A stretch of 64,000 nt of DNA from positions 3,281,973 to 3,345,972 of the forward strand of contig CBDFIJ010000004.1 of the NCBI GenBank assembly GCA_965248055.1, in the 5' to 3' direction. Origin of the DNA: Candidatus Multivoradales bacterium. GTDB lineage: Bacteria > Acidobacteriota > Thermoanaerobaculia > Multivoradales > JAHEKO01. This document shows, piece after piece, positions 1 to 64,000 of this stretch (its first letter is position 1; each line of letters opens with the position of its first letter). The notes under the pieces were generated by a model. That model did no database searches, had not been told where the DNA came from, and saw only the letters and a program-made list of their open reading frames with translations. The translations under genes were made by a program, and so were the position numbers.

Positions 1-2
1 GC

Positions 3-1499
3 GCGCTTGATAACCGCTCCTTCGGCGGCGCCCAGGTGTCGCGCACCTTCTACGCCCGCGGCCAAACCGGGCAACAACTGTTGCTCGGCGCCTATCAAGC
101 TCTGGCACGGCAGATCGGCTTGGGCAAAGTCGAGATGCACACCCGCACCGAGATGCTCGACGTTATTACTCATGAAGGCCAAGCCTGCGGCATCGTCACC
201 CGCGACATGGTGGGCGGCGAGATCCGTTCTTGGACCGCCGACGCGGTGGTGCTGGCCACCGGTGGCTACGCCAACGTTTTCTATCTCTCGACCAACGCCA
301 AGGGCTGCAACGTCACCGCGGCTTGGCGCGCGCACCGTCGCGGCGCCCTGTTTGCCAACCCTTGTTATACCCAGATTCATCCCACCTGCATTCCCCAGGC
401 GGGCGACTACCAGTCCAAGCTCACCTTGATGAGTGAATCTTTAAGAAACGACGGTCGCATTTGGGTACCCAAGAACAAGGACGAAGACCGCAAACCAGTC
501 GATATTCCGGAAGACCAGCGCGACTACTTCCTCGAACGCCGCTATCCGGCCTTCGGCAACCTGGTGCCCCGCGACGTCGCCTCCCGCGCCGCCAAGACCA
601 TCTGCGATGAAGGTCACGGTGTCGGCGCCAGTGGCCGCGGCGTCTACTTGGACTTTGCCGATGCCACCAACCGGCTCGGGCGCGACGCCATCGAAGATCG
701 TTACGGCAACCTGTTTGACATGTACCACGACATCACCGGTGAGGACCCGTACAGCTCGCCGATGCGCATCTACCCGGCACCGCACTACACCATGGGCGGC
801 CTGTGGGTGGACTACAACCTGATGACCACCGTGCCCGGCCTCTACGCCATCGGCGAATGCAACTTCTCAGATCACGGTGCCAATCGTCTGGGGGCTTCAG
901 CACTGATGCAGGGGCTGGCCGACGGCTACTTCGTACTGCCCAACACCATCGGCAACTATCTCTCTGAGCGCATGGGCGAAGAAGTGATCTCAACCGACCA
1001 CGACGCCTGCAAGGCGGTCGAGGCCGACGTCCGTGAACGCACCGAGCGCTTGCTCTCGGTCAACGGCAGCCGCTCGGTGGATTCCTTCCACCGCGAGCTG
1101 GGCAAGATCTGCTGGGACTTGATCGGCATGTCCCGTGACAGTGAAGGCCTCAGAGAAGCCTTGGAAAAGATCCCCACTCTGCGCGAGGAGTACTGGCAAA
1201 ACGTCAAAGTGCTGGGCAACAACCAGTCGTTCAACCAGGCCCTAGAAAATGCTGGACGCGTCGCCGACTTCTTTGAACTTGCCGAACTCATGGCACGCGA
1301 CGCCTTAGACCGCGACGAATCCTGTGGCGCCCACCTGCGGTTGGAACACCAGACCCCCGGAGGCGAGGCTGAGCGCAACGACCAGGACTACTCCTACTCA
1401 GCCGCCTGGGAATACACCGGCCCCGGCAACGAACCCAACCTGCACAAAGAACAGCTCGAATTCGAGAACGTACATCTGGCTAGCAGGAGCTACAAGTGA
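3..1499 (+). CDS. sdhA: Succinate dehydrogenase/fumarate reductase flavoprotein subunit (5' end lies outside the window)
   Basis: Motifs [44 protein letters not shown] and ESCGAH; followed by the Fe-S subunit gene. Confidence 0.95.
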
Positions 1500-1525
1500 C
1501 TGTCGCTTGGGTCAAGCGACAGTCA
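1497..1525. terminator. Perfect 13-bp stem-loop overlapping the sdhA stop codon
   Basis: TGACTGTCGCTTG-ggt-CAAGCGACAGTCA; there is no U-tract, so its function is uncertain. Confidence 0.4.
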
Positions 1526-1815
1526 TCCCGAGCGGAGGCCCGAAGGGCCGTAGTCGAGGGATCTAGACTTTGCCCATCCACCGATAACCCCGTTGTCACC
1601 CAGAGCGGAGCCGCGAAGCGGCGCAGTCGAAGGATCTCGGTATTGCTCAACCTCATCATTTTGAGCGAGTCACCCCCTCCGTTATTCTCGCATAGGCGTG
1701 CCAGTAGAGCCTGCCCCGGCGGGGGGGGGGGTGTGAGTAGAGCCGGGGTTATCCTGAGCTCGCGCCCCTTTTGTCATCCCGAGCGTAGGTCCGTAGGACC
1801 GCAGTCGAGGGATCT
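1522..1815 (+). repeat. Three 43-bp REP-like palindromic repeats (1522-1564, 1595-1637, 1773-1815) plus degenerate partial copies
   Basis: Consensus GTCA(T/C)CC(C/A)GAGCG.AG-hairpin-G.AGTCGA.GGATCT; inner hairpins GGCCC-gaa-GGGCC, GCCGC-gaa-GCGGC and GGTCC-gta-GGACC. Confidence 0.85.
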
Positions 1816-1857
1816 CAAAAGACCGATGCACCCCAGACCAGCCTTCATGAGAACCCC

Positions 1858-2586
1858 ATGCGCCTAACCCTCGAAATCTGGAGACAACAAAACGCTGACG
1901 CCCAGGGCGGCATCGTCCAGTACCAACTCAACGACGTCTCATCCGACATGTCGTTTCTGGAAATGCTGGACGTCCTAAACGAGCAACTCACCGAACGCGG
2001 CGAAGACCCGGTCGCCTTTGACCACGACTGCCGCGAAGGCATCTGCGGCATGTGCGGCGTGATGATCAACGGCCAGGCCCACGGCCCGCTGCCCGAAATG
2101 ACCACCTGCCAACTACATATGCGCCATTTCTCCGACGGCGACACCATCCGCATCGAGCCCTGGCGCTCCGCCGCCTTCCCGGTCGTGCGCGATCTAGTGG
2201 TCGATCGCGGTCCCTTTGATCGGATCATCGAATCCGGCGGCTACATCTCCATCGGCACCGGTGCTGCCCCCGACGCCAACTTGATCCCGGTCCCCAAAGA
2301 CATCGCCGACCAAGCCATGGACGCCGCCGAATGCATCGGCTGCGGCGCCTGCGTCGCCCAGTGCCCCAATGGCGCCGCCCAGCTCTTCACTGCTGCCAAG
2401 GTCTCCCATCTCGGCCTGCTACCCCAAGGCCAGCCCGAACGCTCTCGCCGAGTGCAGAGCATGGTCGAAACTATGGAGGAGTACTTCGGCTCGTGCTCGA
2501 ATTACGGGGAGTGCGAGGCAGTGTGTCCGAAGGGGATTTCGCTGGAGTTTATTGCCAGGATGAATCGGGATTGGGTGCGGGGGTAG
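1858..2586 (+). CDS. sdhB: Succinate dehydrogenase/fumarate reductase iron-sulfur subunit
   Basis: Cys clusters [22 protein letters not shown] and [12 protein letters not shown]. Confidence 0.96.
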
Positions 2587-2783
2587 GTCGGAACCTGACT
2601 CGGAAGCGTGGAATGTCGGGCTACTTCCGAGCACCGCAAATCAGTCAGAAATACTTCCCCTCCGCTTGATAGCAGTATTCAACTGCGCCATACCTCGACG
2701 CGCTGCCTGTCGCGATCAGGCACCCACCTGTTTCGATGCGATACGATTGAAGCATCCGGGGACGGTGTTAAGAGGCTTTTCCA

Positions 2784-3098
2784 ATGTCACATGCCAAGAC
2801 CAAGCAGGATGTCCTGCAACGACTTCGCGCGAATACACCGCGCATTCGTGCGTTGGGCGTGCTGCGCATCGGGCTTTTTGGTTCCTTCACGCGCGATCAA
2901 CAGAATGAAGGAAGCGACGTCGACCTGATCGTGGAATTCGAGCCGGAGCGCAAGAGTTTCGACTCGTTTATTCAACTTTCGTTTTTCCTGGAAGAGCTTC
3001 TTGGTAGACGGGTCGACCTCGTGACCACTCAAGCGCTTAGCCCCTACATTGGTCCCCATATTCTTGCCGAGGCGGTCTATGCTGACCTCGCCGCTTGA
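2784..3098 (+). CDS. Minimal nucleotidyltransferase (MntA-like antitoxin)
   Basis: GLFGSFTR...SDVDLIV MNT signature; 104 aa; overlaps the downstream HEPN gene. Confidence 0.9.
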
Positions 3099-3450
3099 CT
3101 ACCTACGCCATATCCGTGATGAGGCGAGTTATCTGCTGGATCGCTCCGGTAGCATGGGTAAGGAAGAGTTCTTGCGCGACGAGACGGTGAAACGCGCTTT
3201 CGTTCGGAGCATCGAAGTCATTGGCGAGGCCGCCAAGAAAGTTCCGGCAGAACTGAGAGAGCGGCACACCCAGATCGACTGGCGCGCCATGTCCGGCATG
3301 CGGGACCGTCTAATTCACGGCTATTTCGGTGTCGACTACGAGATCGTCTGGGACGTAGTGGCGAACAAGGTGCCGGAGCTTCATGAGTACATCAACACCA
3401 TCCTGGAGGAAGGCTCGGACCTGCCGTCGGGGGAGGAGCGAGCGCCCTGA
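3079..3450 (+). CDS. DUF86/HepT-like HEPN ribonuclease toxin
   Basis: EVIGEAAKK...[24 protein letters not shown] contains the HEPN Rx4H motif; ATG at 3079. Confidence 0.9.
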
Positions 3451-3452
3451 GA

Positions 3453-3578
3453 TTGGTCGAGACCATAGAGGAGTACTTCGGCTCCTGCACAAACTACGGC
3501 GAGTGCGACGCGGTGTGTCCGAAGGGGATTGCTTTGGAGTTTATTGCCAGGATGAATCGGGATTGGGTGCGGGGGTAG
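3453..3578 (+). repeat. Orphan copy of the sdhB 3' end (126 bp, ~89% identical to 2461-2586)
   Basis: Translates [41 protein letters not shown]; 14 mismatches by manual count; last 44 nt identical. Confidence 0.95.
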
Positions 3579-3586
3579 GGGGTTAG

Positions 3587-3826
3587 GTGTCTCCCACCGT
3601 TCGGCGCATCGGACCGTACCGTTTCTTTTTCTACAGCAACGAAGGCACCGAGCCTTCACATATCCATGTTCAGCGCGATCATCGCGTGGCTAAGTTTCGG
3701 CTAGATCCGGTGCGATTGGCGCGTACCGGGCACTTTCCAGATCACGAAATTCGTGAGGCCGAGGCGTTAGTGCGAGATAATGAAGCCGAACTATTGGAGG
3801 CATGGCATGAGTTCTTCGGTCGTTGA
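3587..3826 (+). CDS. DUF4160-family small protein (predicted toxin)
   Basis: PTV...YRFFFYSNE..EP.HIHV....AKF.L...WHEFF pattern; paired with a DUF2442-like gene. Confidence 0.85.
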   Translation: MSPTVRRIGPYRFFFYSNEGTEPSHIHVQRDHRVAKFRLDPVRLARTGHFPDHEIREAEALVRDNEAELLEAWHEFFGR

Positions 3827-4061
3827 GAAAATTGCCCTGGCGAGCAGGGTAGAAGTTACCGCAACCGATTTGCGGGTGAACTTGGTCGATGGGCGGCAGA
3901 TTGTGGTGCCCCTCTCGTGGTTCCCACGATTGGAGCAGGCGACGCCGGAAGCCAGGAAGAACTGGGAGTTGCTTGGCGGTGGCGAGGGAATTCACTGGCC
4001 GGATGCTGATGAGGATTTGAGTGTGGCAGGGTTGTTGGGTGGGTCGGTGGTTGCTGGATGA
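3807..4061 (+). CDS. DUF2442-family protein (predicted antitoxin)
   Basis: L.DGR.I.VPL.WFPRL..AT...R.NWEL.GGGEGIHWP..DEDLSV.GLL. Confidence 0.88.
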   Translation: MSSSVVEKIALASRVEVTATDLRVNLVDGRQIVVPLSWFPRLEQATPEARKNWELLGGGEGIHWPDADEDLSVAGLLGGSVVAG

Positions 4062-4072
4062 GCCTAGCGATC

Positions 4073-4234
4073 CAAGGCCAACCTGAACGCACTCGCCGGG
4101 TGCAAAACATGGTCGACACCATGGAGGAGTACTTCGGCTCCTGCTCGAACTACGGTGAGTGTGAGGCGGTGTGTCCGAAGGGGATTTCGCTGGAGTCTAT
4201 TGCCCGGATGAATCGGGATTGGGTGCGGGGGTAG
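4073..4234 (+). repeat. Second orphan copy of the sdhB 3' end (162 bp, ~91% identical to 2425-2586)
   Basis: Translates [53 protein letters not shown]; 15 mismatches by manual count. Confidence 0.95.
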
Positions 4235-4240
4235 GGGTAG

Positions 4241-4927
4241 ATGGCGGTCGCGTTCGACCGTGAGTTGGCGAGGCCAGTGTATGAAGATCTTGCCCACCTG
4301 CAAGAGAATTGGAACCAGCAGGCTACTGACGCAGTTCTGCGTCGCGAGAGTACAGTTCTGCGGCGCTTGCTTGTTGACGGGCATTTGTCTCGCGTCGCGA
4401 GTAGCATCGGCATCAAGTATCGCCTCCAAGTAGGCTGTCTTTGTGAGTTCTATACAACGGAGCGGTTAAAGGGCTATGAATATTGGATGGCCCCTTATGT
4501 AAAGTACAAGGGCGCGGCAGTTCAAATGGCGTCTATACGGAACCGGGCGGTAACTGAAAATGAGCTCAAAATCGAGCATGAGGCTCGAAAGGCGTTGGCT
4601 GATAAGTCGAAGGCGATCAGCGTACCGAAGTACCTGCAGTTGCCAGCCATGGTTGTTGAGGGAATCATAGTTAGGCATCAAGGTGTAATTCAGTTTGTAT
4701 GCAACAAGCTGGGCGGGGCACACTACGATCGGAGTCGTAAGAGGCAACGAGATCAACAATTTGTTCTTCTGGACAAGGTTCGGTCCGGCGATTTTCAGGT
4801 GCTGGGAAAGGATGCAGTGTACTTACAGTTGTTAGGTGTCGGCCAGGCAATCGCTACGAATCAAATCACTTATCGGGTGATGTCCCGGCTGAGGAGTATG
4901 GGAATCGAACAACCTAGCAAGGATTGA
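4241..4927 (+). CDS. Hypothetical protein (third cargo gene, lower GC)
   Basis: 228-aa ORF starting 6 nt after the sdhB-copy stop; contains CNKLGGAHYD. Confidence 0.75.
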   Translation: MAVAFDRELARPVYEDLAHLQENWNQQATDAVLRRESTVLRRLLVDGHLSRVASSIGIKYRLQVGCLCEFYTTERLKGYEYWMAPYVKYKGAAVQMASIRNRAVTENELKIEHEARKALADKSKAISVPKYLQLPAMVVEGIIVRHQGVIQFVCNKLGGAHYDRSRKRQRDQQFVLLDKVRSGDFQVLGKDAVYLQLLGVGQAIATNQITYRVMSRLRSMGIEQPSKD

Positions 4928-5423
4928 CTATATCGAGTAGATGTCAGCCGAAATTAGGTGCCACCCGAATAAATGAGATTTGAACGGTTGTACAAAGCAT
5001 CGTGAAACTCGGACCTCTGGGAATAGGTGCCACTTATTAGGCGGCGTTATGTCAAGGGGTACATCTTTTCTTTCCGGGTGGGGGGCGTCCCGGTATTGAG
5101 TGATCAAAGAAAGGCAGCGCTAGTTTTTTGGGTCTCATTAAGTAGGAGTCGATGACGCTCCAGCCACTCATCAGGATCTAGGTAGTCGAGTTATCAGTCC
5201 TCGGTACCCCAGGCAGTATCGTGCCCCAGAAACCCGTTGGTCTCGATTCCGTTTCCATGAGAAGGGATTCAGTCGCATGGTTTTCGAGCTAGTAGCTCGA
5301 TCCAGCCCCTGGTTGGTTGACGGAGTCGTGCGCCACCGGTGCAAGTAAGAGAGATCGAGGCCGCTTCCACTCAGATGATTGGTTATTAACACAGCATCTT
5401 TCTGGTTGGCGGCCTCGATCTCA

Positions 5424-6440
5424 TTAGCCAAACAGCCTTTCGGGCTGGTAAGGCGCTTGATCCCTCATCATGAAGTAAGCAGCGCGTGCGAGCTTGTGGG
5501 CAAGAGCCCTGGTGGCGAGAAGGGAGCCGGATCGAGATCGTTTCTTGTCATGCCATTTGCGTGCTTTGGGCTGCCAACGGACGGCAAAGTGTGCGGCTTC
5601 GTGAAATGCCCAGGACAGGTAGGGGTTGCCGTTCTTGCGCAGTCCATGTCCTTTGATCCGTTGATTGGAGTTTCTCTCGGCTTTGACCAGTCGGCAGTAG
5701 GAGACGTAGTTACCCACTTTGGGGAAGCGATTGATATCTCCGGTCTCATATTGGATGGTCGCAGCAAGAGTCGCTCCGATGCCAGGGATGGAGGTGAGCA
5801 AGCGGTAGCTGTCTTCCAGAACTGCCTGCTCGCTAATGGTCTTTTCGATTATCTCGATTTGTTCATCGAAGGCCTCGATCATCGCCAGCGAAGCGATCAT
5901 CGAGAGTTGGTCATTTGGATCGTCGATCCAGTTGCTGATGTCTTTGACGGTGACCTTGTTCAAGGCGTTGGCAGACAGTCGCTTGGCTGTGGTGCGTTCA
6001 AGGACATTGCGCAGGCTGAGTTTATTGGCCGAGCGCTGGCGAACCAGCTGAGTGCGTCGACGCAGAAGATCCCGTACCGCTCGTTTTTCCGGTGGGTAGA
6101 TCCACCCCGTGGGCAAGATCCCGAGTCTCAGCATGTGGGCCAGCCACCGGGCGTCGGTTTTGTCGTCGGTATGCTTGAGACCTTGATACTGCTGGGCTGC
6201 CAGAGTGTTGACCAAATGCACCTTGTAGCCCGAGTCCTTAAGACCATCGACCAGCCAATACCAGTTGAAGGTCGATTCAACCGCAATGCCCTCCATCTTT
6301 CCAGCATAAGGTTCCAGGCCCGAGCGGATGGATTCAAGGTCGTTGCGGTAACGCTTTGCCTTAACCATTTGGTCAGACTCGTCAATAACCGCCAAATAGC
6401 TGTTGTTTGCGTGAAGGTCGATCCCGGCGTACAGTCCCAT
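5424..6440 (-). CDS. IS110-family transposase/recombinase
   Basis: GIDLH, AVEST.NWYW, HTDDKTDARWLA (DEDD RuvC-like) and SIPGIG...SY..L.....S. Confidence 0.93.
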   Translation of the reverse strand: MGLYAGIDLHANNSYLAVIDESDQMVKAKRYRNDLESIRSGLEPYAGKMEGIAVESTFNWYWLVDGLKDSGYKVHLVNTLAAQQYQGLKHTDDKTDARWLAHMLRLGILPTGWIYPPEKRAVRDLLRRRTQLVRQRSANKLSLRNVLERTTAKRLSANALNKVTVKDISNWIDDPNDQLSMIASLAMIEAFDEQIEIIEKTISEQAVLEDSYRLLTSIPGIGATLAATIQYETGDINRFPKVGNYVSYCRLVKAERNSNQRIKGHGLRKNGNPYLSWAFHEAAHFAVRWQPKARKWHDKKRSRSGSLLATRALAHKLARAAYFMMRDQAPYQPERLFG

Positions 6441-6458
6441 TGGGTGCTCCTTTGTGGT

Positions 6459-7822
6459 GGATGTGTCCCGAATCTTGTGGAAATTGGTATTTGGCGTAGC
6501 GTCTCCCGCGGTCAGGTTTAGTTGATTCTAGTCCTACGCGGCTGCTTGACGGTCAAGCATCCGGTACAAGTCTTGGTAGCCGTTGATGCGGTGCATCCTG
6601 ATCTGACCGAAAGCGACGAGTCCCCAGAGCAAGGTAACACCCGCTGCCTCAGTCGAGAATGAGCCTTGGGTCTTGGTACGGCGCCGAAACTCACGGTTGA
6701 GATTCTCCAGCGCGTTGGTGGTCCTTGTGGATCGCCACAATGATCTCGGTAAATCGTCGAAAGTGATCAGTTCCATCCCAGCCTCTTGGAAGCTCCTGGC
6801 TACTGCGGGCACCAGCTTGGACCACTTGGTAACAAAGATTGAATAACTCTCTCGGGCCTCCAGGGCATCTTGGGCTCGCAGCACTTGATCCCAGTCTCGC
6901 TTGAGCTCACCATGAGCATGCTTAGGGCAATGCTTCTTCAGGTTTTCCCACTTGTGCTGGATACAACGCTGGACTTTGGCCTCTGGCCAAGCCCTGACTC
7001 CTACCGCCAAACCCTTGTGGCCGTCTGAGACCAGGAGATGCGGTGCTTTCAAGCCCCTGCGTTTAAGATCTTCAATCAACCACTTCCAGTGACTGCCTGC
7101 CTCACTGGCTGCTAACCGTAGAGCTACCAGGACTTTGGTGCCATCTTCTCTTACCCCCAGAGCAGCCAACACCGGAGCTGACACCACGCGCCGAGCAAGC
7201 CGCACTTTCAAGTGAAAGCCATCAAGAAACAAGATCGGGTAGCTTTCCTCAGACAGGCCTCGCTCACTCCAACGGGCAAAGTGCTCCTTCAAACGCGATA
7301 CCACCCGAGACACAGCGCTCTTGGATAGATGCTCCCTGCCCAGCAGTGGAGTCAAGGCCTTCTTGATCCGACGGCTGTTGGCCCCTGCTAGGTAGCAGCC
7401 GAGAATCGCTTCATCCACCTCTCGGGTGCGCCGCTGGTAGCGCTCAACAAGATGGCTTTGAAACTCCTCAGTGGATCCATCTTGGCCTACTACCCGACCA
7501 CGAGGAATTCGCAGTTGCCGGGATCCGTATCGGGTCGTGATCGTCCGCTCTTGTTTGCCGTTGCGATAGCCCGAGCGCTCACCTGAACGCTCGTACGCAA
7601 CACAACCCAATGCGTCAGCAAGCTCTCCTTCTAGAACTATTTCGATTGCTTCCCGGATACGGTGCTGAAGCTTTGACTGGATATCTTGCTGGAAACGAGA
7701 TGATTCCGGTCTCTGATTGGTACTCTTGTCCATGGCGTAGCCTCCTTTCGCCTACTCGGCGATGGGTTTTGACTACCGGAGGTTACGCCTTTCTCAATTT
7801 CCACAACAATCGGGACGGATCC
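6459..7822 (-). mobile_element. IS256-family element, complete
   Basis: Imperfect terminal IRs GGATgtGTCCCGAaTcTTGTGGAAATTG / GGATccGTCCCGAtTgTTGTGGAAATTG; 8-bp target duplication TTTGTGGT at 6451-6458 and 7823-7830. Confidence 0.95.
6534..7733 (-). CDS. IS256-family (Mutator) transposase
   Basis: YRNG...IPR.R, LFLDG, VSDGHKGL, QRCIQHK and RTTNALENLNREFRRRTK. Confidence 0.95.
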   Translation of the reverse strand: MDKSTNQRPESSRFQQDIQSKLQHRIREAIEIVLEGELADALGCVAYERSGERSGYRNGKQERTITTRYGSRQLRIPRGRVVGQDGSTEEFQSHLVERYQRRTREVDEAILGCYLAGANSRRIKKALTPLLGREHLSKSAVSRVVSRLKEHFARWSERGLSEESYPILFLDGFHLKVRLARRVVSAPVLAALGVREDGTKVLVALRLAASEAGSHWKWLIEDLKRRGLKAPHLLVSDGHKGLAVGVRAWPEAKVQRCIQHKWENLKKHCPKHAHGELKRDWDQVLRAQDALEARESYSIFVTKWSKLVPAVARSFQEAGMELITFDDLPRSLWRSTRTTNALENLNREFRRRTKTQGSFSTEAAGVTLLWGLVAFGQIRMHRINGYQDLYRMLDRQAAA

Positions 7823-7962
7823 TTTGTGGTTGGCAGTGGATACTTCGGTAAGCCAAAGCTTGTCACTGCGGAGGAGCACCTATCTGAGGACTCCCCTTTC
7901 TGCCAACATGAGTGAGACACTTCCCCGTTCAACAATTAATGTAGGGCGGACGGAGGTAAATC

Positions 7963-8448
7963 ATGTTGAAGATAGATACAAATCGAAGTCTGGTTGGTTC
8001 GAGGGAGAGATCCTCGGCCTTACCGGAGGGGATCGAGGAGCGTAGCGACGAGAGCCCGGTAGGTGAGGCCGTCGCGCTCGACCCGGAGACCCTGGAGAAG
8101 CCCTATCGACGGCGTTTTAGCGCCGCGTACAAGCTTGGCATTCTGGAGCAGGTTGATGCCTGCACCGCAGCGGGTGAAGTAGGAAGGTTGCTGCGTCGCG
8201 AAGGGCTTTACTCCTCACATTTGGCAAGCTGGCGCAAAGCGCGGCGCGAAGGCTCCCTGGCTGGACTTTCCAAGCGTCGCGGGCGCAAGGCAAAGCCGGT
8301 CAATCCCCTGGCCAAGAAAGTCCAGCAGCTTGAGCGAGAGAATGCGCGCCTTAGCGGTGAGCTTGAGAAAGCTCACTTGATTCTATATGTCCAGGGAAAA
8401 GTTGCCGGGCTGCTGGGATTGAGCTTCGACGACGGGAAAAGTTCCTGA
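7963..8448 (+). CDS. IS3-like transposase OrfA (HTH)
   Basis: RRRFSAAYKL.IL...GRLLRREGLYSSHLASWRK; joined to orfB by a TGATG overlap. Confidence 0.85.
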   Translation: MLKIDTNRSLVGSRERSSALPEGIEERSDESPVGEAVALDPETLEKPYRRRFSAAYKLGILEQVDACTAAGEVGRLLRREGLYSSHLASWRKARREGSLAGLSKRRGRKAKPVNPLAKKVQQLERENARLSGELEKAHLILYVQGKVAGLLGLSFDDGKSS

Positions 8449-9452
8449 TGGCCGCAGTAGAGCTATCGAGCACGGTCGGTGTGAAGCCGGCGTGGCAAGC
8501 TCTCGGGGTTGCACGGGCCACTTACTACCGTCGCCAGAAGCCATCCAATGGGCGAAAGCAGCCCCGACCAACTCCCGCCCGAGCGCTATCGAGCTATGAA
8601 CGCGACCGAGTACGCGGACTTCTATGCTCGCCACGATTCGTCGATCGAGCCCCCGCTGAGGTGGTTGCCACCTTGCTCGATGAAGGCACTTATCATTGCT
8701 CTGAACGCACGATGTATCGCATTCTGGCTGCCGACAAAGCAACCAAGGAGCGACGCAACCAATTGCGCCGTCCACGCTATGCCAAGCCGGAGCTGGTGGC
8801 GACAGAGCCCAATCAAGTTTGGTCCTGGGATATCACTAAACTCAAAGGCCCAAAGACTTGGACTTGGTATTACCTCTACGTCTTACTCGATATCTTCAGC
8901 CGCTATGTGGTGGGCTGGATGGTGGCATCAAGAGAAAGCAGTGCCCTGGCCAAGCGATTGATTCAAGATAGTTGTATCAAGCAGGGCACTGCCCCAGGAG
9001 AGCTCATCCTGCATAGTGACCGAGGGTCACCAATGACCGCCAAAGGCACTGCCCAGCTCCTGGCTCAGCTCGGCGTCACTCGATCACTTTCCCGACCCAA
9101 GGTCCCGGACGACAATCCCTTTTCAGAAGCCCAGTTTAAGACCCTGAAATACCATCCGGGATTCCCCAGTCGTTTCGGCTCCATCGAAGACGCGCTCAGC
9201 TTTTGCCGACCTTTCTTTACTTGGTACAACACCGAGCATCGCCACAGCGGGCTCTCGATGATGACCCCGGAAGATGTCCACTACGGACGCACTGTGCAGG
9301 TCCTCGACCACAGAACCAGTGTTCTGGCTGATGTTTTTCTCAATAAACCCGAGCGCTTCGTACGCGGCTGCCCGAAGCCAAAACCATTACCCGACGCTGT
9401 CTGGATCAACCCACCAGATCGGGATCGATCATCGCTTGGCGATGCTCACTAA
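8448..9452 (+). CDS. IS3-like DDE transposase OrfB (rve)
   Basis: PNQVWSWDIT, LDIFSRYVVGW, HSDRGS and DNPFSEAQFKTLK. Confidence 0.93.
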   Translation: MAAVELSSTVGVKPAWQALGVARATYYRRQKPSNGRKQPRPTPARALSSYERDRVRGLLCSPRFVDRAPAEVVATLLDEGTYHCSERTMYRILAADKATKERRNQLRRPRYAKPELVATEPNQVWSWDITKLKGPKTWTWYYLYVLLDIFSRYVVGWMVASRESSALAKRLIQDSCIKQGTAPGELILHSDRGSPMTAKGTAQLLAQLGVTRSLSRPKVPDDNPFSEAQFKTLKYHPGFPSRFGSIEDALSFCRPFFTWYNTEHRHSGLSMMTPEDVHYGRTVQVLDHRTSVLADVFLNKPERFVRGCPKPKPLPDAVWINPPDRDRSSLGDAH

Positions 9453-9492
9453 TTAAAGATGACGTGTGTCTCATTATCGTTGGCAGGTTCCG

Positions 9493-9795
9493 CTATCGCC
9501 TTCTGCCGCTCGTTTTTCCGCTGGTACAACACCCAGCACCGTCACGCCGGCATCGCCATGCTGACACCCGAAGATGTCCACTACGGCAAGGCCGACCACA
9601 AGCTCAAGATCCGTCAACTGGCCCTTGACCAAGCTTGGCGAAACAACCCACAGCGATTTGTCCGTGGAAGACCGACCGTTCAGCTATTACCGAGGGCCGT
9701 CTGGATCAACCCACCCAAACATCAGCGCACCAAGGAGGTTGTCCCGATTCACTAATTAATTCTGCCAACTGTCTCAAAGTTGTTGACAGGTTCCG
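9493..9795 (+). pseudogene. 3' remnant of a second, related IS3-like element with its right end
   Basis: FFRWYNTQHRHAGIAMLTPEDVHYG...VWINPP is paralogous to the OrfB C-terminus; ends TGTCTCAAAGTTGTTGACA-GGTTCCG. Confidence 0.88.
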
Positions 9796-10867
9796 CTTTT
9801 GGACGCTGACTTGGGCCCGTCTGATCTTTGGATCGTCGTCACGAAGCCATCGGTGAGGGTGAACTCGGGTTCGGGCAGGCCCGCGGCAACGCATTTCCGG
9901 ATCATGTCGCGAGTGCCGGTGCCCATGCGCTCGATGTATTTGGTGAGGTAGAGCGGTTCGGCGAGCAGCGGGTTACCGGGAATGGAACTGTGAGGCTGGC
10001 GCAGCTTGTCTAGGGTGAGCGCTGCGGGGAGAGTGCCGGGATTCCAGACCTCCAGCCGGTCTGTGAAGAGCATGACCTGGACGCTGCCATTGCTGTTGTA
10101 GTCGCGGTGGGCGACGGCGTTGACAATGGCTTCGGCGACCACATCACGCGGAATTTCGTATTCGACGGGCGCCTGCGGTCCTTGCACCCGGGTGCCGACG
10201 CTGAGGTTGATCTTGGACATCACGAAGTCGATAGCCTGATCCACCAGCTCGAAGGCAGTGCCCTTGTAGACCTGGTGGGAGGGAATGGGCTTGGCGGAAG
10301 GGGAAAGTTGCGCGCCTTGCGGGCGCGGGGCACGAAGCGGGCGATGTGCTCTGGATCGAGGTCGTCGAGGGAGGCCTTGCGAGCCGCGCGGGCGTCCCAA
10401 GGGGCACGGTTGAGACTACCGGTTTCCTCAAGGTAGTCGACGAGACTGGCATAGACGTCGGGCAGCAGGTCCGTGGATTGCTGGAAGCGTCGGCGCACGA
10501 GTTGGTTGCCAACTTCACGAACCAGCGTCTGCATTTCCGGGTGCTTGTTTTCGTCACTAGCGCCTTTGACGAAGATCAGTCGGGTCTTGCCGAGGTCGGT
10601 GGCATGGTTGAACTCTCGGTGGGTAGGCGAGAGCCCGTCCGGGTTCTCCCATCCATACTCATCGCCGAACAGGCCGAGGTAAACATCGCACTTTGCGACT
10701 TGATCGAGGTAGACCTCGTCTGGCTGACGGTCTGAAGCCGGAACATCGCGCTCAAACAAGAATGCCTCGAAGAAACGTCGTAGCAACGGATCGTTGGAGA
10801 GATACTCTGCCAGTGCTTTCCGCTCTTCGGCGAACTCCTTCTGCACACTGCTGATGAAGATCTTCAT
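9796..10867 (-). pseudogene. DUF4062 plus ATP-binding (RecG-C/HATPase_c_4-like) protein, disrupted
   Basis: N-terminal KIFISSVQKEF.EER; C-terminal EAIVNAVAHRDY...DRLEVWNPG...IERMGTG lies in another frame after ~10295; cut at the 3' end by the IS remnant. Confidence 0.8.
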
Positions 10868-12428
10868 GCGGTGATACCGATCTTTTCCAGAATCTTCCGC
10901 AGGTCCTTGTCGGTCTTCTGGGCCTCGCCCTCAATCGCATTCAGTTCCGCGACGATCTCCACAATCGGCCGATAGGTCTCGGCGTCGGCTGTGTGGATGT
11001 AGCGGCTGGGGGATATGTTGTAGTCGGTTTTTTTCAGCTTTGCATGATCGACGATGCGGCTGAGTTTTTCTTCTTCCTTCCAGTTGGCGAGGACATCGGC
11101 GATGCGGTCGATCCCCTCGGGCGGGAGGAAGTTCTTGGGGTCTCCCTTTTTGAAGACCTGACTGGCGTTGACGAGCAGGACCTTACCTGCCCGAGTCTTG
11201 GGCTTGTCCCGGTTGAGAAAGAGGACGATGCCCGGGGCGGGAGTGTTGTAGAACAGGTTCTCGGGCAGGTAGAGGACGCTCTCGATGAGGTCGTGGTCGA
11301 CGAACCACTGGCGGACGGTTTTTCCTTGTCGGTATTCGCATTACCCGAACCGCGGGAGGCGGCGCCGGTGTCGAGCACCACGGCGGCGCGGCCCTCGGGC
11401 TTGAGGCTGGCGTGTATGTGTTGCACCCATCCCCAGTCGGCCGAGGATTTACCAGGGAAGCCGGCCCCGGCGGGGAAGCGGTCTAGTTCGTCAGCGTCGT
11501 AGTCTTTCTCAGAGTACTCCTTCTGGTTCCACATCGGGTTGGCGACTACGCGGTCGAAGGTGCGCAGTTTGCCGCGCCTGCGGAACTTGGGATTCTTGAA
11601 GGTGTCGCCGATCTCGATCTGACCCTCCATGTCGTGGATGATCATGTTCATGTTGGCCATGGCCCAGGTTTCGGGGATGTATTCTTGCCCGTAGAGTTTG
11701 AGCGGGGCGAAAGTACGCTTCTTCTGGCCCTTGGTCTTCGATTCCATGGCGATCTCGCACTTGATAAGCAGACCGCCGGAACCGCAGCATGGGTCGTAGA
11801 TATCCATGCCGGGCTCGGGAGCCAGCACCTTAGCCATGATCTCGCCGACTTCGGGTGGGGTATAGAACTCGCCGGCGCTCCTGCCGCTGCCTTCAGCAAA
11901 TTTGCGGATCAAGTATTCGTAGCTCTTGCCGATGATGTCGGCTTCCACGTCGTCGAGTCCCAGGCGCTTGGTGCTGATGGCCTCGATGAGGTTGGAGAGG
12001 CGGTCGTCGTCGAGATCACGCTGGCCGTGGGTAGTGGCGTTGAAGTCAACGCGGTCGATGATGCCCTGCAGCAGCGGGTTTTGCTTGGCAATCGCCCGCA
12101 TGTGGCTGGTGACGCCTTCGCCGATCTTGTCTGAGAGCTTACGGATGACCGACCAAACGGGCTGCTCAGGGTCCTTCGGTACCAGTGGCAGATAAAAGCG
12201 GACCAGCTTGTGGTCGGCTTTGGCGAGTAGGAAGGCCTTGTCGCGCGAACCGACCTCGGCGGCGATGCGGTTTATCTCGTCGTCAAAAACGTCGCACAGG
12301 CGCTTGGTGAAGACAAGCGGCAGGATGTAGTCCTTGTACTTGGGCGCGTCCTTAGCCCCGCGGATAGAGCAGGCGGCATCCCAGATCCAGGATTCGAGGG
12401 ATTTGACCTTGTCGCTGCTCTTGCCCAT
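10864..12428 (-). pseudogene. hsdM: Type I restriction-modification methyltransferase subunit M with a single-base frameshift
   Basis: GEFYTP, DPCCGSGG, NPMW; the HsdM-like C-terminus (LYLPENLFYNT...YNISPSRYI) continues in a shifted frame from the A5 run at 11319-11323 to TGA at 10864. Confidence 0.88.
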
Positions 12429-12498
12429 TTCTTTGTTCGCGCTCAGTTGGCCAATTATCTACGCTTTGGCAGTTTGAGATGTGAAGTGGTGCGTCTGC

Positions 12499-13326
12499 TT
12501 AGGCTACCGGAGGAGCGTCAGCTTCTTCCAGCGCCTTGCCGAATCTGGGTCTCCACCAGAGTTCGATCGGTCCCAGCAGGACATACGCCGAGCCAATCAC
12601 GAACAGGGTGACGGAGGGTTTGGCGAGAATGGCGACGAAGCAGATTGCTGCGAAGGTGAGGAAGCGATTGCTGGATTGGAGCGAGATCTCTTTTCCGGTG
12701 CGATAGGGGATGCCGCTGACCATCAGCAGGGCCAGGGTGACCAGGCCGAGACCGATGACATAGGCGGGTACGTTGGTTTCGATTCCCGACTCTTGCAGGG
12801 TGCCAGCAAACCAAGCGGTGGTGGCAACCATTCCGGCTGCGGCTGGGCTGGGGAGTCCTTGAAAGCGATTCTTGTAGCGACCGGCGGAGACGTTGAAGCG
12901 CGCCAAGCGCAGGCCGGCGCAGACCACGTAGGCAAACGCCACCACCCAGCCGCTCCAGCCCAAGTCGCTCAGCCTGCCGAAGTGAAAGGTAAGCAAGGCA
13001 GGGGCAACGCCGAAGGACACGGTGTCGGCGACTGAGTCGTACTCCGCTCCGAAGCGGGTTGCGACTCCCTGGGCCCGCGCCACTCGGCCATCCAGCAGGT
13101 CACAAGCCATAGCGAGCCAAATCGCGATCACCGCCTGATCGAGGTCGCCCTGGGCTGAACGCACGACGGCAAAGAATCCCGCCGCCAGATTGGTGGTGGT
13201 TAATATGTGGGGGATCAGCGTCGCTGGGTTACGTCGTGGGTGTTCGGATCGATCATGAGGCGTTGCGGGTTTGATATCAGCTCGCTTGGTGCCCTCAGTA
13301 CCAGCCCGGTGCGAAATCAAAGTCAT
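12499..13326 (-). CDS. pssA: CDP-diacylglycerol-serine O-phosphatidyltransferase
   Basis: DLLDGRVAR...FGAEYDSVADTVSFGVAP and LRLARFN; adjacent to psd. Confidence 0.92.
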   Translation of the reverse strand: MTLISHRAGTEGTKRADIKPATPHDRSEHPRRNPATLIPHILTTTNLAAGFFAVVRSAQGDLDQAVIAIWLAMACDLLDGRVARAQGVATRFGAEYDSVADTVSFGVAPALLTFHFGRLSDLGWSGWVVAFAYVVCAGLRLARFNVSAGRYKNRFQGLPSPAAAGMVATTAWFAGTLQESGIETNVPAYVIGLGLVTLALLMVSGIPYRTGKEISLQSSNRFLTFAAICFVAILAKPSVTLFVIGSAYVLLGPIELWWRPRFGKALEEADAPPVA

Positions 13327-14024
13327 GAATCTTGCGCAGGCATTTTCGCCAAAATTGTGCTGCCACCGCGTACCCGTCGTCCTGGGGTGACCAGCGGCTC
13401 GGCTTCAGTCGGCAACACCACGTCGGTTCGCGAGCCAAAGCGAATCAGGCCGTAGCGTTGGCCGCGCTCTAGCCACTCTCCTACCTGGGGATGGCAGACG
13501 ATGCGCCGGGCGATCAGTCCGGTAATCTGCACCACCTGAAAGCGCACTCCAGTGTCGGTGGTCAAAGTCATCGCGCAGCGCACATTGTCGGTCAGCGCTC
13601 GACGATCGAACGCTGGACGTTTGCGAGTACCGGCTCTCTGGATCGATTCCACCCGACCGCTCAAGGGCACGCGGTTGACGTGGACATTGAAGACCGAAAG
13701 GAAGATACCGATGCGCAGCCCCGGGGTACCGTTTTCGTCAACCGTCTCGCTGACCTCGATGATGCGGCCATCGGCTGGGGCGATCACGTCTTTTGGGTCG
13801 CCCGGAATGGTTCGCTGCGGGTTGCGAAAAAAGGCTAGAAAGAAGACCGCCAATCCACCGATTATTAGGGCAGGCCAGGTCCATCCAGCCCAGGCAGCCA
13901 GTGTGGCCAGCAAAGCGGCCGCGGCTGCCGGAATCCAGGCGTCCGGCACGATTCGCGCGGTCGGCCGTTCGCGAAAATGAGGGTTGCCAGGAGAGGCCGG
14001 CCGTGAGTCAAGGGTTTGCGACAT
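13323..14024 (-). CDS. psd: Phosphatidylserine decarboxylase proenzyme
   Basis: FFRNPQR, APADG, IFLSVFNVHVNR and IRFGSRTD cleavage motif. Confidence 0.93.
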   Translation of the reverse strand: MSQTLDSRPASPGNPHFRERPTARIVPDAWIPAAAAALLATLAAWAGWTWPALIIGGLAVFFLAFFRNPQRTIPGDPKDVIAPADGRIIEVSETVDENGTPGLRIGIFLSVFNVHVNRVPLSGRVESIQRAGTRKRPAFDRRALTDNVRCAMTLTTDTGVRFQVVQITGLIARRIVCHPQVGEWLERGQRYGLIRFGSRTDVVLPTEAEPLVTPGRRVRGGSTILAKMPAQDS

Positions 14025-14301
14025 GGTCGGAATTCTTGGGCGGAGTCAGTTGGGGATTCGAGTGGGTGTTGGACGTACAGCAGCATCATACCGATCTTGG
14101 ATGGATCGGAAGAGACGATCGATTCGATATTGGCCCGGTGAGGTTGCTTTGCCTGGACTGCCGGTTTGAGGTTGTCAGCTGGTCGAGGTACCATCATCAG
14201 TAGCCGACCTGTTGGTGCTCCGGCTTTCAACACGACCGTTCCTCACTATAGGACCGTATCCATTGGCAGTGCCTAGGTTGGCAACGCTGGAGGTATTTTG
14301 T

Positions 14302-15249
14302 ATGACTCAGTTTGCGACTGAATGGACTTGGCTTGACGGCGAATTTCGGCGCTCGGAAGAAGCGGTGACGCCGATCCTCTCGCATACCCTGCACTATGGG
14401 TTGGGAGTGTTTGAAGGGACTCGCTGCTATCAACAAGCGGATGGTTCTTCGGCTGTGTTTCGCTTGGATGACCATCTTGTGAGACTGGCCCAGTCAGCTC
14501 ACATCATGCAGTTGCCCTTGGCATTCTCAGTGGACGAACTGCGCCAAGCGACGCTGGAGTTGGTGCACAAGAATCAGCACCAGAAGTGCTACATCCGCCA
14601 TCTACTGTTTATTGGTGGCGATCGGATGGGTCTATATCCAGGAGAGGATCCGCAGACTCGGCTTTCGATTCACACCTGGGATTGGGGTGCTTACCTCGGG
14701 CAGGAAGGACTCGATCACGGCATTCGCTGCCGGGTTTCGAGTTTTGTCAGGCCGTTCCCGAATTCCTTCATGACCAAGTCCAAGACGGTTGGTAACTATG
14801 TCAACTCGATCCTTGCCAAGCGCGAAGCGGTTGACCTGGGATACGACGAGGCTTTGATGCTGGATACCGGTGGCAATGTTGCCGAGGGCAGTGGCGAAAA
14901 TCTATTCATGGTGCGCCGTGGGCAGGTGTTCACGCCGCCTCTGCGCACCGTGTTGGATGGCATAACCCGGAATACCGTGATCGCCATGTTAGCCGATGAC
15001 GGGGTGGATGTTCGGGAAGCGGACATCACCCGCGATGAGTTGTACACCGCGGAAGAGGTTCTGCTGACCGGGACCGCTGCCGAGATCACCCCAGTGCGGG
15101 AAGTCGATGATCGGAGGATCGGCTCTGGAGAGCCCGGGCCGATTACCAAGCGGCTGCAGGAACGATTTTTTGGCATGGTGGCCGGTGACCTGCCGGGCCG
15201 ACGGGACTGGTTGGCTCCGGTCGCGAGCACCGATCGCGTGACCGCGTAA
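14302..15249 (+). CDS. ilvE: Branched-chain amino acid aminotransferase
   Basis: HTLHYGLGVFEG, K.VGNYVNS, EGSGENLF, LDGITR and GTAAEITPV; ATG at 14302 after GGAGG. Confidence 0.95.
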   Translation: MTQFATEWTWLDGEFRRSEEAVTPILSHTLHYGLGVFEGTRCYQQADGSSAVFRLDDHLVRLAQSAHIMQLPLAFSVDELRQATLELVHKNQHQKCYIRHLLFIGGDRMGLYPGEDPQTRLSIHTWDWGAYLGQEGLDHGIRCRVSSFVRPFPNSFMTKSKTVGNYVNSILAKREAVDLGYDEALMLDTGGNVAEGSGENLFMVRRGQVFTPPLRTVLDGITRNTVIAMLADDGVDVREADITRDELYTAEEVLLTGTAAEITPVREVDDRRIGSGEPGPITKRLQERFFGMVAGDLPGRRDWLAPVASTDRVTA

Positions 15250-15426
15250 TTTGTGACCAGATAGGTTGTGACCAGATAGCCCTCGGTCGGCAGACCTTGG
15301 TGGTTGAGGTGCTGTTCTCTCAAACTAGGCGAATACCGCTGGCTGAAACATTTCCCGCTGCACGCCGTCATAAAGCTCATGAACCCGGAGGCCCAACCAA
15401 GGGCAGCCATCTGAAGGAGCAAACCC

Positions 15427-15978
15427 ATGAATCCCAATCGAAAGAGTTTTCTTGCCGTAGCAGTTCTACTGGCGTTGTTGGTGCCAGCCGTTGGGGTCGC
15501 CGCCGATGGCGACCGATGGATCCACATTCGAGTCCAGGACGCTAGCGACACCAATGTCGCGGTCAATCTTCCGTTGTCGGTGCTCGGGCCAGCGATGTCG
15601 GTGATTCCAGAAGACGTGCGCCATCTGAAGATCGAAGGTACCGATTTCTCGATGAAGGACATTCGGGCGATGTGGTCTGAGTTACGCAACCATCCCAATC
15701 AGGAGTTGGTCAAGGTCGACGAGCCGGATCAGAAAGTGACCGTTTCGTTGGCCGGTGACTACTTGCGGGTGGACGCCATTGGTGACGAGAATGTCCAGGT
15801 GAGAATTCCTACCGCAGTCGTCGATGCGCTGTTTTCTGGCGATGGCGATGAGTTGGCGATCGGTAAGGCTCTGGAAGTCCTGTCGACGTCTGGAGAGCAG
15901 GAGCTGGTTACGGTTACCGGAAAGGATGAGAACGTGCGCATTTGGGTTGACAGCTCGGCTGGCGGCGGAGTTTCTTAA
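15427..15978 (+). CDS. Secreted hypothetical protein
   Basis: Signal peptide; two internal V.V.LP/IP...ELV.V....V repeats; good RBS. Confidence 0.75.
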   Translation: MNPNRKSFLAVAVLLALLVPAVGVAADGDRWIHIRVQDASDTNVAVNLPLSVLGPAMSVIPEDVRHLKIEGTDFSMKDIRAMWSELRNHPNQELVKVDEPDQKVTVSLAGDYLRVDAIGDENVQVRIPTAVVDALFSGDGDELAIGKALEVLSTSGEQELVTVTGKDENVRIWVDSSAGGGVS

Positions 15979-16427
15979 TGAAGTTTCTCACCAGACCACT
16001 GATCGCCGTGGTGGCGATCACCGCTGGAGCGATCTTCCTTTCAGCCGCGATCGTCGCCGCCTCGGTACTGGTGGCACCCCCGGTCGGCGTTTCGGTCCAC
16101 ATTAAGCAGGAGGGGATCAAGTTTTGGGTTCCAGTTCCTTCGTTGTGGTTGGAGACGGGAGCAGCCCTGGTGCCTTTCGACGATCTGGGGCTTGACGATA
16201 TGCCCGAAGAAGCTCGCCAGGCGATTCGCGCCGCTTCCGGGATGATGGATGAACTGGGGCGCATCGACGACGCGCAGCTGGTTGAGGTTGAGACCGGCGA
16301 AGAGACGGTCAAGATCAGCAAGCGTGGCAAGTTGCTGCACGTTGAAGTGCGGTCAGCCGACGCCGATGTCGATATCGATGTTCCGATCTCCACTTTGGAG
16401 GCTTTACTGCAACGGGTTGCTACTTGA
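15978..16427 (+). CDS. Membrane-anchored hypothetical protein
   Basis: N-terminal hydrophobic helix; TAATG coupling to the upstream gene. Confidence 0.7.
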   Translation: MKFLTRPLIAVVAITAGAIFLSAAIVAASVLVAPPVGVSVHIKQEGIKFWVPVPSLWLETGAALVPFDDLGLDDMPEEARQAIRAASGMMDELGRIDDAQLVEVETGEETVKISKRGKLLHVEVRSADADVDIDVPISTLEALLQRVAT

Positions 16428-16515
16428 AGACGTGCTGACGGTTAGCTAGCTGGTCTGCGATTAGCAGCTCAGTGGCTTGACCGGGCAGGGAATGACTGAT
16501 CAACGACTTGACCGA

Positions 16516-17706
16516 TCAGAGCTCCTGGGGCGCTCGCGCCTCAGGATTTTCTCGTTTTAGGAGCCACAGCCAAGCGATGGTGGCAAGGGCGATTGCGATC
16601 TCCAGTCCACCCCCAACCACAAAGGTCGCCGCGTAGCCGCGCCAGGCCAGGGCCCAACTGCCAACCAACGGCCCGGTGGCGAAGCCCAGCGACCCGGCCA
16701 AGTTGAACAATCCCATCGCCGCCCCGCGAGTCTCGGTGGTGCTGTAGCGACCCACCAGGGTGATCGATGGCGGGAACATCACCGCCGCCAAGGCGCCCAG
16801 CAGGGCCATGACGATCCAAAGGTTGTTGAGGCTGGTGAAGCCGATGGTAACGAACAGGCAACCGTAGATCAGCGAGCCAACCACCAGAGGAACGAAGGGC
16901 CCAACCCGCTCCACCAGACGACTCGCCAACGGTTGGAGTAGGGCGAAGGGTAGGAGAAAGGCTCCTAGAAACCGGCCACGAATCGCCGGGTCGTCGATCC
17001 CGAGTTGCGCCAGGTAGAGTGGAAATACCACCAAGAAAAACCCCACCGCAAATCGATCGACGAAGTGAAACGCCAGCGGAATGCCGAGGCGCGGTTCGCG
17101 GCTCCACGAGCGGATAAAGCCAGCAAATCGCGGCGGGCTATCCTGCCTGCGGATACGGGCCAGGCCCAGGCTGGCGACGGCAATTAAGGCGAACAGTCCA
17201 CTGGCCAAGATCAAAGGGGCGCGCGGACCGTACCAGCGCGTTATGTAGCCGCCCATTGGCGCTCCCAGGGAAACACCGAAGATCAAAGCAGCGCCCACCC
17301 AGCCCATGGCCCGAGCTCGGTTCCCGTCGCGGGTGCGATCGACCGCGTAGGCCATCAACAGAGACCAACCCATCACCGAGGCGGCACCCTGGATGAAGCG
17401 CAGTACGAACAGAATCTCGATCTGATCGACCTGGGACATTGCTGCGTAGAGCAGCGCCGAAATACCAAAGCCCAAGGCGATCCAAGGGCGTCGGCGTCCA
17501 GTTCGGTCGCTCAAAATGCCCCACAGCGGCGCGAAGATAATGTAGGCGAAGGTCTCGATCGAGAAAAACAGGGTGGCGTCGTGGACGGTGCCCCCCAAGT
17601 CTTCGACGATGAACTCTTTCAATCCGGCAACCACCAGGGTCAGGTTGAACATCGCAACTGCGAGGCAAGACGCGACGCCCAGCGTCGCCCACTTAGAACT
17701 TCGCAT
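16516..17706 (-). CDS. MFS transporter
   Basis: About 12 TM helices; motif A GILSDRTGRR. Confidence 0.9.
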   Translation of the reverse strand: MRSSKWATLGVASCLAVAMFNLTLVVAGLKEFIVEDLGGTVHDATLFFSIETFAYIIFAPLWGILSDRTGRRRPWIALGFGISALLYAAMSQVDQIEILFVLRFIQGAASVMGWSLLMAYAVDRTRDGNRARAMGWVGAALIFGVSLGAPMGGYITRWYGPRAPLILASGLFALIAVASLGLARIRRQDSPPRFAGFIRSWSREPRLGIPLAFHFVDRFAVGFFLVVFPLYLAQLGIDDPAIRGRFLGAFLLPFALLQPLASRLVERVGPFVPLVVGSLIYGCLFVTIGFTSLNNLWIVMALLGALAAVMFPPSITLVGRYSTTETRGAAMGLFNLAGSLGFATGPLVGSWALAWRGYAATFVVGGGLEIAIALATIAWLWLLKRENPEARAPQEL

Positions 17707-17709
17707 TGA

Positions 17710-20028
17710 TCAACTGTTACTTTGTGAGGTGGCGATTGCCGGTAGCAAGCCGGCGGGAATTCCCCAGGCGTCCACCAGGCTCTGCGCTAACGGGCGCAAT
17801 TGTGCCGACAAGGTTTCGTGCTGGCGTTGTAGCGCTTTGGCCTTCGACGATCCGAGTAGAGAGTGTTCCTGAAACCAAGCTCGATCATTCGCCAGAAAGT
17901 GAACTCCGAGCAAGGTCGAGAGCAGGTTGAGGGCAGTGGCTGAGCTGGCCTCAAGTGGCTGGTCGAGGGCCCCGTGCAGTGCTTGCAAGATGCGCCGTTC
18001 GACGTGCGCCTTCGCCGCAGCGATCAGATGCACCTGGCAAGCCAGAAATGCATCGTTCAAGCTCTCGCCGGCCTTGATCCGCCGTCGCAGTCGAGTCGCC
18101 ACCGTGGAGAGAACGTGATCTTCGCGGTATCTCAAGGCGAAGGCATGGAATCCCGGATTCCGGAGATGCTCTGGATCGGTGTTGCGCACCACCACTGGAT
18201 TGAGTTCGGCAACTCGTTCGGCGGCGCGCTCGACCAAGAAGCGTGCGAGCCCGATCGAGTTGAGATCGGAGAACTGCTTGCGGTACCCGGTGAGCATCGA
18301 CTTGGCGACCAACTGCATCAAGACCGTGTTGTCACCCTCGAAAGTAGTGAAGACGTCGCTGTCCGCTTTGAGGTCGGCAAAACGATTGATTGCTAGGTAG
18401 CCCTGACCGCCGCAGCTTTCGCGGCATATTTGCACAGCATCTGTGGCATGCCAGGTGGCATAAACTTTAAGCCCAGCGGCGTCGGACTCCAGCTCTCTTC
18501 GTTGGGGTTCTTCTACCGAGACGAAGTCATCGGCCAAGCGCCGCAGTGCGAAGTGCAGACCGAAGGTCTTGGCGAGCAACGGCATCAAGCGCAGTTGATG
18601 GCTGGGATAGTCGAGGATCGGTACTTCTGGACCCTCAGCGGAACCGAACTGGCGTCGTCGGTTGCCATAGCCGATGGCGATCGCCAGAGAGGTCTTGGCC
18701 ACCGACATCGAAGCCAGCGCAACCGAAACTCTTCCACCGACCAGGGCGCCCAAAGTGGTGAAGAACCGTTTGTTGTCGCTGGGGATTGAGCTCTGGTAAA
18801 CACCCGAGTCATCGACCCCTCCGAATCGATTGAGAAGCGCGTCGCGTTCAATCCAGACCTGGTCGAACGACAAGCGACCGTTGTCGACCCCGTTGAGGCC
18901 TAGCTTGGAGTCGCAGTCCGAGATCGACACACCGGGCTTTGCAGACCCATCGGCAGAGCGAATGGCGACCAGAAACGCATGGACGCCAAAGTTGTTCTCG
19001 CCGACGTGCAGTTGTGCGAAGACCACCGCCAGGCGGGCGTCGCGTGCGGCGTTGCCGATGTAGTCCTTGCGCGCCTGCGGGTGGGGAGTGTGGATGACGA
19101 AGCCGTCGTGTTGCGGGTCAAAGGTGGCGGTGGTCTCCAAACCTTGGACATTGGACCCATGCCCGGTCTCGGTCATGGCGAAGCAGCCGGGTAGCTTCAT
19201 GGTGGTTGCGTCGGCCAAGTATTTCTGGTGCTGTTGGTCGTTGCCCAATTGCTGGATGGCGCCGGCAAACAGTCCGAACTGGACGCCGAATTTGACCAGC
19301 ACGCTGAGGTCACCAAACGCCAGGGTCTCAAACGCGGTGACGAAGGAGCCAGCGGAATCTGCTCCGCCCAATGCCGACGGGGCACTTAAAGCGCCATAAC
19401 CGCGCTCTCCCAGGGCCGAGACCTGCGCCGTGACCCAAGCGCGATATTGCTCTCGACGGAGGTCGTTGGGTGGCGTCGATTCTGAATCCAGCAGATGGTC
19501 GAAGATCTGCCTTCGGATGTTGGGGAACGGGCGCTGCAGTCGGTCTGCTAGATCGGACAAATCTTCCGCTGTCGAGGGTTCTTGCTCGTGGGCAGCAGAC
19601 GGCGGCTCCAGCCCCAGTAGCAGCGCAGAGATCTCTGGCCCACCAAGTCCCAGTTCGTCGGTCAACTGAGACAGAGCCTCAATCTCTTCAGGATCTAGCT
19701 GCAGGCTAGGGTGGTCGACGGTAGCGATCCGAATCCCCAGATCAATCAGCGACAGGCGATGCACCTTGGGCAGATCTAGCGCTCGCTTGCGGATCGCAAA
19801 TAGCAGTTGATGAAGATCGGTGGGGCCGGGGGGCTGGCTCGGGTCGAGCCAGGATTCGATCGCCAGTTGGCATTGCCCATCCAGCAAAGACAGGCGCGAA
19901 ACTCGGGCTCGAATCAGCTCCAGTTCGTCGGCGCTCAAGTCGCCATCGGCCCAGGCGACATAGAGCAAGGGAAGAATCGACAGCAGCGCGGGGTGCTGGT
20001 AGCAACTGAGTAGTTTTGGTTGGTTCAC
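17710..20028 (-). CDS. Acyl-CoA oxidase/dehydrogenase-family protein with an N-terminal TerB-like extension
   Basis: GCFAMTETGHGSNV, KDYIGNAA, GLNGVDNG, CRESCGGQGY and TFEGDNTVL; GTG start overlaps the upstream TGA. Confidence 0.88.
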   Translation of the reverse strand: MNQPKLLSCYQHPALLSILPLLYVAWADGDLSADELELIRARVSRLSLLDGQCQLAIESWLDPSQPPGPTDLHQLLFAIRKRALDLPKVHRLSLIDLGIRIATVDHPSLQLDPEEIEALSQLTDELGLGGPEISALLLGLEPPSAAHEQEPSTAEDLSDLADRLQRPFPNIRRQIFDHLLDSESTPPNDLRREQYRAWVTAQVSALGERGYGALSAPSALGGADSAGSFVTAFETLAFGDLSVLVKFGVQFGLFAGAIQQLGNDQQHQKYLADATTMKLPGCFAMTETGHGSNVQGLETTATFDPQHDGFVIHTPHPQARKDYIGNAARDARLAVVFAQLHVGENNFGVHAFLVAIRSADGSAKPGVSISDCDSKLGLNGVDNGRLSFDQVWIERDALLNRFGGVDDSGVYQSSIPSDNKRFFTTLGALVGGRVSVALASMSVAKTSLAIAIGYGNRRRQFGSAEGPEVPILDYPSHQLRLMPLLAKTFGLHFALRRLADDFVSVEEPQRRELESDAAGLKVYATWHATDAVQICRESCGGQGYLAINRFADLKADSDVFTTFEGDNTVLMQLVAKSMLTGYRKQFSDLNSIGLARFLVERAAERVAELNPVVVRNTDPEHLRNPGFHAFALRYREDHVLSTVATRLRRRIKAGESLNDAFLACQVHLIAAAKAHVERRILQALHGALDQPLEASSATALNLLSTLLGVHFLANDRAWFQEHSLLGSSKAKALQRQHETLSAQLRPLAQSLVDAWGIPAGLLPAIATSQSNS

Positions 20029-20984
20029 GAGTCCAAGATGTCCCGACGGCGAAGGTACTGGTCGATCATCACTGCGGCGATGTTTCCGGTTCCCAGGGCC
20101 ACCGCGACCTGCTGGGTTTGTGGGCGCAAATCTCCGGCGAGCCAAACCCCAGGTACGTTGGTGTCTCCGCGCTGCGACTTGGGCTGGGCGTGGTGTCCGG
20201 TCGCGGCGATCTCGACCCCCAACTGTTGTGCCAACTCGGTGCGCCCTTGTGCCAGAGAGGAGACGAAAAATTTCTCGGCCTCGATCAGCGACCCATCGGC
20301 CAATCGAAGGCCTTGCAACTCGGTGCGCTCGCCGATCAGTTCGACGATCTCCCCTGGCACCACCTCGATGGCCTTTTCTTTCAGTTGTGCCGCTCGCTTC
20401 TCGCTTAACTCGGTGTCATCCGTCAAGAGTAGGCGCAGTTTAGATGCGTAGCGAGATAGCCCAAGCGCCATTCCGGCGCCCCCGGCGGCGCTTGCGGTGG
20501 CAATCACCACGGTATCTTTGCCGTCGATTTCTGGGGCTTCGCAATCAGGGCAGTAGTAGAGATTACCCTTGCCTGCGTATTTGAAGCAGGGACGAAAGTC
20601 CCCGTCAACGGTTGGATGGTAGCGAGCCACACCGGTGGCTAAGAGGACTGTGGCGGTTTGCAAGACTTCGCCGTCTTCAAGCTGGAGACGAAAATCACCG
20701 AGTTTTCCCTCGGCTTGAACCACGTTGGCGCGGCGCTGTTGAGCCCCCAACTCAAGCGCTTGCGCCAATAACTGTTTTTGCATGTCGATGCCGCGGGTTG
20801 CAGGGATGCCCGGAACGTTAAACAATTTCTCCAAAGTGAAGAATAGAGGTCCGCTGCGCCGATCGACGACCAAGACTCTTCGGTTGTGCCATGCAAGATG
20901 GGTGGCCGCGCTTAGCCCTGCTGGGCCACCGCCGACCACGACACATTCCCACTGCATGTTGGACTCTTGAGGCATCGATGCCAA
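20025..20984 (-). CDS. Thioredoxin-reductase-like NAD(P)/FAD oxidoreductase
   Basis: VVGGGPAGLSAA, LATG, YCPDCE and GVWLAGD. Confidence 0.85.
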   Translation of the reverse strand: MASMPQESNMQWECVVVGGGPAGLSAATHLAWHNRRVLVVDRRSGPLFFTLEKLFNVPGIPATRGIDMQKQLLAQALELGAQQRRANVVQAEGKLGDFRLQLEDGEVLQTATVLLATGVARYHPTVDGDFRPCFKYAGKGNLYYCPDCEAPEIDGKDTVVIATASAAGGAGMALGLSRYASKLRLLLTDDTELSEKRAAQLKEKAIEVVPGEIVELIGERTELQGLRLADGSLIEAEKFFVSSLAQGRTELAQQLGVEIAATGHHAQPKSQRGDTNVPGVWLAGDLRPQTQQVAVALGTGNIAAVMIDQYLRRRDILDS

Positions 20985-21971
20985 CTAGAAGCGCAACAGT
21001 GCGGAAGCCCAGTGAAATCCGGCGCCGAAAGCGGTGAGCAGGACAACGTCGCCTTGCTCGATGCGTCCTTGGTCACGGGCTTGTGCCAGCCCGATCGCCA
21101 CCGAGGCTGAGCCGGTATTGCCGAGTTTGTCGACGTTGATGAAGACCCGTTCAGGTTCCAGCCTCAGCTTCTTGCCGACCGCGTTGATGATGCGCAGATT
21201 CGCCTGGTGCGGGATGACCAAGGCTACGTCGTCCAAGGTTAATCCTGCCTGCTCCAAGACTTGCCGGGAGACATCGGCCATATGGTGAACCGCTTCGCGA
21301 AAGACTTCTTTGCCCTTCATGACGAAGTTGACATGGGCGCCTGCCTGGGCTGATTCAAGGTTGAACGGCAACCGAGTGCCTCCTGCTTCCAGCATCAGGA
21401 TGCTGGCCTTGGAGCCGTCGGTGCCAGCTGCCACCGCCACCAATTCGGCCAGGGGTCGCCCGGGTCCGATCAGGGCGGCTCCGGCACCGTCGCCAAACAA
21501 AACACAGGTATTGCGGTCCTTCCAGTTCATCAACCGGGTGATCAGTTCCACGCCGACCACCAAGACCCTCCGGTCTCCATCGAGTGACCGAGAGCGTGCA
21601 ATATCCAAACCTTGGACAAACCCGGCGCAGCCACTGCCTCCCAGGTCGTAGCAGGGGATCGAACGCAGGCCCAATCGGTGTTGCAGAAACGAAGCGGTAT
21701 CGGGCGTGTAGACCTCTGGTGTGTCTGAGGCAACGATCAGCTCGTCGATGTCCTCAGGGCCGACCCCGGCATTGCCGAGAGCGGCTAGTGCGGCGTGCTC
21801 TGCGAGATCAACGGTGGTTTGATCTTCGGCGGCGAATCGCCGTTCCTTGATTCCGGTTCTTTCGACAATCCACTGGTCGCTGGTGTCCACGTACTCAGCC
21901 CAGTCATGGTTGGTCATCACCCGCTCGGGCGTGTAGGCTCCGATTCCGAGGATTCCGATTGTATTGGTCAT
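20985..21971 (-). CDS. fabH: 3-oxoacyl-ACP synthase III
   Basis: GCAGF, LFGDGAGA, IPHQAN and GNTGSAS (Cys-His-Asn triad). Confidence 0.92.
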   Translation of the reverse strand: MTNTIGILGIGAYTPERVMTNHDWAEYVDTSDQWIVERTGIKERRFAAEDQTTVDLAEHAALAALGNAGVGPEDIDELIVASDTPEVYTPDTASFLQHRLGLRSIPCYDLGGSGCAGFVQGLDIARSRSLDGDRRVLVVGVELITRLMNWKDRNTCVLFGDGAGAALIGPGRPLAELVAVAAGTDGSKASILMLEAGGTRLPFNLESAQAGAHVNFVMKGKEVFREAVHHMADVSRQVLEQAGLTLDDVALVIPHQANLRIINAVGKKLRLEPERVFINVDKLGNTGSASVAIGLAQARDQGRIEQGDVVLLTAFGAGFHWASALLRF

Positions 21972-22062
21972 TGGTGTCCTCCCACAAGACAAGACAGGCA
22001 TGATACCGCGCTCGACCAAGATGCGGATCTGCTTGCAACCACGTACAAGGAGAGTTCATTCC

Positions 22063-22782
22063 ATGTTGCAAAGTGTCGCTACAATTTCCGTTCTTTCATT
22101 TTCACTCTTGGCAGTAGCCGCATGCGCAGAAACGCAGAGCGCGGCCGCCGAGCCGACGGTGCCTACCGGGGATGCAGAAGTGACTGCGTACTCGATCGGC
22201 TACGGCATCGGTCGCCAGATTCATGATCAAGGGATTGTTCTGCCCGAGGATCAGTTGGTCGCAGGATTGCGCGCCGGCATGGCCGCCGCCGATCTTCCCC
22301 TCCCCAAAGCCAACATGACGGCGGCTCGCCAACGCTACGAACAGTCTGAACAGCAGCGTTTGACCGCATTGCAGGGGACCAAGGCGGTGGACGAGAGGGC
22401 CAAGGGTGAAGCTTTTCTAACGAAAAACGCTACCAAAGAAGGGGTCATCACCTTGGCTCCCGGATTGCAGTATGAGGTGCTGGTTGCAGGAGACGGCCCG
22501 ATTCCGACCACAACCGACAAAGTCACCGTGCATTATCGAGGCACCTTGCTCGACGGCACCGAGTTCGACAGCTCTTATGCACGCAACGAACCCGTCACCT
22601 TCCTGCTCAACCAGGTGGTTCCCGGTTGGACCCAGTCGCTTTCGAAGATGCCGGTTGGCTCCAAGTGGAAGCTCTACCTGGGCGCGGATATGGGCTACGG
22701 CGACAACCCCCGTCCTGGAGGTGCCATTCCTCCTGGAGCGACCTTGGTCTTCGAGGTCGAGCTCCTGGGGATTGCCAACTAA
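22063..22782 (+). CDS. FKBP-type peptidyl-prolyl isomerase (FkpA/FklB-like)
   Basis: VHYRGTLLDGTEFDSS, VVPGW and IPPGATLVFEVELL; N-terminal signal/lipobox. Confidence 0.93.
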   Translation: MLQSVATISVLSFSLLAVAACAETQSAAAEPTVPTGDAEVTAYSIGYGIGRQIHDQGIVLPEDQLVAGLRAGMAAADLPLPKANMTAARQRYEQSEQQRLTALQGTKAVDERAKGEAFLTKNATKEGVITLAPGLQYEVLVAGDGPIPTTTDKVTVHYRGTLLDGTEFDSSYARNEPVTFLLNQVVPGWTQSLSKMPVGSKWKLYLGADMGYGDNPRPGGAIPPGATLVFEVELLGIAN

Positions 22783-22789
22783 GCTTCGA

Positions 22790-23119
22790 TCGATCATCGG
22801 AATCAGTGGATGGTTGACCCGAGCAGGGTTTTTGGCTCTGGTGGTGGTCACTCCATGGATGCTCACGGCCCCGGTGCACGCCGGGGTCGACGAGCTCGGT
22901 TGCAACGACGTACGGATCTACTCCGCTCCGTTCGAGGTCCTCGTCGGCCATTCGGTGATCGATATTCAGTTAGCCGATCGGCTAGAGCAACTGGGGCTTG
23001 CCAGGGTTCGTCAACGCCCCACCGAGCCGGGACAATTTGTCTGGGGCTATGAAGTCTTTAGGGTCTTCACCGCGCAAGAGGCCATCCAGGCCAGCGAATC
23101 TGCACCTACGCCGAAGTGA
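22790..23119 (+). pseudogene. Possible fragment resembling the N-terminal/UB2H region of a class A PBP
   Basis: TM segment followed by RIYSAP..L..G....L...LE.LG.......P..PGQF; truncated. Confidence 0.3.
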
Positions 23120-23167
23120 TGGCGAAATCTTAGGTCGTAAGAAGAACCGCCTGCATCATCGGGTGAG

Positions 23168-23830
23168 GTGGTTTTTCAGGTGCCCGCGCAGCTTCTGGCC
23201 GAGGATTTCACCGAGAGCACCAACTCGGTGGACCGTGGGGTTTGGCAAATCGAAATCGGAATCACCTGGGAGGAGGATAACGTCCTGGTGTTTCCCGAGG
23301 CGCTGGCGCGGTTAGGGATATCGGAACGGGTCGAACTAGGTTTTGGCTTGTCCAGTTACGTCGACACCAAGGGAGCGTCTGGACTGTCGGACGCGTCTTT
23401 TGGCGTCAAGTTGGAGCTGGGCTCGGTCGCTGGGGGAGAGATGGCGGTGATTACAGAGGTTTCGATTCCGCCGGGCAGACGATGAGCTCACTAGCGACGA
23501 AGTGGATCCAAGCGTAATTGTGATTACGAGCGCGAGGTCAACACGATCTGGTCTTTGGGCACCCAAGTGGAGCTGTCTTCGTTGTCTCAGGCTAGAGGTG
23601 ACGAGACTGGCCACAACGAGCCAATCGTCAGCCCGACCTTGGTCGTAGGCCGGGACTTAGCCGAATCTTGGGGTACCTTTTCAAACTCGCAGCCGACATT
23701 GTGGAACATGGTTCGAGCCCTGTCTTGTTTCACACTGGCTGACCAAAGCAGCGGGTCCAGATCGCCACGGGGATATCCATATCGCCTTCGGACTTAACGA
23801 TGTGGCCGCAGATGTCGAGGTTGGGCTGGC
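23168..23830 (+). pseudogene. Degraded outer-membrane 'transporter'-like gene
   Basis: DFTESTNSVDRGVWQIEIG and SGLSDASFGVK; coding-like segments continue in other frames. Confidence 0.45.
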
Positions 23831-23831
23831 T

Positions 23832-24668
23832 TTAGCTGGCGTTTCTAATCGCCATCCTGCGGTCAAAAGCCGCCAGGCTGGCTTCGTCTTGGGGGCGATT
23901 ATTACGGCTTGCCCATTCGATGAATTTGACCAGAAACGGCCTTGCTTGAAGGAGCTCGCGCCGGAGTAGTTCGGCGATCACCGGAGCATGGTCGGAAAAA
24001 CCGCTGGAGTGATAGTAGCTCAGGGTCGTTTGGAGATCGTAGGCGACCGCGCGTCGATGCACCGTGATCGTGGTTTCGCTGACCTCGAAGATGGCGTACT
24101 GGGCCCGAGGATCACGGTTGAACGGCAGTCCCACCGCACCGACGTTGACCACCCGACCGCCGGAAAAAGTGCGATCCAAAGGGCGATGAGTGTGGGCACA
24201 AACCAAGACTTGTGCCTCGGTCTCGGTCGCGTGCTGTTGGAGTACTGAATCCGGAGTCCAAGGGCCGAGTCCGTCGCTAACCCCTTTGGGGCTACCATGG
24301 ACCACCAGCAGTTGTTCCGGTTTCTGTTCGGCTCGTAGCGAGAACGGAAGGTCCTGCAAAAAGTCGCTGACTTCGTTGCTGAGTTCCTCCGCCATCCAAT
24401 CGGCAGCGTCGCCCATCGCGGTGTTGGAGAGATTAAGAGGTCGAGTCTGATTGCGGCAAAGCAGCAACAGCTCTTCATGATTGCCGGTCAAACTGCGCCA
24501 GCCGATCTCGATGATCTGGCGCGCAACTCGTTCCCCCCCGGGACCGCGCCCCACCAAGTCGCCTGCGACCAGCACTTCGTCGGGGGCTTGCGCGGCGAGG
24601 TCGGCGATCACTGCATCGAGGGCTGCGAGATTGCCATGGATATCGGAGAGAACCGCAATTCGGGTCAG
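23832..24668 (-). CDS. Metallophosphoesterase (probable CTG start)
   Basis: LSDIHGN, AGDLVG, GNHE, VHGSP, AHTHRP and NVGAVG; the first motif lies upstream of the ORF-track start. Confidence 0.88.
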   Translation of the reverse strand: MTRIAVLSDIHGNLAALDAVIADLAAQAPDEVLVAGDLVGRGPGGERVARQIIEIGWRSLTGNHEELLLLCRNQTRPLNLSNTAMGDAADWMAEELSNEVSDFLQDLPFSLRAEQKPEQLLVVHGSPKGVSDGLGPWTPDSVLQQHATETEAQVLVCAHTHRPLDRTFSGGRVVNVGAVGLPFNRDPRAQYAIFEVSETTITVHRRAVAYDLQTTLSYYHSSGFSDHAPVIAELLRRELLQARPFLVKFIEWASRNNRPQDEASLAAFDRRMAIRNAS

Positions 24669-24677
24669 AGTAACTCC

Positions 24678-25358
24678 CTAAACCCACTCGCAGATAGCGT
24701 CGAAAGACTTGCGGCCGATTGCTGGTACCTGGGCATCGGCGGACGGTCGACCGGTGACCACGATCAAGAACGGTTTTTCATTCTCTGGTCGTCCCAGCGC
24801 TTCGCGCAGAAATGACATCGGGCTTGGGGTGTGGGTGAGGGTCGCCAGTCCAGCGTTGTGCAACGCTGCGATCAAGAATCCAGTGGCGATCCCCACCGAC
24901 TCTTTGACGTAGTAGTGGCGAACTTTCTTGTCCTGCTCGCCTCCATCACCTTGGTATCCGTGGATCAGAGCGAAGACCACGATCAGGTAGGGGGCCTCTT
25001 CGATGAAAGGTTTGTCGGCGTCTGTTCCCAGCGGCTCGAGAGCTCTCAACCACTCTTTGCCAGCCCGTCGTTGGTAGAACTCCAGCTCGGTTGATTCAAT
25101 GACTTCGCGTAGCTGCTTTTTCAATTTGGCTGAGGAAACCACGACAAATCGCCAGGGTTGTTGGTTCGCTCCACTGGGAGCACTGGCGGCGGCGCGGACA
25201 CACTCTTCGATGACTTCGCGCGGGACACTCTCGCTTGAATAGTCACGGATGGTTCGCCGTTTGGTGATCTGGTGGCGAAACGAGCGAGCACGATCAATGG
25301 CTTGCTTATCGGATAAGGAGGGCCCGCAGTCGTATGGTTCTGTAGGGTAGTCGCTCAT
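24678..25358 (-). CDS. Iodotyrosine-deiodinase-like nitroreductase
   Basis: APSGANQQPW, EFY..RA..EWL.AL.PLGTD..KPF and ESVGIA.G...AALH.AGL.TLTHTP. Confidence 0.8.
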   Translation of the reverse strand: MSDYPTEPYDCGPSLSDKQAIDRARSFRHQITKRRTIRDYSSESVPREVIEECVRAAASAPSGANQQPWRFVVVSSAKLKKQLREVIESTELEFYQRRAGKEWLRALEPLGTDADKPFIEEAPYLIVVFALIHGYQGDGGEQDKKVRHYYVKESVGIATGFLIAALHNAGLATLTHTPSPMSFLREALGRPENEKPFLIVVTGRPSADAQVPAIGRKSFDAICEWV

Positions 25359-25574
25359 TACTCAGGATCCTATCCTGAGCGCGACAGGTCTCGATTAAAC
25401 GTCCTCGCTGGATGACAGGATGCCGAGTCGGCGAGCATCTGGCGCTGGAAACCTGGGTTGTCAGCAAGCGGTGCAGCGAATCACTGGAATGTTCCGATCA
25501 ATCGGCGTAGGTTGGCACGCCGATTGCCCAAAGAAGTCCTAGGACCCGAATGGTTCTGAAAGGAAATAACGATC

Positions 25575-26291
25575 ATGACTCGAAAAGCAACTTACCTAAT
25601 CGCTGCAATGGGAATTGTCTCACTGGTGAGCGCATCACCGGCTGCGTTCGCCGGTGGCTTTGGCCACTATGGGGGGCAAAACTCGATTCGTATTCACGGT
25701 GGCTCTTTCGAGCCGGACGGCGCTTCCGCCTATTGGGTGGATAAAGAGATTGATTTTTTTGGCAGTGCTGAGGATTTCGATGATTTCTTGTTTGCCGTCG
25801 ACTGGGTCCACTACGTTTCCTCTCGCATCGCCATCGTCGGCTCGTTGAGTGGCTACGAGGGCAGTTCACTGCAGAGCTATCGCGACTTTATCACCGGCGA
25901 TGGTGGCGACATCTTTCATCAGGCAACTCTGGACATGGGCTCGGCAGAAGTAGGGGTCCTGGTCCACCTGCTCAGCGGTGACGCGGTGGTATTGCCTTAC
26001 GTCGGAGTGGGTGTCGGTCTTTACGACTGGAGTTTGAGTGAAGATGGGGACTTCCTCGACTTTGGCTTCGATCCTCCGGCGTTGTTCAACGATCTATTTA
26101 TCGAAGAGGGCGAAGCTATTGGCACTTTTTTTCTGGTCGGCGTTGAAGTGCCGATTGGTTCCTCGTGGTCGGTGTTTGGCGAAGCGAAGTGGTCTGACGT
26201 AGACGACGAGTTGACCGGGGATTTTGCCGGCCTTGGACCTTTGGATCTGTCCGGTCAGTCGGTGACAGCTGGCGTTGCCTTTAACTTCTAG
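25575..26291 (+). CDS. Outer-membrane beta-barrel protein
   Basis: Signal peptide, PYVGVGVG and C-terminal F (AGVAFNF). Confidence 0.8.
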   Translation: MTRKATYLIAAMGIVSLVSASPAAFAGGFGHYGGQNSIRIHGGSFEPDGASAYWVDKEIDFFGSAEDFDDFLFAVDWVHYVSSRIAIVGSLSGYEGSSLQSYRDFITGDGGDIFHQATLDMGSAEVGVLVHLLSGDAVVLPYVGVGVGLYDWSLSEDGDFLDFGFDPPALFNDLFIEEGEAIGTFFLVGVEVPIGSSWSVFGEAKWSDVDDELTGDFAGLGPLDLSGQSVTAGVAFNF

Positions 26292-26367
26292 GCTTCGGCT
26301 AACTTTGGCGAACCCCTTGGTTCCTCAGATTCTGCAGTTGTCGGCGAAGTTCTAAAATCCGAGCGTT

Positions 26368-26733
26368 GTGCGCTACCGTACAACGGTCGTGCGCAGATAC
26401 CGCATCCACACCAACCGCTGCGACAGGATCCAACGCAAGATTGTCCGGGGTTGTTTCGCACTCCTAGCTGGCTTGATTCTGACCGGTTGTCTGGACGGAA
26501 AAGCGAGCGGATTAGCTGCACGCCAAGATCTGAATCAACAGGGCGATTCTGAAATTGACAACCTAGATAGCGGCAGTTCGAGTGCAGCCAGTGCGAACAC
26601 CGGTAGTACTGGTCGCGGTAGTCAAGATGTTGAGTTGATTCCATTTGGTCTGTTGGGCCCGATCATCGGCAGTCAGGATGTGTTTGAGACAGCCTGTGAT
26701 CTTTCAGAGGAGTCTTTTGAGCGCTGTCTCTGA
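26368..26733 (+). CDS. Hypothetical possible lipoprotein
   Basis: LILTGC lipobox-like segment; start uncertain. Confidence 0.35.
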   Translation: MRYRTTVVRRYRIHTNRCDRIQRKIVRGCFALLAGLILTGCLDGKASGLAARQDLNQQGDSEIDNLDSGSSSAASANTGSTGRGSQDVELIPFGLLGPIIGSQDVFETACDLSEESFERCL

Positions 26734-26765
26734 CCGTGCTTAGCTAAGATAACCACTAACAAGGA

Positions 26766-27314
26766 TTGAAGATGAGAACGACAGCAATCGAAACGACAAA
26801 ATCCACCCGGGCGAAGGGCAACGCCTTCAACGTTCTGGCGATCACCCTCCTGGCAGTGGGACTACTGAGTTCTTCTGTTTTCGCCGAAGGCAAGTGTGGC
26901 GACGCCGATGAATGTCTACAGGCGATTCGGGAATCAATCGCCAAGCGTGGTTGGTTGGGTATTGAGTACGACACCAATGAGGAAAATGGGCTTCCTGAAA
27001 TCCACCGCGTCTTGGCTGAGAGCCCCGCGGAAAAAGGTGGACTCCAAACGGGGGATTTTCTGCTGACGATTAACGGGGCTTCCTACCAAAAGGGCCGCGA
27101 GGAAGTTTACGCTGAGGTGAAGAAGTCCTTGGTACCCGGCAACGAAATCTCATTTGAAGTGCGCCGAGACGACGAGCTGGTCGAAGTGACAGTGGTCGCT
27201 GGTGAGATGCCGCCAGCGATGGCTGCTCAACTGGTCGGACGGCACATGATGGAGTACCACAAGAATGACGCTGAAAGTGAATCTGACACGGCGGATGACA
27301 GCGACAAGCGTTAA
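26766..27314 (+). CDS. Secreted PDZ-domain protein
   Basis: GWLGI...V...SPAEKGGLQTGD.LL.ING. Confidence 0.85.
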   Translation: MKMRTTAIETTKSTRAKGNAFNVLAITLLAVGLLSSSVFAEGKCGDADECLQAIRESIAKRGWLGIEYDTNEENGLPEIHRVLAESPAEKGGLQTGDFLLTINGASYQKGREEVYAEVKKSLVPGNEISFEVRRDDELVEVTVVAGEMPPAMAAQLVGRHMMEYHKNDAESESDTADDSDKR

Positions 27315-27364
27315 CAGGCCCAAGGACACTCAGCCGATTCAGAGAACAGGCGCGCTGACTTTGG

Positions 27365-28822
27365 TTAGCGCGCCTTTGCCAAATAGATCAAACAATCTTT
27401 TTCTCCTATCAGCCGATCGGGATCCGGGTTCAGGGTGTCTTGCCCCTGGTGATCTCGAACCCCGAGTGCCAGCCAGCGGCTTTGTCGCTGGGTTTCGCCC
27501 GCCGCTTGGACGAAACTCTGGCCTTGATATTGGCCTGGCTGCCCGACAAATAGGCTTTGCCCTCCTGCTGAAGCGACGGTCGATAAGATGCTCGCGGTTC
27601 CTGGCATTACGACCGCGTGGCTAAGCATCGAGAAACCCAGATGCGTGGTCTCGATCACTTCGTCGACCCCAGCGGAGTAGGCATGGTCGATATTTTCTTC
27701 GTCCAAGATCTCAGCCACCACGTAGAGAGGATCCCGGCGCTTCGCGGCGATCGAGTTGCGTGACATCCACGAGCGAATGGTGAACGCGGTGAGGATGGTC
27801 TGAGCGTCGGCCGCCTGCGGCATATCACTACGTGAACCGATCAAGATCGCCGCTCTAGCGTAGGCGACTCGGGCCTTTTCCAACTCGCTCTCTTTGGTCG
27901 GATCGCCGTTGACCCAAACCACTTCCGGTGGCAGATCGTTGGGGCGCTCGCCGGGGGCGAACAAGACCAGGGCACTTTCGTCGGCGTCGACCTCCTGTCT
28001 GATCGCCTCCAGAAGCATTTCCATGCCCAGTTCATAGCCACAGACGACGATGTGGTTGATGTGTCCGCTCATGCGAAACTGCTCCTTTCGGATGGTTAAG
28101 ACGCTTTGTACCAGGGATTGACCGACGACGCCGGCAAATAGCGCCAAGCTGAGCATGCCGCTGATCATCAGCGCAGCACCGATCATGCGACCGAGGGTGG
28201 TGACCGGTGTGATGTCACCGAATCCGACGGTGGTCAGAGTCACCAATGCCCACCACACTCCGTCCGCAGGCCCAGTCAGTCCGGCGTTGATGTCGCTCTC
28301 GACCAGATAAAAGCTCAGTCCACCGATAAGCACCGCAGTCAGGACAAAACTGAGCGCTAGCAGATAGAGCAGGGCATTGTCACGAAACGCCTGACTGATC
28401 GAACGCATCGGACTGGCGTAGCGAAATGGAGTCCTTGCCAAGCGCAGTAGACGCAGTGCGCGCAGGCCGCGTAGGGCAGGTAACAACGCGGAAACTGTGA
28501 GCAGGTCGATGAGAATCGATGGGCGCAACAAAAATGTTAGTCGGCCCAACAGGTGGTGGCGGATCGTTGAGGCGGGAGTCGGTGACTCCAGGTCGAGCCG
28601 GGGCGGGCGAAAGGAAGCAACTCTGGCGATGAGTTCAACGGTGAATGCCCACAAGATCACCCGGTCTAGAGTGACCAGCCAGGGCGCTAATCCTTCTCGG
28701 CCACGCCAAATTTCAGTGACGAAAATCAACACTGAGATCGCGATCAATCCGGCGACCAGGCTGTGCAGAACCCGGAACTCGCGTGTGGACGGGCGGTGGA
28801 AGGCTCTAACTAACCAGGACAT
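27365..28822 (-). CDS. Potassium channel with RCK/TrkA-N domain
   Basis: S4-like LRGLRALRLLRL, filter TLTTVGFGD and C-terminal HIVVCG. Confidence 0.9.
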   Translation of the reverse strand: MSWLVRAFHRPSTREFRVLHSLVAGLIAISVLIFVTEIWRGREGLAPWLVTLDRVILWAFTVELIARVASFRPPRLDLESPTPASTIRHHLLGRLTFLLRPSILIDLLTVSALLPALRGLRALRLLRLARTPFRYASPMRSISQAFRDNALLYLLALSFVLTAVLIGGLSFYLVESDINAGLTGPADGVWWALVTLTTVGFGDITPVTTLGRMIGAALMISGMLSLALFAGVVGQSLVQSVLTIRKEQFRMSGHINHIVVCGYELGMEMLLEAIRQEVDADESALVLFAPGERPNDLPPEVVWVNGDPTKESELEKARVAYARAAILIGSRSDMPQAADAQTILTAFTIRSWMSRNSIAAKRRDPLYVVAEILDEENIDHAYSAGVDEVIETTHLGFSMLSHAVVMPGTASILSTVASAGGQSLFVGQPGQYQGQSFVQAAGETQRQSRWLALGVRDHQGQDTLNPDPDRLIGEKDCLIYLAKAR

Positions 28823-28924
28823 GGAAGATGATCATTGAGGGGTTGCATCGCGCTGTTAGACTCTAGCAGTCGATCGCCGCCATGCATTTTCTTACTCCCC
28901 TCCGTACCGAAAGAAACGATTCGA

Positions 28925-30091
28925 GTGTCTATCGGCCGTACTAATTTCACTTGGGTTGATGACCCCCGTTCGCTGGCGTCGCTGGCGACCGCCCTGGCTG
29001 AGGCAGAAGAAATCACCTTCGACACCGAGTCCAATTCGGGATTCCGCTACGAGGAGAAATTGTGTCTGTTGCAGCTCAATGTAGCGGGTCAACTGTGGAT
29101 GGTGGACCCATTGGCTTTCGATCGCGGCGATTGGATCGATTCCCTGCGGTCGCCGCTTGAGGATCCACAGGTGCGGATCTGGATTCATGGTGGCGAATTC
29201 GACGTTTCGAGTATGAAGCGGGATTTCGGCATCCGACTGCGAGGTCTTTGGGATACCCAACAAGCGGCCACCTTCCTAGGACACGAGAAAACCGGATATG
29301 GCAGCTTGGTGGAGACCATCTGCGGGGTTTCGTTGCCCAAGGCGTTTACCCGCTACGACTGGGGCACGCGGCCGCTTCCCAGTGGCCCGCGGGACTATGC
29401 TCTGGACGACGTTCGCTATCTTCCCAAGGTTGCTCATGCGCTAATGAGAGAAGTGGAAGTTCACGACTTGAGCGAAGAAGTTGGGATTGCCGGCCGTGCC
29501 GTGGAGGATGCCGAGTGGCCCGACTTGTCTCCAACCAACGCATTGTGGCGGGTCAAAGGGGTCGGTAAATTACCGGTTATCGGCCAGCGTCGAGTCCTAA
29601 TGTTGCTCAAGTGGCGTGAGGAGATCGCCAGACAGCGCGACCAGCCCCCCGGCAGGATTCTTAGCGGCTATGCGCTCTTGTCGCTGGCGGAGAATCCTCC
29701 TCGCAAGTCTTCGGTTCTGCGCTATGCGCGAGTGCCGCGACCGGTTCGCGATCGCTATGGAGATCAATTGGTGGGTCTGCTAAAACGAACCGAGGAGTTA
29801 CCACAGATACCCCAGAGGACGATTACGCCTCGGCAGACCCCTCAGGAGAAGGCTCGATCCAAGAGCATCCGCAATTGGAAACGATCCGAGTCCAAGCGCC
29901 GGGGAATCCCGCAACAGGCGGTATTGCCTACCCGAGCGGCTGAATTCTTGGTCTACAACGGCGCGGACGATCTCACCCAGGTGCCACAGCTCGGGGCCAA
30001 GAGAATCCGCCTCTACGGTTCCAAGTTGCGACAACTGTGCGCCAGTCCCAGCACCAGCACCAGTCCCAGCACTAGTCCCGAGTCTGAGTAG
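28925..30091 (+). CDS. rnd: Ribonuclease D (3'-5' exonuclease plus HRDC)
   Basis: FDTE, LCLLQ, DTQ.AA, DW..RPL...YALDDV and WRE..AR..D.P. Confidence 0.88.
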   Translation: MSIGRTNFTWVDDPRSLASLATALAEAEEITFDTESNSGFRYEEKLCLLQLNVAGQLWMVDPLAFDRGDWIDSLRSPLEDPQVRIWIHGGEFDVSSMKRDFGIRLRGLWDTQQAATFLGHEKTGYGSLVETICGVSLPKAFTRYDWGTRPLPSGPRDYALDDVRYLPKVAHALMREVEVHDLSEEVGIAGRAVEDAEWPDLSPTNALWRVKGVGKLPVIGQRRVLMLLKWREEIARQRDQPPGRILSGYALLSLAENPPRKSSVLRYARVPRPVRDRYGDQLVGLLKRTEELPQIPQRTITPRQTPQEKARSKSIRNWKRSESKRRGIPQQAVLPTRAAEFLVYNGADDLTQVPQLGAKRIRLYGSKLRQLCASPSTSTSPSTSPESE

Positions 30092-30133
30092 TCGGGCTGT
30101 TTATTGTTATTAAATGCTGGTACGCCTGTTGTT

Positions 30134-30481
30134 TTACTGGACGGCGCGTAGATTCTCTAAAGCTTCTTCTTCGCTATGAAAGACCGGGATCAACGGCAGT
30201 AGATTGCCCAGGTCCATAATTCTGCGCAGCGGCGCTTCAACCTGGATCAAGGCAAAGTCACGCTCCAGACTGAGAGACAACTTGTAAGCGGCGACCAGCT
30301 CACCAATGCCCGAGCTGTCAATCTTGGAAACCGCGGAAAGGTCCAAGAGCAAGAGTTCCCAGCCGTCGGCGTAGACTTCTTCCACCACCTCACGCACGAC
30401 TTGGTCGCCAGTACCGACCACCAATTGGCCCCGTATCTGAACAACCACCCCGTCTTGCCTTTTATGTACGTCGATTTGCAT
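30134..30481 (-). CDS. STAS-domain anti-anti-sigma factor
   Basis: LDLSAVSKIDSSGIGELV. Confidence 0.9.
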   Translation of the reverse strand: MQIDVHKRQDGVVVQIRGQLVVGTGDQVVREVVEEVYADGWELLLLDLSAVSKIDSSGIGELVAAYKLSLSLERDFALIQVEAPLRRIMDLGNLLPLIPVFHSEEEALENLRAVQ

Positions 30482-30516
30482 TCGCGTCCTCCGCGCTGAT
30501 CATAACGGGTTGTGTC

Positions 30517-31734
30517 TCACGCGTCGCTAGCAAGCATCTCAGGCGTCTTTCGCTCGACAGCTTGGCGCAGGCAATAGGGAACTGCGGCCAGCATCAAGGC
30601 GATTCTTTGCACCTCGGTGTCAGCCCAGTAGTCTTCAAACAGGGCTGCGACTAGGAAAGCCACAACCCCAAACAAACATGCGGCATACAGGTCTCGGTGA
30701 TCTCGGTCGCCGTGCAACAGCCCCCGCCACGCCAGGCGTATCGCCAGTAGAAACAGGGCCAGCACTGCCAGGGTGGCAGGGATTCCCTGTTCGGCAGCTA
30801 GCGAGGCATAGCTGTTGTGCAGGTGAGCCACGCGCTGTTGAGGCGCTGTCGGGTGAGCGTAGAAACTGTACAGATGGTCGATGGTCCCGGGGCCATGCCC
30901 GAGTAACGGGCGTTCGCGAATCATCACCGCCCCTGCGTCCAGCATGCACAGGCGGTCGTAGGTAGAAATGTCTTCCAAATCGCCGATGCTCCACATGCGT
31001 GCCGCAACGTGTACCGGCACGATCGCCACGGCCAGAAGAGCTACCGGTAGCAGCCAGAACAACCACTTCCCGCGATGTAGAAATGCTGCCAGCGTGACCA
31101 CAGCGAGTACCGCAATCCAAGAGTTGCGAGTGAGCGTGTAGAGCAGGGCAGTGCTGAGCATCACCAAGCCTATCCATGCCCACGAGTGGCTCCAGCCGCG
31201 ACGGTATAGCAACCAGGCGAGCAAGATTGCAAGAGCCAACGCCATCACCCCAGCAAAGGTCATATAGATAGAGAACGCTCCACGAATACGGGTTTCCAGC
31301 CCTCCTGCTCCTTGGATGACCTCGAATAGACCTTGCCCGGCGTGCATCACCGCGACCCCGACCAATCCGTAGATCGTCAGCCTGAGTGCGCTGGCACGAC
31401 GCAGTACCACCACCGCTAACAACGGCGGTGTCAGGTTGAGCAAATCTCCGATCCCTCCTAAGGTTTGTCGCGCGATCGAAGAAGCGAGGATCGATCCGAT
31501 CAACAGCACCCAGTAGACAACGATCGGAATCCAAAGACCTTGGGCGTTGCGCAAGCGATCGCGATGACGTTTCCAGGGAGCAGTCGCCAGCCCGAGAATC
31601 AGCAATCCGTTGGACAGACCGATCGCTGAGATGGTCCAAAGTTGACCAATGGCAAACACCTTGGCCCATTCGAACGGTTCGAGGATCTTGCGGAAGGGTT
31701 GAAGGATGCGGTGCATCGGAGAGAAGGGCATCAA
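30517..31734 (-). CDS. O-antigen ligase family membrane protein
   Basis: Multi-TM; TLTRNSW, PLLGHGPG and HLHNSY...EQG. Confidence 0.85.
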   Translation of the reverse strand: MMPFSPMHRILQPFRKILEPFEWAKVFAIGQLWTISAIGLSNGLLILGLATAPWKRHRDRLRNAQGLWIPIVVYWVLLIGSILASSIARQTLGGIGDLLNLTPPLLAVVVLRRASALRLTIYGLVGVAVMHAGQGLFEVIQGAGGLETRIRGAFSIYMTFAGVMALALAILLAWLLYRRGWSHSWAWIGLVMLSTALLYTLTRNSWIAVLAVVTLAAFLHRGKWLFWLLPVALLAVAIVPVHVAARMWSIGDLEDISTYDRLCMLDAGAVMIRERPLLGHGPGTIDHLYSFYAHPTAPQQRVAHLHNSYASLAAEQGIPATLAVLALFLLAIRLAWRGLLHGDRDHRDLYAACLFGVVAFLVAALFEDYWADTEVQRIALMLAAVPYCLRQAVERKTPEMLASDA

Positions 31735-31844
31735 ATGAAGCGCAATCTACAACAGATTGGGAAGGAACCCGACGTTGTCGCCCGGCGGGGCAGGAAATGT
31801 GACTCAGGCTCGGTTGCGTCGGCAAGTCTTCGTATACTTAGCGG

Positions 31845-33496
31845 ATGCGCAGTCTTCGCTCAACTTCTTGTATCCCTTTCTTGGTCGCCATTTCCGTGTT
31901 GAGCGCCGCTGGCTGCAGTCCAGGCAAAGAACCGATCCCCTTTTCCGCTGCCGACGGGGTGATCGTGATTACCCTCGACACCTTGCGCGCCGACCGATTG
32001 GGCACCTATGGCTACGATCGTCCGACCTCTCCTGAGTTGGACGCGTTTGCCGCAGAGTCGGTGGTCTTTGACTCGGCCTTTGCCCAGTACCCGTCGACTA
32101 TGGTTTCCCATCTGTCAGCTTTTACCGGCCTCTATCCGCGAGAACACGGAGTAATACAAAGAAAGCTCAGCCTGTCTCCTACGCTGCCGACGGTTGCTGA
32201 GGTCTTCAAGAAGGCTGGCTTTAGCACTGCCGCGTTTACCGAAAACGGGATGATCAGCCCCGCCTCGGGGCTGGGGCGTGGTTTTGATCAGTTCATCTAC
32301 CAACACATCGGACCCCCCAACGGTCCCGATCAAGTCTTTGATATGGGCCTGCAGTTTCTCTCTGAACAATCGGACCCGTCCCGGGTGTTCTTGTGGCTAC
32401 ACACCTACGCGGTGCATACGCCCTACCAACCGACGGCGGGAAACCGAGAGTTGTTCCTGGACGGGGTCGCGCCGCCGACGGTGCCAGTCACCGGTGAGTT
32501 CTTAAGCCTAGTGAACCGGGATCAAGAGCAAATCGAAGACGCTGATGTTGCCGCCTTCAGTCGACTTTATGATGGTCAATTGCGTGACGTGGACACTGCC
32601 TTTGGTAGGTTCCTACAGCAGTTAAAGGAAAGTGGTTGGTTGGACCGATTGGCGATCGTGGTCTTCGCCGATCATGGCGAGGAATTTCGCGAACACGGAA
32701 TGCTGGTGCATGAGCAGGTGTATCCGGAGTTGACCCGCATCCCACTGATGATTCGCCACCCAAGTTTGCCCGCGCAGCGCGTCGAGAGCACGGTCGAGAC
32801 CATCGACATGGCTCCGACTCTCGCTGGTTTGGCAGGGCTTGATTGGCAACCGGTGGGTTCTGGGCGCAGCTTGCTGCCCGGCTTGCTCGGCAAGAGTGAG
32901 GAGTCGACGCCCCAAGTGGCCTACGCAGAAATGGAAACCGGCTTACATCAGCGGACCGTAGTGCAGAGCATTGGCTCTGATCTTTGGCAACTGATTGAAC
33001 ATCGGTTTCCGGCTGGTCCTGACGGGGTGTGGTTTTCGACCATCGGCGAGTTCGATGTCCAAGGCACCGAGCTGGACTTGAACTTGTACTCGTATCGCAA
33101 ACGCCGTTCACTAAAAATCTGGCTCGATGGGGAGCTGTTTACCGAACTACAGATTGCTCCAGACTGGAGTCAACTAACCGTACCTTTGCCAAAGGGATGT
33201 TTTTTGTGTCGCGTGCGCCTTGAGGCGAAGGATTGCGCCACCCCTGAGGAAACCACCACTCGAATGACCGGCGCTGTCTGGCGACCAAAGTGGGTGGTGA
33301 TGAGCGGTTTCGTTATGAGCTGTTCAACCTGAGCCGCGACCCTGGTGCAGTGAAAGACGTTTCCCAAAAACAAGAACAGATCGTTCGGCGCCTGATCAAA
33401 GAACTCCGCGCGATCCCGACCGAACCGTTGGGAGCCACCGGGGACGCCGGTCGCATCGAAAACGAGGATACTCTACGCACTCTGGGTTACACCTAA
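31845..33496 (+). CDS. Sulfatase-like lipoprotein with an apparent frameshift near 33250
   Basis: ITLDTLRADRL, HTPY, ADHGEEF.EHG and IPLMIR; the conserved ELFNL..DP tail is in a shifted frame (33290-33496). Confidence 0.8.
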
Positions 33497-33565
33497 GTTC
33501 GTGCTTTCGGCTTTCTTTTTTCTTCACCAATTTTCAAACAATCCTACTTCTATAATTGAGGCCCC

Positions 33566-34762
33566 ATGTATTCTGGACCGATCACTCAACACCCACCCGA
33601 AACGACCGACCAGTCGTTCGCTGAACTGGGTTTACCGGAGATTCTGCTCAAACGACTGACGGCAATTGGCTTCGAACATCCAACGCCGATTCAGCGAGAG
33701 ATGATTCCTGCTGCACTCGAAGGCCGAGATGTGGTTGGCCTGGCGCAGACCGGATCCGGGAAAACTGCCGCCTTTATCTTGCCCACCATGGCCCGCAATC
33801 TGTCTCAGCGAGGGCAAACGGTGGTGCTGTCTCCGACCCGCGAGATCGCTCAACAAACCCAGTCTTTTGTCGCCGCACTTGAAGTTCCCGGAGTGAGCTC
33901 GGTTTGCGTCATCGGTGGAGTCAAGATGGGGCCGCAGTTTGACGCCTTTGCGCGTGACCCCGATTTGGTGATCGCCACCCCTGGACGCCTGTTGGACCAT
34001 CTGGAACGCGGTTCGGCAAAGCTGCACCGCACCACCGCCTTGGTTTTAGACGAAGCGGACCACATGCTCGATCTGGGGTTCTTGCCCCAAGTGCAGCGGG
34101 TGATCAACGCACTGCCCCAAGATCGTCAGACGCTTTTGTTCTCGGCGACCATGCCGCCGCCGATCGAGCGACTGGCCTCCCGCTATCTACACGATCCGGT
34201 GCGCATTGACATCTTGCCCAGCGGGCGTGCCGCCGAGGGTCTTGAGCATCATCTCTACATGGTGGAGGAGAAGGACAAGAAGCCTTGTGTATTGTCGATT
34301 CTGCATCGATCGTCAGTTAGTACTTTGGTATTTTGCCGTCGCAAAGTCGATGCCGATTGGCTGTGTAAAGTACTGCAGGACGACGGCCTTCCGGTCGAGC
34401 GCATTCATTCCGATTTGAGCCAAGCACAGCGCCGACGGGCTCTGGACGAATTCCGAGAGGGCAAGCACCGGATTTTGGTGGCCACCGATGTGGCTGCCAG
34501 AGGTTTGGATATTCCCGTCATTGGGCACGTTGTCAATTTTGATTTGCCAGACTCGGTGGAGGACTACATCCACCGCTCCGGTCGTACCGCTCGGGGTGCC
34601 AACGAGGGATTGGTTTCCAGTATTGGTACTTGGCGCAATCGGTCGACGATCACCGAAATCGAATCGACCCTTGGGGAATCGATCACCCGGCGAACTGCTG
34701 AGGGACTCAAACCCTACATTGAGATCACTTCGCGCAAACGGACCTCACCGTTGAGGCGCTAG
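33566..34762 (+). CDS. DEAD-box RNA helicase
   Basis: AQTGSGKT, PTRE, TPGR, DEAD, SAT, ARGLD and HRSGRTAR. Confidence 0.96.
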   Translation: MYSGPITQHPPETTDQSFAELGLPEILLKRLTAIGFEHPTPIQREMIPAALEGRDVVGLAQTGSGKTAAFILPTMARNLSQRGQTVVLSPTREIAQQTQSFVAALEVPGVSSVCVIGGVKMGPQFDAFARDPDLVIATPGRLLDHLERGSAKLHRTTALVLDEADHMLDLGFLPQVQRVINALPQDRQTLLFSATMPPPIERLASRYLHDPVRIDILPSGRAAEGLEHHLYMVEEKDKKPCVLSILHRSSVSTLVFCRRKVDADWLCKVLQDDGLPVERIHSDLSQAQRRRALDEFREGKHRILVATDVAARGLDIPVIGHVVNFDLPDSVEDYIHRSGRTARGANEGLVSSIGTWRNRSTITEIESTLGESITRRTAEGLKPYIEITSRKRTSPLRR

Positions 34763-34775
34763 AGGGCGCAATCCT

Positions 34776-36929
34776 ATGTCCGAGGATCTCATCGATCTGC
34801 CTTTGGGAGACGACGAAGACGACTTCGATCCGTCCTTTCCCAGCGAAGACCCCCTACACCGGCCGGTTGAGCACTCGCAGCGCCCGGCCAAGAAACAAGA
34901 TCGCCATCGGGGCGGTTCGAGACGGCATTCTCGCAGACCCGCTGCGCGTCGGCGAAAGCCGATTTGGCTCTTGCTGCTGGTTCCTTTTCTCGTGCTTGCC
35001 GCCTGGTTGTACTGGCGTCCGTCTCGGCTGGAGGTTTTTCCAGAGCAACTGGCGACACTGAAAGTTGCAGTGGGCACCACCAGCGAACCAGCAGAAATTG
35101 AAATCATCAACGCGGGTCGCCGAGAGGTTGTGCTCGAAGACATTCGGGTGGCTGATAGCGAGGTCTTTTCGATCGGTGAACGGGATTGTGGTGAGACCGT
35201 GTTGGCGGGCGAAAGCTGCCATGTTCAGGTTGTGTTTTCGCCTACCGCAATGGGATCAGCTGCTGCCCGGGTAGAGATCGTCGGCAGTCAACGGGGCGGG
35301 GTCACCGAGGTCGAGATTCCAGGAGAGGGACTGGGAGCGCGCATGGTGGCAGACAAGTCACGGATCGACTTTGGCAGCACCTCGGTCGACGGCAGGAGCG
35401 CGGTACAGCTTGTGGAAGTCAGCAATCGTGGCACCTTGGCTGGCTCACTGGGGCGGGTCTCGATTGGCGGAGACAGTGACTTCCGGTTGACCGACAACGG
35501 TTGCCGGGATGCCTTAGAGCCGGGCGAACGCTGTCGCTTGCAACTGGTGTTCTCCCCTCGTCGGATGGGAGCCCGCGACGCCCGATTGACGGCAGAGGGC
35601 AAGGTGGCAGAACCGATGTCGGCGATCGAGTTGGTTGGTCAAGGGATCGGCCCAGGATTTGAGATCGATCCGGCCTCGTTGGACTTTGGCGAATGGAAAG
35701 TGGGCTCGACTTCGACCGCCATGGGGATCCGGTGGTTGAATCGTGGCGACGTCGAATGGACATTATCGACTCCGGTGCTGGACGGGAGCGGCTTTTCGTT
35801 GGTCTCAGATACCTGCACGCGGTCACCGATCCCGGCTGGCGGCTCCTGCGGGGCCCGGGTGACATTTGCCCCCCAGGGCGCGGGAGCAGTGAAAGCGGCA
35901 CTGCATCTCGTGCATCGCGGCGGCGAGCGGTTTCCGGCAGCGCAGTTGACCGGTGTTGGCACTGCCGCCAATCTTGAATTTGATTTGCGCAAGGTGGGTT
36001 TTGCGGCGACTCCTGTGGGGCGCACCTCGCCACCCAGGACAGTGCGATTGACCAATAGTGGTTCAGCGACGGCGTCGATTCGCTCGGTGCGGCTTGACGG
36101 TGGGACTGCGTCGTCGTTTCGCTTGCAATCGGACTGCGGTTCAGAACTCTCTCCGGGAGCGACCTGCGTACTGCGGTTGCAGATGGAGCCCAAGAGTTCG
36201 GGATCGGTCTCTTCCTCGTTAAAGGTCGAGTCCGATGCTCCGAAATCTCCGACAGTGGTCGCCCTGGAAGGCAATGGAGCTGCCGCCAAGTTGGTGCTTT
36301 CCAGGGACCGGATTGATTTCTCCACCGTTCCCCAAGGGGAGTCCCAGGACTTACAGATTGCGATTCAAAACGCAGGTTCGGCGCCGCTCGATCTGCCCAA
36401 AGTGACGATTGAAGGAAGTGGATTCGGCGTGCGTGGCGATGATTGTTCCAGTCGGATGATTGTCTCCGGGGCGGACTGTGAAATCGTGGTTCGTTTTCAG
36501 CCGAAGAACCCGGGAGCGCACGTTGGAGCCTTGGTCGTTCACTCCGCTGTCGGCGAGCGACGGATTCCTCTTTCCGGGCTGGCTGGGGCGCCGCCGGTAC
36601 CGCGTGCCTCGGTGGATCGCTCCAGTATTGATTTTGAGACTACTGGCGCTGGCAGCAGGAGTCCGGCGGAGACGTTAACTCTGATTTCCCACGGTCCAGG
36701 GCGACTGGAGATTTGGGAAATCGTCATCGATGGTGAGGGTAGTGGCGCCTTTCGCCTAGTGCCCGCGACCTGCCAGAACGTCCCCCATTTGTTTGCTGGA
36801 AGTCGCTGTACCGTGGGTATTCGATTCCAACCGTCGACTACCGGTGAGCACAGTGGAACTGTGACCATTCGCACCAACGCTGAGCCCGCGAGAATCCGTA
36901 TCGCACTACGCGGTCAAAGTCCGTTCTAG
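34776..36929 (+). CDS. Membrane-anchored protein with about six tandem Ig-like (ASH/choice-of-anchor D) domains
   Basis: Repeats of DFG...G..S....V.N.G...C...L..G..C...V.F.P...G; single TM. Confidence 0.85.
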   Translation: MSEDLIDLPLGDDEDDFDPSFPSEDPLHRPVEHSQRPAKKQDRHRGGSRRHSRRPAARRRKPIWLLLLVPFLVLAAWLYWRPSRLEVFPEQLATLKVAVGTTSEPAEIEIINAGRREVVLEDIRVADSEVFSIGERDCGETVLAGESCHVQVVFSPTAMGSAAARVEIVGSQRGGVTEVEIPGEGLGARMVADKSRIDFGSTSVDGRSAVQLVEVSNRGTLAGSLGRVSIGGDSDFRLTDNGCRDALEPGERCRLQLVFSPRRMGARDARLTAEGKVAEPMSAIELVGQGIGPGFEIDPASLDFGEWKVGSTSTAMGIRWLNRGDVEWTLSTPVLDGSGFSLVSDTCTRSPIPAGGSCGARVTFAPQGAGAVKAALHLVHRGGERFPAAQLTGVGTAANLEFDLRKVGFAATPVGRTSPPRTVRLTNSGSATASIRSVRLDGGTASSFRLQSDCGSELSPGATCVLRLQMEPKSSGSVSSSLKVESDAPKSPTVVALEGNGAAAKLVLSRDRIDFSTVPQGESQDLQIAIQNAGSAPLDLPKVTIEGSGFGVRGDDCSSRMIVSGADCEIVVRFQPKNPGAHVGALVVHSAVGERRIPLSGLAGAPPVPRASVDRSSIDFETTGAGSRSPAETLTLISHGPGRLEIWEIVIDGEGSGAFRLVPATCQNVPHLFAGSRCTVGIRFQPSTTGEHSGTVTIRTNAEPARIRIALRGQSPF

Positions 36930-36944
36930 GAGGTTCCTAACTCC

Positions 36945-37715
36945 ATGACCGAAACGACGATCCAGTTGCAGGTCGGCGGCCAATCGGTGTCCGGGGTGCT
37001 TGAAGGGCCGGCCGATACATCAACGCCGATCGTTGTCCATCTACACGGTTTTGGCTCCCACGCGTTTGGTACCAAAGGAACGTTTTTCAGCCGAAAGTTT
37101 ATCGAGCGAGGTGTTCCGTTTTGCCGCTTTGACCTGCGCGGGCATGGCGAGTCTGGAGGAGACCTCAGAGACGCGACCGTGGGGCGCAACCTGGATGACT
37201 TGACGGTGGTGATGGGTGAACTACGTCGACGCGGTTGGCAGGAATTCATTCTCGCCGGGTCGTCGTATGGCGCCTTGACTCAACTGGTCTACGCCAGCCA
37301 ACATCCGCAGGGAATTCGCGCCTGTATTGGAATCGCTCCAGCCATCGGATTAGCTGCCTCCATTCGTCGGCGAGAAGGGGCGGAGCGTTTGGCGCTGTGG
37401 AAGGCGTTGGGTTCGGCGCCGCTCGCGGGCGAGTCTGGATCCTTGGCCCGGAGCTTTTTTGAAGATGCCGAGCTCTGGCAGTCGCGGCAATTGGCGCAAG
37501 ACCTCGCTTGTCCGTGCCTGCTGTTTCACGGAATGCAGGATGCCGAAATCGACTGGCCTGGAGTGCAACAGTTCGCTGCATTGGCTAGTGATGTCGAGTT
37601 GCACGGCTTCGTTGATGGAGACCACCTACTGCAGGAACGCTTGGATCACACTTGGAGTGAAATCGACCTATTTCTGTGTCGAACGTTGGATCGCTTCTTG
37701 ATCAACGATGAGTGA
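36945..37715 (+). CDS. Alpha/beta hydrolase
   Basis: HGFGS, GSSYG, HG..D and GDH. Confidence 0.9.
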   Translation: MTETTIQLQVGGQSVSGVLEGPADTSTPIVVHLHGFGSHAFGTKGTFFSRKFIERGVPFCRFDLRGHGESGGDLRDATVGRNLDDLTVVMGELRRRGWQEFILAGSSYGALTQLVYASQHPQGIRACIGIAPAIGLAASIRRREGAERLALWKALGSAPLAGESGSLARSFFEDAELWQSRQLAQDLACPCLLFHGMQDAEIDWPGVQQFAALASDVELHGFVDGDHLLQERLDHTWSEIDLFLCRTLDRFLINDE

Positions 37716-37719
37716 GTAG

Positions 37720-37750
37720 GAGTTGGCGTCAACCAGAGTGACGCCGACTC
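37720..37750. terminator. Stem-loop between convergent genes
   Basis: GAGTTGGCGTCA...TGACGCCGACTC, a 12-bp stem with one G-U pair. Confidence 0.5.
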
Positions 37751-37830
37751 AGCCAGCGACACCGTCTAGTCGAAACGAGCCGACAGCAGCAATTGGTTGG
37801 CGGGCAGCAGAATTGGCCGGCGGGTACTAA

Positions 37831-39108
37831 CTACAGGTCGGTGTAGAGCGCTCGCACCTCGGTGTCGACGTCTGATTCACCTTCGCTGCGGGCAATGATC
37901 GCCGCGCCGCAGGAATCGGAAAACACATTGACCGCGGTTCGATACATGTCCAAAGGTCGGTCAATCGCCAACATAGCGCCCACCATCAGTTCGACTTCCG
38001 GACCCCGCAGACCGACCGCCTCCAGAACGATGAAGATCACCACCAGACCAGCTGAAGGAATCGCCGCGGCACCGATGGACGCCAAGAGTGCAGTAAACAC
38101 CACTGTCAACTGGCCGACGAACCCCAGTTCGTAGCCCATGGCTTGGGCGATGAAGAGCACTCCGGCGCACTCGTAGAGCGCAGTCCCATCCATGTTGACG
38201 GTGGCCCCCATCGGCAGCACAAAGGAGGAAATGCGGTTCGACACACCGACCTGTTTTTCTACTGCGTTGATGGTCACCGGCAAGGTGGCACTCGACGAAC
38301 TGGTGGAGAAGGCGACCAATAATGGACTGCGCATATTGCGTACGTGAATCATCGGCTTGATCCGGCCCCAGAACTTGAGCAGCAAGGGCAAGCTGATGAA
38401 TAGATGAAAGGTCAAAGCGATGGCGATGGTCAGCATGTACAGCCCGAGCGCACGAAAGGATTCGAATCCGGTGCGCGCGACCACTGATGTCACCATGGCA
38501 AAGACGCCAATCGGCAATAGGGCGATGATCCCCTGAGTCAAACGCATCATCGCCGCGAACGCCGCGTCAAAGAAACCGGTCATCCGAGATCGATGTGGCT
38601 CCGCCAACCCGGCGATCGCGGCGCCGAGCAGGATGCTGAAAAAGATCACCGCCAAGATATTGGGCTGCGAGGCGGCAGCAAAGATATTGCGCGGCACGAT
38701 GTCGAGCAGGACCTCGCTGGCAGAACTTGGGGTAGAGAGCTCCGGCAGTTCTTGGCGCACCGCACCGACGATATTGGCGCCGACTCCGGGTTTGATGATG
38801 TTGACCACCACTAGGCCCGCTGAGATCGCCATCAGACTACTGACGACGTAGTACCCCATGGTCTTGGAAAACAGTCGACCCAGAGCTCGTCCACTGCCCA
38901 CTGAGGCAACTCCGGAAGTGATCGAGGTGAAAATCAACGGCACGATCACCATGCGCAGTAAGCGCATAAAAATCTCGCGGATCCAGTCGATGCGCGAAGC
39001 CAAGGGCTCGCCGAATAGCAACCCGGCAACAATCCCGAGAACCATGGCAACTGCTACTTGCCAGTAGAGTCGGCGGTACCAAGGACCTGAGGTAAGTACT
39101 TCTGACAT
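37831..39108 (-). CDS. Dicarboxylate/amino acid:cation symporter
   Basis: AFSTSSSSATLP, GATVNMDGTA and DMYRTAVNV. Confidence 0.94.
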   Translation of the reverse strand: MSEVLTSGPWYRRLYWQVAVAMVLGIVAGLLFGEPLASRIDWIREIFMRLLRMVIVPLIFTSITSGVASVGSGRALGRLFSKTMGYYVVSSLMAISAGLVVVNIIKPGVGANIVGAVRQELPELSTPSSASEVLLDIVPRNIFAAASQPNILAVIFFSILLGAAIAGLAEPHRSRMTGFFDAAFAAMMRLTQGIIALLPIGVFAMVTSVVARTGFESFRALGLYMLTIAIALTFHLFISLPLLLKFWGRIKPMIHVRNMRSPLLVAFSTSSSSATLPVTINAVEKQVGVSNRISSFVLPMGATVNMDGTALYECAGVLFIAQAMGYELGFVGQLTVVFTALLASIGAAAIPSAGLVVIFIVLEAVGLRGPEVELMVGAMLAIDRPLDMYRTAVNVFSDSCGAAIIARSEGESDVDTEVRALYTDL

Positions 39109-39301
39109 CCGCCGAGACTAGGGGAGAGGGACCGGATCTTGCAAATGGAAGCGATCGTGGAGTGGTGAGAGCCGACCCAGCCGGTTTAGTTGGGACAATA
39201 ACTTCTTTGGCCTGTGCTCAGCCGCGAACCGCCTTCAGGAGAACAAGATTGTGACCATGCGACGCCCGAATCGACCGTGCTACGCTGCCTTTGTGGCAGC
39301 C

Positions 39302-41215
39302 ATGAATCAGTTGAGGTTCGCTTTCTTGAGTGCGATTTTGACGCTCAGCTTGTTCGGGGTTGAGTCTGCTCTGGGGCAGCCATCCGTCTCAGCCGCGACC
39401 GGGGATCCTTTTGAACTATTTGCACTTGCCCGCGAAGTTTCCGCGACCGGCGAGCTACAAGAGGCCAACGCACTGTGGCTGCAAGGGTTGGAATTGTTTC
39501 CCTCCGAACCCTATGCACGCCTCGAATACGCGGAACAATTGCGCCGCTGGAGGCGTATCGAGGAGGCCGCGGAGCAATACCAAGTGGCCTCTGAATTGGC
39601 TCCCGAGAACCCAGACATTCTGTGGGCAGCGGGGTTGTTCTTTCGCCGACACACAGACTCCACCGCCAACGCTCTGGACCGAAGTGAGGCATTGTTGAGT
39701 CGACTGCTGGAGATCAATCCTGACGATCATCGAGCGTGGGTGGAGCTTGGAGTGGTGTACCTGAGTCGTCGCCAGTATGCACCGGCGGCTGACTCCTTTC
39801 GCCAAGCGCGGGAAATAGCACCGTTTAACTTGGCGGCCTCGGGCTACCTAGCCGAAGCCTTGATGCGCTCGGAAAATCCTGGAGAGGCCGAAGAGGTTCT
39901 CCGCGACCTACTCGAAAAGGATCCTTTTCAGCTTCGCGCTCGGATCGCCTTGACCAAGATGTTTTCGGATCGTGGGGAGGTATTCGAGGCGGTGGAATTG
40001 TTGCGCCAAGCTCCGGTCGAGCAGGCCAATGACCCGGGTCTAAGTCGCCGACTAGCGATTCTACTGGTCGAGGCCGATCAGCATGAGAAAGCCCGGAGTC
40101 TACTGTCGTCGTTGTTAGCGACCTCGCCCGGTGATCAAGAACTGCGGCGGCTGGCGGTGCGATTGGAGTCCGCGGTGGGGCGTTACGATCAAGCCGCAGA
40201 CCTATTGCGAAGCTATGTCGCCACTTCTCCCGAGGACTTGCCTGCGACATTGGAGCTCGCCGAATATCTGCAGATCTTGGGCCTGCACGAAGAGGCCACC
40301 GAAGTTCTGGGTCGCAGCCGCGATGCCCTTGCCGATGGAACCGAGGGACGTCGCCGAGCGACCCTGCTGAGGCTCGATCTGCTGGGTCGGTCCGGGCAGT
40401 GGAGCACAGTGGTCGAAGAGACAGCTCCGTTGGTCGAAAACCCCCAGGGGCCCGACTGGACGGTGTTTCCGTTGTACGCCGAGGCGCTGTTTCATACCAA
40501 AGGACTCAAAGCCTCGCGGCGTGCGTTGAATCGCCTTGCCGAGGCTGACTCCGACGTCGAACCCGCGGTACGGGCCAAAGAGGGTGAGTTGCTGCTGCTG
40601 GCGGGGGAAGAGGACCAGGCCCGCCAGGTGCTGGCCGAACTGGCGGCTCGAGAAGGAGTGCTCGGTCCCTCTTTGGTGGCTAGGGTGTGGTCGATTCGCG
40701 ATCGACCGGAAGAAGCGGTTGAGTTCGCTGCCGAGGCGGTTCGCCGTGCTCCGGACAGACTTGAGACCCGCTACCAATGGGCGGTGGCGTTGGACACAGC
40801 CGATCGCTGGCTGGAGGCGGAGCGCGAGTTATTGACGATTCTGAAACAGGAGCCGGTCCACGGCCCGGCACTTAACTTTCTCGGCTACTCCTGGGCCGAG
40901 CAGGGCATCAACCTGGAGCAAGCCCTGGAGTTGACCCTTCGCGCTGTCGAGACCAGCCCGGACAACGGCGCGTACCTTGATTCCTTGGGCTGGGCGTACT
41001 TTGGCTTGCAGCGCTTTCAAGAGGCTCGGCCTTATTTGGAAAAAGCGGCGGCGTTGATCCCCAATGACGCTGTGATCTTGGAACACTTGGGCGATCTATA
41101 CCGGGCGATTGGTGAGAACGAGAAAGCCCGCACCTTCTATCAATGGGCGGTCAAAACTGGCGATGGGGGAGATGAATTGACCGGCAAGCTTGGGAACCTT
41201 CCGGAGGATGGCTAG
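39302..41215 (+). CDS. Periplasmic tetratricopeptide-repeat protein
   Basis: Signal peptide, multiple TPRs and ALNFLGYS.A...YLDSLGW.Y...EHLGD. Confidence 0.9.
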   Translation: MNQLRFAFLSAILTLSLFGVESALGQPSVSAATGDPFELFALAREVSATGELQEANALWLQGLELFPSEPYARLEYAEQLRRWRRIEEAAEQYQVASELAPENPDILWAAGLFFRRHTDSTANALDRSEALLSRLLEINPDDHRAWVELGVVYLSRRQYAPAADSFRQAREIAPFNLAASGYLAEALMRSENPGEAEEVLRDLLEKDPFQLRARIALTKMFSDRGEVFEAVELLRQAPVEQANDPGLSRRLAILLVEADQHEKARSLLSSLLATSPGDQELRRLAVRLESAVGRYDQAADLLRSYVATSPEDLPATLELAEYLQILGLHEEATEVLGRSRDALADGTEGRRRATLLRLDLLGRSGQWSTVVEETAPLVENPQGPDWTVFPLYAEALFHTKGLKASRRALNRLAEADSDVEPAVRAKEGELLLLAGEEDQARQVLAELAAREGVLGPSLVARVWSIRDRPEEAVEFAAEAVRRAPDRLETRYQWAVALDTADRWLEAERELLTILKQEPVHGPALNFLGYSWAEQGINLEQALELTLRAVETSPDNGAYLDSLGWAYFGLQRFQEARPYLEKAAALIPNDAVILEHLGDLYRAIGENEKARTFYQWAVKTGDGGDELTGKLGNLPEDG

Positions 41216-41825
41216 GGTTCGCCGTCTCCGGTCGCTGGCACTGGGTCAGCGAGTGCTTCGCAGTGCGGCCTGGACCCTGCTGGTGCTATCTCTGGCCGCC
41301 TGTGCTCACCGACAATCGATAGAGCCGGTGCTCGGGGCCACCCACACCTTGGCGGAGCCCAAAGCTCCGATCCGCTGTCTGTTTCAAGTGGAGTTTCAGC
41401 AGCAACAAAAAAGTGGACGTTTTCGCATGGTTCTCTGGGAAGACGCGGTTGGTTTTCGAGTTGTTGCTTCCGACCCCATCGGTCGCGGTCTTTGGATCTA
41501 CGATCAATCGACTGATCGCGGCGTGTGGATCGACAAAAAGGGCAAGTCTCGTTGCGACCTTGACGGCAGCGCGGCGATTCAGGTCGAGGACTTTGGGGCG
41601 GTTGAAATCAGCGCCATTCCGGACTTGTTGCTCGGCCGCCCAGCCTCAGTGCCGGAAGGGATGGTGGTTGAGATCGGTGAGCAGGAATCCTGGCTTCAGC
41701 GATCCGGGGTTCGCATTGGCTGGCGTCGCAGCCACTGTGAGCAATCTGAGGAGGTACGCCCGAGCCTAGACCGCTACCGGGATTGGCCGCAGGTTTGCGC
41801 ACACCGAGCGGGAATTGGAAAATAG
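41208..41825 (+). CDS. Lipoprotein (in a LolB-like genomic position)
   Basis: LSLAAC lipobox; overlaps the end of the TPR gene. Confidence 0.6.
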   Translation: MARVRRLRSLALGQRVLRSAAWTLLVLSLAACAHRQSIEPVLGATHTLAEPKAPIRCLFQVEFQQQQKSGRFRMVLWEDAVGFRVVASDPIGRGLWIYDQSTDRGVWIDKKGKSRCDLDGSAAIQVEDFGAVEISAIPDLLLGRPASVPEGMVVEIGEQESWLQRSGVRIGWRRSHCEQSEEVRPSLDRYRDWPQVCAHRAGIGK

Positions 41826-41919
41826 CCGTCGATGGTCTGGGGCTGGTAGCATCCCGCAGCTTGTCAGGGAGCGCTCGGTGGCGCACCCTTAGAGACGACC
41901 GAAACCAAGGAGGGTTGAG

Positions 41920-42552
41920 ATGCAAATTACCGATGTACGGGTATTTCCTGTGCGCGACGAAAAGCTCAGAGCTTTCGTGTCGGTGGTCTTCGAAGGCTGC
42001 TTCATGGTCAATGACATCAAGGTGATCAACGGTCGCGATGGCTACTTCATCAGCATGCCCAGCCGGCGCAAGAAAAACGGCGACTTCAAAGACATTGCCC
42101 ATCCGCTCAACTCCGAAACGCGGAGAATGCTGGAAGAGCGAATTCTGGATGAATACGAGCAAGTGGTCGCCCTGGATCAGCCTGCGGTGCGTCGCTACGA
42201 AGAGCAGTCGCCTAGCGGCAACAATCGACCACCAGCTCGGAAATTCCCCGCTCCAAGCCAAGCTCCAGCCCCAGATCGAACTACAGTTCCGGCACCGGTT
42301 TCAGCAGCGGCAACAGAGATTCAAGCTGCCACCGAGAGGCCTATGCCTACCCCAGAGAGCACAGTAGAATCGTCGCAGCCCCAACCTCAGGCAACGTCTG
42401 GCAATGCCGATGCGGTTGAGGCAGTAGAGGATCGTGACGAGGACCACGACCTTGGTCCGGGTGGAGGAGATTTCGACAGCAGTAGCCAGTCCGAACCTAA
42501 GGATCTCGACGAAGTGGTAGAAAACCACCTGTCCGATTCTTTTTGGTCCTAG
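41920..42552 (+). CDS. spoVG: SpoVG-family nucleic-acid-binding protein with a long low-complexity tail
   Basis: MQITDVRV...KLRAF.S...F.SMPSRR...FKDIAHP. Confidence 0.92.
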   Translation: MQITDVRVFPVRDEKLRAFVSVVFEGCFMVNDIKVINGRDGYFISMPSRRKKNGDFKDIAHPLNSETRRMLEERILDEYEQVVALDQPAVRRYEEQSPSGNNRPPARKFPAPSQAPAPDRTTVPAPVSAAATEIQAATERPMPTPESTVESSQPQPQATSGNADAVEAVEDRDEDHDLGPGGGDFDSSSQSEPKDLDEVVENHLSDSFWS

Positions 42553-42585
42553 TTGATCCAGTTCAGGCGTTTTCAGCAACGATAT

Positions 42586-42661
42586 TGGGGCGTGGCCAAG
42601 TGGTTAAGGCACCGGACTTTGAATCCGGCATTCGCAGGTTCGAACCCTGCCGCCCCAGCCA
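42586..42661 (+). tRNA. tRNA-Gln (TTG)
   Basis: Acceptor TGGGGCG/CGCCCCA, anticodon arm CCGGA-CTTTGAA-TCCGG, T-loop GGTTCGAAC and encoded CCA. Confidence 0.97.
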
Positions 42662-42889
42662 ACCTTTCTGGTTGTAAAACAACAACTTAACGAAAGTCAC
42701 TCAAGCTAGAACAGGCAGTCCATCTGGGCTCTATCCGCAATCAATCTTCGATGTTTCTTTCTTGAGTTCCGACTTATCACGCCGAGGGCTCAGGCCTCAG
42801 TTCTCTAGAGTTCGACGCTAAACCCGGCTCGCTACGCCTTCGTATCAGCGGGAGCAGCCCGACTACACCGATCAACCGACGGAGAAACG

Positions 42890-43432
42890 ATGACAGATCT
42901 CATTCAAGCCAGCCAGCCCATCGACACCAGCTTGTTCGTTAACGGCGAGACAACAACGCACTTCACGGTCGAAGCAGTCATCAACGCTCCGGTGGAGTTG
43001 GTCTACCGCGCCTGGACAGACGGAGACGCTTTCAAAGCCGCCTATGGTCCCGAACGCGAGGAACTCCGTGCCGACATCGACCTCACCATCGGTGGTCGTT
43101 ACGAGTGGCTGTGGGATGGCGTCATCGGCAGCAACGGCTGTCAGGTTTTGAGTTTCATCCCCGGTCGCATGGTCAGCTTCAGCTGGAACGCTCCACCGAC
43201 CGAGCCCGAAAGTCGTACCCTACGCACTTGGGTCGTCGTCGAATTCTCACCCACCGAAGACAGGCCCATCGGAGACAGTGCCACCGAAGACGGCGGCACC
43301 CACATTCGCCTCACCCACCTTGGCATCGGCGAAGCAGAACACTGGCAAGAAACCCGTGCCTACTTCCAAGACATGGCCTGGCCCCATGTTTTGCAACAAT
43401 TTCGCCAGAACCTGGCGAGTGAGAGCGACTAA
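42890..43432 (+). CDS. SRPBCC/AHSA1-like domain protein
   Basis: INAPVELVYRAWTD...DL.IGGRY...SFSW...T.V.VEF...T.I.LTH. Confidence 0.85.
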   Translation: MTDLIQASQPIDTSLFVNGETTTHFTVEAVINAPVELVYRAWTDGDAFKAAYGPEREELRADIDLTIGGRYEWLWDGVIGSNGCQVLSFIPGRMVSFSWNAPPTEPESRTLRTWVVVEFSPTEDRPIGDSATEDGGTHIRLTHLGIGEAEHWQETRAYFQDMAWPHVLQQFRQNLASESD

Positions 43433-43729
43433 TTACTTCTATTGGGAAAAAGCGTGCGTGGCACGACACAAGTCCCGTTGAACTGGCGCCGCGCCACTCA
43501 GCGAAAGGAGCGGGAGTACGTCTATGACTCGTACTCCCGCGAGCGCGTTCGTGTCGTTAGTCCAGCCGAACAAATAGTTCCTGAGCAAGAAACAAACCGC
43601 ACTCCCTAGTAACAACGGTAAACAGAGGCCAAGTCTGCCACCCGGGGGTTGGGAGCAGATCACACTGCTCGTCCTTACGGATAGCTTCGCTGCTATCCCC
43701 GCCAACAGTAAGCCCACTATTTGGCTGGA

Positions 43730-44078
43730 CGGAACCTGCCAACGATAATGAGACACACGTCATCTTTAATTAGTGAGCATCGCCAAGCGATGATCGATCC
43801 CGATCTGGTGGGTTGATCCAGACAGCGTCGGGTAATGGTTTTGGCTTCGGGCAGCCGCGTACGAAGCGCTCGGGTTTATTGAGAAAAACATCAGCCAGAA
43901 CACTGGTTCTGTGGTCGAGGACAACTGCGCCGTCTCCCCTCCGGCTCCCTCGTCGCTACGCTCCTCGGTCGCCTTCGGCGAGACGGGCAATATGGGCTGA
44001 TTCTGAAACATACTGAAACCTCCTTCCGCCCTCTAATTATCAGGGGGCCAAGTGTCTCAGCTACGTTGGCAGATAGGG
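43730..44078 (-). mobile_element. 349-bp non-autonomous IS3-derived element
   Basis: 43730-43922 matches the reverse complement of 9300-9492; 43923-44078 is a diverged left end with IR and start of orfA. Confidence 0.9.
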
Positions 44079-44248
44079 ACCGAAACTCAAGTAGCGTGTA
44101 CCCTCCCATGCTTGTCGCCCACCCATGGCTTCCAGAACTTGTTCAGCGACCGCAAGCGCTCGTGGGTTGGTTTGGGCTTGGGTTGCGAACGGAACGGGCA
44201 AACAAAGACGAGAAGAAGACAACTTAGGCGAAGGTTGTTGATGGTCAT
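44079..44248 (-). pseudogene. 5' fragment of a secreted hypothetical protein cut by the miniature element
   Basis: Signal-like start, then ALAVAEQVLEAMGGRQAWEGTRYLSF ending at the element boundary. Confidence 0.55.
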
Positions 44249-44281
44249 GGTGTCACTTAGGTCGGTTGATCGCGGTGAGAC

Positions 44282-44734
44282 TCAACGGGGTGCGTTCAGT
44301 TTCAACAAAATATCGGCGAACGCTCGTTGTTCCCAGGGTGCGAGTTGATTCAGGAAGTGACTCTTCAGTGCCTTGCGGTAGCGGGGCAGTGTTTTCTTAA
44401 GAATGGCTCGGCCTGACTGGGTAATCGAGACAAATGCGCCACGACCGTCGTCACGGCAATCATCCCGTTGTACTAGCTCGGCGGCAGCCATCCGATCGAT
44501 TAATCTTGTCAGTCCGCTCTTAGACAACATTACTAAGTCAGCGAGGTCCGTGGGCCGCAGTTTGCCGCCTGCCTGTTTGAGCTGATGGAGCACATCGAAC
44601 CAAACGTGGGGCAGTTCGCAGTCGCTGAGGTCCGATTCAACCGAGCCGAGGATGCGCCCCCGGGTGTTGAGAAACAACATCCACAAACTGAGCGGATCTT
44701 GGGCGGGAAGGTCACCGGTTTGATTCTTGGGCAT
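44282..44734 (-). CDS. MarR-family transcriptional regulator
   Basis: LADLVMLSKSGLTRLIDRM...DDGRG...IT..G. Confidence 0.92.
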   Translation of the reverse strand: MPKNQTGDLPAQDPLSLWMLFLNTRGRILGSVESDLSDCELPHVWFDVLHQLKQAGGKLRPTDLADLVMLSKSGLTRLIDRMAAAELVQRDDCRDDGRGAFVSITQSGRAILKKTLPRYRKALKSHFLNQLAPWEQRAFADILLKLNAPR

Positions 44735-44791
44735 GGTGTTCTCGGTATTCTTCGAAGTGGGAATATTTGGCTTTCTTGCTGGGTTTCGATT

Positions 44792-44805
44792 GTTGCATGC
44801 GCAAC
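44792..44805. promoter_or_regulatory. Palindromic candidate MarR operator
   Basis: GTTGC-atgc-GCAAC between the divergent marR-like and pirin genes. Confidence 0.5.
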
Positions 44806-44900
44806 GACATTGAGCAAGGCCATGCAGCACAACAGCGCAACCATCGGTCAGAACAATCATCGACTGGCGTTGCACGCAGAAACAACGGAGACGGTCCATC

Positions 44901-45731
44901 ATGAATAGCCAACAACCGAGCACCCAACCAAGAACCCAATCAAGGAGTCGGCCGAGCCAATCAGCGATTCGCCACCTGCCGGTCAGTCAGCAAGTGATGG
45001 GTGCTTTTGATGGCGGTCGGATCACAGAAAATAAACCAATCGGTTTTCCTCAAGAGTTTCCCAAAATCAAGGCAATCGGACCGCTGCTTTACTGGGCCTG
45101 GGCCAAGTCTCGTGAAGGCGGGATGATCGGCCTCCACCCTCATCGGGGATTCGAGATCATGAGCTATTGCTTGGCGGGCAGCATGGTGCATCGTGACTCG
45201 ACGGGGAACCAGAGCACGGTTTCGGAGGGCGGAATTCAAGTGATGCAGACCGGTTCTGGGGTCTCTCACGAAGAGGGTCTTTCGGAGAATGGGGAGTTCT
45301 TTCAGATTTGGTTTCATCCTGACCTAGAGCAAACCCTGCGGGAGCCTGCGCAGTACCATGAATTTTCTGATGCCGATTTCTCGGTGGATGATTTGGGTGG
45401 GGGAGTGGAGATCAAGAGAGTACTCGGCCCGCAAGGAGTCATGCAGTTGAAGGCCGACGCGGTGGTCGAAGAGGTGCGCCTGAGTGCTGGTTCCCAGTGG
45501 ACACCGGACCGGCCGGCCGGATGGGCGGTGGCTGCGGTCGCGATCAGTGGCTCAGCGACTTGGACCAGTTCCGATTGGGCCGGTATCGAGGAGCAGGTTA
45601 CCGTTGAGCCCGGAGACCTGAGTGTGGTCGAGCCGGATGGCGCTGCAGTGACCCTAGTCGCGGGCAATGAAGACACGCGGATCTTGGCTATTCAAGTGCC
45701 CCGTGAGGTGGGTTATCGGCTCCATGGTTGA
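44901..45731 (+). CDS. Pirin-family protein
   Basis: HPHRGFE...HRDSTGN...Q.MQTGSGVSHEE...QIW. Confidence 0.92.
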   Translation: MNSQQPSTQPRTQSRSRPSQSAIRHLPVSQQVMGAFDGGRITENKPIGFPQEFPKIKAIGPLLYWAWAKSREGGMIGLHPHRGFEIMSYCLAGSMVHRDSTGNQSTVSEGGIQVMQTGSGVSHEEGLSENGEFFQIWFHPDLEQTLREPAQYHEFSDADFSVDDLGGGVEIKRVLGPQGVMQLKADAVVEEVRLSAGSQWTPDRPAGWAVAAVAISGSATWTSSDWAGIEEQVTVEPGDLSVVEPDGAAVTLVAGNEDTRILAIQVPREVGYRLHG

Positions 45732-45757
45732 GTCAAAAGGAGCTAAGGAGAACCGGT

Positions 45758-46102
45758 ATGAGTGAGACGGATGTGAGGTCGGATGCCACGAGAGCAGGAA
45801 GCGGTGGCGATCGGTTGGAGACTACACACCACGAGGCAGACAACTACGGCCACTACCAACTCTTGGCTGACGCCACGCGGATCGGTGAGATGACCTATCT
45901 GCGTACCGCTCAGGACCGAATCTTGGTGAACCACACATTTGTCGACCCCTCTCGTCGGGGACAAGGCTTGGCGCGTCGCTTGGTGGATCGTGTGGTGGCG
46001 GACATGCGTGAAACGGAAGGCAAGATTTCGCCGTCTTGTGTTTATCTGAGACGGGTGTTTGAAAACGATCCGGAAGAGTTCGCCGATGTCTGGGATCGCT
46101 AG
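45758..46102 (+). CDS. Small GNAT-family (YjdJ-like) acetyltransferase
   Basis: HTFVDPSRRGQGLA...PSCVY. Confidence 0.85.
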   Translation: MSETDVRSDATRAGSGGDRLETTHHEADNYGHYQLLADATRIGEMTYLRTAQDRILVNHTFVDPSRRGQGLARRLVDRVVADMRETEGKISPSCVYLRRVFENDPEEFADVWDR

Positions 46103-46220
46103 GGCGACGGGCCTTTGGTGAGGAGTCTTCCGGTACCGAACCACGGATCTCGGGTCAGCTAGAATTAGCATCGCGCAGGCGATTGGTAACTTTCACTATT
46201 TCCCCAACGCGGAGGGCGGT

Positions 46221-47312
46221 ATGGCATCAAAGATTTTGGATTTCCTCAGAGGCGAGCTACTGGAGATTATCGAGTGGACCGATGATTCGCGGGACACCTT
46301 GGTGTGGCGTTTCCCGGACGAAGACAAAGCGATCAAGCGCGGTGCTCAGTTGATTGTGCGTGAGTCGCAGGTGGCGCAGTTCGTCTATCTGGGCGAATTT
46401 GGCGACACCTTCGAGCCCGGTAAGCACCGGCTGGAAACCGAGAACATCCCGATCTTGACGCGCCTGAAGAGTTGGAAATACGGTCTGGAGTCGCCGTTCA
46501 AGGTAGACGTCTATTACGTCACCACCCGACTGTTTACCGCCAACAAGTGGGGTACCGCCAACCCGATCATGATGCGCGACGAAGATCTGGGCATTGTCCG
46601 GGCTCGTGCCTTTGGTACTTACGATTTCAAGGTCGTTGACCCCAAGTTGTTCTTGAAAGAAGTTTCCGGATCCGACCACACCTTCCGTTTAGAGGAATTC
46701 TCCGACACCATGCGCTCGCGCCTGGTGTCGACGTTCGCCGATGCTTTGGCCAGTTCCAACATTCCGGTGCTGGAAGCGGCGACCCGTTATACCGAATTGG
46801 GTGATGCGCTACTGCCCCTGATTAACCCGGTGATGGGTGCCAAATACGGCATTCACATAACCTCGTTCATTGTTGAGAACATTTCGGTTCCACCCGAGGT
46901 TGAAGAAGCTATTGACAAGCGCTCCGGTATGGAGGCAATTGGCAACCTCAACGACTACGTCAAATATCAGATGGGTAAAGGGATGGCGGACGGCGGTTCC
47001 GGTGGTGGCGGCGCTGGAGGTATGGCGACCGAGATGGCCGTGGGGTTTGCCATTGCCCAGCAGATGATGCGCGAGCAAGGTGGATTTCTTCCCAGTGAGA
47101 GCCCCGCCGGCCCTGGGCCGGCCAAAGCGCGACCAGTTTCGGACACCCCGGCGATCGTCGACATATTGACCCCGGCCCAGGTAGCGCAAGTCTTGGCCGT
47201 CAGTGAAGAGGATGTGATGGCGGTGATCGAGAGTGGCGATCTGGTCGCCAAGAAGATCGGCAGCGTCTATCGCGTCAAGCGTTCCGCCTTGGAAGCGTAC
47301 TTGGCAGAGTAG
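46221..47312 (+). CDS. SPFH/band-7 domain protein with C-terminal HTH
   Basis: IIEW.D...LIVRESQ.A...SPFK.DVY...KWGT.NP; C-terminal excisionase-like HTH. Confidence 0.88.
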   Translation: MASKILDFLRGELLEIIEWTDDSRDTLVWRFPDEDKAIKRGAQLIVRESQVAQFVYLGEFGDTFEPGKHRLETENIPILTRLKSWKYGLESPFKVDVYYVTTRLFTANKWGTANPIMMRDEDLGIVRARAFGTYDFKVVDPKLFLKEVSGSDHTFRLEEFSDTMRSRLVSTFADALASSNIPVLEAATRYTELGDALLPLINPVMGAKYGIHITSFIVENISVPPEVEEAIDKRSGMEAIGNLNDYVKYQMGKGMADGGSGGGGAGGMATEMAVGFAIAQQMMREQGGFLPSESPAGPGPAKARPVSDTPAIVDILTPAQVAQVLAVSEEDVMAVIESGDLVAKKIGSVYRVKRSALEAYLAE

Positions 47313-47334
47313 GCTTACGATCGCTGAGACTGGG

Positions 47335-48483
47335 TTGACAGATCAAGAACACACTGACGGTGGGCCGCCGCCGATTCCCACCGCCCAGGATTGGGACAGC
47401 GAGACGGTTGCACTTGAGCGCCACTCCTGCCCAGCCTGTGGGGCTCAAGCGGAATGGAGTGCCTCCAAGCATCGCCTGATTTGTGCCTACTGCGGCACCG
47501 AGTCGCCGTGCGAGATCGACCGCGAAACCGGCAAGATCCAAGAGATCGATTTGGTCAAGACGCTGCGCGAGATGCCGGCGAACCTGCGCGGCTGGAAAGC
47601 CGAGAAGAGGACGGTGCGCTGTCGTAGCTGTCGTGCGGTGTCGGTGTTTGACCCAGAGCGCGTTGGCCAGAACTGTGATTTCTGCGGTTCTCCGAAGCTG
47701 GTGGACTATGACGAGATCAAACCGCCGATTCGGCCACAGAGCGTTTTGCCGTTCATGGTTGACCAGGGCAAGATTCGTGATCGGCTGCGCAAGTGGTTCG
47801 GCTCCAAGTGGTTGGCCCCCGGAAAGCTCAAGAAAAAGGCGCTGGTGGATCAGGTGCGGGGAATCTATCTGCCGTATTGGACCTTCGACGCCCAAGTGAG
47901 CTGCCGCTGGTCTGCAGATTCGGGAACCTACTACTACGTTACTGAGAACTACCGTGACAACAATGGACGCAATAGCACCCGGCAAGTGCAGAGGGTGCGC
48001 TGGACTCCGGCGTCGGGGTCGCTCATGCACTTTTTTGATGACGAACCGGTACCGGGCACTCAGGGCGTGCCGCTGGATCTACTGCGCAGCGTAGAGCCGT
48101 TTCCGACCCAAGACTTGGTGCCCTACGACACCGCTTTTTTGTCTGGGTTTGTGGTCGAGCACTATCGAATCGTTTTGATCGATGCTGCGCAGGCATCGCG
48201 AGAGCAAATGGAGCAGCAGCTGCAGCAACTTTGTGGTCGCGAGGTTCCTGGTGATACCTACCGCAACCTACGCATTTCCCCCAACTACTCCGGACAGACT
48301 TTCAAGCACATTCTGGTGCCGGTGTGGCATCTGACCTACGACTATCACGGCAAGAATTTTCAGGTGGTGGCCAACGGGAGTACCGGCGAGGTGGCTGGCC
48401 ACTACCCCAAGAGCGCTTGGAAGATTTTCTTCCTGGCGCTGTTGGCGCTGATCATCGTTCTTGTCTTTCTCTATCTCGGTTGA
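47335..48483 (+). CDS. Zinc-ribbon membrane protein partnered with the SPFH gene
   Basis: Four CxxC pairs, YLPYWTFD, LVPVW...VANG.TG.V.G..P.S and C-terminal TM. Confidence 0.85.
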   Translation: MTDQEHTDGGPPPIPTAQDWDSETVALERHSCPACGAQAEWSASKHRLICAYCGTESPCEIDRETGKIQEIDLVKTLREMPANLRGWKAEKRTVRCRSCRAVSVFDPERVGQNCDFCGSPKLVDYDEIKPPIRPQSVLPFMVDQGKIRDRLRKWFGSKWLAPGKLKKKALVDQVRGIYLPYWTFDAQVSCRWSADSGTYYYVTENYRDNNGRNSTRQVQRVRWTPASGSLMHFFDDEPVPGTQGVPLDLLRSVEPFPTQDLVPYDTAFLSGFVVEHYRIVLIDAAQASREQMEQQLQQLCGREVPGDTYRNLRISPNYSGQTFKHILVPVWHLTYDYHGKNFQVVANGSTGEVAGHYPKSAWKIFFLALLALIIVLVFLYLG

Positions 48484-48582
48484 AGGCTGGCTGTTCCAGG
48501 CCTTGAATCACGGCAGCTCGTGCTCAACATTGTCGATTGGCCGACTTATGTGTTCTAGTCGCAAAATGAAAAGAGGATCGTT

Positions 48583-49194
48583 ATGAATCAATGCAGTGCT
48601 GACAGCCGTTTCTCCATGAGCGACATCTTTGCTGAACGCTGGAGTCCGCTTTCGTTTACCGACCAAGAGATTGACACCAACACATTGGGGTCGATGTTTG
48701 CTGCTGCGCAATGGGCAGCTTCGGCGTTCAATGAGCAGCCTTGGAGGTTTGTCGTTGGCCGGCGCGGGGATGAAGTGTTTGACGCTATCTTCGAGAGCTT
48801 GATGGCGGGAAACCAGCCTTGGGCAGGAAAGGCCTCGGCCTTGGCAATCGTGGTCGCCAAGAGCACCTACACCCACCATGGGAAACCGAACAAACATGCT
48901 TGGTACGACAGCGGCCAAGCGGTGGCGCAATTAGTAGGAGAAGCCACTACGCGAGGTTGGTCGATTCACCAGATGGCGGGATTTTCTGCCGATATGGCGC
49001 GGGCGTCATTCGAGATTCCGGACGACTTTCAACCGGTGGCGGCGATTGCGATTGGCAAGCGAGGGCCGGCGGCCTCCTTGCCCGAACCGCTGGATGAGCG
49101 AGAGAACGCACCGCGGTCGCGGCGATCGCTGAACGAGACAGTTTTTGGTTTGCAGTGGGGGCGAACGTCTGACCTCATCGGCCAGTCGGAGTGA
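48583..49194 (+). CDS. Nitroreductase-family protein
   Basis: RWSP.SF, AAQWAAS.FNEQPWRF and HQMAGF. Confidence 0.9.
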   Translation: MNQCSADSRFSMSDIFAERWSPLSFTDQEIDTNTLGSMFAAAQWAASAFNEQPWRFVVGRRGDEVFDAIFESLMAGNQPWAGKASALAIVVAKSTYTHHGKPNKHAWYDSGQAVAQLVGEATTRGWSIHQMAGFSADMARASFEIPDDFQPVAAIAIGKRGPAASLPEPLDERENAPRSRRSLNETVFGLQWGRTSDLIGQSE

Positions 49195-50984
49195 TTACCA
49201 ACCGTGTGTGCCTCGGACCAGCGCTAGTCAGTGCTTGTGTTTTTCTTGCTGGATGGTTGGGTGTTGCGGAGGTTGTCTCGGCGCAGCAGGGTCGCGCACT
49301 GGGTTTTACCCGTGTACCACTGTTGTTGCCAGGCGTACCGGCGGCGATTTTTCCCGCTGATGTAACGGGAGATGGCCGCGATGACTTAGCCGTAGTTGTG
49401 GTTTATAACCAGTGGGGCAGCGTTACTGAGTTTGAGGAAGCCAGCTTTGATGGAGTTGAGGGTTTGGTTGAGGTGATGAATGTGGTTCCGGCTTTGATCG
49501 ACCGCCGGGAATTGCGCATTTATCCGGGGCTTATCGGCCAGCCGGGCTACGGCCCGTCTCTACCAGCACTTGCACTCGATACTTCGATCCATGCTTTTAG
49601 CACAATGAAAAACATCTCAGGAGAAGGCGAGACGTTGATTGCGGTGACCGATGAGGGAATCTCGATGGTGCAAGTCGACGTCGTGAAAGGAATGTCATCG
49701 CTTCGACCGTTGGTGCTCCAACCCACAAGCTTGAGCGGAAGCGGCCGCTTCTATTCGGATTTCGAGTTTCTCCATGACCTGGACTCTGATGGTCATCCGG
49801 ACGCTCTGTTACCAACCGAAGGCGGTTGGGTGCTGTTGCCAGGAATCGAAAACAGTTTCTCTAAGCAAGGAGTTCGATTCCTCGCTAAGCCGATCCTCGG
49901 AGAACCTGAAACAGACGTGCATCAAGGGCCTGAAGTAGGGCAAGTCCAAGAGGATGGCCGCAAAGATCGACAGCTCGATCAAAAAGATGAGAGTGAGTTG
50001 CAGCCGCAGCGGCCGCGTCTCCCCGAAGTTCGTGATCTCAATGGCGATGCCCTGGATGATTTGGTACTACTGCATAATGATTCCGGTGGGCCGGAGAGCA
50101 GCGGAATTCTCTACCGCAACCTCGGAGGTCTAACGTTCGCCGAGCCAGTGGTTCTCCAGGTCCCGGCGGATTGGGAAGGAAAAGATAGTCAAGATGAATT
50201 TGGAGAGATCGTTTATGTCGGGCAACTGGCTAACGATCTGCGTGCGGTGGCGGTGGCTCGATGGGAACTCAAGCGCTGGCAGGACCCGACCATGCGTCAA
50301 GAAATCGACTCGGCTAAGCGGCCGCTTTTCGGCTATCGCCTTTACGAGCTTCGGGAGGACTTTTCTCGCGGACCTGAACAACTCCGATTCCAGACCAGTG
50401 GCTACAGCTTCGGAGACACCGAAGCGGATGAAGACAGCGAAGATGGCTTCGAGATTCGGTTGCCATTAGGTTTCCAGGATTTGGATGGCGACCAGCGGCT
50501 TGACTTAATTGCTATGGAGTTAGACTTCTCGATCTTGCCGTTGATCACCCGCGCTCTTGTGACCCGTTCCCTCAAGCTGACACTGAACTTCAAGGTCTCG
50601 TGTCAGCGGGCCGATGGCACTTTTGAAACGATCACCGGAATGGATCTTTCAGGTCGATTCAAAATCAACCTACGCAACGACAAAGTTCGGCATTTATCTC
50701 AGTTCGCGGGCGACTTTGACGGGGACGGCAGGGCTGACTTCGTTCAACTTGGGGCTGGCAGAGGGGTCAACGTCCATTACGGTCAGGCGGGATGTCACTA
50801 TTCGGCGACTGCGGACCAAGTCATCGAGCTGGAACGCAAACCCAAACACCTCGGTTTAGTCCGTGTCCTCGACATCAACGGCGATCTGCGCTCGGACCTC
50901 TATGTTGTACACCCTCTCGAAAAACCGAACAAGGAAAGGTCGACGCCGGTGCGAATTGATATCTACGTAAGCCAGCCGAGTTAG
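49191..50984 (+). CDS. Secreted FG-GAP/VCBS-repeat protein
   Basis: Repeated D(V/L/F)(T/D/N)GDG..D motifs; signal peptide. Confidence 0.85.
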   Translation: MITNRVCLGPALVSACVFLAGWLGVAEVVSAQQGRALGFTRVPLLLPGVPAAIFPADVTGDGRDDLAVVVVYNQWGSVTEFEEASFDGVEGLVEVMNVVPALIDRRELRIYPGLIGQPGYGPSLPALALDTSIHAFSTMKNISGEGETLIAVTDEGISMVQVDVVKGMSSLRPLVLQPTSLSGSGRFYSDFEFLHDLDSDGHPDALLPTEGGWVLLPGIENSFSKQGVRFLAKPILGEPETDVHQGPEVGQVQEDGRKDRQLDQKDESELQPQRPRLPEVRDLNGDALDDLVLLHNDSGGPESSGILYRNLGGLTFAEPVVLQVPADWEGKDSQDEFGEIVYVGQLANDLRAVAVARWELKRWQDPTMRQEIDSAKRPLFGYRLYELREDFSRGPEQLRFQTSGYSFGDTEADEDSEDGFEIRLPLGFQDLDGDQRLDLIAMELDFSILPLITRALVTRSLKLTLNFKVSCQRADGTFETITGMDLSGRFKINLRNDKVRHLSQFAGDFDGDGRADFVQLGAGRGVNVHYGQAGCHYSATADQVIELERKPKHLGLVRVLDINGDLRSDLYVVHPLEKPNKERSTPVRIDIYVSQPS

Positions 50985-53900
50985 GCTGACGCAGCAGCAG
51001 TGATCCCGGCGTCGATCTCGTCCAACTCCACCGACACCACTTTCGAAACGCCGCGCTCCGCCATCGTCACTCCGTAGAGGGTCGAGGCGGCTTCCATGGT
51101 GAGTTTGTTGTGGGTGATGATGATGAACTGGGTCTCCTTGGCCATGCGACGCAGCATGTCGACGAAGCGCAGACAGTTGATGTCATCAAGCGGTGCGTCC
51201 ACTTCGTCGAGAACGCAGAACGGGGACGGCGTGTGACGAAACAGGGCAAACAGCAGCGCCAGAGCGGTCAAAGCCTTTTCGCCACCCGACATCAACATCA
51301 GATTTTGTAGCCGCTTTCCCGGAGGTCGAGCGACGATCTCAATGCCGCTTTCCAGCACGTTGTCTTCGTCGAGCAAACGCATCTCGGCCTCGCCACCGGC
51401 GAACAATTCCTCGAAGGTGGAGGAGAAGTGTTGGTTGACCGCAGTAAAGGTTTTCAAGAAACGCTCGGATGAGGTGGCGTCGATTTCGGCGATCGTGGCA
51501 CGCAGGCTTTCGACCGATTCCAGGACGTCAGTCCGCTGAACGGTGAGGAACTCATAGCGTTCACCATGTTCGTCGAGCTCTTCAGCGGCCAACTCGTTGA
51601 CCGGCCCCATACGCTCCAGGACTCCGCGCGCCGCTTCCAAGTTGGCTTCTAGTTGCTCAAGAGGTCTCTCGTCTGCGACCACTTGATTCGGAAGTGGATC
51701 GTCGAAGTGCTCTCGATAATCGGCGCCGACGTGTTCCAGCTTTTCTTGCAATCCGGCCTGTTGCACGCGCAGTTCGGTTAGGGTGTTGCGCTCTGTCTCT
51801 AAGCGGGTTCGGTCCGTGCCAACTTCACGGTCGATGTTAGTTAGGGTTTGTCGCGACTGCTCCCAACCTTCCCGCAGTGTAATTCCTTTGCTTTCCAGTT
51901 CGGTCTTTGCTTCCAAAGCTTGTTGCAACTTCGCAGTGACGCTTTCCACTTCTTGGATCAGGTCGAGCTTGCGCTGTTGCAGACGATCGACTTCACTGTT
52001 CCAACTGGTGATCCGAGTCTCGGCAGCGGTTTGATCTTGGCCGAGACGTTCCAATTCGCGTTGATTGGCCCCCAAGCGCTCCAGAACCACTTCCAGCGAA
52101 CCGCGGCGAGTAGCTCCTGAGGCGCGGCTGTTCTCTCGCCGTTCACGGGCCTGATCCAGATTTTTCTGCTGCTGATCAAAGGAACTCTCATGCTCGCCGT
52201 GGCGCTGGCTTAGATCGTCAACCCGAATCTGGTGCTCCTCGATAGACTGATCCAGGCGTTGGATTTCTCGCTCGATCTCGGATTTTTCATTGTCCAGACC
52301 GCGCAACTCAGAGGACAATCTAGTCTTGGTCGCGACCGCTTCCTCTTCCTTGGTGGCTGCAATCGCCGCTTCCCGCTGGGCTCGCTCCAAGTCGCTGCGC
52401 AAAGTCTCCACTTGCTGGGTGTTTTGCGTTAGCTCGGAATCCAGTTCGCTGAGGTCGCGATCCAAGTCCTCGATCTGCACTCGCACTCTGGGTTGTTCGG
52501 TTTCCAGACTTTTCCGCTCATTCTCGCGAGCGATGGATCCCGGTTGGGCTTTCTCGCCCAGCACGCGGAGTAAGCGTCCCTGAATCCAACGTCCGTCTTG
52601 GCACAGAAAGGCTGCTTCCGGGTGGGACTCGGCCAGGCGGCGGGCGTCGGCCCACGACTTCACCAAATATGCCGGTGGCAAGGTCGAGCCCAACGCGGGG
52701 TCAAGACCCAGCGCTTCGGCCAGCGGGGAAAGGATCGCAGTGTCCTTGATTTCCTGACTGGTTCGCTTGTTGGGGCCGATCACGGCGTCAGAGCGAACCA
52801 GGACCGTTGAGCTGCCTTCGCCGCTGCCCAGTACTGCCGCCAGATCGTCTTCGGATCCGTCTGACGACACCAAAGCGCCGCTAATTCGATCGAGGAAAAA
52901 GTCCACAGCGCGTTCCCAGCCGTCTTTGGCACGGATCTGGTCTTGCAGAAAAACCGGATTGTCGATGCCGGACTCTTCTAAACGCCTCTCCAACCTAGCG
53001 CGCCGCGCTGCCTGTTCTTGGCTGGCTTCGGTGAGAAACTCCAACGCCGCAGTCAGTCTGGACAGTTGCTGCTCAAGCTGATTGCGCCGGTTTCGTAAGG
53101 TTTCTGCTTTGGCTTCGAGCTTGGCACGCTTACCGGTCTCGGTATCCAATTGATCGCGCGCCTGTTGCTCGGTTTGGCGCAACTTGGCAACGCGATCCGA
53201 GGAGTGGGTGAGTTCGGATTCGATGTTCTTGAGCAGGTCTTTCTTGCCGTCACGTTCTTCGACCACCCGCCGCAGTCGGAACTGGCCTTTTTCTTTCTCA
53301 GTGGTCTGTTGGTGCAATCGGTTGCGCTCGCCGGTCAAGCCGCCAAAGGCCTCCAACAGAGCCGCCCGGCGCTCTTCCAGCGACGCTTGCTCTTGGATTA
53401 CCAATTCTTCTGCACCGCTGAACAAGTCGTCGGTGGCGGTGAGTTCCTGCTCGGCGGCGATCCGTGCCGCGGCGGTCTCGGTCTGCACTGATTGCAGATC
53501 GGTCGACCGCAGTGCCATTCCCTCGATTTCGATACGGGTGCGCTTGGCCAGTTCTTGGTTGGAGGCGATGCGTTCCTCAATTTCGCGAATGGTGCGTTGG
53601 GCACCCTGGAGAAACTCCTGACGCCCTTGGATCTTGGCTGCTAATTCGGCCTCTTGGCGATGGTGCTCGGAGACGGTTTGTCCCTGTTGATCACTGGTCT
53701 CTCGTAGCGAGGCAATGTGCGCTTCGCGCTCGCCGAGTTGTCCGGCGAGCGACGCGGTCGAATCTTGAACCGTGGCCAACTCGGTGCTCACGCGCTGCAA
53801 CGTGGAGCGCATCCCCGCAGCTCGGCTGAGTAGGGTCGCTTGCAGCAGATCGCGAAAGTTCTGTCGCCGTTCCTTGAATCGTCGTGCCGCGCCCGCCTGT

Positions 53901-54523
53901 CGTTTCAGCGAGCGGATCGAACGCTCCACCTCACCGACGATATCGTCGAGGCGATTCAAGTTAGAGACCGTCTCTTCCAGTTTCAGCTGGGTGAGATGTC
54001 GACGATTGCGGTATTTGGTGACCCCTGCCGCTTCTTCGAGCAGCCGCCGCCGTTCCTGCGGCTTGCCGGAGAGGATGAGGTCGATTTTTCCTTGCTCGAT
54101 TACCGAATAGGCACGCAGTCCCAGACCGGTGCCGGACAGTAAATCTTTGATGTCCTTTAGTCGACCGGTCTTGCCGTTGATCAGAAAGGTGCTCTCGCCA
54201 GAGCGATAGACCCGCCGACCGATGGTCAGTCGGCCCTCTTCGGAGAAGGGAAAGGACGAGTCGGTGGAGAGTTCCAGGCTAACTTCCGCCATTCCCAGTG
54301 GCTTGCGTCCAGCGGCACCAGCAAAAATGACGTCACCCATGGTGTCGGCGCGCAAGGCCTTAGCGCTACGTTCGCCCAAAACCCAGGTGATGGCGTCCGC
54401 GACATTGCTCTTGCCACAGCCATTGGGGCCGACAATTGCGCTAATACGGCCCGAAAAGGCGAGGTCGACCGGATCAACGAAAGATTTGAATCCGGAAATG
54501 TCCAGAGTTTCGAGCTTAAGCAT
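50981..54523 (-). CDS. smc: Chromosome segregation protein SMC
   Basis: GFKSF, GPNGCGKSN, coiled coils, MSGGEKA and LDEVDAPLD; ATG at 54523. Confidence 0.96.
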   Translation of the reverse strand: MLKLETLDISGFKSFVDPVDLAFSGRISAIVGPNGCGKSNVADAITWVLGERSAKALRADTMGDVIFAGAAGRKPLGMAEVSLELSTDSSFPFSEEGRLTIGRRVYRSGESTFLINGKTGRLKDIKDLLSGTGLGLRAYSVIEQGKIDLILSGKPQERRRLLEEAAGVTKYRNRRHLTQLKLEETVSNLNRLDDIVGEVERSIRSLKRQAGAARRFKERRQNFRDLLQATLLSRAAGMRSTLQRVSTELATVQDSTASLAGQLGEREAHIASLRETSDQQGQTVSEHHRQEAELAAKIQGRQEFLQGAQRTIREIEERIASNQELAKRTRIEIEGMALRSTDLQSVQTETAAARIAAEQELTATDDLFSGAEELVIQEQASLEERRAALLEAFGGLTGERNRLHQQTTEKEKGQFRLRRVVEERDGKKDLLKNIESELTHSSDRVAKLRQTEQQARDQLDTETGKRAKLEAKAETLRNRRNQLEQQLSRLTAALEFLTEASQEQAARRARLERRLEESGIDNPVFLQDQIRAKDGWERAVDFFLDRISGALVSSDGSEDDLAAVLGSGEGSSTVLVRSDAVIGPNKRTSQEIKDTAILSPLAEALGLDPALGSTLPPAYLVKSWADARRLAESHPEAAFLCQDGRWIQGRLLRVLGEKAQPGSIARENERKSLETEQPRVRVQIEDLDRDLSELDSELTQNTQQVETLRSDLERAQREAAIAATKEEEAVATKTRLSSELRGLDNEKSEIEREIQRLDQSIEEHQIRVDDLSQRHGEHESSFDQQQKNLDQARERRENSRASGATRRGSLEVVLERLGANQRELERLGQDQTAAETRITSWNSEVDRLQQRKLDLIQEVESVTAKLQQALEAKTELESKGITLREGWEQSRQTLTNIDREVGTDRTRLETERNTLTELRVQQAGLQEKLEHVGADYREHFDDPLPNQVVADERPLEQLEANLEAARGVLERMGPVNELAAEELDEHGERYEFLTVQRTDVLESVESLRATIAEIDATSSERFLKTFTAVNQHFSSTFEELFAGGEAEMRLLDEDNVLESGIEIVARPPGKRLQNLMLMSGGEKALTALALLFALFRHTPSPFCVLDEVDAPLDDINCLRFVDMLRRMAKETQFIIITHNKLTMEAASTLYGVTMAERGVSKVVSVELDEIDAGITAAASA

Positions 54524-54616
54524 GGTGAAATTCTCGTTCCGGGACCGGAATTTAGCACAAATTGTGGGGTCAGGTGCTAGGGCAAACACTACATATTGTG
54601 GTTTTGGCCGTTTTGG

Positions 54617-54645
54617 TTGACTTCCGCCACGGGTCGCCTTACCAT
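54617..54645 (+). promoter_or_regulatory. Sigma70-type promoter of the pyr operon
   Basis: TTGACT-17 nt-TACCAT about 100 nt upstream of pyrR. Confidence 0.6.
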
Positions 54646-54743
54646 CCGTAAGGTCGATCCAAACAGCGTTTGCCTTAACGTCATCGGCCACCCGTTTTTC
54701 GTTGGATGGCAGTGTCACTAGATGACAGTAGTATTGGACGACC

Positions 54744-55313
54744 ATGGCGACCGCTCAAGCAAAGCAGATCTACGACAAACACCATATGCGACGCATGATT
54801 CGTCGCATGGCGGGTGAGTTGGTCGAGCGCCATCAAGGGGCCGAAGACCTGCTGTTGGTGGGTATTCGCACCCGCGGTGTACCGCTGGCTGAGGCCCTGG
54901 TGCGAGAGGTGAAGGCGATGGAGGGTGGCGAGGTACCGCTGGGCACCTTGGACATCACCCTCTACCGGGATGACCTGTCGACCATCGCACAGCAGCCGAT
55001 CGTGCGGGAAACGGTGCTTCCGGGTTCGCTCGATGGCAAGACCGTGGTGCTTTGTGACGACGTTTTGTTTACCGGTCGCACGATTCGCGCCGCATTGGAT
55101 GCTTTGATGGACTTTGGCCGGCCCAAGGCAGTTCGATTGGCGGTGTTGATTGATCGAGGTGGGCGCGAGCTGCCGATTCAAGGAGACATTGTCGGCGAAC
55201 GCTGGGAAGCCTCAGAGGGACAGTTGGTCGACGTCCATTTTGCCGAAACCGACGATGGCTCGGAAGGGATCTTTGTGCGCGACACCGAGGCTGAGGTGGG
55301 GGTTCAAAGCTAG
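54744..55313 (+). CDS. pyrR: Bifunctional pyr regulator/uracil phosphoribosyltransferase
   Basis: GIRTRGVPLA, LDITLYRDD, DDVLFTGRTIRAA and DRG.RELPI. Confidence 0.95.
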   Translation: MATAQAKQIYDKHHMRRMIRRMAGELVERHQGAEDLLLVGIRTRGVPLAEALVREVKAMEGGEVPLGTLDITLYRDDLSTIAQQPIVRETVLPGSLDGKTVVLCDDVLFTGRTIRAALDALMDFGRPKAVRLAVLIDRGGRELPIQGDIVGERWEASEGQLVDVHFAETDDGSEGIFVRDTEAEVGVQS

Positions 55314-56261
55314 ATGGAAACCTCGATCAGCTGGACGCGCAAAGATCTGCTCGGCATTAGAGAATTGTCGGCCGATGAGATCCGTCTGATCTTGGACACC
55401 GCAGAGTCTTTTTGCGAGATCGCCGAGCGACCGATCAAAAAGGTGCCGACGCTGCGCGGCAAGACGGTGATTAACCTGTTCTTGGAGCCCTCGACCCGGA
55501 CCCGTTCCAGCTTTGAGATCGCCGAGAAACGACTGTCGGCGGATGGCTTGAACTTCTCCTCCTCGGGTTCAGCCTTGAGCAAAGGTGAAGGGCTGGTCGA
55601 CACTGCGCTCAATCTAGAGGCCATGTCGCCCGACTTGGTGGTGATTCGCCATCAGCATCCGGGAGTGCCTCATATGCTGGCCAAGATCCTCGATTCTGGG
55701 GTGATCAACGCCGGAGACGGGGCGCATGAGCACCCGACTCAGGCGCTGCTGGATGCCCTGACGATCCAGCAGAAGAAGGGCAAGATCGAGGGCCTCAAGG
55801 TGTCGATCATCGGTGACATTGAACACAGCCGTGTGGTCCGTTCCAATATTCATCTTCTGACTAAGTTGGGAGCCCAAGTCACCGTCGGCGGCTTGCGCAC
55901 CATGATGCCGGCGGGGATCAAAGACTTGGGAGTGCGGGTGGCAACCACCATCGAAGATGCGGTTGAAGGTGCCGACGTGGTGATGATGTTGCGGATTCAG
56001 AAGGAACGGCTGAAGGGCGGATCGCTATTTCCCTCCAACGCCGAGTACTTCGAGGTCTTTGGCCTGACACGCAAGCGACTAGATGGCGCAAAAGAGGACG
56101 CTCTGGTGATGCATCCAGGGCCAATGAACCGCGGGGTAGAGATTGCCAGCGATGTTGCTGATGGGCCGCAGTCGGTGATCCTGCATCAGGTAGGCAATGG
56201 GGTCGCGGTGCGGATGGCGGTGCTCTACTTGCTGTCCGGTGCCTCGCAGGAGGGAGCGTGA
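55314..56261 (+). CDS. pyrB: Aspartate carbamoyltransferase catalytic subunit
   Basis: [18 protein letters not shown] and HPGPMNRG. Confidence 0.97.
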
Positions 56262-57532
56262 AGCTTCTAGTTCGTGGCGGCCGCGTGGTGGATCCGGCGA
56301 CCGGGGTCGACGGTCAAGCCGACGTCTTGATCGAAGACGGTGTGATCCGAGAAGTGTCGGATCAGGTCTCAGGGGCCGATGGTGCGGAGGAGATTGATGC
56401 CAGCGGGTTGGTGGTCACCCCAGGGCTGATCGATATTCACGTCCACCTGCGCGAGCCGGGGCAGGAGTACAAGGAGACGGTGGCCAGCGGCACCCGAGCG
56501 GCTGCCAACGGCGGGTTTACCGCGGTCGCTTGTATGGCCAACACCGATCCGGTCAACGACCAACGCTCGGTCACCGAGCTGATCATGCAGCAAGCCGATC
56601 GGGCCGGTTTTGCCCGGGTCTATCCGATCGGGGCGGTGAGCAAAGGATTGTCGGGTCAAGAGCTAGCGGCAATTGCCGAAATGGTGGCCGCGGGCGCAGT
56701 GGCGATTTCAGACGACGGATTACCGGTCGCCAACGCCGAGTTAATGCGCCGCGCCTTGCTCTATGCCGAACACTTCGACATCCCGGTGATTCAGCACGCC
56801 CAAGACATGGACCTGACTGGGGATGGAGTGATGCACGAGGGCGCGGTTTCAACCCGGCTGGGATTGCCGGGGATTCCGGGTGCTTCCGAAGATGTGGTGG
56901 TGGCGCGTGATTTGATTTTGCAGCAGGACTTTGGCGGTCGCTACCACGTGGCTCATCTGTCCACCGCCCGATCCTTGCGCATGGTCAACGAGGCCAAGCA
57001 AGAGGGTCGCTCGGTAACCTGCGAAGTGACCCCGCACCATCTGCTGTTGACCGATGAAGCGGTGGACGAGACCCAGTTTGACGCCGACACCAAGATGAAT
57101 CCGCCGTTACGACCCGACCTGGACCGAGAGGCTCTACTCAACGGCATCGCCAACGGTGAGGTCGACGTGATCGCCAGTGACCATGCGCCCCATCATCAAG
57201 ATGAGAAAGCCGCGCAGTTCAGTGCCGCACCCTTTGGCGTGGTGGGCCTGGAAACCACGGTCTCCCTGTGCCTGGATCGTTTGGTAGGTGGGGGCGTGAT
57301 TGACCTCAAACGGATGGTCGAGTTGCTGTCCACGGCTCCAGCGCGGGTGCTCAAACTTGCCGGTGGAACCCTGGCCGAGGGCGCAGTGGGGGATCTCACT
57401 CTGTTGAACCTCGAGCAGTCGGTGACCGTGGAACCGGAACAGTTTTGTAGCAAGGGTCACAACAGCCCGTTCGCCGGATGGACCTTGACCGGAGCCCCAG
57501 TGGGCACGGTGATCGCCGGACGGCAGATCTAG
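56258..57532 (+). CDS. pyrC: Dihydroorotase
   Basis: [23 protein letters not shown] and SDHAPH. Confidence 0.96.
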
Positions 57533-57636
57533 GCTTTGACTGCGAACCATTAGACCGCGCATTTTGATTCAAGTTCCGATTTTCAAGCCCAAAACTTCAA
57601 ACCTAGAAGCTTCAAACTTAGAATTCAAAGCTCGGA

Positions 57637-58559
57637 TGCAATCATTGCTGCAAACTGCTTTGGACGCCGCCGACCTAGCGTCAGAGGTCTTGCTTGATTA
57701 CTTTGGGCGCGAAAACCTTGAGGCCGAGGCCAAGCAGTCCAACGACTTTGTCACCGCAGCCGACAAAGCCAGCGAGCAGGCAATCCTTGAGTTGATCCGG
57801 CAACGACATCCGCAACATTCCATCCTTTCTGAGGAAGCTGGTTGGAGCGGTGTCGCCGACGCGGAGTATGTTTGGGTGGTCGATCCTTTGGATGGCACCA
57901 CCAATTTCTTACACCGGCTGCCGGTTTGGGGAGTTTCGATCGCTTGTTTGCGGAATGGCGAGCCGGTTGTTGGGGTGGTCGCGGAACCGGTGACTGGCAA
58001 GATCTTTTCTGCGGCCAAGGGTCAGGGAGCGTACTGCCAGCGAGGGCACTGCCAGCGAGAGCACTGCCAGAGTGGCAACGGTCGTAGCTCCAACAGACAG
58101 AGTTCCGGCGGACAGAAAGAAGCGATTTCGGTTTCTGGTTTGAATGGCATCGACGGTGCCTTTGTCGCCACCGGATTCCCCTTCAAAGCCAAGGACGCTT
58201 TGCCCCTCTATTTGGATATTTTTGAGTCCGTCTTCCGCCGCGCCAGAGCGGTGCGCCGCACCGGTGCCGCGGTCCTGGATTTGGCGTATACCGCTGCCGG
58301 AACCTACGACGGATTTTTTGAATTCAAGTTGTCCCCCTGGGATCTCGCCGCCGGAGCGATCTTGATCCAAGAGGCGGGCGGCAAGGTGTCCAACTTAGAT
58401 GGCGGCGCGGATTTTCTCAACAGCGGTAGCGTTTTGGCCGGAACTCCCGACACTTGGCGGGAACTGGTTGAGATTGTGGCGAAATTTGGTGGCGAGCAGA
58501 AGCTGGCGTCTAGCTTGGCTACCGATTCTTCGTTGGTAGGGTCGGCGGCGGGCCATTAG
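57637..58559 (+). CDS. suhB: Inositol monophosphatase family protein
   Basis: DFVT.AD, SEE, DPLDGTTNF and WDLAAG. Confidence 0.9.
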
Positions 58560-58600
58560 TTGCTTGCCTACGTAGTCCCAGCATACGGTGCTGATGCACA

Positions 58601-59728
58601 ATGAGTTTGCCGCCAACCACTCCAAACACAGTTACAGAGCCGGTTGCACAACAGTTTCCGGCGATCACATGGCAGCGCCCGAGCGGTGTGGCCCGGTGCT
58701 ACCAGGGCCGATCGCTGTTGCTGATAGGAGTGGCGCTGGGACTGGTTTGTCTTGCTACTGTTATCGGATTGCTGTCGGTCCCGCGCATGTTTTCTGCTTG
58801 GGCGAATCGTAAGGAATATCGTTCCCAAACCGCCCAGCGAGAACTCTTGGGGCGACGACTTAACCTGCAGGTCGAGGCCTTGAGCGCCTTACAGCCGCGC
58901 ATCGCTGAGGGGCTTGAGTCAGCGTCGCGACTACGTCAAGCAGTCGGGCTTCAGTCCAAAGGGTTCGCGGTGGCGAGCCTTGGAGCGACCGGCGCCGCAA
59001 CCGATGCTGCAATCGGTGCGGGCAGGGCAGAGCAACCGGTAACCACTGGGCTTGATGACTCCTCGATCTACTTTGATTTGGCCTCCACCCGTCTGCAAAT
59101 TGAACGCACCGCCCGTTTGAGCCTCAACCAATGGGGTGCCGAGCTACAAGTGCTGGAGGAGTCACTGGTCCGGGACGAAAATGAGATCGGTCTGGCACCG
59201 ACCATCCTGCCGATTGTTGGCGAGCAAATGGCGTTGAGTGCTGACTTTGGTCGACAAGTTGATCGCTTGACCGAGACCACGGAGTTTCACGCTGGCCTAC
59301 TGTTCGCTATCGCCAAAGGGACCCGGGTCGTTGCGCCCGCAGCGGGGAGAGTGGTTTATACCGGATTGTTTCGATCTTCTCGGTCTTATTGGCAGCGTTA
59401 CGGCAAGATGGTGGTGTTGCGACACGGTGAGCGCTACATCAGCATCCTCGGGCACTGTGATCGAATCCGGGTCTCGCGTGGGCAGCGCGTGGAGCGGGGA
59501 GATTGGGTCGCGGACAGCGGTGAGAGCGGCTTGCCTCCCCATCCCGGGGTCTACTACGAGATCCGCAGGCGCGACATGGATCGCCCGGCGAGTGAAGGCT
59601 GGATTCCGCTGGACCCAAAGTTCTTTATTCTCAACTACCGTTGGCCGGGCGAGGAGTCTTGGCGTTCCGGTGGTGTCGCGCAGGTGGCGTCCGAATATGA
59701 TGGTTTGCCTTACGCCCTGCGCAAGTAA
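58601..59728 (+). CDS. M23-family peptidase domain protein (probably degenerate active site)
   Basis: FHAGL...GT.V.APA.G.V...YG..V.L.HG...V..G..V; HxxxD and HxH ligands are imperfect. Confidence 0.8.
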   Translation: MSLPPTTPNTVTEPVAQQFPAITWQRPSGVARCYQGRSLLLIGVALGLVCLATVIGLLSVPRMFSAWANRKEYRSQTAQRELLGRRLNLQVEALSALQPRIAEGLESASRLRQAVGLQSKGFAVASLGATGAATDAAIGAGRAEQPVTTGLDDSSIYFDLASTRLQIERTARLSLNQWGAELQVLEESLVRDENEIGLAPTILPIVGEQMALSADFGRQVDRLTETTEFHAGLLFAIAKGTRVVAPAAGRVVYTGLFRSSRSYWQRYGKMVVLRHGERYISILGHCDRIRVSRGQRVERGDWVADSGESGLPPHPGVYYEIRRRDMDRPASEGWIPLDPKFFILNYRWPGEESWRSGGVAQVASEYDGLPYALRK

Positions 59729-59850
59729 TCTCCAGAGGGCGGGGGACACAGTATTCGGCCCCAGTCTTCGATGAAAAAGAAACATTGATTGTGTCCGCAG
59801 TTTCTCCAGTCACTGCAACCGTAAGTCAATTCAACCAATAGAAAAACGCA

Positions 59851-60756
59851 ATGAGCACTCTCGCCCTATTACTGATCCTAGGTGCCGCGGTCGGTTATTC
59901 CGTCCTCGACATGTTGCGCAAGCTGCTGACTCGCGGCTTGAGTTCACTTGCGGTATTGCTGTGGATGACTTTGGGCGCGGCGCCATTCTTTGCTGCCTGG
60001 GTGGCAATACAGAGTGATTGGCAACTGCGATCAGGATATTGGTTTCCGGTGGTGGTAGCGATCAGCCTGCAGCTGGTGGCCAACTTGGCGTTTATCGAAG
60101 CCGTGCGTCGCTCGCCGTTGTCGGTGACTATCCCGTTGCTCTCCTTGACCCCGGTGTTCACTGCCATCGCGGCGATTCCGGCGCTCCGGGAGTGGCCCAG
60201 CCTCTGGGAGGGCGTAGGCATCATGATTGTCGTTGCCGGAGCCTGGTGGCTGGCTCGCTCATCGACTGGCGAGGACCAAGAGAACCGGGGATTTTGGGCA
60301 ACCCTCAAAAGCGAGCCGGGGGTTCCACTGATGACCCTCACGGCAATCACCTGGGCGGTGGCCGGCACCTTGGACAAAGTGGCCATGCAACAGCTTTCTT
60401 CGTCTGGCGGAGAATTGGGCAAAGTGGCGATGCACGGCCTGGTGATGAACCTGGGGGTCGCGATCGGCACTCTGGTCATCCTGCTCTCCCGAGGGGAGAC
60501 TCGCCAAGCGTTTCGAATCCGCGGTTCGGTCGGCTTGGTGATCGCTTCTGCGATCGCCGGCTCGGCTGCGCTGGCCTTTCAACTCAGCGCCATGCAAATC
60601 ACCCTGGTGGCCCTGGTGGAGACCGTCAAGCGTGGCATCAACACCATCCTCGCCCTCGGCCTGGGAGCACTGGTCTTTCGTGAGCGCTTAACTCTGCCCA
60701 AGTTGCTGGCTTGTGGGTTGATGGTGGCTGGGGTGGCTTTGATTCTTTTAACTTAA
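59851..60756 (+). CDS. DMT/EamA-family transporter
   Basis: About 10 TM helices in two repeats; PL.S.TPVF and LVFRE. Confidence 0.88.
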   Translation: MSTLALLLILGAAVGYSVLDMLRKLLTRGLSSLAVLLWMTLGAAPFFAAWVAIQSDWQLRSGYWFPVVVAISLQLVANLAFIEAVRRSPLSVTIPLLSLTPVFTAIAAIPALREWPSLWEGVGIMIVVAGAWWLARSSTGEDQENRGFWATLKSEPGVPLMTLTAITWAVAGTLDKVAMQQLSSSGGELGKVAMHGLVMNLGVAIGTLVILLSRGETRQAFRIRGSVGLVIASAIAGSAALAFQLSAMQITLVALVETVKRGINTILALGLGALVFRERLTLPKLLACGLMVAGVALILLT

Positions 60757-61369
60757 TTTTGAGATAGCCGGTATTTCGGAAGAGCCGACCGAATTATTGA
60801 AATTTCAGCGTTGGCAACATTGCTAATGCGCTGAAGTTATGGGCGTTGCATTCGCTTTCCTGCGGTTCGGCATTTTGAACCGATTATTTGCAAATTATTA
60901 TCCAGATTTGGTGTACAGGCTCCGTTAGCCGAATAAGGACCGAAGATCCGGGGCGTCGAAGATTCGATTGGGAGGGTGGTTTCCGAGCGCGAGTCGCGTG
61001 ACTCGCGGGTGAAGCAGGTCGTGTATGAGGATCTATGAGATCTGATAGCTGCCCCGTCGTTTGCAGCGCGAATCCATGGGAACCACGTTCTGAAGGAAAT
61101 GGTTGATGAGGTTGGATCCAGCCCGCGACGGCGGAGAATCTTGATTATTCTTCCGCAGCCATGATTCGGTATTGACGGTGAACGACCTTGGTCGTCCGGC
61201 GATCCCCTAGGGCCAGGGTCGCACCAGCGCGCCTGCGGCGGTTGGCACTGCGGCGTCCAGAAATTCTTCTGGGTTTTTCATTCTTCAACCTCGCGAATAA
61301 CGTTGGAGGCTTCGGCGGAAGCCAGCTGGATCCAGGGAACTCAAACACTGCGAGCCTATTACCAAAGGC

Positions 61370-61655
61370 GCGACCCCAGGCCGTCCGGCGCGGCATCGGC
61401 GAGAGCATCATCGCACCGTGACTAGCGTATCGCCTATGGAGATCTTGAACGGTGGATCGTCGCCCGTTTTGATGCTGAGCTCTTCACCTTTGCGCACGGT
61501 AACGAAGTCGCTTGCCGAACGCTGGCGGTCCATGTCTAGAACGATAACCCGCCGCCCTTTTTGAGCGTGGTGGACTGCTTGGTTGATGGCCACGGTGGTT
61601 TTGTCAGCGCCCCTTAATTGATACAAACAAACAGATCCTAAGAAAAACTCATCAT
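61370..61655 (-). pseudogene. Decayed ParA/MinD-family ATPase fragment
   Basis: (G)ADKTTVAINQAVHHAQKGRRVIVLDMDRQRSA resembles deviant Walker A plus DxDxQ; stops and frameshifts on either side. Confidence 0.6.
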
Positions 61656-61741
61656 CTTACGCACGCTTAGAAATGAATAATTAAGCAAGTTAGCAAGATT
61701 TAGTGTGCTATACATTGGATCCGTCCCGATTGTTGTGGAAA

Positions 61742-63110
61742 GAGTTATTGTCAAAAGTTGTGTATCGGGTCATCAGGCGGCGATCCGATTTTGTTTTTCT
61801 CCGTCCACGAAATGGACTCCTTCAACGACTTCGGCAATGCGCTTGTAGCCCTGTAGCCTTCGCCATCGTTTTTCAGCACTCTGACAGAGCTTGAAAACCA
61901 TCAAGAGCATGGTTTCTCGGCTCAGACATCCTCGAGTCTTGGCGGTTCTCAAGCGCACGGTGGCAAAGGTCGATTCGATTGGATTGGTGGTCCTCAAGTG
62001 CAGCCAGTGCTCAGCCGGGAAATCGTAGAAAGCGAGTAGTTGGTCGCGATCTTTGACCAAACACTGCACCGCTTTCGGATACTTAGCTTGGTAGATTGCC
62101 TGGAATGCATCAAAAGCCCTCTCGGCATCGTGACGTGTCTGCGCCATCCAGATTTGGTGGATTGCCTGCTTGGCCTTGGGCTGGATCGCCTTGGGGAGCT
62201 TATTCAAGACGTTGGCCGTCTTGTGGACCCAGCAGCGCTGGGTCTTGGTATTTCCCCACACCTGAGCCAGAGCCTTCCAGAAACCCAGATTGCCGTCACC
62301 GATTGCGATCTTAGGCTCGAATGTAAGGCCTCTTGCTTCCAGGCCTCGCAACAGCTCCAGCCATGACGCCTCACTCTCCCGGTAACCGTCTTCAACAGCG
62401 ATCAGTTCTTTGTTGCCGTCCGCAGTGGCACCAATTAACACCAGCAAGCAGAGCTTGGCGTTATCCAGGCGAGCCTTGCAGTAAATGCCGTCAGCCCATA
62501 CATAGACGTAGCGCTTGGACGAAAGATCGCGCTGCCGCCATTCGCTGTACTCCTGGCCCCAGACGCGTTTGAGGCGGCTCACCGTCGAAGACGAAAGACC
62601 TGGCGCTTCAGGGCCCACCAAAGCTTCCAGAGCTCGTGAGAAGTCCCCGGTAGAAATCCCCCGTAAGTATAGCCAGGGCAAGAGATCCGCGATGCTCTTG
62701 GACCGGCGCAGATACGGTGGCACTAGATTGGAGCGAAAATGAAGCTCACCCTGGCGATCCCGCACCCGTGGCACTTTGACCGAAATGCCGCCGATTCCGG
62801 TCTGGATCTCCCGCTCTGGCATGTAGCCGTTTCTCACCAACCGCCGGTGACCGACCGCCGTACGTTGATCTTGGTACTCAACCAAAAAACTCTCCACCTC
62901 TGCCTCGATTGCTTCGCAAAGAAGCAACCGTGAACCTCGGCGCAAGACCTCGGTCAGAGCGTCCTCAGGACGCTCTACTTGATCGATTGAAACTACATTA
63001 CTCTTGCTCAACGGCGTGTCCTCCTTTTGGGATGATTGAACCCAGCTTTGAAAACCGGGCTCAGGATACGCCGCCTTCAAACTCTCATACACAACTTTTG
63101 GTTATATCTC
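61742..63110 (-). mobile_element. Second IS256-family element, complete and nested
   Basis: IRs GAGtTAttgtCAAAAGTTGTGTAT / GAGaTAtaacCAAAAGTTGTGTAT; flanking TGTGGAAA duplication at 61734-61741 and 63112-63119. Confidence 0.93.
61773..63011 (-). CDS. IS256-family transposase
   Basis: RNGY.P.R...VPRVRDR, WADGIY, GDG.LGFW, QRCWVHK and RTTNPIES.F; TTG start after GGAGGA. Confidence 0.95.
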   Translation of the reverse strand: MSKSNVVSIDQVERPEDALTEVLRRGSRLLLCEAIEAEVESFLVEYQDQRTAVGHRRLVRNGYMPEREIQTGIGGISVKVPRVRDRQGELHFRSNLVPPYLRRSKSIADLLPWLYLRGISTGDFSRALEALVGPEAPGLSSSTVSRLKRVWGQEYSEWRQRDLSSKRYVYVWADGIYCKARLDNAKLCLLVLIGATADGNKELIAVEDGYRESEASWLELLRGLEARGLTFEPKIAIGDGNLGFWKALAQVWGNTKTQRCWVHKTANVLNKLPKAIQPKAKQAIHQIWMAQTRHDAERAFDAFQAIYQAKYPKAVQCLVKDRDQLLAFYDFPAEHWLHLRTTNPIESTFATVRLRTAKTRGCLSRETMLLMVFKLCQSAEKRWRRLQGYKRIAEVVEGVHFVDGEKQNRIAA

Positions 63111-63183
63111 GTGTGGAAATTGAGAAAGGCGTAACCTCCGGTAGTCAAAAACCGTCGCCGAGTAGGCGAAAGGAGGCTACGCC

Positions 63184-64000
63184 ATGGACAAGAGTACCAA
63201 TCAGAGACCGGAATCATCTCGTTTCCACCAAGATATTCAGTCAAAGCTTCAGCACCGTATCCGGGAAGCAATCGAAATAGTTCTAGAAGAAGAGCTTGCT
63301 GACGCATTGGGTTGTGTTGCGTACGAGCGCTCAGATGAGCGCTCGGGCTATCGCAACGGCAAACAAGAGCGGACGATCACGACCCGATACGGATCCCGGC
63401 AACTGCGAATTCCTCGTGGTCGGGTAGTAGGCCAAGATGGATCCACTGAGGAGTTTCAAAGCCATCTTGTTGAGCGCTACCAGCGGCGCACCCGAGAGGT
63501 GGATGAAGCGATTCTCGGCTGCTACCTAGCAGGGGCCAACAGCCGTCGGATCAAGAAGGCCTTGACTCCACTGCTGGGCAGGGAGCATCTATCCAAGAGC
63601 GCTGTGTCTCGGGTGGTATCTCGTTTGAAGGAGCACTTTGCCCGTTGGAGTGAGCGAGGCCTGTCTGAGGAAAGCTACCCGATCTTGTTTCTTGATGGCT
63701 TTCACTTGAAAGTGCGGCTTGCTCGGCGAGTGGTGTCAGCTCCGGTGCTGGCTGCTCTGGGGGTAAGAGAAGATGGCACCAAAGTCCTGGTAGCTCTACG
63801 GTTAGCAGCCAGTGAGGCAGGCAGTCACTGGAAGTGGTTGATTGAAGATCTTAAACGCAGGGGCTTGAAAGCACCGCATCTCCTGGTCTCAGACGGCCAC
63901 AAGGGTTTGGCGGTGGGAGTCAGGGCTTGGCCAGAGGCCAAAGTCCAGCGTTGTATCCAGCACAAGTGAGAAAACCTGAAGAAGTACTGCCCTAAGCATG
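63184..64000 (+). pseudogene. IS256 transposase with a premature stop
   Basis: Near-identical to 6534-7733, but TGG>TGA at 63967-63969; homology continues past the stop. Confidence 0.8.

Follow-up and report, generated by a model that had tools for sequence, protein, structure and literature searches.

Arrays formed by the displacement of gene 3′ ends reportedly occur at rhs, cdiA and T6SS effector-immunity loci, as is said to have been described by Jackson et al. in 2009 and Poole et al. in 2011. Insertion with long target duplication was reportedly described for restriction-modification gene complexes by Nobusato et al. in 2000, and chromosomal integron cassette arrays are said to have been treated by Mazel in 2006. 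For the T6SS effector-immunity arrays and Rhs orphans, homology-facilitated illegitimate recombination (HFIR) is proposed in a passage of Kirchberger et al. (2017, PMC5361080). As presented in passages of Furuta, Abe and Kobayashi (2010, PMC2853133), insertion with long target duplication involves no mobility genes and is found for the most part in competent species, and its repeats are 46–423 bp in length, some of them overlapping the 3′ ends of genes. Lastly, the prophage e14, which is located in the 3′ end of icd in E. coli K-12, leaves behind the pseudogene icdC (Hill et al., 1989, as cited in a passage of PMC13626634).

How toxin-antitoxin and defence genes move between genomes without a mobility gene is poorly understood. 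The sdhB locus described here, which is located in a stretch of 64,000 nucleotides from Candidatus Multivoradales bacterium (the window), provides a clean and doubly stacked example, in which nothing but homology to the end of a conserved housekeeping gene is visible as a means of entry. The explanation that we favor, and consider to be reasonably probable, is that foreign DNA was added to the 3′ end of sdhB at least twice in succession, anchored by homology and without an integrase (3′-end displacement).

Organization of the sdhB locus

In the window, sdhB is followed by an MNT/HEPN gene pair, a 126-nt sdhB tail, a DUF4160/DUF2442 pair, a 162-nt sdhB tail and a gene for a 228-aa protein, all of them co-oriented (Table 1). 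This arrangement had been reported in a preliminary description of this DNA and it was borne out by repeat search, alignment and Pfam analysis; the spacings given there (8, 6, 2, and 11 nt) were also found to be correct on reading the sequence. The HEPN stop codon ends at 3450 and tail 1 begins at 3453 (a gap of 2 nt), the stop of tail 1 ends at 3578 and the GTG of DUF4160 follows at 3587 (8 nt), the stop codon of DUF2442 ends at 4061 and the homology of tail 2 starts from 4072/4073 (10–11 nt), and the stop of tail 2 ends at 4234 and the ATG of cargo C is at 4241 (6 nt). The open frame of tail 2 extends from 4058 to 4234 and overlaps the DUF2442 stop in an ATGA sequence (4058–4061). The true start of the HEPN gene is likely the TTG at 3094, which overlaps the MNT stop, and that of DUF2442 may be the inner ATG at 3807.

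The cassettes are thus compact and co-oriented, with gaps of 2–11 nt or overlaps, and nothing resembling a promoter was detected 5′ of the cargo starts, including the spacer between sdhB and the MNT gene. The promoter scan revealed two promoter-like sites against 1.7 expected, both of them within ORFs, and the terminator-like sites that were detected were weak and also located within ORFs. Because the chain of ORFs is tightly coupled, it is plausible that the cargo genes are driven from the sdh promoter.

Table 1. Features of the sdhB locus and of the region downstream of it (window positions).
Feature	Position	Strand	Basis and remarks
sdhA/frdA flavoprotein subunit gene, 3′ part	3..1499	+	ORF; identity from translation; truncated by window start
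Intact sdhB, iron-sulfur subunit, 242 aa	1858..2586	+	Pfam Fer2_3 E 1.4e-23, Fer4_8 E 4e-10
Repeat copy 0: final 164 nt of working sdhB, including 30-nt core (2558-2587)	2424..2587	+	Repeat search, alignment, BLAST
Spacer of 196 nt, sdhB stop to MNT start	2588..2783	+	No homology to G001 downstream DNA
Cargo A gene 1: MNT-type nucleotidyltransferase, predicted antitoxin, 104 aa	2784..3098	+	Pfam NTP_transf_2 E 6.9e-13; PADLOC PDC-S09 E 1e-33
Cargo A gene 2: HEPN (HepT-like) RNase, predicted toxin	3049..3450	+	Pfam HepT-like E 3.2e-28
Displaced sdhB tail 1, 126 nt, 41-codon open frame	3453..3578	+	88.6-90% identity to sdhB end
Cargo B gene 1: DUF4160 protein, 79 aa, GTG start	3587..3826	+	Pfam DUF4160 E 7.9e-18
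Cargo B gene 2: DUF2442 protein, overlaps DUF4160 end	3780..4061	+	Pfam DUF2442 E 7.2e-22
Displaced sdhB tail 2, ~162 nt	4072..4234	+	90.6-91% identity to sdhB end
Cargo C: 228-aa protein of unnamed family, invariant NKLGGAHxD motif	4241..4927	+	20 distant homologues; alignment
Multi-copy element downstream of array	4975..5230		Contig depth 3-8x neighbours; loose ends at 5023-5228
IS110-type insertion sequence	5424-6440	-	Pfam
IS256/Mutator-type insertion sequence	6534-7733	-	Pfam
IS3-type orfA/orfB insertion sequence	7963-9452	+	Pfam
Defence-island remnant: HATPase_c_4 protein, DUF4062 protein, hsdM methylase	9774..12428	-	Pfam, PADLOC

The MNT/HEPN and DUF4160/DUF2442 genes form small adjacent or overlapping pairs, whose Pfam matches are above the curated cut-offs, and both are predicted to be type II toxin-antitoxin pairs. 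No paralogues of the cargo genes were found in this genome, and a search for donors in the genomes of the order also found none; relatives of the HEPN protein are present in 181 of the 300 genomes of the order, the best of them showing 65% identity. The 228-aa protein belongs to no Pfam family, and none of its 20 distant homologues is named or has a Pfam match. Its AlphaFold model has a pLDDT of 88.4; a Foldseek search against the PDB gave no fold match at E ≤ 0.001 and PADLOC no match. Its assignment as a HEPN toxin was considered and set aside, as the top VIA-align rows had Z scores of only 4.4–5.0, not above the noise level of helical proteins. Long direct repeats flank this family in 3 of 29 loci from other phyla, and in one of them (L080) a 185-nt repeat of 88.6% identity ends at the start codon of the family gene. 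Rfam searches of four loci (L009, L061, L063, and L080) revealed nothing relevant, and the attC-like folding of the L061 repeats was no better than that of shuffles.

Just 3′ of the array (5424–9452), three DDE/DEDD transposases of the IS110, IS256 and IS3 types are present, and housekeeping genes (pssA, psd) are again found from 12499 on. In agreement with the preliminary description, no tyrosine or serine recombinase was detected among the 59 window ORFs scanned by Pfam (16 and 43 in two scans, with all 43 of the second being at least 120 aa long); these ORFs include no Phage_integrase, no intI was found beside the array, and the inserts contain no integrase and excision functions. Within the entire genome there are seven tyrosine-recombinase and six serine-recombinase matches, all of them far from the sdhB locus, and none of the 40 ORFs located within 1.5 kb 3′ of sdhB in 29 relatives is an integrase. 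The genome contains comEC and dprA, whose presence would weakly favor import by competence; most of the control genomes have both genes too.

The assembly was examined based upon Logan contigs of four short-read runs (X1–X4) from one sample, which is probably the source sample of the assembly. In X1, X3, and X4, contigs corresponding to 2558–3564, 3552–4235, and 4208–5055 run across both cargo-to-tail joints without a single difference, the first crossing the HEPN–tail 1 joint and the second the DUF2442–tail 2 joint, and in X2 only the first and third of these pieces were present. The depths of sdhB and the three cargoes were 50/57/63.5/65 in X1, 68/70/70/71.5 in X3, and 31/30/30/28.5 in X4. 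Because the joints are spanned by contigs and the depths are equal, the array belongs to one genome and is not a chimera of different strains, a possibility that had been named at the outset as fatal to the proposal. The contigs break within the 30-nt core, and they do not establish which of the first two cargo units precedes the other.

Origin of the displaced sdhB ends

A repeat search of the window identified one family of three direct copies (2424–2587, 3416–3579, and 4072–4235, the last of them at 91%), in the second of which homology is limited to the last 126 nt. Alignment and whole-genome BLAST gave concordant results (91% over 164 nt and 90% over 126 nt). The three copies do not differ in their final 30 nt (GGATGAATCGGGATTGGGTGCGGGGGTAGG), for which 0.00 matches were expected from 100 shuffles, and the sister species G001 differs from this core by only 2 nt; besides a site-specific core, constraint may also explain this identity. 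The homology of every copy ends at the stop codon, the same point where the G000–G001 synteny ends. The 5′ limits of the copies vary (126 and 162 nt here, 290 nt in the genome G020 and, in a remnant, back to residue 65), which appears to be more in keeping with illegitimate joints than with a fixed att site. This remnant, a fourth and decayed copy of sdhB, was located by BLAST 95 kb away in the genome. An earlier place of this copy within the array was considered, but no insertion sequence or inversion end was found beside it. The bottom strands of the tails folded no better than shuffles (z scores of −0.09 and −1.44; the fold was matched by 82 and 16 of 200 shuffles, respectively); by this test, and by Rfam, which gave no match, hairpin-forming sites of the attC type were not found between the cassettes.

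Tail 1 differs from sdhB at 14 of 123 nt (4, 0, and 10 differences at codon positions 1, 2, and 3) and tail 2 at 15 of 159 nt (2, 2, and 11, respectively), and both frames are open. The working sdhB, the two tails and the G001 gene are approximately equidistant (87–93% identity), the tails being as distant from sdhB as is the gene of the sister species. Since their divergence of about 10% is mostly at third positions and equals the distance to the sister-species gene, the tails look like the ends of once-working sdhB alleles from diverged lineages rather than products of local duplication, as judged from a small sample with one outgroup allele. Some of this divergence arose in place, because codon positions 1 and 2 account for 8 of the 29 tail differences (~28%), compared with 2 of 15 for the pair of working genes.

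In the sister species G001 there is just one sdhB, whose protein is 95% identical to that in the window, and its synteny with the window stops at the sdhB stop codon. Extra sdhB tails were observed in only 2 of 45 family genomes. In G020, a member of another genus, a displaced 290-nt sdhB tail is followed by genes for a SpoIIE/GAF phosphatase and a Pyr_redox_2 protein. A Pyr_redox_2 gene is found downstream of sdhB in L017, L019, and L026 and a SpoIIE/GAF gene in L033, and the displaced tail of G020 hence adjoins its native neighbours, i.e., those present 3′ of sdhB in other family members. The preliminary description had suggested a comparison of relatives for variable cargo number; no relative with a different cargo number at sdhB was found, with the genus represented here by two genomes. 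A metagenome scan with a 19-nt core pattern yielded 15 loci, which were rejected as relatives of the array and regarded as chance matches, since none of them contained sdhB or showed similarity to the window.

The same footprint is present at no fewer than four other genes of this genome, which the preliminary description had suggested scanning for further housekeeping genes followed by copies of their own 3′ ends. These are an aldo-keto reductase (251-aa cargo; 65-nt tail, 92%), a Rieske oxygenase (2.6-kb insert; 134-nt tail, 94%), hsdM (506-aa cargo; 70-nt tail, 79%) and an M64 peptidase, where it is the 5′ end that is involved (129 nt, 91.5%). This count excludes the flagged pairs C4:87819, 1057443, and 2153640, some of which look like paralogues.

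Proposed serial displacement and alternative explanations

In the serial displacement that we propose, DNA from a diverged relative would enter carrying its sdhB end and the small gene(s) just downstream, and it would pair on the upstream side with the resident sdhB by RecA-dependent homologous recombination. The far end could then be joined illegitimately in or at the resident sdhB end, as in HFIR, or the donor cargo could already lie between two copies of the sdhB end, with a second homologous crossover taking place in the short tail. Each event would give rise to a working sdhB with an imported end and new cargo, and the previous headless tail with its cargo would be moved downstream, so that the 228-aa gene would be the oldest arrival, followed by DUF4160/DUF2442 and then MNT/HEPN. 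Retention and expression would presumably be favored by the addictive nature of the toxin-antitoxin cargo and by the tight stop–start chain of ORFs behind sdhB.

Serial addition of this kind, rebuilding sdhB and pushing older units downstream, was the central proposal of the preliminary description, and it is supported by the third-position divergence of the tails, the single sdhB of G001 and the G020 tail beside native neighbours. An integron-like system with sdhB as the dedicated landing pad is not supported, in view of the footprint at unrelated genes, the extra tails in so few family genomes and the lack of attC-like folding in the tails. Some observations count against serial import, among them the part of the tail divergence that arose in place, the identical 30-nt core, and the fact that neither a donor nor a relative with another cargo number was found. 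Both cargo–tail joints lie no more than 11 nt from a stop codon, and the cargo starts are 6–8 nt past the tail stops; these joints are tidier than random illegitimate joints and hint at pre-formed cassettes or at selection for compactness. Further, in classical HFIR the recipient DNA is usually deleted, not duplicated, and duplication by this process requires a sister chromosome, a circular intermediate or a repeat-flanked donor. On balance, we regard the locus as probably a recombination scar of a known general kind and not a new cassette machine.

An alternative that we consider unlikely is that integrative elements of one family, equipped with a site-specific integrase and carrying a surrogate gene end like e14 at icd, accumulated in tandem at their target, the 30-nt sdhB end, the two small units being integrase-less remnants (cis-mobilisable elements) that are movable in trans by a related element. 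The identical core in all three copies and the tidy boundaries are consistent with this possibility, as is the largely third-position divergence of the tails, which resembles that of icd/icdC (for the anatomy of e14, see a passage of PMC13626634), and the seven tyrosine recombinases of the genome could act in trans. However, no integrase was found among the scanned ORFs of the window or 3′ of sdhB in the relatives, and the genome contains no sdhB-like attP copy besides the four copies listed above. The units are only 0.5–0.9 kb, each just a toxin-antitoxin pair, all of the tail lengths differ, and the footprint at several unrelated genes, along with one 5′ end, would demand separate integrases.

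The preliminary proposal taken to its strongest form, which is quite unlikely, would be that the units are self-sustaining cassettes without a recombinase, where a tail with its cargo loops out via RecA between tails, travels as a circle or fragment and re-enters a related sdhB, the tails acting as both homology arms and translational couplers. The compact, co-oriented and apparently promoterless units would suit such a mode of spread, and so would the stop–start ORF chain, with its ATGA and gaps of 2, 8, and 6 nt, and the repeat-flanked loci of the 228-aa family in other phyla, such as L080; a similar life cycle for restriction-modification units is proposed in a passage of Furuta et al. (PMC2853133). 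Nevertheless, no joined or circular tail–cargo forms and no empty or alternative junctions were present among the Logan contigs, which cannot reveal rare variants, no unit was seen twice, and the lack of genome paralogues, the 65% identity of the best HEPN relative in 300 genomes and the scarcity of extra tails in the family all argue against it.

Insertion in place with long target duplication, in which a staggered break or replication slippage duplicated 126–162 nt of the resident sdhB end and the copies diverged later, is highly unlikely, although the anatomy fits this class as presented in passages of PMC2853133 (insert <20 kb, direct repeats >30 bp, no mobility gene and a single site in a related genome). 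The published repeat pairs in that source are near-identical (e.g., 417/423 and 388/397; 96–100%), in contrast to the 89–91% observed here (88.6% and 90.6% for the two tails). Moreover, 8 of 29 differences are at codon positions 1 and 2, compared to about half expected under free drift by a rough estimate made with no fitted model, and the tails are no nearer to the resident sdhB than is the gene of the sister species. Lastly, it is extremely improbable, and largely refuted, that the assembler strung together sdhB-downstream alleles of co-existing strains; although this is a community-sample genome and the core breaks every short-read contig, so that the unit order rests on the original assembly, the error-free HEPN–tail 1 and DUF2442–tail 2 joints would be impossible in simple sdhB-plus-one-cargo alleles and the depths of sdhB and the three cargoes in X1, X3, and X4 are the same and not fractions summing up.

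A broader idea, which at present is doubtful, is that small selfish genes (toxin-antitoxin pairs and the NKLGGAHxD family) spread from one related genome to another as recombinase-free cassettes, for which the end of a neighbouring conserved gene would be both a portable RecA homology arm, for entry and looping-out, and a translated coupler of the promoterless cargo into a strongly expressed housekeeping operon. If this were true, gene mobility would have a general and overlooked route, of which the stacked tails would be the visible trace. Should the pattern prove general, headless gene ends could provide markers for dating and ordering the acquisitions of uncultured bacteria and for recognizing cargo in active spread. 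The locus would also mean that the ends of essential respiratory genes are repeatedly replaceable by foreign DNA without loss of function.

Comparison with known systems

The locus resembles chromosomal integron arrays, as characterized in a passage of PMC5361080, in its co-oriented, compact and apparently promoterless cassettes, often of toxin-antitoxin type, with the newest probably at the entry point. It differs from them in that intI, attI and hairpin-forming attC are absent here and the separators are pieces of a protein-coding gene. As for e14 at icd, the insert would supply the working end of a housekeeping gene of the TCA cycle, and the earlier end is found as a C-terminal pseudogene downstream. 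However, the prophage e14 measures 15 kb, encodes its integrase and excises precisely, whereas the inserts here are of 0.5–0.9 kb and lack a recombinase.

With insertion involving long target duplication, the locus shares small, putatively addictive units, long direct repeats of variable length, absence of mobility genes and a site that is empty in a related genome. The published cases are single events with restriction-modification cargo, whereas here two events appear to be stacked, with predicted toxin-antitoxin cargo and tails that are about 10% diverged in a coding-type pattern. The Rhs/CdiA/T6SS arrays are similar in that headless 3′ fragments are stacked behind an intact gene and each of them has a gene of its own downstream; in both, the newest unit would adjoin the intact gene, the fragments would come from other lineages, no dedicated recombinase is involved and HFIR is the proposed mechanism. 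In contrast to those arrays, where a variable toxin tip is displaced and the cargo is the cognate immunity gene, the displaced part here comes from a respiratory housekeeping gene and is its conserved end, and the cargo, consisting of self-contained predicted toxin-antitoxin pairs and an unrelated gene, is functionally unrelated to it.

Organization of the sdhB array

The genes and repeats that make up the array and its surroundings, together with related loci elsewhere in the genome (G000), are listed below. A repeat search of the window placed the end of sdhB and the two displaced copies of this end (tails 1 and 2) in a single repeat family, and the last 30 nt are identical in all three copies, where 0.00 matches were expected in shuffled sequences. 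The spacings between tails and cargo that were reported in the preliminary description are all correct on re-reading of the sequence. As the start of the tail 2 open frame shares an ATGA with the DUF2442 stop codon and the tail 1 frame begins 2 nt past the HEPN stop, all of the ORFs from MNT to the gene for the 228-aa protein are chained, with overlaps or gaps of 8 nt or less.

Features of the sdhB array, its surroundings and related loci (window positions unless prefixed by G000:C4, the contig of the genome under study)
Feature	Position	Strand	Remarks
sdhA, 3' part	3-1499	+	window begins inside gene
REP-like palindromic repeats, 43 nt	1522-1564, 1595-1637, 1773-1815		three copies, 81-88% identical; occupy sdhA-sdhB gap
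sdhB, intact	1858-2586	+	Fer2_3 and Fer4 domains
Spacer, 196 nt			sdhB stop to MNT start
MNT/HEPN pair	2784-3098 and 3049/3094-3450	+	
Tail 1	3453-3578	+	126-nt copy of sdhB end
DUF4160/DUF2442 pair	3587-3826 and 3780-4061	+	
Tail 2	4072-4234	+	162-nt copy of sdhB end
228-aa gene	4241-4927	+	
Multi-copy element	about 4975-5230		directly behind array; contig depth 3-8 times flanks; several loose ends 5023-5228
Three insertion sequences	5424-9452		
Defence-island remnant	9774-12428		HATPase_c_4, DUF4062, hsdM
Two further IS256/Mutator-type transposase genes	61773-63969		very end of contig
Fourth sdhB remnant	G000:C4:3188800-3189010 (L060 8801-9010)	-	95 kb upstream of sdhB, opposite strand
hsdM locus	G000:C4:858317-861611	-	
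M64 peptidase locus	G000:C4:1685900-1689500 (L059)		

Housekeeping genes restart at 12499. The HATPase_c_4 protein (9774-10400) adjoins the insertion sequences and in PADLOC has weak similarity to defence proteins of the pAgo-associated and SIR2 types; this region may represent a broken defence system. In the sister species (G001), a unit similar to the REP-like repeat sits after the sdhB stop codon. The window is the final 64 kb of a 3.35-Mb contig, and the assembly probably stops there because of the IS256/Mutator-type genes.

The 228-aa cargo is a real gene belonging to an unnamed family. Twenty distant homologues of the protein were found, none of which is named or contains a Pfam domain (0/20 for each), and an NKLGGAHxD motif is invariant in the family alignment. 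The predicted structure is confident (pLDDT 88.4); a Foldseek comparison of this model with the PDB gave no clear match, and the top three rows by VIA-align were HEPN toxins, but at Z values of only 4.4-5.0. Relatives of this gene are present at 32 loci with a patchy spread over many phyla, and in 3 of the 29 loci that were checked (L061, L063, and L080) the gene lies between direct repeats. In L080, from a Didemnitutus MAG, a 185-nt repeat (88.6%) ends at the start codon and its second copy lies about 100 nt past the stop, whereas L063 contains four repeats of 92 nt. In L061, two repeat pairs sharing a GTTAGAT motif (2890-2966, 3890-3952, 5292-5368, and 6638-6700 of that locus) lie in intergenic DNA of an AT-rich genome, closely preceding one ORF after another; this resembles a cassette arrangement, but no integrase occurs within 130 kb and the repeats do not fold into hairpins. 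The family may thus often move in repeat-flanked units, which we regard as a lead and not as proof.

Origin of the tails and integrity of the assembly

In comparison to the end of the working sdhB, tail 1 contains 14 differences in 123 nt (4, 0, and 10 at codon positions 1, 2, and 3, respectively) and tail 2 contains 15 in 159 nt (2, 2, and 11); the sdhB of G001 likewise differs at 15 of 159 nt (1, 1, and 13). The working gene, both tails and the G001 allele are about equidistant from each other (87-93% identity), and the frames of both tails are open. This codon-position pattern, together with the equal distances and the open frames, indicates that most of the divergence of the tails arose inside working genes of separate lineages. 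The modest surplus of changes at positions 1 and 2 in the tails would fit some decay after displacement. In every sdhB copy the homology stops right past the stop codon, which is also the point where synteny between G000 and G001 breaks; the latter species has a single sdhB and lacks the array cargo. The fourth sdhB remnant, in which residues 65-78 are fused to residues 186-242 and which carries two frameshifts and one stop, has an SDR gene on one side and a convergent QatC-like PP-loop gene on the other, and it looks like an older relic.

The possibility, raised in the preliminary description, that the tails are an assembly chimera of different strains is largely answered by public sequencing data. 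Four runs (X1-X4) from one sample, probably that behind the genome assembly, contain 95-97% of the window's sampled words. Short-read contigs covering 2558-3564, 3552-4235, and 4208-5055 match without differences (X1, X3, and X4 contain all three, X2 the first and third), and such contigs cross both the HEPN-to-tail 1 and the DUF2442-to-tail 2 joints. Additionally, the depth is equal across sdhB and all three cargoes in X1, X3, and X4, whereas alleles from mixed strains would be expected at fractional depths and the joints would be impossible in them. The contigs are interrupted within the 30-nt core, and which of the first two units comes first is therefore taken from the original assembly.

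Similar footprints at other genes and in related genomes

Based upon a self-comparison of G000 followed by reading of the ORFs, other genes followed by copies of their own end, for which the preliminary description had suggested a search among housekeeping genes, were found at an aldo-keto reductase, a Rieske oxygenase and hsdM. The sensitive screen flagged 10 of 272 local repeat pairs, and the cases counted here are the four of these loci whose ORFs were read. A 251-aa cargo begins 6 nt past the aldo-keto reductase stop, with a 65-nt tail (92%) behind it. The Rieske oxygenase is followed by a 2.6-kb insert with two opposite-strand ORFs and then a 134-nt tail at 94%. At hsdM, a 506-aa cargo starts by a GTGA overlap on the hsdM stop and precedes a 70-nt tail at 79%. 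By eye, this cargo has a DUF4062-like start, and a comparable hsdM-DUF4062 pair is present in the window at 10220-12428. In the fourth case, viz. an M64 peptidase, it is the 5' end that occurs twice (129 nt, 91.5%). Each copy of this end is preceded by a gene of 139 or 145 aa; these two genes are strongly diverged paralogues, one of them lying between the copies, and we interpret this duplication as a 5'-end form of the same scar. The presence of the footprint at four further genes, including one 5' end, indicates that the mechanism is general and not tied to 3' ends.

The sdhB end was present in 42 of the 45 family genomes (a tally including the unpublished G002), and more than one copy was found in only two of the 45, viz. 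G000 and G020, a member of another genus. The complete sdhB of G020 lies on a contig that ends 77 nt past the stop codon, and another contig starts 131 nt ahead of a 290-nt sdhB tail that is 88.6% identical to the complete gene. Behind this tail come a SpoIIE/GAF phosphatase gene and then a Pyr_redox_2 gene. As sdhB is succeeded by a Pyr_redox_2 gene in three relatives (L017, L019, and L026) and by a SpoIIE/GAF gene in a fourth (L033), the displaced end in G020 adjoins the native flank, as predicted by the displacement model.

Mechanism and comparison with known systems

The best-supported explanation is that DNA from diverged relatives was added serially at the sdhB end, anchored by homology. 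An incoming sdhB end would recombine with the resident sdhB, and the far end of the incoming DNA would be joined within the end of the resident gene, shifting the previous end, along with all DNA that followed it, downstream. Random illegitimate joints do not fully explain two features, namely how tidy the boundaries of the units are and the identity of the 30-nt core. Alternatively, a donor carrying the cargo already between two sdhB-end copies could have entered via two ordinary homologous crossovers, which would account for tidy, inherited boundaries. A less likely possibility, with no positive support, is that an integrase works in trans on the 30-nt core, in the manner of e14 at icd (PMC13626634). 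G000 contains 7 Phage_integrase and 6 Resolvase matches, none of them close to the sdhB array, and among 40 ORFs (at least 110 aa) lying no more than 1.5 kb behind sdhB in 29 relatives there was no integrase. Of the preliminary description, serial addition at the sdhB end is supported, but the idea that sdhB serves an integron-like system as landing pad is unsupported, in view of the footprint at other genes, the lack of a tyrosine or serine recombinase among 59 ORFs of the window in Pfam scans (16 + 43), and the folding of the tails as single-stranded DNA, which was no more stable than that of shuffled sequences, making them unlike attC sites. The presence of ComEC and DprA genes in G000 says little, as most control genomes also have both.

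Recombination scars of this general kind are known, and the sdhB locus represents a variant of them. Its unusual aspects are a respiratory housekeeping gene as the anchor, two stacked events, toxin-antitoxin cargo and a tightly coupled chain of ORFs; among the papers listed in searches on long target duplication, homology-facilitated illegitimate recombination and C-terminal displacement, none describes arrays of this sort in which toxin-antitoxin cargo lies behind a housekeeping gene. The logic of the serial-addition model has been proposed for Rhs/CdiA orphan modules and T6SS effector-immunity arrays, where homology-facilitated illegitimate recombination is invoked (PMC5361080). Also close to the sdhB case is the "insertion with long target duplication" of restriction-modification units without mobility genes (PMC2853133).
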